A stretch of DNA of 64,000 nucleotides, from assembly GCF_006345805.1 (NCBI RefSeq), contig NC_043005.1, positions 4,774,001 through 4,838,000 of the forward strand. The letters run 5' to 3'. A program made the position numbers and the translations under genes. This DNA is from Octopus sinensis. Its lineage: Eukaryota. Position 1 is the first letter of the stretch, and every line of letters begins with the position of its first letter. Shown one piece after another: positions 1-64,000 of this stretch. Below the pieces are notes generated by a model, which saw only the letters and a program-made list of their open reading frames with translations, was not told the DNA's origin and searched no databases.

Positions 1-1149
1 CAATTACAGCTATTCACCTACAGACCCTGAGTTCCCACTCTTAAAGCCACCAATAAGAACACAATATAGTCCTGAGACACACGTACACATCCATGCATGC
101 ACCTGATAAAAAAAAAAAAAAGCTGGTTTCATCTGAAAGAAACCAAAAAATATCTGTTCCATGTTGATATTCACAGATTTGTGATATGTCTTTGTTTTAC
201 TTGTTTTCAATCATTTGGACTGCGACCATGCTGGGGCACTGTCTCGATGGTACAGGAAAACAAAATCAACCCCAGGACTCATCTTTCATATCTGGTACTT
301 ACTGTACAATTTGCTTTTCTATTTTGGCCAAACTGTTAAGTTAGTGATGTAAACAAACCAACAGCAGTGGAGGTGGAAGTAGGGTCAAACGCACACACAA
401 TATAATCTGATGGTTTCCAAACAGTTTCACTCTACCAAATTTATTCAGGGGGTTTTGGTTAGTCTGAGATTATAGCAAAAGACATTTACCCAAGGTGCCA
501 TGCAGTGGGATTGAACCCCAGATCAGGTGGTTGGGAAGCAAACTTCTTAACCGCACACCCATGTTCTGTGCTTGTTATTCACAACGTTTACCTCCCTTTC
601 TTCACTAATTACTGCCTACATTCAAACAGTAAATAAGATAGGTTATGTAAGGTGACAGAAACTTCTGGAAAGGTGACTAAGTAAAGAATAATCCGAGTTG
701 TTTTAATGTCTGAAATATTTTCTGAATCCCAAAAGGAAAATTTCTTAAAATTAAACTTTAGCAAATACTGAAATTTAAGGAGATAAATGCAAAAAATACA
801 GTGATAAACGATTTGTAAATGAATCAATGAGTAGATTCCCTGACACCAAATTTGTAGCCCACAGCAACCAAATTGTCAGATTCAAGGGGGAGAGTCATGG
901 CGAAATTAGTTATTTTCAAATATCTGCCCTTGAGTCACTTTTGTAACAAAAGAAGTTATTTTACTAAATCCTTCCAAATTCTTGGTTATTTTCTAAGTTA
1001 TAAAATACAGGTACTGTCATATTTTATGTCCAGACCGTTAACTATGTACCTAATGTGTATCTTGACAGTTTTACAACTTTCAAGGGACCTGTGTTAGAAA
1101 TAACACAAATTTCCTTCAAATCACACCTTTTTTTTTTTTTTAAAAGTAA

Positions 1150-1895
1150 AGAAAGATGCTGGTATGGTCATATGTTATGTATGGATGTGGACAGCTGTGT
1201 GAGGAAGTGCCACTCCCTAACTGTGGAAGGAACCTTTGGAAGAAGTAGACCCAGGAAAACATGGGATGAGGTGGTGAAGCCTGACCTTCGAACATTGAGC
1301 CTCACAGAGGCAACGACAGGAGACTGAGACCTTTAGAGAAATGCTGTAACTGAGAGGACCCAGTAACTAAAGTGAGATTACAGCCATGGCCAGTGCCAGT
1401 GCAGCATGTCCGGCCCACTGAAGAGTAACCGAGTGATATGACATGCTTGAGAAAACCTGTTGAGTCAAGTAAGACCAAAATCATAGTTGTGGCCAGCGCC
1501 CCCTGACTGGCCCCCGTTCCGGTCGCATGTAAAATGCATTATCCAAACGTGGTCGAAGCCAGTGTCTGCTGACTGGCTCTCATGCCAGTGGCACATAAAA
1601 AGCACCACCCAAACGTGGCCAATGCCAGGACCCGCTGACTGGGTCCTGTGTCAGTGGCACATAAAAAGCACCATCCAAACGTAATCGATGCGAGGCCCAC
1701 CTGACTTGCTCCTGTATGGTGGCACGTAAAAAGTACCCACACTACACTCTAGGAGTGGTTGGCGTTAGGAAGGACATCCAGCTGTAGAAACATTACCAGA
1801 TCAGATTGGAGCCTGGTGCAGCTGCTGGCTCTCCAGACTGTTCAGTCAAACCATCCACCCATGCCAGCATGGAAAACAGATGTTGAACGATGATG
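1150..1895 (+). mobile_element. 3' end of an RTE-clade LINE: ORF C-terminus remnant, 3'UTR with ~60-bp tandem units and (GAT)n tail
   Basis: ORF 1055..1327 contains RCWYGHM..VEG..GRSRPRKTWDEVVKPDL (RTE C-terminal signature), followed by repeats with a ggcac(a/g)taaaaagcacc core and the tail ..ccatgccagcatggaaaac..gatgatga. Tail-only copies at about 4100-4515, 9340-9630, 18840-19110, 29400-29560, 39680-40000, 50875-51255 and 51991-52173. Confidence 0.8.
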
Positions 1896-2295
1896 AAAGA
1901 ATGTATAGCTGAAGACACATATCTGGAAAGGAAAGAGTCAGGGTGGTCATGGTTTGACATGTGTGTGTGTGTGTGTGTGTGTTGTCATCATTTAACATCT
2001 GTTTTCCATGCTAACAATAGGTTCGGCTGCAGATACCATACCAAAACAGACAATAGAGCCTGGCACAGCCCCCAACCATGCCACCTCCTGTCAAACCACC
2101 CAACCCTTACCAGCATGGAAAAACAGACATTAAATGCTGTGTGTGTGTGTATGTGTGTGAATATATGTGTATGAATTACAGGTCTCCTCAAGGAATCATT
2201 GCAAGTCTGATAGAATTAAAAGGAAAGAAGAACAGAAATAATATTTTTCATTGATAATGTTTTTTGTGGATACAGCAACAACAACAAATAATTAC

Positions 2296-2368
2296 CTTCC
2301 ACATCATAATCAACTTCCTCTGTCATCTTCATTAATTTTCGGTTATCAATTAAGAACTTTTGAGTATG
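2296..2368 (-). CDS. KIF2A: Kinesin-13 C-terminal exon: HTQKFLIDNRKLMKMTEEVDYDVE
   Basis: tttcag acceptor, gtaatt donor, 73 nt; MTEEVDYDV. Confidence 0.95.
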
Positions 2369-2514
2369 CTGAAAGAAAAATTGAAAAATGTTCTTTTGTT
2401 AAGAATCATTTAGTTATCAGTATTTTTGTTAATGATGTAGGGAGAGGAGAAAGCAGTGTCAATAACACACACACACACACACACATATATATGTCTTTGG
2501 TGTCGTAATTGTGC

Positions 2515-2601
2515 GCGGCTGAGGAAGGCTATTGACATACATGTTACATCAATTATGCATTGATATAAACTGTCCAATAAAGCCAGAAACATATGTACCG
2601 C
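2515..2601 (+). ncRNA. Type I hammerhead ribozyme motif with extended stem II
   Basis: Stem I GCGG/CCGC, CTGAGGA, stem II ggct-attg-aca/tgt-c-caat-aa-agcc, GAAA, palindromic CATATG, GUA triplet. Confidence 0.7.
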
Positions 2602-2631
2602 TAAATCCTTTGCATCCTCTTTTTCTTTCGA

Positions 2632-2695
<64 letters not shown>

Positions 2696-2779
2696 GAATT
2701 TACAAAAAAAAAAAGACAAAGACAGGTGTGTAAACAACAAAACAGATGTATTAGTTTAATGCTTGGGAAATGAGAAAGT

Positions 2780-2815
2780 CTTTTATATTTCGAGCCTATG
2801 CTCTTCGACAGAAAG
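2780..2815 (-). ncRNA. Hammerhead-like motif with variant core CUGUCGA
   Basis: Stem I CTTT/AAAG, CTGTCGA plus extra A, stem II GAGC/GCTC, GAAA, TATA; element flanked by (TA)n on both sides. Confidence 0.55.
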
Positions 2816-2853
2816 GAACACAGAAATAAACAGGGAGAGAAAATAGAAAAAGG

Positions 2854-2896
<43 letters not shown>

Positions 2897-4649
2897 GTAA
2901 TAATATACAGGTACTTGGACAAAAAAGTCAAGTCCTCAACTATTGTATTTCATTTTGTCCTTTTGAATTCAAAGTTTATCAGTCTCAACTTGCCTCACTT
3001 TAATAATAATAATAATGAAATTATTGTATACAGTGCTCAGGTGCACCACAACCTGTCAAAAGTGCGTATAAACCCTTTCTTCAGGGTCAGTCAAAATAAC
3101 AACCAGCAGTATTATACATTTGCTTATGCAGTTGAATTTTACTCTTTCCTTTTTTGACAACTGATCATGAAAAAGTTAAGATTTTATTATAGAAATATTG
3201 TTCTGCTTTTAAATTTGGCCAAAGCAAATTATACTTACATCCCATTAAAACATTTTATTGCATGGAGAAGAAGTTTGCTTTCCAACTGTGTGGTTATCTT
3301 GGCCAAATGTAACATGACTCCAAATCAACGAAAGCCTTTTAGTGAATTTGGTAAACAGAAACTAAACAAGCTTGTCATGCGTTTCTATACATGTGTGAAT
3401 GTTTTTGTCTTTGTCTTCACATCACACAATAGTTATATACATGGACGTAACTGAATCCCTTGTTTCCAGCCCAGCCAAGGTGAAATATCTTGCTTGGAAA
3501 CAGGTGAATGTTGGTGACAGGGAAGGAATCTGTAAAAAATCTGCCCTCAACAAATTTTCTCTGATTCATGTGAATATGGTAAAGTGGATGTTAAACAAAG
3601 GAGGTGTACACCTTTTAAAAACGAACAGATCAGGTCCAAACCTTGGACTCTGCATTTGCTCCTTGACATTCTGATTTTTAAAAAACCCCAAATAAATAGC
3701 CGTCTGTTTTAGCAAAGCTGAACTATTGTTTTGTTAAATCAAAACAGAGTTTATTATTTATTCAGTTCATTCAAATATGCATTCATCATGGCTTTTATGC
3801 CTTTACAATGGACCACTTACTCTGTTGGACATAAATTTCAACACTGCTAAAGTGATGTCAGTACAAAGGTAGGCAGATGCATACATAGATATGCAGGGTG
3901 GACTTTTATATAGAAGCCATCTGTCAAATTCAACTCATGGCATTGAACAGATCTTGGTCAGTTTAGAAGATACTTGCTTGAGGTACCACAAAGTGGGATT
4001 GAACCTAAACTACTGGCTTCAAAGCAAACTCAATCACATTGATGCTTATGCTTTTTTATTGGTATATATAACTTCATTTATATTTCCGTGTGGCCCTGTT
4101 AAGAATACCCTGACGTGTCGGGCGATATGATATGCTTGAGAAGACCTGTTGAGTCAAGTAAAACCAATATCGTAGTTCTGATGCCAGTTCCCCCTGACTG
4201 GCTCCTGTGCCAGTGGCACGTAAAAAGCACCATCCAAACGTGGTCAATGACAGGTCTGCCTGACTGGTTCCCGTGCCAGTGGCACATAAAAAAAGCACCA
4301 TCAGAATGTGGTCGATGCCAGGCCGCCTGAATGGCTCCTGTACCAGTGGCACATAAAAAGCAACCACTACACTCTCGGAGTGGTTGGCATTAGGAAGGGC
4401 ATCCAGATGTAGAAACATTGCCAGGTCAGATTGGAGCCTGGTGCAGCCTCCTGGCTTGCCAGTCCTCAGTCAAACTGTCCAACCCATACCAGCATGGAAA
4501 ACGGACGTTAAACAATACATAAAAAACACAAATATATGAATAAACACATACATATATATATACACACACACACATTTATGTATATGGTAAATGCACATAC
4601 AAGTTGTATTATTGCAGTGGAGTTCTGCTGCTCTTTCAACAATACTCAC

Positions 4650-4748
4650 ATCAAAAACATTTTTCTGTTCATCAAGAAGTTCCTCTTCCATATCTTGCAT
4701 GTGGTTAATAACTTCATGGAATGTCAACAATTCATCTGTCACCTCATC
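4650..4748 (-). CDS. KIF2A: Kinesin-13 C-terminal exon: DEVTDELLTFHEVINHMQDMEEELLDEQKNVFD
   Basis: tgacag acceptor, gtgagt donor, 99 nt; resembles KIF2A LFTFHEAVSQMVEMEEQ. Confidence 0.95.
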
Positions 4749-5344
4749 CTGTCACAAATAATAATAATAATGATAGCCTGGATTTGAAGTAGGTCCTAGA
4801 GACATGCTTTAACAAAAACTAAGTGGTGCCTCACTCCCAGTGGTCATCCAGCATGCTGGACTCCAACCTGGAATTCTGAGGGCCTGTGCTATAGAAGCAA
4901 TAGCTCCCAATAAGAAATGACCTAGACTGTAATGACCCATGCAACCCATGACAGCACAGAAAGCAGACACAAAATGATGATGAAAACGGGGGAAAAAACC
5001 CAAGTCCTTCATCCTTTTTTTTTCTTTATGTTTGTTCTTAACAATGTATGTTAAAAGCTTAAGGTGTGTTAGCCAAAGTTGATTTACTCTTTTCAATCAA
5101 CAAAATTTCAAGTAATTTTGAAAATAATGAAACCCGTCGATATTAAAATTGGTGTTTAGAATATCAATTATGAAAAAGGTTTTAATTTAGATCCCTTTAT
5201 GACAGGAAGTTTGTATCATAGAATCAGGGCTGCTCTCAGGCTTGTTGGTATCCAAAGAAATAATATTTGAAAAAAAAAAAGATGTGTTTATGATATTTGA
5301 GAGAATTGACAAAATTCATATTCTATCTGAGCCATACAACTTAC

Positions 5345-5471
5345 ATTTGAGGTTTTTAATAAAGCTAAATCACTGTTCTGTGGAGACATCGTTCCAATAT
5401 GAGTCGGGGTTTCAACTATTTCCAACGTTTTCGTACCTTCAGAACCTCCTCCAGGACCAAGTTCTTTTACT
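5345..5471 (-). CDS. KIF2A: Kinesin-13 exon: VKELGPGGGSEGTKTLEIVETPTHIGTMSPQNSDLALLKTSN
   Basis: tcttag acceptor, gtaagt donor, 127 nt; lies inside ORF 5288..5524. Confidence 0.94.
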
Positions 5472-7276
5472 CTAAGAAAGAGGGGGAAAAAAAAAGCCAG
5501 AATCAATAATAATAATAATGACAATAATCAACTGAAAATGTAACATTTAAATTTAACCAATTTGAAAAATATCGAAGGATATCAATGATATCCCATGCCA
5601 ATGGTACATACAAAAGCACCGGTGCTGGTGCCATATAAAGGGCACCTGTGACAGAACCACGCTAAAAAGCACCCTGTACAAAGTGGTTGGCATTAGGAAA
5701 GGCATCCAGCCACAGAAAGCATGCCAAAATAGAGACAGCGTGTACACAGTTGCTTAACCTGCTAAAATTAGCTACCAAACCTCCCTAAAAATCACACCCC
5801 AATGATTTAATATGAGAAATACACTAGATAATGTAATTTCCCAGAAAACAAACCCCCAAAAGTTTGATCATAGCATGGAATGACTGCTGTAACAGGACAT
5901 TCTTAGCACTAAACAAGATCTGTCTGAAGAGCCACACTACTTGATGTTACCATATTCTGAATATCACTATAATCTCTCCTCCAGTCTGATCATTAGTGCA
6001 CACTTTTTTTTTTTTTTTAATGATGAAAATCGTGCAATTGGTGCCATGGAAGACTACTGCTTGTTTCATGGTTGAGTGGTCAGCAGCTAAACTGCCTCCC
6101 CCATCCCTCACTTGGCTTGCTGGGTGACAAGGGGATTATGAATGCTCTGCAGGACTAAAAACAAGACCTGTCAAAGGATCGGTGGAATTCAACTGACCCA
6201 ACGGTCACCCACATGAGGAGTGGCATCTTGTAAAAACATCCTGCACACAGGTTGGCTGGTCCAAGACCATAGCCACAAAACCTCTAATGAAAGACATACT
6301 TATTTCTTTATTGCCCACAGGGGGCTAAACATAGAAGGAACAAACAAGGACAGACAAAGGGATTAAGTCGATTACATTGACCCCCCCCCCATCCTAGTGC
6401 ATAACTAGTACTTATTTGATCGACCCTGAAAGGATGAAAGGCAAAGTTGACCTCAGTGGAATTTGAACTCAGAGCATAACGGCAGACAAAATACCGCTAA
6501 GCATTTTGCCCGGTGTGCTAACACTTCTGCTCTCAGATGGCATTGACATCCCATGAGTGATGTGGTACAGAGTGATGAGGTGGTGAAAATAACTTGCTCT
6601 GATACCCGCAGATAGTGACAATACAGTCCTTAGTTAATACACAGTTGATCTGAGACAGGAGACCAGTGAGTTGAGTAACAGAGGTCTGCTCCACCGAAGC
6701 AGACTTAAGTCTGCATAATTCCAAAGCAAAAGCTAAATAAATGGAAACAGAATTCTCATTGGTAGATTCTCAAGATAAAAATATTAATTTGGCCAAGCAT
6801 AGTATATGGGTCGACATTTGTGGTTTCAGGATCAGCCCCACTACATGACACCTTGGGCAAGTGTCTTCTATTATATCTAACCAAAGCATTTTGAGTGGAT
6901 TTGAAAGACAGAAACAAAAAAAAGCAAGTGGAAGTGTGTGTGCACACGTGCATGCTCTGTGCCTTCAAGTGATGGTTGTAAATGATTGTCAATGTCATAC
7001 AAGCAATGTTGTTCATTTCTTGTCTTCTATATCTGGCCAAAGGGAAGTATTGCTTGGAAACATGATGGGGGAAGGGTCTCTGGCCATAGAAAATCTGCTT
7101 CAAGGAATTTGTCTGATCCATGCAAACATAGAAAAGCGGATGTTAAAACCATGATTGTGTGTGTGTGTGTGTAATGTAAACATATGAAATGGATGTTACA
7201 TTAAAAAATACACTGAAACACAAAACAATGAAAAACTAACAACATCCATGTAATATATACACATATATATACATAC

Positions 7277-7344
7277 CTATCAGCATAGCGTAAAGTGTTT
7301 AATGTATGTTCACAGCAATTCATACCAGGTGAAATCATGGCAAT
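7277..7344 (-). CDS. KIF2A: Kinesin-13 motor-end exon: [22 protein letters not shown](R)
   Basis: tttcag acceptor, gtatgt donor, 68 nt; TLNTLRYA. Confidence 0.97.
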
Positions 7345-7698
7345 CTGAAACAAATTTACAAACAAATCTTGATTGCAAGGTACAAAGGATTAGAGATGAA
7401 ATCAGATATACTGTATTGGCTCAAATTGTATTTGCATAGAAGTCAGACTCCCAGAGTTTGTATGGCGGCAAAGCTGGGACAAGATTTGATAACCTCATGA
7501 ACAAGCCACATCTCTTAGATTTTGAAACAAAGTTTCAAAGTTATGCAGAGAAAGTGCGACAAATACACAGGTAAATATACAGTGTGTGTGTGAATGAGTA
7601 ATTAAAGTGGTGAAAAACTACCATTATGTTATGGTGATTGGTTAAAGAGATGATCAAAACTGCAGAACAAGACAATCAGTTGTATCACAATCCAATAA

Positions 7699-8234
7699 CT
7701 TTACTTGTACTTGTGACGGCGTTCACCCAGGGTGGGTTGAGCCAGCTTTTCTCTGGTCCTGATGGCATCACAAACCATGGTGGCCCACGCTCGATGGGCC
7801 TGTGCAAGGTCACTGGAGATAGCAAGCCATTCGCGGTTCCATCTGCGCAGACCAACCACCTGCGGACCTGATAGTTTGGGGAGGTCCTCCTTTATCGTCG
7901 TTGCCCAGGTCTTCGGCTGCCCGTCCGTGGATTTGCGCCAGCTGGGAAGTGGAGGTGGGAGGAGGACATCGCGAATCCTCTCACCCTCTGGACGCCGGGC
8001 TGCATGACCGGACCACCTTAAGCGCCGTTGTAGAAGCACCGAAGGGAGGGGCCGGATATTCAGGCGATGACGAAGACCGGCTGTAGGAACCCGATCAATG
8101 CGTTGGCAGCGAAGAATACGGCGGAGACAGTCATTGTGGCACACCTCCATCCCTCGCTGATCCGACTGCCCTCATAGGCCATGTTTCACAACCATAGAGG
8201 AGGATAGTACGAACGACGGCCTGGTAGATTTTAG
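7699..8234 (-). mobile_element. 5'-truncated RTE-clade LINE of a second family, with 9-bp target-site duplication
   Basis: Translates IYQAVVRTILLYGCETW, then after a frameshift LLQRRLRWSGHAARRPEGE..PKTWATTIKEDL; caagta-repeat tail; atccaataa at 7690-7698 and 8235-8243. Confidence 0.88.
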
Positions 8235-8581
8235 ATCCAATAAGATGGCACATACAATTCTTAACCGGACTGGTTATATTTCAACTTACTCAGATCTGTT
8301 GTTGGCAGGTATGTCCAACCTTATTAACCTTACTCATCCATCAGTAATACAGAAGAGGATGGAATTATTTACAAATGTCGTCAAATGCCGAGATGAACAC
8401 TAATGTTGTGGCATAAATTGGACAATAGAATAGAAAGAGGAAGAGTAAATACTGTACAATTCTTGGCAGAGCAATTCGTATAAATCTTTGGTTCAACTGC
8501 ACTGAATACCCCCGTGACAGTATTAGATAATGTAAAATGTAGCGGAAGAGAAACACAGTATGTTATCTTGTGGCTGTATCA

Positions 8582-8758
<177 letters not shown>

Positions 8759-10525
8759 TCAATACATGCCTACGCACACGCACACAATTTATACACACAT
8801 ACATCAGAATGTATGACACAATTTTCACAGATAATAAAACCAAACACTAAAACAGACCTTACTTTGAAATTGTTAATTTGAAATACTGATTATACAGAAA
8901 TTTTAATTACAATTATTATAATTATTTATTTGCGTTTATATAGTTTCCTGTTCTAACATGAATTTTCACATCTTCATAAATCGTTTTGCCCCTTCGTAAT
9001 TCCTTGTCTTGCAAGTTACTTGGTTACTCTGCCAGTGCCGGTGCCACATAAAAAGCACCCACTCCACACTGCAATGTGGTTGGCATTTGGAAGGGCATCC
9101 AGCTGTAGAAATCATGCCAAAAGTAACCTCACCTGTGCTAGTGCCACATAAAAAGCACTGAGTCCACTCTGCAGAGTGGTTGGTGTCAGCAAGGGCATCC
9201 AGCCATAGAATCCTTGCTAACACAGGCACAGTAGCCTAGAGTAGTTTTTCTATCTGGTCAGTTCCTGTCAACCGTCCTACCCATGCTTGCACGGAAGATG
9301 GACATTAAACGATGATGATCCCAAACATTAACGTACTAAGTCCTCATCATCATCATCGTTTAATGTCCGTTTTCCATGCTGGTAGAGGTTGGACAGTCTG
9401 ATTGAGGATTGGCAAGGTTTCTACAGCTGGATGCCCTTCCTAATGCCAACCACTCCGAGTGGATGTTTTTTATGTGCCACCCACACGGGAGCCAGTCCGG
9501 TGGCACTGGCACCAGCCACATCTGGATGGTGCTTTTTATGAGCTACCAGCACCAGAACCAGACAGTGGGGCTGGCATTGACCATGTTCAGATGGTACTTG
9601 TTATGTGCCACTCGCACGGGGAGCCAATCAGGCAGCACTGGTTTCAAATTTTGGCACAAGGCCAGCAATTTAAGGGGAGGGGATAAATCGATTGCAATGA
9701 CCCTGGTACTCAACTGGTACTTATTCTATCGACTCTGAAAAGATGAGAGGCAAAGTTGACCTCGGCAGAATTTGAACTCAGAACGTAAAGACAAATGAAA
9801 TGCCACCAAGCATTTTGCCAAGCGTGCAATTGATTCTGCCAGTTTGCCTAAATACTGAAGTGTTTTAAGTAGAGGGTACACTCTAATCCTGTCGTAGATA
9901 ATCTCATAAATGTCAGTAGCTCAATAAAATTGCACCTGGCCCATGATGCAAGTGGTTGGTGATAGGCTGAATGTCTACCCTGATGTAAAAACTACAGCAT
10001 ACGTAAGGACACACATGACTGGTTTTCTCTCTTGCAGTGTCTGCTAGATGACAAAAGGTCTTGGTGGGATGCTGTCTCCTCCAACCCATGGAAAAACAAA
10101 GGATAAAGATGATAATGCTACATGCTTGTCTATCTATACCTGTACAGGTGCAGCTCTGTGCATCAGAAGTTAGCATTGCCAGTCAATAAACAAATCAATG
10201 AAACAAGTACTAGATTCAAGTAAATACTGAGGGTGATAGGATTAAAGGAGGGGGTCTCTAGGGGGGAGAAACCAATAAGGGAAAATATCGACTTACTAAA
10301 CATAAATCCATTGTTGTTATTATTAGTAAATACGTTAATACACAGCAACAACAACAACAAGCACTGTAGAAAAAGAATGTAAAGTTACCTTCAATGCTAA
10401 CATCAACTTAGGATGATATGTCTAAAACCCTTAAAGGGTTACCCTAGCATGGCCACAATTCAGTACGTACTAATGTAAATCCATTATTATCATTATTAGG
10501 AATGTCTATAATAGAGAGCAGCCTA

Positions 10526-10666
<141 letters not shown>

Positions 10667-12190
10667 TTAAAACACAAGTATTAATTACAGTGTCAACATT
10701 CAGCTGTTCAGACAGTTTCTAAGAAAATATGAAATTCGATGCAGCTCAGAATCACTTGTATGATGGGGACAATCATTTATAATGGTTAAGAGAGATGGGA
10801 AGATAAGGGGACACAAACACACACACACACACACACACGTGACAGTCTTCTTTCAGTTTCCATCTACCAAATCCACTTGCAAGCTTTTGAGAAGACACTT
10901 GCCCAAGGTGCCATGGAGTGGGACTGAACCCAAAACCATGAGGTTGAAAAACCATCCAGCCATGTCTGTGTCTAGTATACAAACTAAATATCTATATTTT
11001 CTGACACAACACCATTTATAAAATTAAGCTTATTGTGTTTTTCCCACAATTCTATGCAATATTTATTCTGTTTCTTACAAGTTCAAAGACTTTGTTTTTC
11101 ATGTTTTTGGGGTTGATAAAAAAACGTACCAGGGAAGTGCCAGAAACGATGGAATCAACAAAATACGTCACCTCAAAATTTTTGACTTTGTGTCAAAATT
11201 AAAAACCAGTATTCATAATATATTTGATAAATGTTCAATGTACATTCCAGAATATAATGCCATCTTTAATGCCTTAAAAACAATGCTGCCAATATTTGTA
11301 TTTGTTCTGTAGGCTAAGTTTTAATCTTTAACAGATTATCACCATGTTTGTATGAAGGGGACAGCATATTTAGCTGTATAGTATCACCATCATCATCTAC
11401 AAATCCCCGATAAGGTCCCAAAACAGCTGAAGTGAGTCACCAGGTCCCATTCGTCCCCCAATTCTTGATTCAATGCTGGGACTATTTCACTTCAATCCTT
11501 TAGCATTGAAACTGGCCCAAATATTCTTACTCTTAAATTCAAGCCAGATCCAGCCTATTACACCTATCCTACAATGTCGTTGTAAAAGTAAATAATCACA
11601 TCTTTGAAATCTCAAAACTATGAGATAATGCATGATCAATTCAAAAAATTTGAATAAACTGAATGCTAAAGGGTTAAAACATTTGTATAAATTCCCTTTT
11701 ACACAAACCAACAATGGGGCCTTTGCATGGCCACTCAACCTGTGAAAAATATCAAATCACCATCAAAGCACACATTACTGCTTTAAAGAACGCATTAAAT
11801 AACATAGTCCTAGGTACATTGTGTACAAAGGAAAGACAGGCTGACTTTTGATCATAGGTGTGTTTGATCTGAACTGACCGGGGATTAAATAACTTCCTTT
11901 TCTTTTTATCATCAAAAGTTTTATTTCTAAAACCTATCAGCCCCAGACACTAGAACTTTGGTTAACAATCAAGAGAAATCATAGTTATAAAACATCAAGC
12001 TGAGTGTTTACAGCTGTTCCAGTGACACAAAAGGTTACGGAACATTCTAAAATAACTAAGATAACATTCACACACACACACAAACCAAAATGGAAAATTA
12101 ATTTGGATATGTAGACGACTGAGAACTAGATGTTAATTTTGTATCTTCCAAATTCCTAAAGAGATCAGGTTTAAAAAAACTGTCACATAC

Positions 12191-12234
12191 CTGCTAAATC
12201 AATTAATGAAAATTTCCCATAAACTTCTTTAGAT
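12191..12234 (-). CDS. KIF2A: Kinesin-13 exon: SKEVYGKFSLIDLA(G)
   Basis: ctccag acceptor, gtatgt donor, 44 nt; start of switch II DLAG. Confidence 0.96.
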
Positions 12235-13485
12235 CTGGAGAAAATAAAAACAAAATAAAGATATATTTGGTGCATTTGGCATTTGTAAATGGAGGAGAAA
12301 CACAAATGGAACAGAGATAATGAAAGAGCCAAAACACAATAAGTGAATTTCTAATGAAATATAATTATTTCGTACAGAGAAAAACAACCTGTTTTAAATC
12401 CCTTAGCGAGAGATATACAGTAACAAAGTTTTCTTGCCAACAGAATGGGGCAATCATATAGTAACAGCAACATCATCCTTTACAGGTCCACCACATTCTG
12501 TTGGCAAATAAACTTTACCACAATTATTTCAATTCATTTCAAAAACAATCATAAACTTGGACAGATTTCTTAAAAGAACAAACGTTATTAATTTTAAGTT
12601 GGTGTTTAGAACATAAAAGTTTCTTTCACAAAATTATGACTGATGGCTTTAATTAAAATTGTAACATTCAATTAAATAAGCAAAATTTACAACAAAAAAA
12701 GAAAAGTAGTCACAGAAGAGTTGATATTAAAATAAGTGAGTCCAATTAGTATCTCGTTATTTTAACGTCCACATTCTATGTTTGCCTGGGTCATTCAGAC
12801 CTCTACAGCTGAATGTAGTTCCTGTTGCCAATCCTCACTCGTTTCCAAGCAAGATAATATTCCTCATGACCAGACATGTATTCATGGAAAATAGGAAACA
12901 ATGACACTGCTAGGGGTTAAGGCATACACTCAGGGACAAGAGGATGATCAGAACATTGATGTTGATAAACTCTACAAACATGTTGAATGTAAAATATATG
13001 TTTGAATTGTCACAAATCAAAGAACGGTAGAGAACTTGAAAAGCTTTCGTTGCAGATATTCTTAATGCATCAACCACAGCCATCGTCACCATTCAAACAT
13101 CTATTTTCCATACTTGCATGTTGTGGAAGTGTTTTCTGCTACTGGATGCCTTCCCTGTCACCAACCATCACCTGTTTCCAAACAAGATAATATTTTCTCG
13201 TGGCTGGATAAGATTGGAAACAAAAGACTGCTAGTGTGGTGGTTAGACTTGTTTACAACTATCACACAATGCAAAGGTGCCATGCAGTGGGACTGAACCC
13301 AAACCACAGGGTTGGGAGGTAAACTTCTTAACCCCACAGCCATGTCGGTACCCATTTCTATGGCTTTAATAATCACAGAAACATTTTATTTGGTAATATA
13401 AAAATGTAAAATAAAATAATTTGATTTCTTTAGAGACAAAATATTAGCAGGTAACGGCATTTGAATTTGTAAAAGATTGAGTTTA

Positions 13486-13611
<126 letters not shown>

Positions 13612-13935
13612 TCACTTGCATATTAATATACAATAATGAGTGCATTATGTGGGTTGGATAGGTATGCAAAGGTGAATATTTGGACAAATCTTTGGGGGAA
13701 ATATTTTGTAGCAAGCCAGTAAGCAACTCTCAATATAATAGCATGATACTGGTGGTTACTCTTATTTCTTGAGATGGGCCCTGCCCAAAACATGACAATA
13801 TGATCTTAATACAACACAAAGTTATTTTATGAATGAAAGTCAACTAAAGTTACCATATTTGCTACCATGTTTTTGTTGAGAAACTTTGAATTTATTTTGA
13901 AAGTAATGAAGAATTTAATAAGGTATGAATACTTT

Positions 13936-14156
13936 ATTAACCCTTTTAACATTCAGATTATTGTCAAACGCAATGCTTATTTATTCACATTGTTTTGGAT
14001 TAAGCTGAATAATCTCATAGCTTCAAAGTTTCAATGATAAGGTTTCTATTTAGAATGGCATTGTAAGGTAGGTGTAAGAGGCCAGATCTGGCAGGTTTCA
14101 ACACAAAACAGAATATTCTGGCTGGATATGGTCAGTTTAAATGCTAAAAGGTTAAG
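13936..14156. mobile_element. TTAA-flanked MITE (piggyBac-like), family 2
   Basis: ttaaccctt..cattcag...aaatgctaaaaggttaa. Related copies at about 11490-11677, 30257-30420, 48826-49046, 57697-57850, 62007-62230. Confidence 0.78.
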
Positions 14157-15735
14157 ATGGTATTTAGAACATAAACCAACATGAAATTTTAATGGAAGAT
14201 TTTAATTTAGATCACTTGAAAACAAGAAGCCAGTGAGTGAGAAACCATGAAACAGAATATATCTCTTACTTGGTCATGGTTACAGCAACAACATTTGTAA
14301 CAAAAAGTAGCAAAAAGACACTTTCAAAGATTGGAGACTGTCGTATAATTTTGAAGAATCGGTTTTGCGTCCATCATTAATATTTTAGCTCTCACTCTTT
14401 TCCATATTCCGATTTAGTTAAACGATTCCACCCCAGAACTTATCTCAAGTCTGGAATGTCTCCTGTTGACTTTTTTTGAACTACTAAGTTATGGGGATGT
14501 AAACAGAACAACTGTTGTCAAGGGCTCAGGTGGAGGAGGAGGACAGAGAGAAATGCATACACACATGTGTATGTGTGTGTGGACTGGACAGAATCCCTTG
14601 AAGCAGATTCTTCTGCAGCTGGATGCCCTTCCTGTCACCAACCCCCAACTGCTTCCAACTAATGTAATATTTTCCCATGGCTGGATATGCTTTAAATGGG
14701 AAACTAACAAAGCATCTGTTTGACAGCGACACTTGTTTGCAACTAACATGATGTCAAGACACACACATCTTTCGGTTTCCACCTTATCTAATCCATTCAG
14801 ATGGTTTGGGTTAATCTGGGGCTTAAGGCACCTATCCCTGGTGCCACACACTGGGACTAAACTCAAAACCAGTACAAGGTTGGGAAGCAAACTTCTTACC
14901 CCCCACACACCTATGTCTGTGCCGATTACAAAAGGTGAAAGTTTTAAAAACTGGCTTCAGTCACTGATCTGTGGCCATGCTACAGCACGGTCTTTAAGGG
15001 ATTTTACTTTAGTCCAACAATCTTCAGTACCTCATTTGATATTTTATGGACCTTAGAAAGAGGAAGAAAAGAAAACATAAGGACAATTCTACAAGGCATT
15101 ACTGCTTGATGTTACACATTCTATCACTCTTTGACTGATGGGTCCATCCATACTTGCCAAAAATGTGGTTTCAGGTTCAATCCCACTACATGGTACCTTC
15201 GGCAAGTGTCTTCCACTATAGCCCTGGGTTGACCAAAGCCTTGTGTATGTGTGTGTGTGTGTAGTAGTAGTAGTAGTATCAGTAGTAGCAGCAGCAGTAG
15301 AGTGTGTGTGTGTGTGTGTGTGTGAGTATTTAAATTTGTGATCATTTGTACAAAGATTGTGAGAGGCAGGGTAATTATTGCCGTTTCCCCTGTCAACAAA
15401 CCATCTGCTTGCAACAAGTCTTCAAAGTAACACAGAATAAGTGGGACCTTCCTTGAAAAGCAGGCAGGGCATCGAACTGTGAACCACTGCCATTTGCCCA
15501 ATCCACACAAGCATAAAAAAAAAAAAACAAAAGGAAAAAAATGATAAACATTTAAAGGGCTTCTGCACAGTTTCTGCCTAACAAATTTCACTCTCAAGTA
15601 TTTGGCTAACTCGAGGTTAGAGTAGAAAACACTTGGCCAAGGTGCCACTCAGTGAGGAGGTCACAGTTGGAGATATATAATTATAAAGAGAATTTAAGCA
15701 GAAAGCAACAGCTGGAATGGCTTATTACCAATACC

Positions 15736-15962
15736 TATTTCTTTATTACCCACAAGGGGCTAAACATAGAGGGGACAAACAAGGACAGACACAGGTATTA
15801 AGTCGATTAGATCGACCCCAGTGCATAACTGGTACTTAATTTATCGACCCTGAAAGGATGAAAGGCAAAGTTGACCTCGGCGGAATTTGAACTCACAATG
15901 TAACGGTAGACGAAATACCGTTGAGCATTTCGCCCGGCATGCTAACGATTGTGCCAGCTCAC
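15736..15962 (-). mobile_element. tRNA-derived SINE family C with central tttgcctttcatcctttcagggtcgataaattaagtaccag domain
   Basis: Head gtgagctggca..gagttcaaattccgcc. From memory the central block resembles the Meta-type SINE domain (unverified). Other copies at about 6298-6530, 9640-9850, 20470-20655, 20850-21040, 23990-24770, 26575-26755, 36470-36890, 48590-48730, 59620-59830. Confidence 0.85.
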
Positions 15963-16117
15963 TTATTACCAATAGCACTGCTCATCTGGAACACAAGACA
16001 CATAAGTAACAAGCAACATACAGTTCTACACGAAGAGAATTTAAGCAGACAGCCACAGTTTATTATGAACACTGCTTCTCATTGGGAGCAGAATGGTTTC
16101 ATAATCAGTTGATCTTA

Positions 16118-16420
<303 letters not shown>

Positions 16421-16527
16421 TTAAGTAGATAGCGAATGTTTGGTGAGGGGATAAGAGTACCATAATTGACAGGAAGTGGGACTCATAGGAAGTCAGCAAC
16501 ACTTCGGAAGGAAGAGCTTCTTTAGAA

Positions 16528-16571
<44 letters not shown>

Positions 16572-17348
16572 ATGTGTGTTTATATACACACAGTGTGTGT
16601 GTGATGAAAAGTTCTTAGGAAGATTAATTTTTGACGAGGAATGAACAAACATTAAATAAATATTAACCAAAAATTGACCGATATTTGTGAGAAGGAAAAA
16701 AAACGGAGATGCATTTTCTTTTTCTATTTAATACTCTGTTACTTGTTTCAGTCATTTGACTGCGGCCATGCTGGAGCACCGCCTTTAGTCGAGCAACTCG
16801 ACCCTGGGACTTATTCTTTTGTAAGCCCAGTACTTATTCTATCAGTCTCTTTTGCCGAACCGCTAAGTAACGGGAACATAAACACACCAGCATTGGTTGT
16901 CAAGCAATGCTAGGGGACAAACACACACACAAACACATACACGGATATATATATATATATACATATATACGACAGGCTTCTTTCAGTTTCCGTCTACCAA
17001 ATCCACTCACAAGTCTTTGGTCAGCCCGAGGCTATAGTAGAAGACACTTGCCCAAGGTGCCACGCAGTGGGATTGAACCCGGAACCATGTGGTTGGTAGA
17101 CAAGCTACTTACCACACAGCCACTCCTGCGCCTAATGATGTTTTAATGATTTTTTTTTTTACCATATGATTTTATAGTTCCCACAAATTTGACCATTAAT
17201 ATGGATTGGCTATTTGGTTAATAAGTTCATTTCCCAACCATGTGGCTTCGGGTTCAGTCCCACTGTGTGACCTTGTGCAAGTGCTGTCTATTACAGTCTT
17301 GGGCTAACCAAAGTGGATTCCAAGGACGAAAACTGAAAGAAGCCCATC

Positions 17349-17381
<33 letters not shown>

Positions 17382-17659
17382 AGTGTGTACTCTAGTCTTG
17401 ACAGGGTGCGATTCATTTCCAACATTCTGTAAGAATGTGTCTGGCCATGGATGAATATTACTTTACAAGAAACAGGTGAGGACTGGCAACAAGAAGGACA
17501 TAGAGCCATAGAAGACCTGCCTCAATGAAGTGACCAACCCATGCAAGCATGGAAAAAGTGGAGGTTAAAAACGAGTGGGAAATGACTGGGACAAGTGAAA
17601 AATGAAACTCCTTAAAAAAAGCACAACACAGCTGACAATTAAAAGAAATTATCATTTCA

Positions 17660-18080
17660 TGTCCACTTTTCCATGCTTGCATGGGTCAGATGGAATTCAT
17701 TGTACTAGATTTTCTATGGTTGGATGCCCTTCCTCTCACCAACCTTTTCCTGTTTCCAAATAAGGTAATATTTCCCCTTGGATAAATGTGCTTTCATGGA
17801 AAACTAGAAATGAAGTGAGAGGCTGCTAGTATGATGGTGGCAGCTGTTTACAATTATTACACGATGTCAAGACAAAGAGACTAACATACAAATGTGTGTG
17901 CACACACACACACACACACAAGGTTTTGTCAGTTTCCATGGGAAAAAAGATCCACTCACGGGTCTTTGGTCAGCTCAGAGCTATAGTAGAAGACACTTGC
18001 CCAAAGTGCCATACAGTGGGACTGAACCTAAAACCCTATGGTGTGGGAGTGAACTTATTAACCACGTAACCATGTCTGTG
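17660..18080 (-). mobile_element. tRNA-derived SINE family B: same head as family A, different body, RTE-like 3' tail
   Basis: Head as in family A, then ..ttggaaacaggtgagggttggtgacaggaagggcatccagccatagaaaatc..catgcaagcatggaaaagtggac. Other copies at about 6790-7155, 14590-14915, 17197-17570, 21085-21530, 34470-34810, 39320-39680, 49050-49460, 58150-58530, 61640-61990. Confidence 0.85.
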
Positions 18081-18311
18081 CCAGATAGCTCTTTTTTCTT
18101 TTTTAGGGCTTCAGGTCAATAAATGAGAGCCTTAATTAGTTTAAACTCTTTGGCTCTCTCTCTCTCACCCTAAGAGCTAATAAGACAGAAAAGAAAACAA
18201 TAACAAAGAAAACAAAACTGGTTATTGAAGAATATGATGTAAGAATAAAGCAAATAAGAAAATAAATTTTGTTTAGCATCGAAAAATGTGAAGTGAGAAA
18301 GCAAGACTCAC

Positions 18312-18400
18312 CTTTCCACTATAAATTTCAAAATAACTTGCACTCACAGTAAGATCAAATTTTTTATAACGAGAATGGAGTAATTTAAAGACATCTTTTG
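18312..18400 (-). CDS. KIF2A: Kinesin-13 motor exon: KDVFKLLHSRYKKFDLTVSASYFEIYSGK
   Basis: ttacag acceptor, gtgagt donor, 89 nt; FEIY motif. Confidence 0.96.
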
Positions 18401-20360
18401 CTGTAACAAACAACAGAAGGTTTTAATTAATCCAATTTGCCTAAAACTGTGCAACTGTGAATATACAAGTAGAATGGTAAGATTAAATCCTATCTAAATA
18501 ATGCTTTAACCCTTTCATTACCGTATTTTTTTTTTTTTTGAGATGTTCCGTGTTTCTTTCAAATACTTTAAATATTACAAAGAATTTAGCAAAATAACTC
18601 GGTTATCATTCAACGAGTGTTAGGAACATAAATTGTGACTAAGGTTTGGTTGAAGATTTTAATTCAAAATTTATGAAAACCAGACATTTGTACTCAGAGC
18701 CAGTTTCAGCCCGGCTGGTAACAAAAGTTACACAAGTCAGACAAAGTTGACTAAACTAAAGAACTTTAGCAAACTTAATTACAAATTATATAAAAGAGAT
18801 CGTTTAAATAGTTAACTTAATCAGCGTGATTGTTGCTAGGGCCGTTGGCTGGCTCCTGTGCCAGTGGCATGTAAAAAGCACCATTTGAACGTGGCCAATG
18901 CCAGTATCGCCTGACTGGCTCTCATGCCGGTGGCACGTAAAGGCACCCACTACACTCTCGGAGTGGTTGGCATTAGGAAGGGCATCAAGCTGTAGAAACT
19001 CTGCCAGATCAGATTGGAGACTGGTTGCAGCCTTCTGGCTCGCCAGCTCTCAGTCAAACCGTCCAACCCATGCCAGCATGGAAAGCGGATGTTAAATGAT
19101 GATGATGATTTTGGTGCCAACCTACTTGAGACTACCCCCTAGTTCTAAAATACAATTTTCCTGTTAATTTGTTCCAGACACCAGCTTAACAATGACAACA
19201 CTATTTTACTAAATTCTTTTTTTGTTCAAAATTAATTGAAACAAAGACAATTTCAACAGAAATATAACAAAAAAGAGTTAAACAGACCAATGTTGAAAGA
19301 AATCCCAACCATGGCCATCCAGTCAATTTAAAAAAAATTTTTTTTTAATCACAGTAAATCTCACACATCATCCAATGATGGTAGGATGGGCTTTAATTAA
19401 CCCTTCTGATACCACTACACTTGAGACCATTCCCTAGTTCTGATACAAATTTTGTTTTAAAGTGATTTAAATTAAAATCTTCCACAAAAATTCCATGTTA
19501 AAATTCATGTACCAAATATCGGTTTAATAATGACAAAGTCATTTTACAAAATACTTCACTATTTTAAAAATTAGCTAAAACAAAAGCAGAGTATTTAAAG
19601 AACAATATGGTAAGCAAAAGGTTAAAGGTCAACCTCTCTAATTTAATATCTTGACATTTTTAAAATGAAATAAACTTTATACATTTGTTTGGAATTTTCA
19701 GACTACATATTTCTGATTGTTACAGAAAAAAACAAAAAAAAATTATCACTAGCAACATTTCAGATAATGTATTAATAATAATTAATAATAATAATAATAA
19801 TTAATAATAATAATAATTAATAATAATAATAATTACTAATAATGATGATGATGATGATGAAATTATTGTATACAGTGCTCAGGTGCACAACAACTTGTCA
19901 GAAAGTGTGTATAAAGTATATGCAGTAATGTACAAATGTCTGGAAAGTGAACAATGTATGAGTCAGATACATGCTTGTGTGTGTGTGTATGGAGGGGAGA
20001 AAATCAGGTGTAGTGTTGGTGAATCTCAGAAATCCTGACAGTATTAGGGGAAAATACTTATCAGAAATAAATATTCACATGTACGTACAACTTAAACTTG
20101 GACGGGTGGTTTTCAATTCTGTAGGTTCTCGTAATCAACCTGAGAAATCATTTTATTATAGATGTTAGGTGCTTTCTCAAGTTGATTACCACAGCCTCTG
20201 GCATTCAAAACAACTCAACCAAGTTAAGGTTGGGTGTGCTAATTAATATTCATTATAAAGGCTGTTCCTGTCATTTACAGCTAAGTTATACGTCTCAGAA
20301 ACACAAGGAAAAATAATTTGTTTTAAAAATATAATTAAACATTAAAACTGTTTAAATTCA

Positions 20361-20492
<132 letters not shown>

Positions 20493-21301
20493 TTAGCACA
20501 CCAGGCAGAATGGTTAGTGGCATTTTACCTGTCTTTTTACATTCTGAGTTCAAATTCTGCCAAGGTCAATACAATAAATACCAGTTGAGCACTGAGGGCC
20601 AATGTAATTGACTTACACTCCCTTCCTTGAAATTGCTGGCCTTGTGCCAAAATTTGAAATCAGTAGCAGTAATTTTTCACATATGCACAAGGCCAATCAA
20701 CCTCAAACCTGGAAAGATGACAGGAAAAGTTGATTTTGGTGGGTTTTGAACTTGCAAAGTCGAAGAACTAGAATACCACTAGGCATTTTGTCTGCCTCTC
20801 ACCAAATTCTGCCATTCACTGCTTTCTTCTGATAATTATCTCTCAGTTAGACACAAGGCCTGCCATTTTGAGGGGAAATGTTAGTTTTTACCATTCACCC
20901 AATATTTGACAGCTGCTTTATTTTATCGACCCTGAAAGGATGAAAGGCAAAGGTGACCTTGGCATGATTTGAACTCAGAATGTAAAGAGCTGGAACAAAG
21001 CAATTTTTTCCCTGGCACACCAACAATTCTGCCAGCTCACCAATGTGCAAAAGACAATGTAATCATTAGAACATTATTATTCCAACAGTGTTTATGCTGT
21101 TGCTGGCTGAATGCTCTCCCTGCTACCAACCCTCACGTGTTTCCAAGTAAGGTAATATTTTCCTAGAGCCAGGCATGTCTTCAGAGAATACTGGAAATGA
21201 ATGACACTCATTTACAATTGTGGAATGGTAACAAGACAAAGACATACACACACACATATATCTACATACACGTGTGGGTGTGTGTGTGTGTGTATGTATA
21301 T

Positions 21302-21349
<48 letters not shown>

Positions 21350-21593
21350 TACATACACACAAACACAAGAGGCTTCTTTCAGTTTCCGTCTACCAAATCC
21401 ACTCACAAGGCTTTGGTCAGCTTCAGCCTGTAGTAGAAGACACTTGCCCAAGGTGTCACATACGGGGATTGAACCGCAAACCATACGGTCAGAAGGCAAA
21501 CTTTTCAACCAGACAGTCATGCCTGTACCTACAAAAACTAGTCAAACTCTTTAAAATAAAGTCAAACTCTTGTTGAGTTTATGAGTCAACTCA

Positions 21594-23965
<2,372 letters not shown>

Positions 23966-24985
23966 TAATAATAATAATAATAATGGTTTTAAAATTTTGG
24001 CACAAGGCCAGCAATTTTGGGGGTGGGGTAAGTTGATTACATCAACCCCCAGTGCTCAACTGGTCCTTATTTTATTTACCACAAAAGGGTGATTGGCAAA
24101 GTCAACCATGGCAGCATTTCAACTCAGAATGTAAAGACAGACAAAATGCCACTGAGATTTCTAAACATTTCTCCCGGTGTGCTAACAATTCTACCAGCTT
24201 GCCACCCTAATAACAGTAATAATAATCCTTTCTACTAAAGATACAGGGTCTGAAATGTTGGCGGGAGGGTTTAAGCCAATTACCTCAACCCCAGTGTTTC
24301 ACTGGTACTGAATCTATTGACCATGAAAGGATGAAAGGCAAGGTCGAACTTGGTGAAGTTTGAACTCAAATAATAATTATCTTTTCTACTATAGGCACAA
24401 GGCCTGAAGTTTGTGGATGGGGAACAGGCGAATAAATTGACCTCAGTGCGCAACTGGTACTTATTTTTCAATTCCAAAAGGATGAAAGGCAAAGTCATCC
24501 CTGGAAGAATTTGAACTCAGAACATAATGATGGAAGAAATGCCACCAAGTATTTTGCCTGGCATGCTAACAACTCTGCCAGCTCACCAGTAATAATAATA
24601 ATATAATAATAATAATAATAATAATGTTTTCTATTACAGGCACAAGGCCTGAAATTTCTGAAGAAGATGCTAATCAGTTACATTGACTCCGGTGCTTAAC
24701 TGGTATTTATTTTATTGATCCCGGAAGGGATGGAAGTCAAAGTCAGCCACAGCGGAATTTATTACAGAACCAAGAGCAGTCTTAGGTAAGTTGGTGTGAA
24801 AAGGGTCAAAAATTGACAAGATGGGGTTTGGGATAAATTCAGCAGTTATTTCTAGCAGGTCGGACAACCTGTTCGCTAACGAATAGTATTACTCATTTAT
24901 AATTTAATGTAAAGACTATAACATCATCATCATCATCATTATTATTATCATCTATAAGGATGGTGAAGAAGAAACACAGTACTCA

Positions 24986-25240
<255 letters not shown>

Positions 25241-26005
25241 TTAAAAGACAAAACAATTACGTGTGTAGTGTTCCAATCTCATGGACAAACACTAGAATCT
25301 CCCATCAGCTCACACTTTCACAAACTCACCCGCTTCTTGGCCCCTATCCCTCTCACTCATCCCTCTGGCATTCTTGTAGGTAGTACCCCACCTCTATCAT
25401 ACGCTTGCCTATCAACATGTACTCCCACAGTACTACACCCACCTCCAATAAGAGGTCTTGTCTTGTGAGCTATTTGGTGCACCTCACAGGTTCAGGTGAC
25501 ACATAAAAGGCACACGGTACACTCTGTGAAGTGGTTGACGTTAGGAACCATGCCAAGACGATGTAACAATCATCTGACCTGTTGGATGCTGTCCAACCAT
25601 GCAGCCCTTGCTAGCATGGAAGACAGGTGTTAGATGATCGCACACACACACAATTATATCATCGTCATCATTTACTGTCTGCTTTCCATGCTGGCATGGG
25701 TGGATAGTTTGATATGGAGCTGGCCAAACTCTAATTGTCTGTTGTGGTATGGTTTCTACGACTGGCTGCCCTTCCCTGATGCCAACCACTTAACAGAGTG
25801 TGTTGGGTGCTTTTTGTGTGGCACTGGCCCCTGTAAAGAACAAGCCTGTATGCATGGAAGACAAGGATTTCACTTAGCTTGGTACGTCTTATCAAGTACA
25901 GCAAATCACATCTCCTGCTCCCTTGTCATTTCCTCAGACGCACTCTACATACACACACACTCCAAATATATATATATATATATATATATACACGGACGGA
26001 CACAT

Positions 26006-26041
<36 letters not shown>

Positions 26042-26201
26042 GTATAATAATAAATATTAGGGAATAAATCCAAATTTACAGGGAAAAATCAGATTTAGGA
26101 TTAAATCCAATTTTATAGCAAAATATTATATAATATAATTCGAGACAAAACCACTTCATAAATTTACTTCATAAATTAAAACAGATTAGGAGATCGAAAA
26201 T

Positions 26202-26244
26202 CCACCTGACGAATGTCATTGAAGACATGAAATGATTGTAGTGG
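26202..26244 (+). ncRNA. Minimal type I hammerhead ribozyme motif, slightly decayed
   Basis: Stem I CCAC/GTGG, CTGACGA, stem II ATGTC/GACAT, GAAA, TGATTG (CGATCG after CpG decay, inferred), GUA triplet. Confidence 0.7.
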
Positions 26245-26341
26245 CGGTTTATTTCTTTATATTAAAAATTTTTATGTATTGATTAAGTCTTTCCTTGTTT
26301 GTTTTGCAAAATAGTGGTTTTGTCTCGAATTATATTATATA

Positions 26342-26382
<41 letters not shown>

Positions 26383-26388
26383 GGACGG

Positions 26389-26420
<32 letters not shown>

Positions 26421-26723
26421 CATCATCATCATTTAGCGTCCGTTTTCCATGCTAGCAGGGGTTGGACGGTTTAACTAGGGTCTGTGAAGCCAGGAGGCTT
26501 CATCAGGCCCAGTCAGATTTGGCAGTGTTTCTACGGCTGGATGCCCTTCCTAACGCCAACCACTATATATAATGTAAGCTGGCAGAATCTCATTAGCATG
26601 CTGGCATTTCTTCTGGCTTTATGTTCTAAGTTTAAATTCCACTGAGGTTGACTTTGCCTTTCTTCCTTTTGGGGTTGATAAAACAAGTACCAGTTGAGTA
26701 CTGGGGTCAATATAATCGATTTA

Positions 26724-27032
<309 letters not shown>

Positions 27033-27800
27033 TCATTGCCATTAAATGGAAATAAAAAAACCAAACAAACAAGTCATATAAGGTGCAAACACAAAAGCAA
27101 GCATTTAAAAAATTTTTTAAGCTTGCTTACAAACCACATGGTTCCGGGTTCAGTCCCACTACATTGTACCTTGGGCAAGTGTCATCTACTATAGCCTCAG
27201 GCCGACCAAAGCCTTGTGAGTGGATTTGGTAGATGGAAACTGAAAGAAGCCCATCGTATACATGTGTGTGTGTGTGTGTGTGTTTGTGTGTCTGTCCCCT
27301 CAACATCGCTTGACAACCGATGGTGTGTATACGTCCCTGTAACTTAGTGGTTCGGCAAAAGAGACCGATAGAATAAGTACTAGGCTTACAAAGAATAAGT
27401 CCTGGAGTTGATTGGCTTGACTAAAGGTGGTGCTCCAGCATGGCCACAGTCAAATGACTGAAACAAGTAAAAGAGTAAACCTGAAATTTTCTTCATCATA
27501 TTTGTGCTGAAATAAAAAACAGTTTCTAGTGATCTCAGGTAAATCAAATGATTTTTGTTAATTTATTAGCTTCACAGGTGTAGGCATGGCTGTGTGGTTA
27601 AGAAGCACTTCCTAACGATGTGGTTTCCAGTTGTCTCATTGTTCAGCACTTCTTGTGCATCTTATGCTATTGCCCTGGGCCCATCAAAGCTTTGTGGATG
27701 GATTTGGCAGAGGGAAACTGAAAGAAGCTTGTAGTGTGTGTTTCTACCTCTTTGTTTTGATATCACATGATAGTGACACTGCAAACTGAAAGAATCCCAG

Positions 27801-27831
<31 letters not shown>

Positions 27832-28792
27832 TGTGTGTGTTTCTAGTTGAACTTCTCCAAAAAACCAGTAAGATACAAATGGTGATGGTGCCGTTCTCTC
27901 CAGTCGACAAATCCCCCCCCCCCTCTGGCTGCGTCTTCAAAGGTGTGTGGAACAAGAGACACTTTACTTGAAACTCTGGTAGGGATTAACGACAGGAAGG
28001 CTGTCTTGCATAAAACAATGCTTCATCAAATGATGACTGCATAATGAAGACGCTTGCTTTCCAACCAAATGGTTTTGGGTTCAGTCTCATTGTGCAGCAC
28101 CTCTGGGCCAACCGAAGCCTTGTGAAAGGACATGGTAGACAGAAACTTAAAGAAACTCATTGTGCACACACGAGTGCGTATAGACAAAGCAGTAAGGGCT
28201 TTTTAAAAGTCTTACCAAGAACAAGACAACCTCTCTGGTGTTGGTGCCACAACAAAATAGATCTAATGGTCGATGGTAAGAAGGACATCCAGCCAAAAAA
28301 ACCCATGTCAAAAATGAGAACTACAAAAGTGAGATGTTGCTCTCTGACCTGTCTAGGGCAGCTGTAATTCAAACAGGAATCAGCCTAGACCGGGGCAACT
28401 TGCCCACCCCATGTCAGCATGGAAAGTGTGAAGGAATGATCAGTAAGCAAGAGGCAGGAAAAAGTCAATGTTAATAACACTTTATTGTAGAGAGAAACTC
28501 TATAACTGAACATGAGGAGAAGCAGGAGCAGGTTCTCCGCCCTTGGGTGATGCCACAGATCACCGCCCAGGAGTGGTCTGTCATAGACACACGTACACAT
28601 TATTGGATGGCTGTTGACACATGAGTTTCTCCGCCCTTTGCTGGATTTTGTTTTCAGCCTTGCAGGGTGTCCAAAATCCCCCTCCTTACCAAGCAAGCTT
28701 GGTGGGGTCGGCAGTTTAGGCACTGACAACCTGAAGAGATGCAACAGAGAGAAAGTATCAAAGGAGAGGCAAGAGTGGGGCCAATGTAATAC

Positions 28793-28940
28793 CTTATCAT
28801 AGAGAGAAACTCCCAATTTGGGTCGGTCGTGTCATATTCTGTATCTTGCAATTCCCGGACAGCCTGATGATGAGCCCTTCTTTCATCTCGTTTTTGCTTG
28901 ATCTTTTCTACTGCTTTCACACAATTCGATTTCCGACGAC
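28793..28940 (-). CDS. KIF2A: Kinesin-13 neck exon: RRKSNCVKAVEKIKQKRDERRAHHQAVRELQDTEYDTTDPNWEFLSMI(R)
   Basis: gtcag acceptor, gtatta donor, 148 nt; RRKS neck (Aurora B site motif in MCAK) and PNWEF. Confidence 0.96.
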
Positions 28941-29213
28941 CTGACAAAAAAAAAAAACAACCAAACACTCATATTTAGCTCAATTTCATTTCGAGCAATT
29001 AAAGGACATTCTTTGATCTTATTGATCGTTTATTCAAAACATTTGCAGAATTAATTGTAATACAAGCAATGTATTCCACAGAAATATCCTAAAGAAAGCA
29101 TTAAAACAAAAACAATTTCTTGCACTAAAAGAGAATTTCCTGCTACATTATGGGACGCACTTTGGAGTTTCAACAAGAAAAAAGCAAAAAGGACTTTGAA
29201 TATTTTTACCAAC

Positions 29214-29333
29214 CTTGATTGTTTGGTATTTTGGATTTTTCATCTGTCCCATTGTTTACCACAGACTGTCCATTTTGAGAGATCACCGATTGTCGTGGAA
29301 CTGCATAGCTAGGACGGGAACGACTTAATGAAC
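29214..29333 (-). CDS. KIF2A: Kinesin-13 linker exon: SLSRSRPSYAVPRQSVISQNGQSVVNNGTDEKSKIPNNQ(G)
   Basis: ctctcag acceptor, gttggt donor, 120 nt, phase 1 to 1, stop-free. Confidence 0.85.
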
Positions 29334-31175
29334 CTGAGAGAAAACAAGAAAAAATTTTTAATTGTAATAACTAAAACTTTAATAAAATAACTACTTTAGC
29401 CACTACACTCACGGAGTGGTTGGCGTTAGGAAGGGCATCCAGCCGTAGAAACATTGCCAGATCAGACTGGGCCTGGTGCAGCCTTCTGGCTTCCCAGACC
29501 CCAGTTGAACCGTCCAACCCATGCTAGCATGGAAAACGGACATTAAATGATGATGATATGTTTAAAAGGAATAAAAGTAACATATAATAACAAAAAAACA
29601 AGCCTTAAAATTAAATTAATATACACATTTGAAACATGTCTTCATTAAATTACTTTAGTATATAACATTTTAATGTTTGTATAACGTTGCGTATGCAAAT
29701 ATGGAACGGCTCTGGCTGTTGCATTTTGTTTCAAGTTTCTTTGACAAATTTTCTGAGACAAAATATCACAGTTACTGCTGTTGCATGTTTGTATATACAT
29801 TATGTTATACACACAGTTTTATTTCTGTATACACATTGTTACACACATTATTCCATGCTTGAATGTGTGTTCTTATATATACTGTTTCATGTCTGAATAT
29901 ACATTATGTTATACACACTGGTATTTTAACCTAATAATTCTGTCCCTTGGCTCTAACATGGTGTGTTACCACTGAGTTGTTATTGACCTCATAATTTTGT
30001 GTTTTCACCCATTAAATGTGACTGAGTGAGAGAGGTAGTCTATCATAGATCTTAACACACCAGAAATGACAGGGTCCCATCTGAACTAGGGCCATATTTT
30101 TTCCCCATTACTAGACCTTGAGGGTACACTCTGGCAATGCTACCATTATCTCTTTCTGGCTCCACTTCAACTGACACCCACCCTCATATAAAATTCAGGG
30201 TAGCCATACATTGTCTCAACTACAACAAACCTGTTCCTGTCCCTTCTACTATACTTTAACCCTTTAGCATTTAAACCAGCTAAAATATTCTGCTTGTTTT
30301 ATGCTCAAACTGGCCATATTCAGCCTCTCTCACCTACCCTACAATGCCATCCTAAAAATATACAACGACAGCATTGAAATCTCAAAGCCACAAGATAATG
30401 CAGGATCAATTCAAATCAATGTGAAGTCCCTGCCTCTGACTTTTGCAGGGCTCCAAGACTGTCGTGCATTGGAAAATAGGTTGCAACTGTTAGATTGTTG
30501 CAGGAGGAAACAGTGCCACAAGATATTGAGGCATCCTCAGAATATCTACAAGAGAGTGGGTTCTGCTAGAGGCACCCATGGGTCACTTACTAAAGGGAGA
30601 GGCCTGATGTCCAAGAACAGGTATGCTCCATCTGAGCGACATCAACATAGCTTCTGTCTTCCCAGTTTCACTTCCAAAGGTTGAATCAATCCAAAGTTAT
30701 AGCAGAAGATCTACTGACACTTTATGCAGAGAAACTGAACTCAGAACAACAAGACTACAAAATGAAATTCTTAACCAGGCAGCCTAGTGCTGTGTCCATT
30801 TTGTATTTTATAAAAAGTGAAAGTTATTTAACCCCTTTTGACACCAACCCACCTGAGACCACCACCCTTAACCCTTTGATACAAACTCCCTGTTTTGAAG
30901 TGATCTAAATTTAAACCTTCCCTCAAAATTTCATCTTAATGTTCCAAGCACTAGTTTAATAATGACATATTTTAGTTTATTAAACTCATTATTTCCAAAA
31001 TTAATTGAGGCAGTGTATTTCAGAAGAAATATGACAATGAAATGGTTAACAAAATATTTCAAAATCTCCAAGACTTATATTTTTGGAAACTGAGTATTTT
31101 ATCTTTACAACATTTTGGCATTTAAATGTAATTCAAGTTGACCAAAGTTAGCAGCAAAAAAAATCATAAAATTAC

Positions 31176-31230
31176 CTGATTTTATTTTTGAAGTTTCTCT
31201 CGTTGCATCTTGAGAAGCTTGTCGAGTCGA
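31176..31230 (-). CDS. KIF2A: Kinesin-13 linker exon: STRQASQDATRETSKIKS(G)
   Basis: gtttag acceptor, gtaatt donor, 55 nt; provides the needed phase 0 to 1 bridge. Confidence 0.8.
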
Positions 31231-33089
31231 CTAAACCAAAGATAGAAATAACAACAAGTTATAAAGAAAACATCAAAACATTAACAACAACATCAAGGAG
31301 AAAGCTTAGAGACAAACACTGAGAACATTATATACAAAATTATTTTTTCTGTTATTAATTGGCAACAGTTCCAAAGTGACTCAAGGGCCAAAAGTTTCAT
31401 GCAATGATTGGTACTGATCAGCTTGATAACGAATACCAATCAATAACGAGAAATATATATACACACACTCATGTTTTGAGTTCTATTTTCCTGTTTGTAT
31501 CACCAAACCTGTATATACACTCACACACACATACATAAATAAATAAATACAGTAATGTGTACACACACACACATACTGCAAAGGGTGTCACATTCTTTTA
31601 CCCCCTTTTTTGGTAATCATAACGTTGCCCCTGTCTGATTTGATTTTCCATCTATTTTTCCCAATAAACATCTTCATAAACTAAAATATTTTTATATTTT
31701 ACTGAGACCAACCAAGTTCAAATTGTCCTTACTTATTTCTTTGGTACCATGTATAAATACCATCTGTAGAAAAACAATGAGTAGAACAACCAACGGTTAT
31801 TCCTTAAGATAATTAAACAAGACATTCTCTTTTTCTGCCCATCTCTTCTCAAACAGAACATAAAAAAAGTGTAAAAAGAGCAGCACACATCAAACTTGTC
31901 AAATGAATTGATGCGTTTTCTTTTTTTTTATTGCCAACAAAGTAATTGGATGACAGTATTTTTCATGAAATAACATCTGTTGTAAATTAAATAAATTAGG
32001 AGTAATTTGTATGAATTAAATGAAACAGAATCCAAGCAAACTGTTGGTGACCGTCTGCACTGAACAAGACTTTTATTATTTGGAAAAACTAACAGAAAGA
32101 ATACTGTGAAATCAGTAGGAGGAGAGGAATATCCATTTTGGACAGACACCTTCTTCAGAGTAAAGTTGAGGAAAGCTTAAGAGACGAACTATAAGTAAAA
32201 ATCCTATTTGATGGCATAAAGATGAATAAACGTATTAGACACAGCCTAATTTCAGCAGTGCACGTTGGGAAAAACGTTTTTAATCCAGTAGAACTTGTAA
32301 TATGGACTCAACTTGGAATAGAGGACAAAGGGCGATTTTTGGAGACATTTAAATGTGCATCTAACAAGACATCAAATACAGTCCTTTATGCCTAAAACAT
32401 GTGTAAATGAGATTGTGTATGATCTGACATGGGTTTCCTGACACCAACAGCAGTAATACTTGAACAAGGCTGGACAAGACCAGAAGTGTGGAGACAGAAT
32501 CAGAAAAGAATTACTGGCTTTTGACAAGACTCAGAGCCAGGGAAAAAGATGTATTGACTACAACTTGTAATATGACTCATTCAACTTGCCAATTTCACAG
32601 ATTGAAACAGCAACAAGCAGTCGGATGATTTACAATGACAATGATGAAATAAATGTTCAGTGTGCTGAATACTTTTGAATTAATGTAAGAAATATATTAG
32701 TTTAATTACAAACAAGAGTCTGAAAACCTGGACTCTGACACAATTTAAGATGCCAGACTTTGGCACATAAACTGACATGCCAGAAGAGTCAAATGGTTTT
32801 GTGTATCATTTCCCATGGCCTAGTTTTGAACAAACAGTTCTTGATTTTGTTGTGGCCAAATCTAACTGGCTTGGATTCGAAAAGGTTAGGAAACCAAAGT
32901 TTTAGTTTAGTCAAAGAATTTCAATCAAAACAATATATCTATATAAAAAGAGGTTCTTCCAAACATTCTTGATATGATAACAAGACTTTGTAAGGTGGGG
33001 CTAAGTAGAAACCATAAAAACATAACCTAACTATTTGAATTTTCAGTCTTATGTTTAAAGCTGAGAGTAACGAAGGACTGAAAAAGGTA

Positions 33090-33365
33090 ACATTATTTAC
33101 ATTTGTCCTCATCTTTGTTGTTATCACGTTTCGGCTGATCTACTCTCCAGCCTTCATCAGGTGTCTTGGGGAAATTTTGAATCTGAGTTCTCAATCCTAA
33201 GGTATTTTTTGATGCTATAATTATTATTCAGGTCACTGAAGGATAGGAAAATATTAGACTTATAAGCCTTAAAATTCACTCCATAATTGCCCATGGGCAT
33301 ATGGTGTAGTATTTAAAAGTGCAGGCTACTAACCCCAAGAATCTGAGTTCGATTCCAGGCAGTGA

Positions 33366-33412
<47 letters not shown>

Positions 33413-33585
33413 GCATCAAAAAATACCTTAGGAATGAGAACCCAGGTTCGAAATTTCCCCAAGACACAGAGGGTATATCAGCTGAAACGTTGTGCTAACA
33501 ACAAACAAAATGAAGACAAATATCTGTCAAATGTAAATAATGTAAATAAAGTACATAATTCCTCATCTCTTAAATATAGAACTGT
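33090..33585 (+). mobile_element. Second locus of the tRNA-headed hammerhead element with inverted partial copy
   Basis: Plus-strand head about 33296-33370, (AAT)n, body to atagaactgt near 33585; minus-strand partial copy 33238-33090. Confidence 0.8.
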
Positions 33586-35051
33586 GTTGAAAAATTCAAG
33601 TTTCATGGTCATCAAGTGGAATTAATACACAAGAAAAAGACAAGAGGATCACTTGTGAATGGATTTCACTATATCATAATAATAATTCTTTCTACTAAAG
33701 GGACAAGGCATTGAAATGGGTGGGGTGGGGGAGTCAACCACATCACTCCCAGTACTTGAGTGGTACATGGTACTTGTTTTTTCCGACTCTGAAAGGATGA
33801 GAAGTAACGGTGAACTTGGAACCTAAAACGCCACTAGAAATGCAACAGTGCATTTTGTCAGGGAGGGCAGGGGTGGAGGTAATGTTTCTACCAGCTCTAC
33901 CACCTTAATGATCAGGGCTGTAGAGTCGAAACAAAAACTCAGATTCCTCTACTATTGGAACCTCCGACTCCTCTTTATGTAGTGATTGTGGTCTACCTAT
34001 CTCATAAAGTATATGCATACGCTTGTACTCTGAGTAGGCCTGTAGGTTATAACTGTAGGTCAATACCATCACCCCCAGTACACAACTGGTACTGATTTCA
34101 TCAACCTTCAAAGAATAAAAGGCAAAGTCAACCTCAGCAGCATTCAAACTTTGGACATAAAAAGTTCCGAGAAATGCTGCTAAGTATTTTGCCCGATGTG
34201 CTAATAATGGTTCTACCACAAATTGGTTAAAAGCTACAGATTTAGTAGCTATCCTACTAAATGGAAATAATACTATACATGAATTAAGAGTTGATCAACT
34301 GCTCAAATGATGTTAATGTTCAGTTAGTTTAATCCGTGATACTAAAGATAACTTGAACAACAGATTAAAGGATTTGTGATCAGCTTAACAACCCAAACAC
34401 TGCCTTGACATTGGTTCATGTAAAAGAAATGTTTAAACTATAAACTTCATGATTGCTTGAGTGTGCAGATTATAATATGGCCAGATGCCCTTCCTGTCGC
34501 TAACCCTCATCTGTTTCAAAGCAAGATAATACCCCCCCCCACAACCAGACAGGTTTTTCACAGAATGCTGAAAATGGATGGCACTGCTTGTATAACAGTG
34601 ACACTCATTTACAACAACCACGTGATGGCAACTCAAAGACACACACAAATATGCATACATAGAATGGGCTTCTTTCAATTTCCACCAATCAAATTCACTA
34701 ACAAAGTTTTAGTCAGCCCAAAGCTCTAAAGACACCTGCCCAAGGCACTGCACAATGAGAATGAACCTGAAACCATTCGGTTGGGAACCAAATCGCACAG
34801 CCACACTGGCACCTTTATCAAACTATCACTGTTAACAGGAATCAGTCACTCTAACTGTTGATTTGAAATGTCCCAGTTTTTGAAACGCATGAAGAATAAA
34901 ATCTGTTTGGTTTATGGCCAATAAAATTAAGATTTCAATACACAATTAACAAGTATGAATAATTAAAAACACAGACGAAGAAAATATTAGTTAACGAAAA
35001 AGCAAGACATAACGAAATACAGAAAGGAAGCATACGTATGTTATTCATAAA

Positions 35052-35082
<31 letters not shown>

Positions 35083-35340
35083 AATAAACACTGGATACCA
35101 TTGGCAAAGCTTAAAATATTTTTGAAGAGATGTGTATATTTACACACACACACACATAACAAATTTTACATTAAACTGTAAGATTATTCTATCTGCTTTA
35201 GAGTACATATTAACTTTTACAAGGAAATGGAAAAAAAAGTTGACAGTGACTTCGAAGTTCTAGCTTGCTCACCTTCATCAGACAATCTAACAAAAGTGAG
35301 CAAACTGAAGCTTTGAAGTCACTGTCAATCTTTACCTCAT

Positions 35341-35532
35341 GTGTGTGTGTGTGTGTGTGGTGTGTGTGTGTGTGTGTATGTATATATATATATGTGTGTG
35401 TGTATGTGTATGTATGTATATATGTGTGTGTGTATGTGTATGTATGTATATATGCGTGTGTGTATGTATGTATATATGCGTGTGTGTGTGTGTGTGTATG
35501 TGTAAATATATATATATATACACACACACACA
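35341..35532. repeat. Compound (TG)n/(TA)n microsatellite with higher-order repeats
   Basis: Directly visible; source of the HT/YI/CV ORFs. Confidence 0.95.
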
Positions 35533-37176
35533 TACAATTCATAAAGCTTAAAGTATTTTTGAAGGGGAAGTGTATTATTTACATAAAACATGCCAATAAT
35601 GAATAATAAATTGATATAAAATTAATAATAGCAGTTGCATCTCACCCGCTGCACAAATGGAAAGCACCAGCTGACACTTAGGATGTGTTTAGGGGAATCC
35701 AACCCGTTGCAAGTATGCAAGCTTGATTTTTGATTTGGGGATAGCATTCTCCCTCCCTCCACAAGCTTGGAGACCCTGCCTCACATTGCTCATTATATGT
35801 ATATGGGGGAGCTTGTACAGTGTGCTGTGGCCTGTCCTGCAACCTCTCAAGCTGAAAGATTGCACAACAGTGCCATGGCATGGTAAACAGGCTCATCCAA
35901 CAATTACAGTATCAGAACATGAAACTTAAAGTAGCTCACATATAAATCCTGTGTTTATTAAATGACATCTCTTGCCGGATGGAGTGCCTTTCTGTTGATT
36001 CCACCAATAATGATGTTAATGTTCAGTTAGTTTAATCCAAGATACTGAATAGTTAATACTTTCTCTCTCTCTCTGGTCAAGTAACCATGTACCTCCTCTT
36101 ATAGCAAGACACCTTTTTCTACCTATCTGTCTCACTCTAACCTTTCATCATCTGACACAAGATCACCTCCTCCAATACCCCCCTCCCCTCTCAAAGGTTC
36201 TTTTGTCATGATGGTGCCATGTAAAAAGCATCCAGTCCACACTGTGAAGTGGTTGGCATTTGGAAGGGCATCCAGCTGCAAAAACCATGCCAAAATTGAC
36301 CTCATTTGTGCTGGTGTCACGTAAGAAGCACTCTGTCCACTTTAGAGGGTGGTTGGTGTTAGGAAAGGGCATGCCAAAACAAATGCAGTAGCCTGGTGTT
36401 GCCCTCTACCTGGCCAGCTCCTGTTAAACCATCCAACCCATGCCAGCATGGAATGCAGGCAGCAAATTTACAAGGCGAGCGTAAGTCGATTGCATCAACA
36501 TCCAGTACTTGCCTGGCACTTTGTTTTAACCCCCAAAACGATGAAAGTTGATTTCAGCAGGATTTTCAACTCAGAACATAAAGAGCTGCAAGAAATAGCA
36601 GCAAACATTCCGTCTGCTAACGATTTCCCCAATTTGCCTTATTTAAAATTATTTTTGATTAAGAAACAATTTTGAGAAGGGGGTTAGTTTATATGATAAT
36701 GGTTTTAAATTCTAGCACATGGGGTAGAGGGGAAACTGACTACCTTGGCCCCATGCTTGACTGGTACTTATTTTTCTTTACCCCAAAAGTATAAAGGGCA
36801 GGGTCAACCCCAGTGAAATTTGAACTTGGAACGTAAAGAGCTGGAAGAAATGCCACTGAGGTTATATTGTCCAGTGTGCTGATGGATTTTACCAACATTG
36901 GTTATCAGGCAGAGGGGGGAAGACAAACACTAATACATACACAACAGGGTTTCACACAGTCTCCATCAACCACATCCACTCATAAGGCATTGATCGACCC
37001 AGGGATATAATAGACGATACTTGCCCAAGGTGCATGCAGTGGGACTGAACCCAAAACAATGTGGTTACAAAGCAAGCGTCTTAACTGCACAGCCATGCCC
37101 GGATATTCTGCAGACAGTTGTGTGTCCGTTCATTTAGTTGTGGAAAAGTACATTCCATCCAAGCTGAGAATATCAC

Positions 37177-37379
37177 TCGAGGAAAACTCTTGTCCTCCTC
37201 TCCAGTCGAGGAAAACTCTTGTCCTCCTCTCCAGTCGAGGAAAACTCTTGTCCTCCTCTCCACTCGAGGAAAACTCTTGTCCTCCTCTCCAGTCGAGGAA
37301 AACTCTTGTCCTCCTCTCCAGTCGAGGAAAACTCTTGTCCTCCTCTCCAGTCGAGGAAAACTCTTGTCCTCCTCTCCAG
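37177..37379 (+). repeat. Minisatellite, 7 x 29 bp (tcgaggaaaactcttgtcctcctctccag)
   Basis: Units start at 37177, 37206, 37235, 37264, 37293, 37322 and 37351; almost identical. Confidence 0.97.
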
Positions 37380-37486
37380 TCTATTACACTGGGAGTGGGT
37401 GGTGGGTGGGTGGTGAATAAATCAAGATTACAAAACATTAAATTATGCACTGGTTTTATGAGTCCTTATGATTCATACACACACCT

Positions 37487-37517
<31 letters not shown>

Positions 37518-38348
37518 CGACTGTATAATACAACAAACAATAACAGGTACCACAAATAATGAGCTATAACCAGCCTGCATTCATGGCATGTTATTTTTGC
37601 TAATTTCACTTCAGGGTGGTGGGAAAACGAGTAACGTCAAGCATTGAAATACTTTTTGAATAGAAAAAGGTATTCATCATATGAAATGAATTTTGAAAAA
37701 TATCACCAGGTTTCTAAATATATTTTTAATCCTTTTGATACCAACTTGTCTGAGACAGTCTCTGATTCTATCATACAAACTTACTTCATAAAAATTCTAT
37801 GTTAATTTATGTTCCAAACACCAGCTTAATAATGACAAAATTCTTCATTATTTTCAAAATTAAATGAAACAAAAGCTATGTTTTCCAGAATAAAAGAAAT
37901 GAATTGTTTCTATTTTAACGATGACAGTCATTGTTTTGTCATCTCTTGTAGAAGAATGGCTGAGAAGTTAAGCAGCAGAAAGTTTAACACTTTAGTCTAT
38001 AAAAAGGCCACATCCAGCCGAAACCTTGCACCAATTTTATGCTCAAACCAGCCAGATCAGGCTTACGTCATTCTAAAAATAAACAATCACATCATCAAAA
38101 TCACAAATGACAATGGATGATTAATTCAAAACAATGTGGAAAAAAAAAACACATCTGACTAATCTGAATACTAAAGAGTTAAACTCAGTTATAATGCTCC
38201 TACCATCACGTGATACACCTGAAGAAGGTCTTATCTCACCTTAATCAGTCTCACCAATTCCACTTCTACTTTAGCCATTTTGATACCATCTGGCCTCAGT
38301 CTACCCCTGGTTGTTAAATACAAACTTGTTTTAAAATTATCTAAATTA

Positions 38349-38519
38349 GGCGCAGGAGTGGCTGTGTGGTAAGTAGCTTGCTAACCAACCACATGGTTCC
38401 GGGTTCAGTCCCACTGCGTGGCATCTTGGGCAAGTGTCTTCTGCTATAGCCACGGGCCGACCAATGCCTTGTGAGTGGATTTGGTAGACGGAAACTGAAA
38501 GAAGCCTCTCGTATATATG

Positions 38520-38606
<87 letters not shown>

Positions 38607-38808
38607 TGTGTCTGTGTTTGTCCCCCTAGCATTGCTTGACAACCGATGCTGGTGTGTTTATGTCCCCATCACTAAGCGGTTCGGCAAAAGGGACCGATAG
38701 AATAAGTACTGGGCTTACAAAGAATAAGTCCCGGGGTCGATTTGCTCGACTAAAGGCGGTGCTCCAGCATGGCCACAATCAAATGACTGAAACAAGTAAA
38801 AGAGTAAA
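38349..38808 (+). mobile_element. tRNA-derived SINE family A (near full length) with internal (TA)n(TG)n
   Basis: A box tggctgtgtgg, B box ggttcagtcc, CORE-like cttgggcaagtgtc, end ..gaaacaagtaaaagagtaaa. Other copies at about 190-565(-), 16734-17132(-), 27120-27478(+), 43250-43580(-), 55635-56018(-), 62530-62895(-). Confidence 0.9.
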
Positions 38809-40302
38809 TTAAAAGCTTCCTTCAAAATTTCCTGCTGATTTATGATCCAAACACCAGCCTAGAAATGATAAAACTAGTGAAATTAAATTCCTCATTATTG
38901 TTAATGTTAATTGAAACAAAGGTAGTGGATTTCAGCAGAAATATGGCAACTGAAAATGTTAAAAGAACATACAATTTTTTTTTTTCCATTTTGTCTGTCT
39001 ACAACAATGTTTCTTAAGATTTTTTTATTAATGACCCCCTCCCCCTTTCAATCTACTAAATGCTCCTAGCCATTTATGTTTTAAAAAATCTTATATTTTT
39101 ATAATTAAATATTATTAGAAATTGTATTTAAAAAATTGTTAAAATATTTTAAACAATAAAATCTTACACAGACCCCCACCCCAAGGGTCATATGGACTAC
39201 AGTTGAGAACTACTGGCCCTAAAACATTATATATCATTGCTATCATTCTGTCTTTGTGATTTTGGTACCTCATGAAACAAATTTCAAGTGAATTTAATAG
39301 ATTTTTCTTAAATGTTTGCATTTCTATGCTTGCAGGGGTCAGATGGAAATTGTTGAGGCAGTTTTTCTATGGCTAGATACCCTACCCTGTTGACAACATT
39401 TACCCGTTTCCAAGTAAGGTAATACTTCTCCCCATGGCAGGCAAGCTTTCACACAACACTGGAAATGACTAACTCTGCTTGTATGACCGTGACACACATT
39501 GACAACCCATCATGTGGTGTCAAGACAAGGAGATACTAACACACACAAGTTAATTTCAGTTTCCTTCTACCACATCCACTCAAAAGTTTTGGTCAGCCCA
39601 GGGTTGTAGTAAAAGGATTCATTCAACACAACGGAACTGAAACCAAAACTACAATGGTTGGCTTCTTAACTACACAGCCATCATCATTGTTTAACATCCA
39701 CTTTCCATGCTAGCATGGGTTGGACCATTTTGACTGAGGGCTGGCAAACCAGATGGCTGCACCAGGCTCCAATCTTGATCTGGCAGAGTTTCTACTGCTG
39801 GATGCCCTTCCTAACGCCAACCACTCCGAGAGTGTAGTGGGTGCCACCAGCATGGGGCCAGTCAGGCAGTACTGACAATGACCTCACTCGAATCTTTTAC
39901 ACATGCCACCGGAATAGGTGCCAGTAAGGCGACGCTGGTAACGATCATGCTCGAATGGTGCCCTTAGGTGCCACCGGCTCAGATTGTGCTCTTGGCACCC
40001 TACTAGCACAGCCATACATATATATATATACACACACACACATTTCATATGTACATCATTGTTTTATTTTTAAAGTTCTATTTTCATTGTTTGATTTGAC
40101 TATATATATATATAGATAGATAGATAACACACACACACACACACACACAACCAGAGAGAGAGAGAGAGGGAGATGTTAATGTTTCTTTTTTTAATGTTCA
40201 GTTGTAATAAAAACAATTTTACATGTCACAGTCAATAATGTTCTTGTTTAAGAATGAATAAATATATACACATGCACACATACATATATGTATGTATGTG
40301 CA

Positions 40303-40350
<48 letters not shown>

Positions 40351-40354
<4 letters not shown>

Positions 40355-41575
40355 GTCATCCCATGAATAATGCAGTTTTTTCAATTGCATGAACCAAAAG
40401 TTGGAAGGGGACAGGATAAACTACCTGCATCAACTTGCTATAAAAGCAGGTAGTAATTTTACCTCGTACTTATTCTTAGTGCAAGTTTTGAAGAGTGCAG
40501 TTCAATTTTAGTAGTTGTTTTTTCAAAGCTATAATGGAAGGGACAAAGGGGCATATTTGGCATATTTTGTTTTATTAGTTCAATAAAGGCAACAACGCAA
40601 TGGAAAGTACGAGGAATATTAATTCAGTATATGGGGATCGGACAATAAGCGTAAGCCAGTGTCAATGGTAGTTCCAGAAATTCTGAGCCGGAAACTTCAG
40701 CCTAGAAGACAAGCCTCATCCTGGAAGACCTGTAGAGCTCAACAAGGACGTCCTGCAAAACCCTGGCGGAACAAAACCCCATCGTAGCTGTTGAGGAACT
40801 AGCAGAGAAGTTTGGATTTGGTCATTCAACCATTCATCAACCTGTGCATGCCATTGGAAAATTCAGCGCAACTGGGCCAATGGGTTCCTCACAAACTTTC
40901 CAAGTCTAATCGTGCATAGAGAGTGAATGTGTGCTCTTCTTTGCTGTCACATCTCACGAATGAACCTTTTTTTGGACCAAATAGTGACTGGTGATGAGAA
41001 ATGGGTTCTCTCTCTAAAAATGTCAAGCGCCAAAGACAGTGGGTAGGGAAAGGAGAAACACCGGCACCCCAGGCTAAAGAAGGTCTTCATCCACAAATAG
41101 GTGATATTATCTGTTTGGTTGGATGTGAGAGGGTTAGTCCACTTTGAACTTTTAAACCAAAACCAAACGATAATAAAGATCTACTGTGAGCAGCTTAAGC
41201 CAGAGCTAAAAGAAAAATGACATTTTTGGTTTCAAGACAGGTGTTCTTTCATCAGGATAATGCTTGGCCACATATAGCGTGGATGACATTCCAAAGTCTG
41301 GGGCAGTTTGAATGGGAAATGATGCTCCACCCACCATATTCGCCGGACATTGCCCCATCATTTACTCCCCAGTCCTCAAAATGATTTGGGCAGAAAAAAT
41401 ATGAAATCTAGTCAGAACAGTACTAGAAGAGTAATTTTCATCATGGACAGGTGAATTTTGGAAGAGCATTGTAGAAAATGGAGGAGATTATATTTTAGAT
41501 TAAAAAAGTATTTTGTTCATCTTAATTTTGAAAAATAAAAGTATAAAAAACCACATTATTTATGCGATGACCCAA
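40351..41575 (+). mobile_element. Near full-length decayed mariner transposon with terminal inverted repeats
   Basis: TIRs ttgggtcatcccatgaataatg.. and ..cattatttatgcgatgacccaa, TA on both sides; peptides VYGDRTISVSQCQ, SLEDKPHPGRP, IVTGDEKWV, FHQDNAWPH, HPPYSPDIAPS. Confidence 0.93.
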
Positions 41576-41917
41576 TATAAAAGACCCATCTAGCAATCAC
41601 CATATTTTCATTTCCAATCTTTTCAAATTAAACCCCAACCTCACCAGTAAGGAATAACCAATGCCCAAGATTATATACAAGAGGAACAAGAAGGAAAAAG
41701 AAAATAGGCAATGCATTCTTTGAACTGCTCAAAATATAATTTTAAAAAATACAATAAAAATTTGCTGCAACCAACAAAAATAAGCAGATAACAAAAAGTC
41801 GTGAATCTTGGCCATTTTTTTGTATAGCTGTGAGAAAAATGGAACTGAAAAATAGATGCTCAAAATGCAATAAACATGCAAAACTTTAACTACATAGGCT
41901 ATTGTATTGAGTGTTAC

Positions 41918-42064
41918 CCTTTTCTGAGTATTGTTCCTTGCAGACTTGTTGGAGCTTCTAGAAACATCTGACCTTTTTTCAGAGCTGTCGTCTTCTATAC
42001 TAACAGCATCATTCTCTGTTAGGTTATCCTCGTCGCCATCACCGTTTTCATCTCCACACGAATC
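41918..42064 (-). CDS. KIF2A: Probable (possibly cassette) acidic/Ser-rich exon: DSCGDENGDGDEDNLTENDAVSIEDDSSEKRSDVSRSSNKSARNNTQKR
   Basis: 147 nt, stop-free, phase 0 to 0, gtaaca donor, weaker AAG acceptor; coding-like island in AT-rich intron; no homology support. Confidence 0.6.
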
Positions 42065-44931
42065 CTTTGATGATAAAGTGTATAATAGAAACGTTCTCCA
42101 TTTGTTCTCATTATTAATTACAGCTTTTTTTTTTAATTATATATATATGTATATATATTTCAACAGAATTCTAAACACTAATAAATGAAGCAAGCTAGTT
42201 GAGTTCATAATCCACTGCACCACTTCTTAGCAAAGTATGTTTGGTATCTTAAAGACCGAGACGCTACTATCTCAATCATACACATTAGTAGTACTCATGA
42301 TATACAAACAAAAACATATCAACTTCTTGTAACAGCAATGTTTTTTGTTTTTGGTTTATTTTCAGTATTGTATCGAAGTCTGAATGATGAATAAAAATGT
42401 AACCATCAAGGTCATCATTTGACATCCACTTTTCCATGCTTATATGGGTTACAGAGTATTCGTTGAGAAAGAAGATCTTGTATAGTTGAATGCCCTTCCT
42501 GTCACCAACCGTCACCTGTCTCCAAGCAAGGCAATAATTCCTTTATAGCTCGACAGGTTTTTCATGGGACACTGGAAACAGATATCATCACCTGTATGAT
42601 GGTGATGCTTGTTTATGACAATCTCATGATGTCAAGACAAGGATACATACAAACACACACACACTTGGGAATATGTTAAAAGAGTTAAGAAATAGGAATT
42701 ATGAAGAAAAGATTTAAAAACTGATGTTATTTTTGTCTTTGTCATGTTGTTCATGTAGAGGAGAATATAGTTTGACATACATCTGATGGACTAAATGTAT
42801 GTATATTAATGATAACGTAAGCTGCTGTAATCCTTTATGAAATTTTTTAAAGCTTACATTCTTTTACAATTCTGAGACAAGTCATCACCGATGCCAGTGT
42901 CCATTCATAAAAGCATTTTCACCATTTTAGTGACAACATTTACAATGATGGCAACAAAATTAAGATAGATGGCAACATGACGGAGACACAAGATAATGAA
43001 TTTAAGGCTGATGCTTATGATTTGGAGGCTGACAATAAGATTGAAGTTGAGAAGTGATTATGGTAAGAATGTAAACGGTCATCAATAAAAGAAATATTCT
43101 AAGAAAATAGAATTGATTTTTTTAAAGATCAACTACATGGCATTGAAAAGATTCCCCCTCTCCTATAAATTGAAGCAAAATCTTTAAAAGACAAAGACTA
43201 AGAAAATAAGTTTATTCTAATCCCAACACAAAGTGGTTATTGTCTTTTATCTTTTACTGGTTCCAGTCATTAGACTGTGGCCATGCTGGGGCACCACGTT
43301 GAAAGAATTAACTCCAGTAATTTTTTTAAAGCCTGGCACTTATTTTATTGATCTCTTTTGCTAAACCACTAAGTTACGGGGGACATAAACACATCAACAT
43401 CAGTTGTGAAGCAGTGGTGGGGGACAAAGAAACAAAAGTATACACACACTTAAGGGGCTTTCTGTCTACCTAATCCACTCACAACGCTTTGGTCGTCCCA
43501 AGGGCATGGTAGAAGACACCTGCCCAAGGTGCCACACAGTGGGACTGAACACAGAACCATGTAGTTAGGAAACAAACAACTGTAAAGCTGCTAGTGTGTA
43601 CACACTGCATCTAAGATAAGCAAACAAAACCCACTGCATATTGCTGCACTGGTGCCTGTGGTTCCTTGACTAGCGTGAAATAGCAGCCAAATCTTCCTCA
43701 AATCAAATTCTACCAACTTAACTGAAGACAGGGCACATTATACAAAGTGGTTCTGAATGCATTACATCTGAGTGAAATGCAAGATGGTCATAACTGGAGT
43801 GCCTTCGATCACAGAACTGCTCTATCAGGGCTGACACAGGGTTAAGTATCAACAGATACAATTGTTTGTTCTGTTTGGGTTACATCCACTTTTTCATGCT
43901 TGCATGGGTTAGATGAATATATTATTAAGGCATTGTTTTACTGAGCCTGATGCCCTTACTGTCACTAACCCTTGCCTGTTTTACAAGCAAGGGATCTCTT
44001 TTTCCATACATCTATGAAGGCTTGAAGTGAGTGGATGATTTGTTGCAAATGGGAGAGACAGCAACAACACTGCATGTACTGAATGACCTTCATAGAGCAC
44101 ACACGTACAAACACGAAAACACACATACCTATAAATTATCATCATAATTTAAGGCCCATCTTCTGTGCTGGCATGGGTTGGACAGTCAGATGCAATGAGC
44201 CGGAAAACTGCGCCAAGCTCCCATGTCAGCCTTGACATAGTTTCTATGACTGGATGCCCTTCCTTATGCCAATCACTTGGCAGAATGTACTAGGTGCTTG
44301 TTTCATGACACCAGCACTTGTGAGATCATGCTCCCTTCAAATGAACAGTTGTAGTAAATAGGGAAAAGACACCCTTTGGTCATGAAGACTGTGGGATTGC
44401 ACCTAGAAAGTTACCCTCTGAGGCACAAGTCCTGGTAAGATTGTTTTTAAGGAAGACCAACAATTGCCCATGCATACCAGCCTCCCCTCTCCACGCCACC
44501 AATGTTATCCAAGGGAAAGGCAAAGACCAATATGGCTTGGCACCAATGACGTCACAACTCATTTCTACAGCTGAGCAACATGATATAAAGTATCTTGCTC
44601 AAAAACACAACACACAGCCCGGTCTAGGAATCAAACTCACTACCTCATGATTGTGAGTCCAACGCTCTTACTACTGAACCATACACCTTCACATGTAGTA
44701 AATACATACATATATATATATATGTGTGCTGTGTGGTCGATGCTAAAGCCTGCATGGTTTATACCAGTGCTGGTAGCACCTAAAAACCACCCACTACACT
44801 CTTGGCATTATGAAGGACATCCAGCTGTAGAAACCTTGCCAGATCAGATTGGAACCTAGTGCAGCCTCCTCGGTCCTCAGTCAAACCGTCCAACACATGC
44901 CAGCATGGAAAGCAAACGTTAAACGATGATG

Positions 44932-44962
<31 letters not shown>

Positions 44963-45371
44963 GTTCCTCTCAAACCATCCAATCCATGCTAGCATGGAAA
45001 ACAAATGTTGAATAATGATGATGATATTACACACACACACACAAAATAGGTTTCTTTCACTTTCCATCCACCAAGTTCACTTACAAGGCTTTGGTTGGCC
45101 TAAGGCTACAGTGCAAGATACTTACCTAAAATGCCATGCACCATATGATTACAAAGAGAAGTTCTTAACCACACAGCCAAGCTTACATCTATGATAATAT
45201 TACTTTCCATTTTTAGGGGACTATTTATATGTATCCTACAAGTTCTCTCTCTTAAGGGAAAGCTATTAATTCTATTAACTAATTCTTTTATTGGGGGTTA
45301 ATAATGCCAATAGAAATCCTTTGAAAGAAAGTCAAAAATCAAAAAGCAACATTAATTGAGGTTGTATTTAC

Positions 45372-45449
45372 CTTTGTTAATGAATTGCTTTTCCCAGCAT
45401 CAGGATCAACCAAGGCAGAATTTAGGGAGAAGATGGCTTCAATTTCAAT
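45372..45449 (-). CDS. KIF2A: Kinesin-13 exon: IEIEAIFSLNSALVDPDAGKSNSLTK
   Basis: cttcag acceptor, gtaaat donor, 78 nt, phase 0 to 0; resembles KIF2A IDLESIFSLNP. Confidence 0.93.
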
Positions 45450-46159
45450 CTGAAGATTCAAGAAATGGTAGATAAAATAAAACATTTAAAATATATTTAA
45501 TTTATAAATCCATATATCAACCAATGTAGTTTATAAATCAAAGAGTAACATTAAAAGAGTACATTGTATTTGTAGCACATTTTTTATCTTATTGTTTGTT
45601 TTAGCTCTTGCTTCAGATGACATCATTTTGTGACGTGTGACGTGTGTGTGACATTCATTTGCCTACAGAAATAGGAGACAATACTATCAGCAAAATAAAT
45701 GGAAGTAGATTAACCCTTATGATACCAACCTGTCTGAGATGACTTCTGCTTCTATGACAAAAACTGTGTTTAAAAGTGATCAAAGAGAAAATCTTCCATC
45801 AAAAGTTTGTGATAATTTCGGCTTCAAACATCAGCTTAATAATAGTAATGACCTTTTGCTAAATTCCTTACTTTCAAAATTAATTGAAACAAAGGCAAAA
45901 ATATCAAAAAGGTTAATATATACATTGTAGATTTGCTCTCTTTTTTTTTTTTTTGTCTGGGAGGGGGTGGAGAATAGGTTTCAAGACAGAATTATTGGTT
46001 TTTAAAAGAATTACAAATGTCGGCAAAACAACATAAAATAATATTTACACCATAGAAATTGGTTGTTTTTAACCCAATATATTCGTTTCAAATTTTGGCA
46101 CAAGGCCTGCAAGTTCATGGGAGTGGGTAAGTCAATTAGATGGACTGTAGTGTTTATTT

Positions 46160-48480
46160 GACATAGATAAGCTATATAATAGAGGCTCCGGCTACTGGAA
46201 ACTTAATACATCCCTTTTGGCGATTTAGGAGTACAGAGACCGGATTAAGTTACTGATTCAGAGGGCATTAACCAGATCCATTATTAACAATAAATGGTGG
46301 TATGCCCTCAAGTGAGCCATTAAATTCGAGTCAATCAGATATAACATAGGTTTAGTGGCTAGAGAGACTAGGAAGGAATCAGCATTAGTTAAGGACTTAG
46401 AGGAAGCAATGAGAACTGGCTCTGTGGCTCAGGTGAAAGCCAAGAGACTGGCATTAAACCAGCACCTTGAAGCCAAACACATGGGTTGCATTGTCAGGGC
46501 TAGACTACATGCAGTGGGTTGTGAGGGAATCAAGGCCGCAGGATGGGCCCAAGTGGTGGAAGCCCAATGTGGTAATGACGCCACAATCCGATCTTTGACA
46601 AACCAACAAGGTAAGTTGATAGACAAACCCAAAGATATACGTGAAGCTTTTCAAGAGCACTTCACCCAGATTTTGGTTGGGGCAGTGGGCCAGATAGGAG
46701 GGACCTAATGGACTTTCTCGTTGGGATGCTGTGTCTCTCAGGGTGGGATGCAGAGTGCTGTGAAGGACCAATCACGCCTGAGGAGGTAATTGGGGCTATG
46801 ACGGACTGTGGCATGGGTAAGGCGCCAGGACAGGATGGTCTACCCTATGAGTTGTATAAGAGTATGCCAGGCTTGTTCGGTCACCTGCTGGTGAATGTCT
46901 ATGTGAAATGGCAGCAGAACAGGTTTATTCCCAGATCTGTGCACTGGGGAGTGGCGACTCTTGTCAGAAAGGACCTGGACAAGAGGGATTCCGCTGATAA
47001 TTTTCGGCCTATCACTTTGCTAAATGCAGAGTTGAAGATTTTGGCCAAAGTGTTATCGAAAAGATTGGCACATGTCACAGATAGTTTAATGGGGAAAGCA
47101 CAGACATGTGCCGTTCCTGGCAGAACCATCTGGGATAATCCCCATCTTATACAGTACACTTTAGAGGGGTTTTAATAGTGATGCTGGCAAGGGTGAAGCA
47201 CTAGTCCATTTAGACCAATCAAAGGCTTTTGATAGGGTTGACCATCGGTGTCTGGTGTCTGTTCTGGTGCAGTCTGGCCTGGGTCTTCGCTTCCTCAGGT
47301 GGATCATTCAGATTTATGACAACATCAACTCAGTAGTTCAGGTGAACGGCTTTTTATCTAAGCCGTTCAGCATCAAATGCTCTGTTCATCAAGGATGTCC
47401 ACTCTCCTCACTTTTGTACGTGATGGCTCTTGAGCCATTACTGCAAAAATTGAACAGCATCCCAAAACAGCCAGGTTGTGGAAAGCTTACATGGATGACA
47501 TTACCATCATTGTAACCGAAATGGATCACCTACAGAAGGTAGGCAAGGCCGTTAAGATTTATAAGACGGTGGCAAGAGCAAAGGTTACTTGTGTAAAGTC
47601 AGTTGGCTTGCAGCTTGGCACCTGGAGAGGCAAGTTGATGCTCCCTGACGATGTTGTGGGACGTTGAATGGAGGGTCCAATTAAGTTGCTAGGTGTTTGG
47701 TTTGGACCAGACCTCCAAATAGCGAAGAACTGGGCCGAGGTATCGAGCAGGGTGACCCACATAGTCAAGACCTGGTCTTGGCAGTCACTATCCCTGAAAG
47801 GGAGGGCGGAGGTAGCCAATGTATTCATCGCATTGATCATTCATCACCTACTGCCTAACCATCGTTCCTTGCCCTGATTCGTGGTTGATCAACATGGAAA
47901 GACAGCTATTCCACTTCTTGTGGAAGGGCTCAAAAACCACTTGTGAGATGCTCTATTTGCTACCAACAACCGTTAAAAGGTGGGTTAGGGATGTCTTGGT
48001 TATTAATACGCTGAGGATGAGGCATCTGTGGCTCTACCTGGATGGTGAACAGGTGTGGTCTTTGCTGGTGAAAAGGATGTTTCCCAGGTTTCAGTGGACA
48101 GGAAATCTGGTTCTATCTCAGATCGAACATAGGTACATGGTTTACAGAGTGTCGAAAGGCACTCCTGCTATTCTGTCGCTCAGGCAATGCCTGTGATGGT
48201 GGTTCCACCGCATTCTTTTATAGAGGGCTAATAGAGGCAGAATGTGACGATACCTTAGGGGAAACCCTAGGTCTCGACGATAATCAGCTAGCCAGTTTGT
48301 TCCAACATACATTCAGGCCAAAGACCCTGGACAACTTTCAGAAGTCTCTGGCATGGCAGTGTTACTATGGAGCTTACCTGTTCGGGACAAGCTCACAAGG
48401 CATGGTGGCCATGGCCCTTCAACCTGTCCAAGATGCAAGCACAATAGGGAAACTGTCTGTTATCATCCATTTTTATATTT
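46160..48480 (+). mobile_element. Decayed Tx1/L1-clade LINE ORF2 (endonuclease end, reverse transcriptase, CCHC finger)
   Basis: GSGYWKLNTSLL, KAPGQDGLPYELY, NFRPITLLNAELKILAKVL, LDQSKAFDRVDH, QGCPLS, YMDD, KLLGVWF and CPRC..ET..H, broken by stops and frameshifts. Confidence 0.93.
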
Positions 48481-51400
48481 TGTTAAAAAAATTTAAAATT
48501 CATTTTTGTGTAACAATCATTCATTAATCTGACCCCCAAAATCAGATTGTGATGTCCCCCTCTATGTTGTCCCCTTGTGAGAAATAAAAAATCAACTTAT
48601 CAATCCCCAAAAGGATGAAAAGCAAAGTTGATTTCGGTGGAATTTGAACTCAGAACCTAAAGACAGACAAAATGCCACTAAGTATTTTGCCCAGTGTGAT
48701 AACAATTCTGCCATCTCGCCACCCTTAACCCAAAATATGACCTGCTATTATTTATAAGGTGGGCCCACTTCAAGACTAACACTTAAAGTGATTTATAACA
48801 ATAGTGTTAGACCAACTCTATCATCATTTAACCCTTCAGCATCTAAACTAACCAAATCTGGCCCAAATAGTCTACCTCTTTTGTGTTCAAACTGGTCAAG
48901 TCAGGCCTCTCACACCAAGCCTACAATGTCATTCTCAAAATAAACAATCACATCATAGAAATCATTAAACTACTAAAAAATATATAATTCAAAGTAATGT
49001 CAATGAATAAAGTATCAGATGGAGTAATCTGAATGCTAAGGGTTTAATGACCACTTTTCCATGCCTGCATGGGTTAGATGGGCATTTGTTGAGGCAGATG
49101 TTTTAAGGCTGGACAACTTTTCTCTCACCAACCCTCACCTGTTTCCAAACAAAGCAAACATTGCTTATATGATGGTGATGCTTATTTACAATCAGCACAT
49201 GATGTGAAGACAAAGGTGCACTCAACCACACAAACAGAATTCTATCTTCAAATCTACCCTTCTTTCTCCCAGACAAAAAGGAAATGGTCAGCAAATGTGG
49301 ATACAAGTCAACCTCCATTTCAGTTTCTGTCTGTCTAATCCACACACAAGACTTCGGTCAACCCAGTGCCTATAACAGAAGATACGTATCCAAGATGCTA
49401 CACAGTGGGACTGAACCCAAAACCACATGGTTGGGAAGCAAGTTTCTTACCCATATAGTCATCATAGGTTATATAATTTCTTACGTTACCTGTTCTTACA
49501 ATAGAATTATTTTTTAACATTGACAGTTTAGTAAATATTTTCACCACCTTCTCTCTCCGGGGAACCAAATTGGATTCTATTATTCTTCATGAAAATAATC
49601 AGCTGCATTTTAAATCTCAAGCTATGTTTCCCAAATAACTTGGGAATCTTTCATAGTTGCTACCATATGAAACTTTTGTCTTTAACCTCAAGCATTGTTG
49701 AAGTTCTGAAGTGTTTAGATATCATTACAAACACAAAAAAATAATAGGATTAAAATCTTCTTAATGACATTAATATTATTGATATTCGAGGCATCAAGAC
49801 AGTATAATAACAATAATAAATCTATTTCTGCTAACCTACTTAATGAAGTAATGTTCTTCATATTTATGACACATCCTAGCAGTTTAATTATCACAATTAA
49901 CAATGATTGTTTAACCCTTTTAAAACCCAAGGAGAAAGTAAAATTTCATCAAAACGACAAATGATCCAATTTATATTTTTATGCACACAACAATCAGCCA
50001 TTGACACTTCAAATCTAATACAACGTTGACTGAGCAGTAAAATATAAAATTCATTACAACATGGCTGCCACCAGCAGCTATGCTCTATGGCTGGACAGAT
50101 TTAAGAACAAAAAGAAAACTGTAACAATGCATAAAAACCTCCCCATCAAGTTTCAAGTTTAAAGATAAATTCATTTGCCAGAATCAGACAAATATCAGGT
50201 TATTTTAAAATATCAACCATTATTTCACAAACTAGCATTTTATTTAGTGATGTTACTTCTCCAAGTGACATTACATGAAAACCAGCAGCATATATACAAG
50301 TGTGCAGACTGAGACTGACAATTATTGCAGATATACTAATTCACATCAGAGTGAGATGCTTAGTAGAAAAGGAAGTCATTAAAGCAGCTTCACAATATCT
50401 ATTTTCAGTGTAACAAACTAATTGTTTGGATTTACGTGTCACCACGAGGAGAGGCGAATTTACTACATCCAGCAGAAACGAGTTTATATAGGCTGAGAGA
50501 ACACAATCCTTGTTTTTAATAGCGACTAGAAATTAGTGGTTTATCCCTTTTAATGCCAATCCATGTGTGACCATCCCTGGTTTTATGATATAAACTTCCT
50601 GATTTAAAGTCATCTAAATATCTTCCTTTAAAATTTTATGTCCCAAACACCAGATTAATAATGACAAAATTCTTTTAATAAATTCATTATTTTTAAAACA
50701 AACTGAAACAAAAGGCAGTATAGTATATATTATGAGAAATATGGCAACGAAAGGTTGCATCCTTTTGATGCCAATCCACCTGAGGCCACCTCTGGTTCTA
50801 TGATCTAAATTAAACCCGTCTGTCAGAACTCCATGTTAAATCCTGTCCCAAATGCCAGATTAATAAGATCCTCAATCATCATCATCGTTTAACGTCCGCT
50901 TTCCATGCTGGCATGGGTTGGACAGTTTGACCGGGGATCTGGGAAGCCAGAAGGCTGCACCAGGCTCCAGTCTTATCTGGCAGTGTTTCTACAGCTGGAT
51001 GCCCTTCCTAACGCCAACCACTCCATGAGTGTAGTGGGTGCTTTTTACGTGCCACCGGCACAGGTGCCAGGCGAGGCTGGCAACGGCCACGATCGGATTG
51101 GTGCATTTTACGTGCCACCGGCACTGAAGCCAGTCAAGGCGGCGCTGGCATCGGTCACGATTCGGATAGTGCTTTTTATGTGCCACCGGCACGGAAGCCA
51201 GTCTAGGCGGCGCTGGCATCGGCCACATTCAGATGGTGCTTTTACGTGCCACCATCTCAGGGATTTTCAAAACTAACAGAAACAAAATCTGTGTATTCCA
51301 ACTGAAATAAGGTCACAAAAGAGTTAAGCAGACCCATGTTTTCAAAGACATCCCAGCCATGTCATACTTTATTTAACCATTGCAAATTCCAGACTACATG

Positions 51401-51831
51401 ATCTAATGATGATAGGGTGTGATTTAACCCTTTTGATACCAACCTGAGACCACACCCTAGTTCTATGATACAAACTTCCTGTATTAATAGGATCTAAATT
51501 AAAACTAGCCATCAAAATTCCATGTTAATTTATATTCCAAACACTAGTTTTAATAAATGAAAAAAGCTATTTTTTAAATTCATTATTTTCAAACTTGAAA
51601 CAAAGGAAGTTTATTTCAACAGAAATATGATCACAACAGATTCAACAGAATAATGTCAGAGCATTCTCACACCACTCCAAACAGCTGATTAATACAAATT
51701 CCTAGCATCTCAGATTTCAAGGTCAACCAAAGAGATGATACTATTAGGTTTCCTGAGCTCAATATGTCAAATATGTTCCATTCTCTGGTTAGAACCAACA
51801 GACAAAAAGAACTTGATATTACATCCAAGTG

Positions 51832-51990
51832 ATATGTCATAATTTCCACATTAGAATATATTATAATTTCCACAATGGAATATATTATAATTTCCACATT
51901 GGAATATGTCATAATTTCCACATAAGAATATATTATAATTTCCACATTGAAATATATTATAAATTCCACATTGGAATATATTATAATTTC
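51832..51990 (+). repeat. Minisatellite, ~24-bp unit (tccacattggaatatattataatt), about 6-7 copies
   Basis: Directly visible; explains the repetitive ORFs 51667..52095 and 51829..52056. Confidence 0.92.
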
Positions 51991-53358
51991 TGGCACGTAA
52001 AAAGCACCCACTACACTCTCGGAGTGGTTGGCGTTAGGAAGGGCATCCAGCTGTAGAAACTCTGCCTGATCAAGATTGGAGCCTGGCGCAGCCATCTGGT
52101 TCGCCAGCCCTCAGTCAAAATCGTCCAACCCATGCTAGCATGGAAAGTGGATGTTAAACGATGATGATGATGACATTGGAATATATTATCAGAAAAAAAG
52201 TGATAATAGAATCCTTAACTGAGTCAAGGATTTCTTTTGTTTGTCTATTCCTGGTAAGAATGGAGTGTACAGACTTCTTAGGTTCTTCCAGACTACAGTG
52301 AGTGGAATAATTGAATGACATCAGCAGTTTAATTGGATGACCTAATGGATGCTGATAAGTGATGAGGAATACATGAACAAGGATGGAATCAGAAATTGAT
52401 GCAGTTGTGAGGAGAATGAGTGAAGGAAGGTAAGGTTTCTTTGTGTCAGGTGGATTTACCTGAAGCTTATAAGGAAAGAAAAAGTCAAAGGATTTGATGC
52501 CAATGATATAACAAGGGGAATGTGGCAGATGGAGAACATCTCTGTATAAGAACTGCTAAAAATATTGGTTGGTTGATTTTTCCCAGTCACACTTTACGTT
52601 GCATAAAGAAAGATGGAGACAGTAAAAGCGAGATGAAGAAAATTAACACAGAAGGTGCAGGATGAGTGCTTGGTGGGAGGCAATAAAGTAAAAGAGAGAG
52701 AAAGAGAGAGAAAACCTCATATATTTAATAATGACCAATATAAGTATTGGTTGGTTGATTTCACCAGTTACATCATGTATAGAGAGGAGGGGTTAAAGAG
52801 ATACAAAGATAGTTAAGATGTTCATAACTTTCTGAAAAATACAGTTTTTATGAAATTTTGCACAGATGAGTTTTCCAAGGTGTAGATTGCAATTATGTTG
52901 TTAGAATTTAGGAAAATATTCATGTACATTTATTGCAAATATACAAATTAGAAATTTGTTTTAATTTTATTTTCAGGTAATAATTTTTTTTTTCAAATTA
53001 GTATTCATTTCATCATTTTATATAAGTGCCAAGAAATTTGATGAAAGTTAAATTATAAATACCTATGTCATATTTTCTGATATTACCCAGGGTGGCAAAT
53101 GTATCTATCCTTCCAAAGTTACCAATCATATGACAGGTAACATTCTCAAGGCTTAATTATATGAGTTTTAATTAATGTGAACTATTTTTTTTTAAGCTGA
53201 CATCCCTTCTGTCTAATGTGTCTAGAAAGAAAGGGATGTTATCTGGAAACTAGTGTACAGATCAGGGGCTCTCAACCCTTTTAATATCTGAGCCAGATCC
53301 AAAAGCTGGATTTTTTTTTTAAAGTGCTGCACCAAAAAAAATGGAACAAATAAGTCAA

Positions 53359-53590
53359 TTAACCCTTTCGTTACCAACCCGGCTGAAACCGGCTCTGGCT
53401 CTTCAGTACAAATGTCTTGTTTTCATAAGTTCTGAATTAAAATCTTCCACCAAACCTTAGTCACAATTTATGTTCCTAACACTAGCTGAATGATAACTAA
53501 GTTATTTTACTAAATTCTTTGTTATATTTAAAGTAATTAAAAGAAACCTGACAGAGCATCTCAACAGAAATACAGTAATGAAAGGGTTAA
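53359..53590. mobile_element. TTAA-flanked MITE (piggyBac-like), family 1
   Basis: TTAA-CCCTTTCGTTAC...GTAATGAAAGGG-TTAA. Related copies at about 18506-18730, 19400-19625, 30827-31050, 45710-45915, 50545-51640. Confidence 0.8.
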
Positions 53591-53990
53591 AAGAAAATTT
53601 ATTACATTTATAAAAGGAAGACCATTGGGGGGGGAGGGCACTAGAAGGGTACTTGAGGGCTGCATGCACCCCTGGGAGCTGTGGCTGAGAACTGCTGGTA
53701 TAGATAAATGCCAGAGGGGCTTCATCCAAAATAAGTGGACGGAATTGTAGAGGAAAGGCTTTAGACTTTGTTAGGAGTTGAACCGTCTCAAACAGACTTT
53801 TAAGCTATTGTAAAATAAAATGCTTCTGAATTTTTTAAAAAGCAATAGCATCCCATCAAATTGAAATTATTGAGTGTAGGATTAAGAATCCTGGAACAGA
53901 TTAACTGCTTAAGTTATTTTAATCAAGGTACATCACAGAAAACAACATTCAAGAAGAGAGAATTCTACAAAAAAGCAATGTTTTCCTTAC

Positions 53991-54085
53991 CTCTTTGCCT
54001 TTTGTTTCTCCTTTTTCAAACCATTCTACAGTAACACTCCGAGATTCTTTGTGGATACAACTTATAACAGCCGAATGGACACGAC
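53991..54085 (-). CDS. KIF2A: Kinesin-13 exon, N-terminal domain: (G)RVHSAVISCIHKESRSVTVEWFEKGETKGKE
   Basis: ctctag acceptor, gtaagg donor, 95 nt, phase 1 to 0; resembles the KIF2A motif GRIH..VTVEW.E.G.TKGKE. Confidence 0.95.
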
Positions 54086-56340
54086 CTAGAGTTAAAAACA
54101 AATGAATCAACATATTAATGTCTGTTCCTCCACATTAGAAGAAGTGAGGTGTAGTGACTTTGCTGCATTTGGCACCACACCAAATCTAAAGCCTTCACTC
54201 GAAGGAGATTTCTTCAAAATACCAATAGGTGTGGTAACCATTTACATATCAAAATACAAGTGATGGAAGTCTAGATTTTATAGCAAGAAACTTTGAAACT
54301 TTGTTAGGTAGAAATTTAAAATAAAGATAGAACCGTTATTAGGAATGTTCTTGCAACTTCTGAGTAGGATTTTGGCTTAAACAAATGGACAGGTTGAAAT
54401 ATAAAAACGATAGAGAGAAAATGTTAAATGAAACCAATTTTAGATGTCTATTTATTAAAACAAATTTATAGAAACTCTTTTTAAATCATTCCTGTAGATT
54501 CCTGGATTAATTTGTTGCAAAGTAATTTAAAAGTAAATTACACCCCACCCCGCCAGTTTCTTTATTCTTTTCTTTTAAATTTAGGACAGATAGGTTTACA
54601 AAGAAACAACATCAGAAGCAAAAAAATCAAGTATTAAAAACCACACTCCATCCTCTGTTGCACGGGTTTGCTGTATCTGCTCTCTCTATCTTTTCTACCA
54701 CTACAAGTTCTGGCTGGCCTCACACCACCAACACCACCCTCCCTGTCCCACTCATCTCTCCCCCCATCAACACCTGGTGCATCCAAGCCCACCTTCCTCC
54801 CTTTCCCTACACAAACCCCTACACCTGATCCTTCCTCTCCCAAAACTACATCACTCTGCAATCTCCACCCTACTCATGCCATCCCTGCAGGTATTGACTT
54901 GCAATTGTTTAGACATTAACAGCCCCAACCTAATGTCTCCAATCTTGGGAGGTGTACAAGGGTCAGGGGCTCTACCTCTGCCTCCAAACTCAGTAATAAA
55001 AAAAGACAAAGAGAAAAAAACACGACAGAGCTAGAATAATCCTTGACTTAGCACATTACCATTATAATTATTACAGGAATAAAAAAAACACCAAGTGAAA
55101 GCAATGTAGTTTTAATTCTTTTCACAATTTGCTAAAAAATTCCTCAACCATAATATACACATACCATTTTCAAATGATCCAAATAAAAACCTTCCATCAA
55201 AATTCCATGTTAATTTGTTCCAAACACCAGCTTAATAATGACAAAATTATTTTACTAAATTCTTTGTTGAAAGTAATTGAAAGAGAGGAGCTTGTATTTT
55301 TAACAGAAATATAACATCAAAAGGATTGAAACGATTTTTTAAAAAACCTTCCATCACAACTTGTTAGTTTATTTTCCAAATACCAGTTTAATCATGACCA
55401 AGTTATTTTACTAAGCTACTTTATTATCTTCAAGATTAATTAAAACAAAGCAGTGTATTTCCGTAGAAATATGGAGACAAATGGGTTAAATTTAATGAAA
55501 AATTTATAACTTGCAAAAACTGGAGTTAACCAGTGAGTTACTAAAAGTTACTCTGAGTAATTGGATTAATTTACTCAGAGATGCAAACCCGTGTGAAAAA
55601 TAACAGTAAAGTCAGTGTTCACATATTCAATCCTTTTATCTTACTCTTTACTCTTACTTGTTTCAATCATTTGACTGTGGCCATGCTGGAGCACCACCTT
55701 TAGTCAAGCAAATCGACCCCAGGACTTATTCTTTGTAAGCCTAGTACTTATTCTATCGGTCTCTTTTGCCGAGCTGTTAAGTTACGGGGACATAAACACA
55801 CCAGCATCAGTTGTCAAGTGATGTTGGAGGGCACAGACACAGAAACATACACACACACATATATGTATATATATATATATATATATATACGATGGGCTTC
55901 TTTCAGTTTCCATCTACCAAATCCACTCACAAAGCTTTGGTCAGCCCGAGGCTATAGTAGGAGACACTTGCCCAAGGTGCCACACAGTGGGACTGAACCC
56001 AGAACCACTCCTGCACCTATGACCATATGTCTGTTGAAATACATTATATTTGTTTCAATTAGTGAACAACATATTAAGTAATTGTCATTATTAATCCTTT
56101 TAATCTTAATCTGCTTGGGACTGTAGGTGCCAACACGAACCGGATCTAAAAGTATCAGGACTGAAGCTATAAAAAACCACTTGCAACATATCAATTTGGC
56201 ATTTAATCTCCTTCGAAGGAGACCCCTTCTGAATCATTGTTTCCATTCATGGAATCATTCCTGGGACTCCTTTTTTGAAGGATAGCTAGCAGCTGTCACT
56301 TGGCATTCTCTTGGATTTCCTCAACATCTTGAAATCTTAC

Positions 56341-56770
56341 AGTTCTATTTTTAAGAGATGAGGAATTTATTTACATTATTTATAATTGACGGATATATGT
56401 CCTTATCTTGTTTGTTATTAACACGTTTTGGTTGATATACCTTTCATCAGGTATTTTGGGGAAATTTCGAACCTGGGTTCTCATTCCTAAGGTATTTTTC
56501 GCTGTTGTTGTTATTATTATTATTATCATCATCATTCAGGTCACTGTCTGGAATCGAACTCGGAATCTTGGGGTTAGTAGCCAGCGCTCTTAACCACTAC
56601 GCCATAATAACAACATCGAAAAATACCCTAGGAATGAGAACCCAGGTTCAAAACTTCCCTAAGACACCTGATGAAGGCTGGAGGGTATATCAGCCGAAAC
56701 GTTGTGTTAACAACAAACAAGATGAGGACAAATATCTGTCAATTGTAAATAATGTAAATAATTTTGAAAT
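56341..56770 (-). mobile_element. tRNA-headed SINE-like element with Penelope-type hammerhead tail, plus inverted headless copy
   Basis: Minus-strand head ggcgtagtggttaagagcgctggctactaaccccaagattccgagttcgattcc (56603-56540), (AAT)n, body ending atagaactgt; plus-strand body copy from 56604. Same family at 33090-33585. Confidence 0.8.
56663..56708 (+). ncRNA. Minimal type I hammerhead ribozyme motif, core intact
   Basis: Stem I GACAC/GTGTT, CTGATGA plus extra A, stem II GGCTG/CAGCC, GAAA, palindromic AACGTT stem III, GUU cleavage triplet. Confidence 0.75.
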
Positions 56771-58611
56771 CTTGTTTGGGTTTCCCACTGTGGTGACAAG
56801 AGCCTTGGTTCCTGGGTCATAACCATAAATCCACTGTCTGTCACCTGTTATGACCATTTTCAAAAAGGTCATCTTTCTTAACTTGATCAAGGAGATCCTG
56901 CACAGCTGAAACCCGATCTTGCTTTTGAGGCGACCACACACTACACACCTTCCTTCCAAGCACTGCTGTAAACAACGGAAGTGAGGCAGAACATGATAAG
57001 TCCATGCATGGCAGAGTTTAATGTCAATTTGTGTCAAGTGGCTCCACTCTAAATACTATAGCTCTTCTACCGATAGCAACAGTCCCAATACTTTTAGACC
57101 AGGCCTCATGAATATATATATACAAGTAGAAAAATAATGGCAACAGAAGTGGCATTAATACCAAAAGGTAAAATCCCCCTTCAAAGTGGATGCTGTGTTA
57201 GAACACAAAATACTGTGTTGTTTACTATGAGAGAACCTCTTATATGGACTTGTGATGCATAAAAAGGCACTGGTGTCGCAAAGAATAATGGCAACAGAAG
57301 AAGTATTAATAGCAAAAGGTAATATTTATAGCAACTTCAAAAGTGCTGCCTAGCCACAGATGCCAAGGAAGGCCGAGATCAGGTGGCCTGGTTTCAGCAG
57401 CAGATCTCCCACCAGTGACAGAAACAGGAGTTCTTTTATGCACCACAAGTCCATAAGAGAGGTCGTCTCATGGTAAATGATCCAGCATTCTGTGTTCTAA
57501 CACAGCATCCACTATTAAGTGGGGATAAATATAAGGCTTCTTTCAGTTTCCAGCTACAAAAGGATTTGATTGGCCAGAGACTGTACAGGAGGCACATGCC
57601 CAAGGTGCCATGCAGTGGGGCTGAACCTAAAACCACACAGCCATGCCTCCGATTAAGTAAGAAAACTATGTATAACAGTGAAGGCTCAGGAGATGGTTAA
57701 CCCTTTGCATTCAGATTTCTCTTTCAAATGTAATGCTTATTTACTCTCATTGTTTTGAATTAATCCTGCATTTTTTAGTTGGTGCTTGGAATATAAATTA
57801 ACATGAAATGTTGAGAGATTCCAATTGAAATCGCTTTGAAACAGGAAGCCTTTATCCTGTACAGTGGTTGGTGTTAGGAAGGGCATCCAGCCATAGACAC
57901 CCATGCCAAATCAGACTGGAGTCTTGTGCAGCTCCCCAGCTCTGGTCAAACCATCCAACCCATATCAGCATGGACAACAAATGTTAAATGATGATGATGA
58001 TGGTGCGGAACCAGGGGCAAGCTTAGATGGGTTGGTATGAAAAGGATATCAAAATAAAAGAGTTACGTGAATATAAGAATAAAAACTGTACATAACAGAG
58101 ACAAGAGATGCTAAAGAAAATATAAAGACAGAGCTCCAGGCACAAGAATGGGTGTCCAGTTAAGAAGTTGGCTTCCCAACCACATGGTTTCAGGATCAAT
58201 CCCAATGCATGGTCACTTGGGAAAGTGTCTTCTATAAGCACAAGCTAACCAAAGCTTTGTGAGCAGATTTGATATATGGAAACTGAAAGAAGCCTATCAT
58301 ATATTGGTGTGAGTGTGTGTATGTGTGATATTATAAATGAGTGCCATTGTCATACAGGGTTATTCACTCCCAATGAAAGATGCTTAAAAGTGGGGAAATA
58401 TTACCTTACTTGGAAACAAGTGAGGGTTGGCAACAGGAAGGGTATCCCAGCCATAGAAAACCTGCCTCAATGAATTCTATCTGACCCACGCAAACATGGG
58501 AAGGTGAACATTAAAATCATGATGATGATGTTTTTTTTTAAATATATAAAAACAGTAGTAAAAAGAAAATTGAACTTTGAATTCAAGAATATATAATTTC
58601 TCATTCATATT

Positions 58612-58769
<158 letters not shown>

Positions 58770-60356
58770 AACTTCATTGAACAATGATAAATTACTAATA
58801 AATTCTTTTTAATAACAAGATATGAATCTGAAGAATGCTTTTAGAAATGATTGCTGCTAATTATGAGTGGAATTATAAAATAAAAAAGAGAGATATTAGA
58901 ATACAGGACATTCTTTGCTAATAATATAATCTATCACAAAGCTCTGACAGAAGTTCTCACATGGATGAGTCACAATCTATTTGTCTTTTTTTTTCCTTCT
59001 GTCTTTTTAAATCTTATGTGAATATAAAACAAAAAAAAAGATGTAAATCTATATATTTGGTCACACAACATAGGGTCACATATTTGCTGTCCAGTTTTGT
59101 TTTTATTTCTTTCTTTTTTAATACAGAATGGAAATTATGAATTTACAAGAAAAAAAAACACAACAGAAATTATCAAGTCAGGTGACCATTATTTCAGGTT
59201 TAGAATTGGCACCGTATAATTAATAAAAGGAAGTGAAAAATAATAAGATTTTTAGTTCAGAAAATTACTAATTACTTTCATGGAAACTGGTTATATTTGT
59301 GAAAAACTGCCAAATGGACTTAATAATGGAGAAAAGTGAAATTCTTATGTTGAAAATTAAGGAATTAAGGACAAAGAAACAGGGATGTGGGGAAGAGAGG
59401 GGGTGTCATTGAGGAGGTCACAATAGCAACAAAGTCATTCAGACAAATCTAGCTGACTGACTGAATAATTAGTCAAACACTTGATTAGCTAATTCATTAA
59501 ATAGTTAACTAATTGACTAATAATAAAAGAAGTAAAATCAAACCAGTGCATGTGTTTACTATTGGCATGAATGACTCTCCCAAAAATACACAAAAATTCA
59601 GGACAAAAAATTTGGGTTCAAATTTTGGCACAAGGCCAGCAATTTGGGGAGGAGGAGGAGGAGGCTAGTTGATTACACTGACCCCAGAACTCAACTGAAA
59701 CATTTTATTGACCTTGAAAAGATGAATGGCAAAATCAGCCTTTGCAGAATTTGAACTCAGACCACAATGATGAATGAAATGCCACTAAAGCATTTTGCCT
59801 GGTGCCCTAACAATTGTGCCAACTCACCATCTCAAGGACCAAATATTGAGAAATATGTAAATGAAGCATTCAGTTTTTATTTCCTCATTGTTTTTATGAG
59901 TTTGTGTGAAGAAAAGAGGAAATGCTATTTAGGATTTCCTAGACAGGGGCCAGTTAATGTCCATCCTGAAGTTTTGTAGTTGCGTGGATGAGAAGTTTAC
60001 TTCCAAACCATGTGGTTTTGGGTTCAGCCCCACTACGTGGCAACTTGAGCAAGTATCTTCTTAACACGAGGCCACCAAGAGCCTTGTTAGTCCATTTGGT
60101 AAATGAAAACTGAAAGAAGCTCATCATGCGTGTGTGTGTGTGTGTGTGTCTTTGCATTTCCCTTGCTTCCTGATGGAGGGGGTTGCTTCCAGTACTCAAT
60201 ACAAAACCTGTCCCAAGTCGTTTCCGGTTCCATAAACCAGATGTTTATCACCTCCCTTGTAAACAAGTAGGGGTTGATGACAAGAAAGGCATCTGACAGC
60301 AGAGAACTCTGCCCCACATATTCTCATTTAACCAATGCAAGCAAAAATGTTAAAAG

Positions 60357-60831
60357 TATTATGTTGAGAAAGATTTTGGTAACTTATTTGCTTTATGCAT
60401 CAAGTTACCACAAAATTAGTCTGGCATTCAAAGTATAGAAGCCATTGCGTTGCAGAGTCTGAAGCCACCTTTCTGCCAGTTCTTTGATCCAATGCTGATG
60501 CCAGTTCTTATCCTCTGAGGTGAAGAACTCCTTCAATGAAGCTTCCACTTCCTCTTCATTGATGAAGCGTCACGAGTGCAGGAAGCGGATTGGAATAAAT
60601 AATCATCGAAGGGAGATGTTTTGCCACAGTCCTAACCTGAATAAGCAGTGGTTAAGCAAGAGTCAGTTTCTGAAACCTGTCGCCAAACTTGGGTGTTTCA
60701 AATACAAGGTGATGCTCTGCATCTGGTGGAATGATGATGGAATCTGAATGCTGGGCTGCTTTTGCTTTAACTCCATGAATAAAGCAAACACGTTACCAAA
60801 ATATCGTAAAACTTTTAGCTCAACACAAATA
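60357..60831. mobile_element. Non-autonomous mariner derivative with long imperfect inverted ends
   Basis: Minus strand RFINEEEVEASLKEFFTSEDKNW..LAERWLQ..NG; plus strand KQW..KVMLCIWWNDDGI; both ends read inward as tgttgag..attttggtaac..tttgcttta. Confidence 0.75.
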
Positions 60832-63800
60832 TCAAAATGATGATGATGATGATGAAAGTGACATTTCATCACCATTGTTTTAACATTTACTAAGGAATGG
60901 TTCTGAAGAAAATGACTTGAGGTGTGACACAGAAGATAAACTGTTTAATACCAAACATCTGTATAAAAGCTATTTAGATTTGAATGTAAAATTCTATAAA
61001 AACCACCAAACATAAAGCTACCAAATAATTTTCATTACTCCACATCAATTTATAAATTGTCACAGACACAGTAGGGACAAGTGTGGTAGTGTGGTTAGGA
61101 AATTCATTTCATAATCATGTGGATTCAGGTTCAGTCCTACTGTGCAGCACCATGAGCAAGGGTCTACTGCTATAGCCCTGGGCTGACCAAAGCTTTGTGA
61201 GTGGATTTGGTAAGAAGAAACTGAAAGAAACCCATTACATACATGTGTGTATGGAATGGTGCATGGCTCATTAATCGTAAACAAGCATCACTGTCATACA
61301 AGCAGTGTCATTTGTTCGATGTTTAAACGAGGCTTTTGTTTACAAAGAGTACACAGTATGTCAAGAAATACGAAACACTAAGTATATAATCGCCTGGTGA
61401 TGTGATTTTTATGTTTGCTTTCCATGCTAGTATGGGTTGGATGGGTCATTGGACAAATCATCAGAATGCAAGTCAGTTATAAGAAGTCACCGCTCTCATA
61501 GACTGACATGTACAAGCACCAGTCTACAGTAGCCGTGGCTCCCAATAACAGATGGCTAGGTCTGTGAGGACTCATCCAACCCATGCCAGCATGAAAAGCA
61601 GACATAAAATGATGATGATAGTTAAGAAATAATCATCACCATCAATTTAATATCCATTTTTCCTTGTTTACGTGAGCCAGATGCACTTCCTGTTACCAAC
61701 CCTTACCTGTTTCCAAGAAAGTAAGATTTTCCACAGACAGACGTTTTTGCATGGAAAATTGGAAACTAACAATATTGTTTGTATAATGGTGATGTTTGTT
61801 CATTTACAATCCTCACAATGCCAAGACAAGGGTACACACAAACACACACATTCATATATTATGGGCTTCTTTCAGTTTCTGTCTAGCACATCCACTGACA
61901 AGGCTTTTGTCAGCCCCAGGACTATAATGCTGAGACTGAACCCAAGACCACATGATTGGGAAGCAAGCTTTTTAACCACACAGCTATGCCTGTATCTGCT
62001 TACGAACCCATTAGCATTTAAACCAGCCACATCCAGCCAAAATATTGTACCTGTTTTATGTTCCAAGGGGTCAGATCTGGCCTCTCACACCTACCCTACA
62101 ATGTCTTTCTAAAAGTAAGCAATCAAATCATCAAAATCTCACAGCTATGAATTAATGCAGGATTAATTCAAAACGACATAAATAAACGAGCATTATATTT
62201 GACCAAGTGATCTGAATGTTAGAGGGTTAAACACTGAACAATATTCCTTATCAAGGTTAGACTGTAGCAAGCAGCATTCACCTCAATAATAGCAGACAGA
62301 TATCAAAATAATGATTGCAAATGTGTGTATCTTACAAAAGGAAAAATGTATTGTTTCTATGTAAGCCAGGCATTGACAGTTGGCAGATAACGAATCAGTG
62401 ATTATGAATCACTGATTAGGAACAAATTGGCCTAAATATGGAATAACAGCAGAATGGAAACATTAACGCACGGTTGGAAATTTTGAACAAAGTTTTTAGT
62501 TCAGATGGGGGAAATGTTCTTTTAATTCGTTTCAGTCATTAGACTGTGGCCATGCTGGGACATTCCTTCAAAGAACTTTAGTCAAACAAATCAACCCCAG
62601 TACTACTTCTTTTTTTTTAAAGCCTGGTACATATTCTATTGGTCTCATTTGTCAAACAGCTAAGTTATAGGGACATAAACACACCAACAGCAGTTGTCAA
62701 GTGGTGGTGGAGGACAAATACAGATGCTAAAACACAAATGTATAAATATAACGGGCTTCATTCAGTTTCCGTCTACCAAATCCACTAACAAGGCTGCTAT
62801 AGAAGAAGGCACCTACCCAAGGTGCCACTCAGTCAGACTGAACCTGGAACCATGTGATTGGAAAGCAAGCTTCTTACCACTCAGCCATTCCTGCAACTGT
62901 TACAGAATTGCACTAATAACATTACCCCCCCCCCCCAGATTGCAATCAAGTTGATATATAGGCTCAAGAGGAACGCCTTACTCAACGCATATTAGGACTC
63001 TTGCCGTAATAAGCATACAAAAACCTATCTAGCTTTAATTGTACAGGTCTGTACAAGTCGACTTCAAGAACTTCAAGCGGAAATATTTGCAACTTTTATC
63101 TTTTTTTTCTTTTTTTTTTATATATATATATTTCTCATTTTTCAATGAGTATTTCCTCCAAGTTCTTTTCATGTAGAAAATCTAAACAGTAAACAGAAGC
63201 AATGTTGATAAAATCTCTACAGAGTATTTATTGATTCATGAGGGTTATATACAATCTATCAGGAACTGAATTTTTTTTTAAATTATAAAAATAAAAATAT
63301 AAAAAAAAAAACATAAAATACTATTCCAACTCCTCTTCAAGCAGTTTGACAGGAAACAAGTTGGAAAACAAAAAAGAGAAAAAGAAGAAAAAAACACCGT
63401 AAGAGGGTTGCTGCTTAATCTAAGGCAGAACAACACAGTTTCTGACTGGAAAATTATTTTTTATTTTATCATTATTCTTATTTTCTGGTTTAATTAATGG
63501 CTCACAGGAGTTGGCTTGCTGACAAATTATTCAATAAACCATAATGTTTAAACTCCTAACTGTACTAATAATATATTAAACATAACTATTCAAACTGGTA
63601 CAATGAACCTCGCAAGCAAACAATATTCAGCTGTGAAGTGGTATAACTTATACACACACCATAGCTAACTCGTAAAAACAAACCATTTTGTACCGTCACT
63701 ATAATTTGGGTGTTATATATTCCTAGTCTATTTCCCAGACTGTGAGAAAGAAAAAGAAAACTTATGGATGGGCTTGCCTCTTCCCCACATCATCAGGATG

Positions 63801-64000
63801 AAGTTTTTGATGTCTGTCTTCCATGGATTAGCTGGTTTCACAGGATCTAACAAGTCAGAACACTGCATCATGTCCCAATGTCTGCTTTGACATCACCTCC
63901 ACAGCTGTATGTCCTCCCTAACACTAATCTCTTTACAGAAAGTACTGAGTGATTTTCTTTCTTCTTTGATTCCCCTCGTAACACCAGCACTAGGGAGGTC

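What the first reader, a model, noticed from the sequence alone, without database searches (positions are those of the whole stretch)
10389..10421. Candidate 33-nt in-frame microexon that splits and rebuilds the kinesin-13 KEC motif
Seen on minus: ttttag|ACA TAT CAT CCT AAG TTG ATG TTA GCA TTG AAG|gtaact = TYHPKLMLALK, in the phase-0 intron between ..KSLLALK and ECIRAL.., 134 nt after the upstream donor. Its 3' end (ttagcattgaag gtaact) mirrors the real exon end (ttagcattaaag gtaatt). Inclusion would keep LALK-ECIRAL but add 11 residues within the switch II helix. A 6-bp hairpin (aaccct/agggtt, 10426-10440) covers its weak pyrimidine tract. Established: the KEC motif in helix alpha-4 is needed for kinesin-13 depolymerase activity. 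Inference: a partial exon duplication kept as a regulated microexon that could tune or disable the motor.
Basis: partly seen in the sequence, partly recalled or inferred. Interest (0 to 1): 0.75.

Follow-up and report, generated by a model that had tools for sequence, protein, structure and literature searches.

The report
Intronic pseudo-exon from exon-tail duplication
The 33-base "microexon" is real as sequence, but it looks like an unused by-product of an old local duplication of the exon end next to a mobile-element fragment, and nothing shows it is ever spliced into the kinesin-13 message.

Summary
On the minus strand, ttttag|33 nt|gtaact (10421-10389) sits 134 nt into the phase-0 intron between ...KSLLALK and ECIRAL... 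of a kinesin-13 (KIF2-like) gene. It reads TYHPKLMLALK.

The resemblance to the real exon end is not chance. About 110 nt (the last ~19 nt of the exon, its donor and ~90 nt of intron; 10574-10465) is repeated 165-173 nt downstream (10409-10291) at 77% identity, z about 10.

The acceptor, the "hairpin" and the first ~15 nt of the candidate lie in a truncated head of a SINE-like repeat that occurs seven times in the window. The donor is a good copy of the real one. The acceptor is weaker than all 15 real acceptors of the gene, with a short pyrimidine tract and another AG 6 nt upstream. This intron holds 146 in-frame, stop-free AG..GT pseudo-exons. The hairpin is chance-level.

None of 227 kinesin-13 sequences examined, and none of the matched solved kinesin-13 structures, has residues at this point.

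The collections hold no cephalopod transcripts or genomes, so usage and conservation could not be tested.

Verdict: most likely a non-functional pseudo-exon. A regulated microexon is not excluded, at about 10%.

The parts
10556..10644 (-). Real exon I of the kinesin-13 gene (G)[29 protein letters not shown], which ends in phase 0
   Evidence: part of a 15-exon model with one uninterrupted reading frame. Acceptor tttttttcag, donor AAG|gtaatt.
10465..10574 (-). Duplication copy 1: the last ~19 nt of exon I, the real donor and the first ~90 nt of the intron
   Evidence: local alignment with 10409-10291, 82 identical of 107 aligned bases, z about 10. Searches give periods of 167-173 nt.
10405..10483 (-). 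Truncated head of a SINE-like dispersed repeat. It contains the candidate's acceptor AG (10423-10422) and its first ~15 nt. The signature 12-mer TGTGGCCATGCT is at 10457-10446.
   Evidence: the 12-mer occurs 7 times in the window, against 0.03 expected. The six copies elsewhere in the window all lie in repeat heads. Searches align this stretch to the repeat heads, best to the copies at 14940 and 62523 (CTTTAAGGG.TTTTA / CTTTAG|TC).
10426..10440 (-). 6-bp hairpin aaccct-tta-agggtt over the weak pyrimidine tract
   Evidence: Present but inside the SINE-derived stretch and not significant.
10389..10421 (-). The candidate 33-nt pseudo-exon (TYHPKLMLALK). It is a chimera: the 5' ~12-15 nt come from the SINE fragment and the 3' ~19-21 nt from the copy of the exon-I tail.
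10383..10388 (-). Duplicated donor gtaact, a copy of the real gtaatt
   Evidence: PWM score 8.5, rank 2 of 122 GT sites in the intron, within the range of the real donors (3.8-11.0).
10291..10409 (-). Duplication copy 2: exon-tail copy, donor copy and intron copy
   Evidence: Exon tail plus donor: 23 matches, 2 mismatches and a 2-nt indel. The rest: 59 matches, 23 mismatches and 13 gap positions.
10150..10310 (-). Diverged SINE-like copy that follows duplication copy 2 (approximate limits)
   Evidence: 69 of 138 positions match the repeat consensus, against 36.3 +/- 4.9 for shuffles.
10334..10363 (-). A neighbouring in-frame pseudo-exon with a much better acceptor (tttacattctttttctacag|). It shows the candidate is not unique.
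   Evidence: acceptor 9.3, donor 4.7, the highest summed score among the 146 in-frame pseudo-exons.
8609..8719 (-). Real exon [38 protein letters not shown]

Best explanation
The 33 nt are an intronic pseudo-exon, a by-product of sequence turnover and not a maintained coding exon.

How it arose (shown by alignment; the order of events is inferred):
- A SINE-like element lay about 75 nt into the intron after exon I.
- A local tandem duplication of about 165-170 nt then copied the last ~19 nt of exon I, its 5' splice site, the ~75 nt of intron and the head of the SINE.
- The junction of the two copies placed an AG from the truncated SINE head 33 nt upstream of the copied donor.
- Frame and openness follow partly from the copied LALK codons and partly from luck: about a 1 in 3 chance for length, and four new codons without a stop.

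Why the spliceosome is expected to skip it (inferred):
- The 3' splice site is poor. It has four U's and then purines.
- Other AGs lie 6 and 20 nt upstream, so there is no AG-free zone.
- No good branch site is evident.
- Exon I joins exon J directly and gives the universal LALKECIRAL helix.
For: - Duplication: 82/107 identity, z about 10, no shuffle of 500 reaches the score; the 20-mer is unique to the two sites.
- The duplicated part is not a dispersed repeat.
- SINE origin of the acceptor and the first codons.
- Splice-site scores come from a matrix built on the gene's own 15 sites. The acceptor scores -0.5, rank 20 of 105 AGs, below all real acceptors (1.0-17.4 leave-one-out). The donor scores 8.5.
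- AG-free zone: 21-114 nt for the 15 real acceptors, 6 nt for the candidate, and a background median of 10.
- Base rate: 146 in-frame, stop-free pseudo-exons in this intron, with the candidate third by summed score.
- No excess conservation of the exon-derived part. Fisher p = 0.056 before allowing for constraint on the parent exon. 23/25 observed against about 21/25 expected (own calculation).
- A 2-nt indel lies inside the copied tail.
- No insert at this point in 227 kinesin-13 sequences or in the best-matching solved structure, human KIF2A, which is gapped across the 11 residues; the nine other kinesin-13 chains span 326-334 residues against 342-343 of the query.
- Inclusion costs 14.5 bits against the Pfam kinesin model.
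Against: - The copied donor is as good as the real one, and both AG and GT are intact after about 23% divergence between the copies.
- The frame is open, and the insert restores K-L-M-L-A-L-K directly before ECIR.
- The exon-tail and donor part is nominally better preserved than the intronic part (23/25 against 59/82).
- Regulated microexons can have weak 3' splice sites.
- No transcript data or related genome could be consulted, so use of the exon is not excluded.
Confidence: 0.78

Rival explanations
1. One reading: a lineage-specific, regulated cassette microexon. It would add 11 residues (TYHPKLMLALK) in helix alpha-4 just before KEC. The result would be a kinesin-13 isoform with altered or abolished microtubule-end recognition.
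For: - The 33 nt are bounded by AG and GT, in phase and open.
- The donor is strong.
- The candidate ranks 3rd of 146 in-frame pseudo-exons by summed score.
- The exon-tail copy is nominally better preserved than the flanking intron copy (p = 0.056).
- The insert rebuilds seven residues like the parental ones before KEC.
- Eleven residues is close to three helical turns (own inference).
Against: - The acceptor is weaker than every real acceptor of the gene and has an AG 6 nt upstream.
- The acceptor and the hairpin are SINE-derived.
- The hairpin is chance-level.
- The preservation is explained by constraint on the parent exon alone.
- No kinesin-13 from any animal retrieved has residues here.
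- The insert moves the invariant EINKSL segment 11 residues away from KECIR inside the main tubulin-binding helix (PMC6299235). This is expected to be damaging rather than modulatory.
Confidence: 0.1
2. The copied 5' splice site, not the 33-nt exon, is what matters. It would act as an intronic U1-binding decoy or a cryptic alternative donor that affects how efficiently exon I is spliced.
For: The donor copy scores 8.5, like the real donors, and lies 167 nt from the real one. A strong acceptor follows 26 nt downstream at 10363.
Against: Using it as an alternative donor of exon I would retain 167 nt, which is not a multiple of three, and a stop comes after 10 codons ([11 protein letters not shown]). 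No evidence of conservation or use is available.
Confidence: 0.07
3. A chance resemblance or an assembly artefact: the mirror of the exon end would be coincidental, or a mis-assembled duplicate.
For: AT-rich introns contain many short self-similarities, and low-complexity (AAT)n stretches lie in both copies.
Against: The similarity covers ~110 nt with z about 10. The 20-mer match has 0.02 expected. At 77% identity with several indels, the two copies are far too diverged to be an assembly duplication.
Confidence: 0.02

Closest known systems
Intronic pseudo-exons and decoy splice sites (sequences bounded by AG and GT that are normally not spliced)
   Same: It is bounded by consensus dinucleotides and has a good donor. 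It lies among many comparable pseudo-exons in the same intron (146 in frame and open). Its 3' splice site is poor and has no AG-free zone.
   Different: Its donor and last codons are a recognisable copy of the neighbouring real exon end. Generic pseudo-exons lack this, and it makes the candidate look exon-like to a reader.
Exonisation of SINE-derived sequence (for example Alu exonisation in primates; from general knowledge)
   Same: The acceptor AG and the first ~15 nt lie in a SINE-like repeat head. A mobile element therefore supplies a potential 3' splice site inside an intron of a conserved gene.
   Different: Alu exons draw a long U-rich tract from the antisense poly-A. Here the element gives only four U's. 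No evidence of inclusion exists.
Tandem exon duplication giving alternative or mutually exclusive exons (general knowledge)
   Same: It arose by local tandem duplication of exon sequence together with the adjacent intron.
   Different: Only the last ~19 nt of the exon were copied, not a whole exon with its own acceptor. Inclusion would lengthen the protein rather than swap a segment.
Neural microexons controlled by the SRRM4/eMIC pathway (general knowledge; octopus is included in a 2026 comparative splicing preprint, 10.64898/2026.09.05.749416, which does not mention KIF2)
   Same: It is short (33 nt), symmetric and frame-preserving, and it sits in a cytoskeletal motor gene.
   Different: It is longer than the classic limit of 27 nt or less. 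It has no UGC or UC-rich element next to the AG, and no demonstrated conservation. It sits in the core of a structural helix, not in a surface loop.
Kinesin-13 family, KIF2A / KIF2C(MCAK) / Klp10A (the host gene)
   Same: The motor domain scores 336.9 bits on Pfam PF00225. The best solved relatives are human KIF2A 2GRY/6BBN at E = 8e-164, then Klp10A and KIF2C. It has KVD in loop 2 and KECIR in alpha-4.
   Different: Nothing unusual in the canonical (skipping) form. The 11-residue insert has no counterpart in any relative.

Membership tests
Kinesin-13 (host gene) | Internal kinesin motor domain with P-loop, switch I and switch II | tested here: met
   PF00225 at 336.9 bits over residues 76-399 of the spliced model. 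[18 protein letters not shown] and DLAGNERG are all found.
Kinesin-13 (host gene) | Family-specific KVD motif in loop 2 and KEC(IR) in helix alpha-4 | tested here: met
   KVKVDLTKY at 25075....SLLALK|ECIRALG across the exon I/J junction. The role of the motifs is taken from PMC6299235 and PMC5099117.
Kinesin-13 (host gene) | Closest solved structures are kinesin-13 motors | tested here: met
   KIF2A 2GRY/6BBN at E = 7.8e-164, Klp10A 6B0I, and KIF2C 1V8J/5MIO.
Alternatively spliced cassette microexon | AG...GT bounded, length a multiple of three, no stop in the phase of the flanking exons | tested here: met
   However, 146 other AG..GT pairs in the same intron meet this too.
Alternatively spliced cassette microexon | Functional 5' splice site | tested here: met
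   AAG|gtaact scores 8.5, against 3.8-11.0 for the real donors. It is a copy of the real donor.
Alternatively spliced cassette microexon | Credible 3' splice site: pyrimidine tract and an AG-free zone back to a branch site | tested here: not met
   score -0.5, below all 15 real acceptors. Pyrimidine fraction 0.61, tied for lowest; the nearest upstream AG is 6 nt away, against 21-114 nt for the real acceptors.
Alternatively spliced cassette microexon | Transcript evidence of inclusion (junction reads, cDNA or an annotated isoform) | not testable with these tools
   no protein carries the insert. The collection also holds no cephalopod kinesin-13 at all (best 78-81% identity), so this absence says nothing about the source species.
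Alternatively spliced cassette microexon | Conservation of the exon and its splice sites above intronic background in related species | not testable with these tools
   none of 10 nearby window ORFs is in the protein collection; the four metagenome hits to the 20-mer pattern have no extended homology.
Alternatively spliced cassette microexon | Within-locus proxy: the exon-derived part of the copy is better preserved than neutral expectation | tested here: inconclusive
   23/25 against 59/82, Fisher p = 0.056. About 21/25 is expected simply because the parent exon cannot change. A 2-nt indel lies in the copied tail.
Alternatively spliced cassette microexon | A comparable insert tolerated in relatives | tested here: not met
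   227 sequences have 0 residues between LALK and ECIR. The 9 with inserts are read-through of short introns (they start with V from GT and end with Q from CAG); the KIF2A structure sequence is gapped across the 11 residues.
Local tandem duplication | Two adjacent direct copies, similar beyond chance, and not a dispersed repeat | tested here: met
   outside microsatellite and SINE parts, the unit matches nowhere else in the window.
SINE-derived splice site (exonisation substrate) | The acceptor lies in sequence homologous to a dispersed repeat | tested here: met
SINE-derived splice site (exonisation substrate) | The element-derived site is actually used | not testable with these tools
   No transcript data for the source species are available.

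The most novel reading that the evidence does not exclude
A young, octopod-specific microexon, born from a duplicated exon tail joined to a SINE fragment, is included in some tissue. It would insert about three helical turns into helix alpha-4 of a kinesin-13. KLMLALK-ECIR would stay in place, and the invariant EINKSL segment would be pushed toward loop 11. This would create a natural motor isoform uncoupled from, or blind to, the microtubule end.
Probability: 0.08. Interest if true: 0.65.

Novelty: new member of a known kind. Interest (0 to 1): 0.15.

Why it matters
If the exon were used, it would be the first natural isoform with an insertion inside the tubulin-sensing helix of a kinesin-13. 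It would also be a clean example of exon birth from a partial exon duplication plus a mobile element.

As the evidence stands, it is an ordinary pseudo-exon. Its value is cautionary: a copied exon end with its donor can make intronic sequence look coding, and the look-alike is fully explained by a decayed tandem duplication.

Tried and rejected
1. Searching the 5.8-billion-protein collection for the inclusion isoform, with a 78-aa junction peptide and a 363-aa motor domain carrying the insert. No hit carries the insert. There is also no cephalopod sequence at all, so the negative result is uninformative.
2. Two invertebrate contigs with identical exon peptides (L001, L002). They are only 65-80% identical overall and lack this intron, so they are useless for intron conservation.
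3. Exact look-up of 10 ORFs around the candidate: none is in the collection.
4. A metagenome scan for TGTTAGCATTRAAGGTAAYT: four hits, all bare 18-24-nt chance matches.
5. AlphaFold of the spliced protein with and without the insert. I did not try to get round this.
6. Rfam and tRNA scans of the window: nothing found.
7. TRF found only an (ACA)n run. The duplication is too diverged for it.
8. Literature on octopus or KIF2A microexons: nothing relevant.
9. The third protein search was not spent. Exon I has no in-frame start codon and exon J only a 34-codon ORF, so genomic ORFs of relatives are unlikely to have been called.
10. Chance resemblance and assembly artefact were considered and rejected.

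Full report
**Observation.** The minus strand reads ggttttag|ACATATCATCCTAAGTTGATGTTAGCATTGAAG|gtaacttt, with the 33 nt at 10421-10389. It translates to TYHPKLMLALK. The upstream exon ends ...TTGTTAGCATTAAAG|gtaatt at 10556, and the downstream exon begins GAATGTATACGT at 8719. The intron is phase 0, and 134 nt separate the real donor from the candidate acceptor. The 6-bp hairpin aaccct-tta-agggtt occupies 10440-10426.

**Host gene.** Motif anchors and tblastn with retrieved homologues located the exons. From these I built a 15-exon model (28940 to 2296, minus strand). All sites are AG/GT, and the spliced sequence gives one uninterrupted frame from RRKSNCVK... to ...EEVDYDVE.
- It scores 336.9 bits on the Pfam kinesin motor model.
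- Its best solved relatives are human KIF2A (2GRY/6BBN, E = 7.8e-164), Klp10A and KIF2C.
- It carries KVD in loop 2 and LALK|ECIRAL across the exon I/J junction.
- KECIR lies in helix alpha-4, contacts alpha-tubulin and is needed for depolymerisation and end recognition. This is stated in PMC6299235 and used experimentally in PMC5099117.

**The mirror is a duplication.** The 20-mer TGTTAGCATTAAAGGTAATT (exon end plus donor) has one other match in the 64 kb, at 10402-10383 with two mismatches. The number expected by chance is 0.02.
- The similarity does not stop at the splice site. Positions 10574-10465 align with 10409-10291 over 122 columns, with 82 identical of 107 aligned bases (77%).
- The alignment score is 44, against 18.2 +/- 2.5 for 500 dinucleotide shuffles, none above 34.
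- The offsets are 165-173 nt.
- Outside microsatellite-like and SINE parts, this unit occurs nowhere else in the window.
- The last ~19 nt of exon I, its donor and ~90 nt of ordinary intron were therefore copied together in tandem, and the copies have since diverged by about 23%.
- A 2-nt indel (AAGTT[GA]TGTTAGC) sits in the copied exon tail. Only the last five codons (ATG TTA GCA TTG AAG, MLALK) are an in-frame copy of the parental LLALK.

**The 5' half is mobile-element sequence.** The 12-mer TGTGGCCATGCT lies 25 nt upstream of the candidate acceptor (10457-10446). It occurs seven times in the window against 0.03 expected. The six copies elsewhere in the window all sit in the head of a SINE-like dispersed repeat.
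- A multiple alignment places 10483 to about 10405 on the repeat head. It fits best the variant copies at 14940 and 62523, which read CTTTAAGGGATTTTAC and CTTCAAAGAACTTTAG|TC.
- Agreement with the repeat consensus drops to random just where the exon-tail copy begins.
- The acceptor AG, the "hairpin" and roughly the first 15 nt of the candidate are therefore repeat-derived.
- A more complete, diverged copy of the same repeat follows duplication copy 2, at about 10310-10150.
- The simplest history is a SINE about 75 nt into the intron, followed by a tandem duplication running from the exon tail into the SINE head. The order of events is inferred.

**Splice-site quality.** I built position matrices from the gene's own 15 acceptors and donors.
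- The copied donor scores 8.5. Real donors score 3.8-11.0 by leave-one-out. It ranks 2nd of 122 GT sites in the intron.
- The acceptor scores -0.5, below all 15 real acceptors (1.0-17.4), and ranks 20th of 105 AGs.
- Its pyrimidine fraction of 0.61 ties the lowest real value.
- Real acceptors have 21-114 nt free of AG upstream. The candidate has another AG 6 nt upstream, below the background median of 10 nt for intronic AGs.
- The intron contains 953 AG..GT pairs of 9-150 nt. Of these, 146 are in frame and stop-free.
- The candidate is third by summed score. The pair just downstream (10363-10334) scores better because its acceptor is far stronger.

**Hairpin.** It forms in the predicted fold. 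The 96-nt region folds no better than shuffles (z = +0.78; 155 of 200 shuffles fold at least as well). The window holds 910 perfect 6-bp hairpins with loops of 3-8 nt. No regulatory meaning can be attached to it.

**Signs of selection.** The copied exon tail plus donor shows 23 matches and 2 mismatches. The copied intron shows 59 matches and 23 mismatches (Fisher p = 0.056).
- The parental exon and donor are under constraint, so only the copy's lineage can change there.
- With 72% identity in the freely evolving part, about 85% identity (21 of 25) is expected in the exon part. By my own binomial estimate, 23 or more of 25 then has a probability of about 0.25.
- Intact AG and GT and an open 11-codon frame are also unremarkable at this divergence.
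- There is therefore no evidence that the copy is maintained.

**Relatives.** Two searches of the 5.8-billion-protein collection used queries that contained the insert.
- They returned 240 kinesin-13 sequences. Of these, 227 have nothing between LALK and ECIR.
- The nine with extra residues are genomic ORFs that read through short introns. They begin with V (from GT) and end with Q (from CAG).
- This shows the phase-0 intron position is widespread.
- The best-matching solved chain, human KIF2A, is gapped across the 11 residues in the printed alignment, and the other kinesin-13 chains listed are about 9-17 residues shorter than the query over the matched span.
- Inclusion costs 14.5 bits on the Pfam model.
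- The best hits are only 78-81% identical (bivalves and an unnamed transcript). No cephalopod sequence is present.
- The absence of an inclusion isoform therefore says nothing about the source species.

**What could not be tested.** Attempts to reach the same or related genomes failed. The two decisive tests, junction reads and cross-species conservation, remain open.

**Consequence if it were included (inference).** The insert sits inside the central tubulin-binding helix.
- It would keep K-L-M-L-A-L-K in front of ECIR.
- It would move the invariant EGAEINKSL segment 11 residues away and introduce a proline.
- Given the role of alpha-4 (PMC6299235), this would more likely cripple the motor than tune it.
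- That makes maintenance by selection less plausible.

**Verdict.** The interpretation as a regulated microexon is not supported by anything testable here, and the poor acceptor argues against it. I put about 0.78 on a non-functional pseudo-exon and about 0.10 on a real cassette exon. The rest falls on a decoy-donor role or other explanations. Interest is low unless transcript data show inclusion.

Noticed in passing
window 16736-17087 (+), 27139-27479 (-), 38394-38815 (-), 43246-43559 (+), 55647-56007 (+), 62519-62852 (+), 14940-15110 (+, variant), plus many tail-only pieces such as 10847-10938: An abundant SINE-like dispersed repeat. The head reads ...TACTTGTTTCAGTCATTTGACTGTGGCCATGCTGGAGCACC.... 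It has an internal (TA/CA)n microsatellite and a conserved tail. Copies are 70-87% identical to each other. No tRNA or Rfam match was found.
   Followed up: partly
window 9285-9400 and 9640-9830 (the same intron); also 2010, 26451, 39709, 50907: Other repeats in the intron. One is a near-palindromic element (catggaaaacggacattaaacgatgatgat ... atcatcatcgtttaatgtcc...). Its reading HGKRTLNDDDD, or a close variant of it, recurs at five sites in the window. A further SINE-like stretch lies at 9830-9640.
   Followed up: no
window 10334-10363 (-): A second in-frame pseudo-exon (CLLLLLLCIN). Its acceptor (tttacattctttttctacag) is itself the duplicated counterpart of cacttatttctgtag at 10530-10544. 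It scores higher than the reported candidate.
   Followed up: partly
L001 (ERZ25067906 ctg3983) and L002 (ERZ25067903 ctg30501), genes at about 10001-10330: Two large eukaryotic contigs filed under ENA metagenome assemblies. They encode kinesin-13 genes whose exon reads straight through LALKECIRAL. The K|E intron is therefore absent in that lineage, although it is present in many other animals (read-through ORFs P0002, P0012, P0014-P0016, P0018, P0023, P0025 and P0080).
   Followed up: partly
protein collection: No cephalopod kinesin-13, whether annotated, UniRef or transcript-derived, appears among the candidates that share most words with the query. The best identities are 78-81% (Tegillarca, Mercenaria and an unnamed Logan transcript, P0121).
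   Followed up: partly
window 53967-54101 (-) and 2296-28940 (-): The kinesin-13 gene spans at least 52 kb of the window. A putative N-terminal exon (...SRSVTVEWFEKGETKGKE) lies about 25 kb upstream of the neck and motor exons. Exons for roughly 70 residues in between, and the C-terminal end, were not located.
   Followed up: no
window 2631-2691, 2853-2893, 26336-26383, 40311-40351, 58606-58764, 10820-10838: Long (TA)n and (CA/GT)n microsatellites. Several are embedded in the SINE-like repeats.
   Followed up: no
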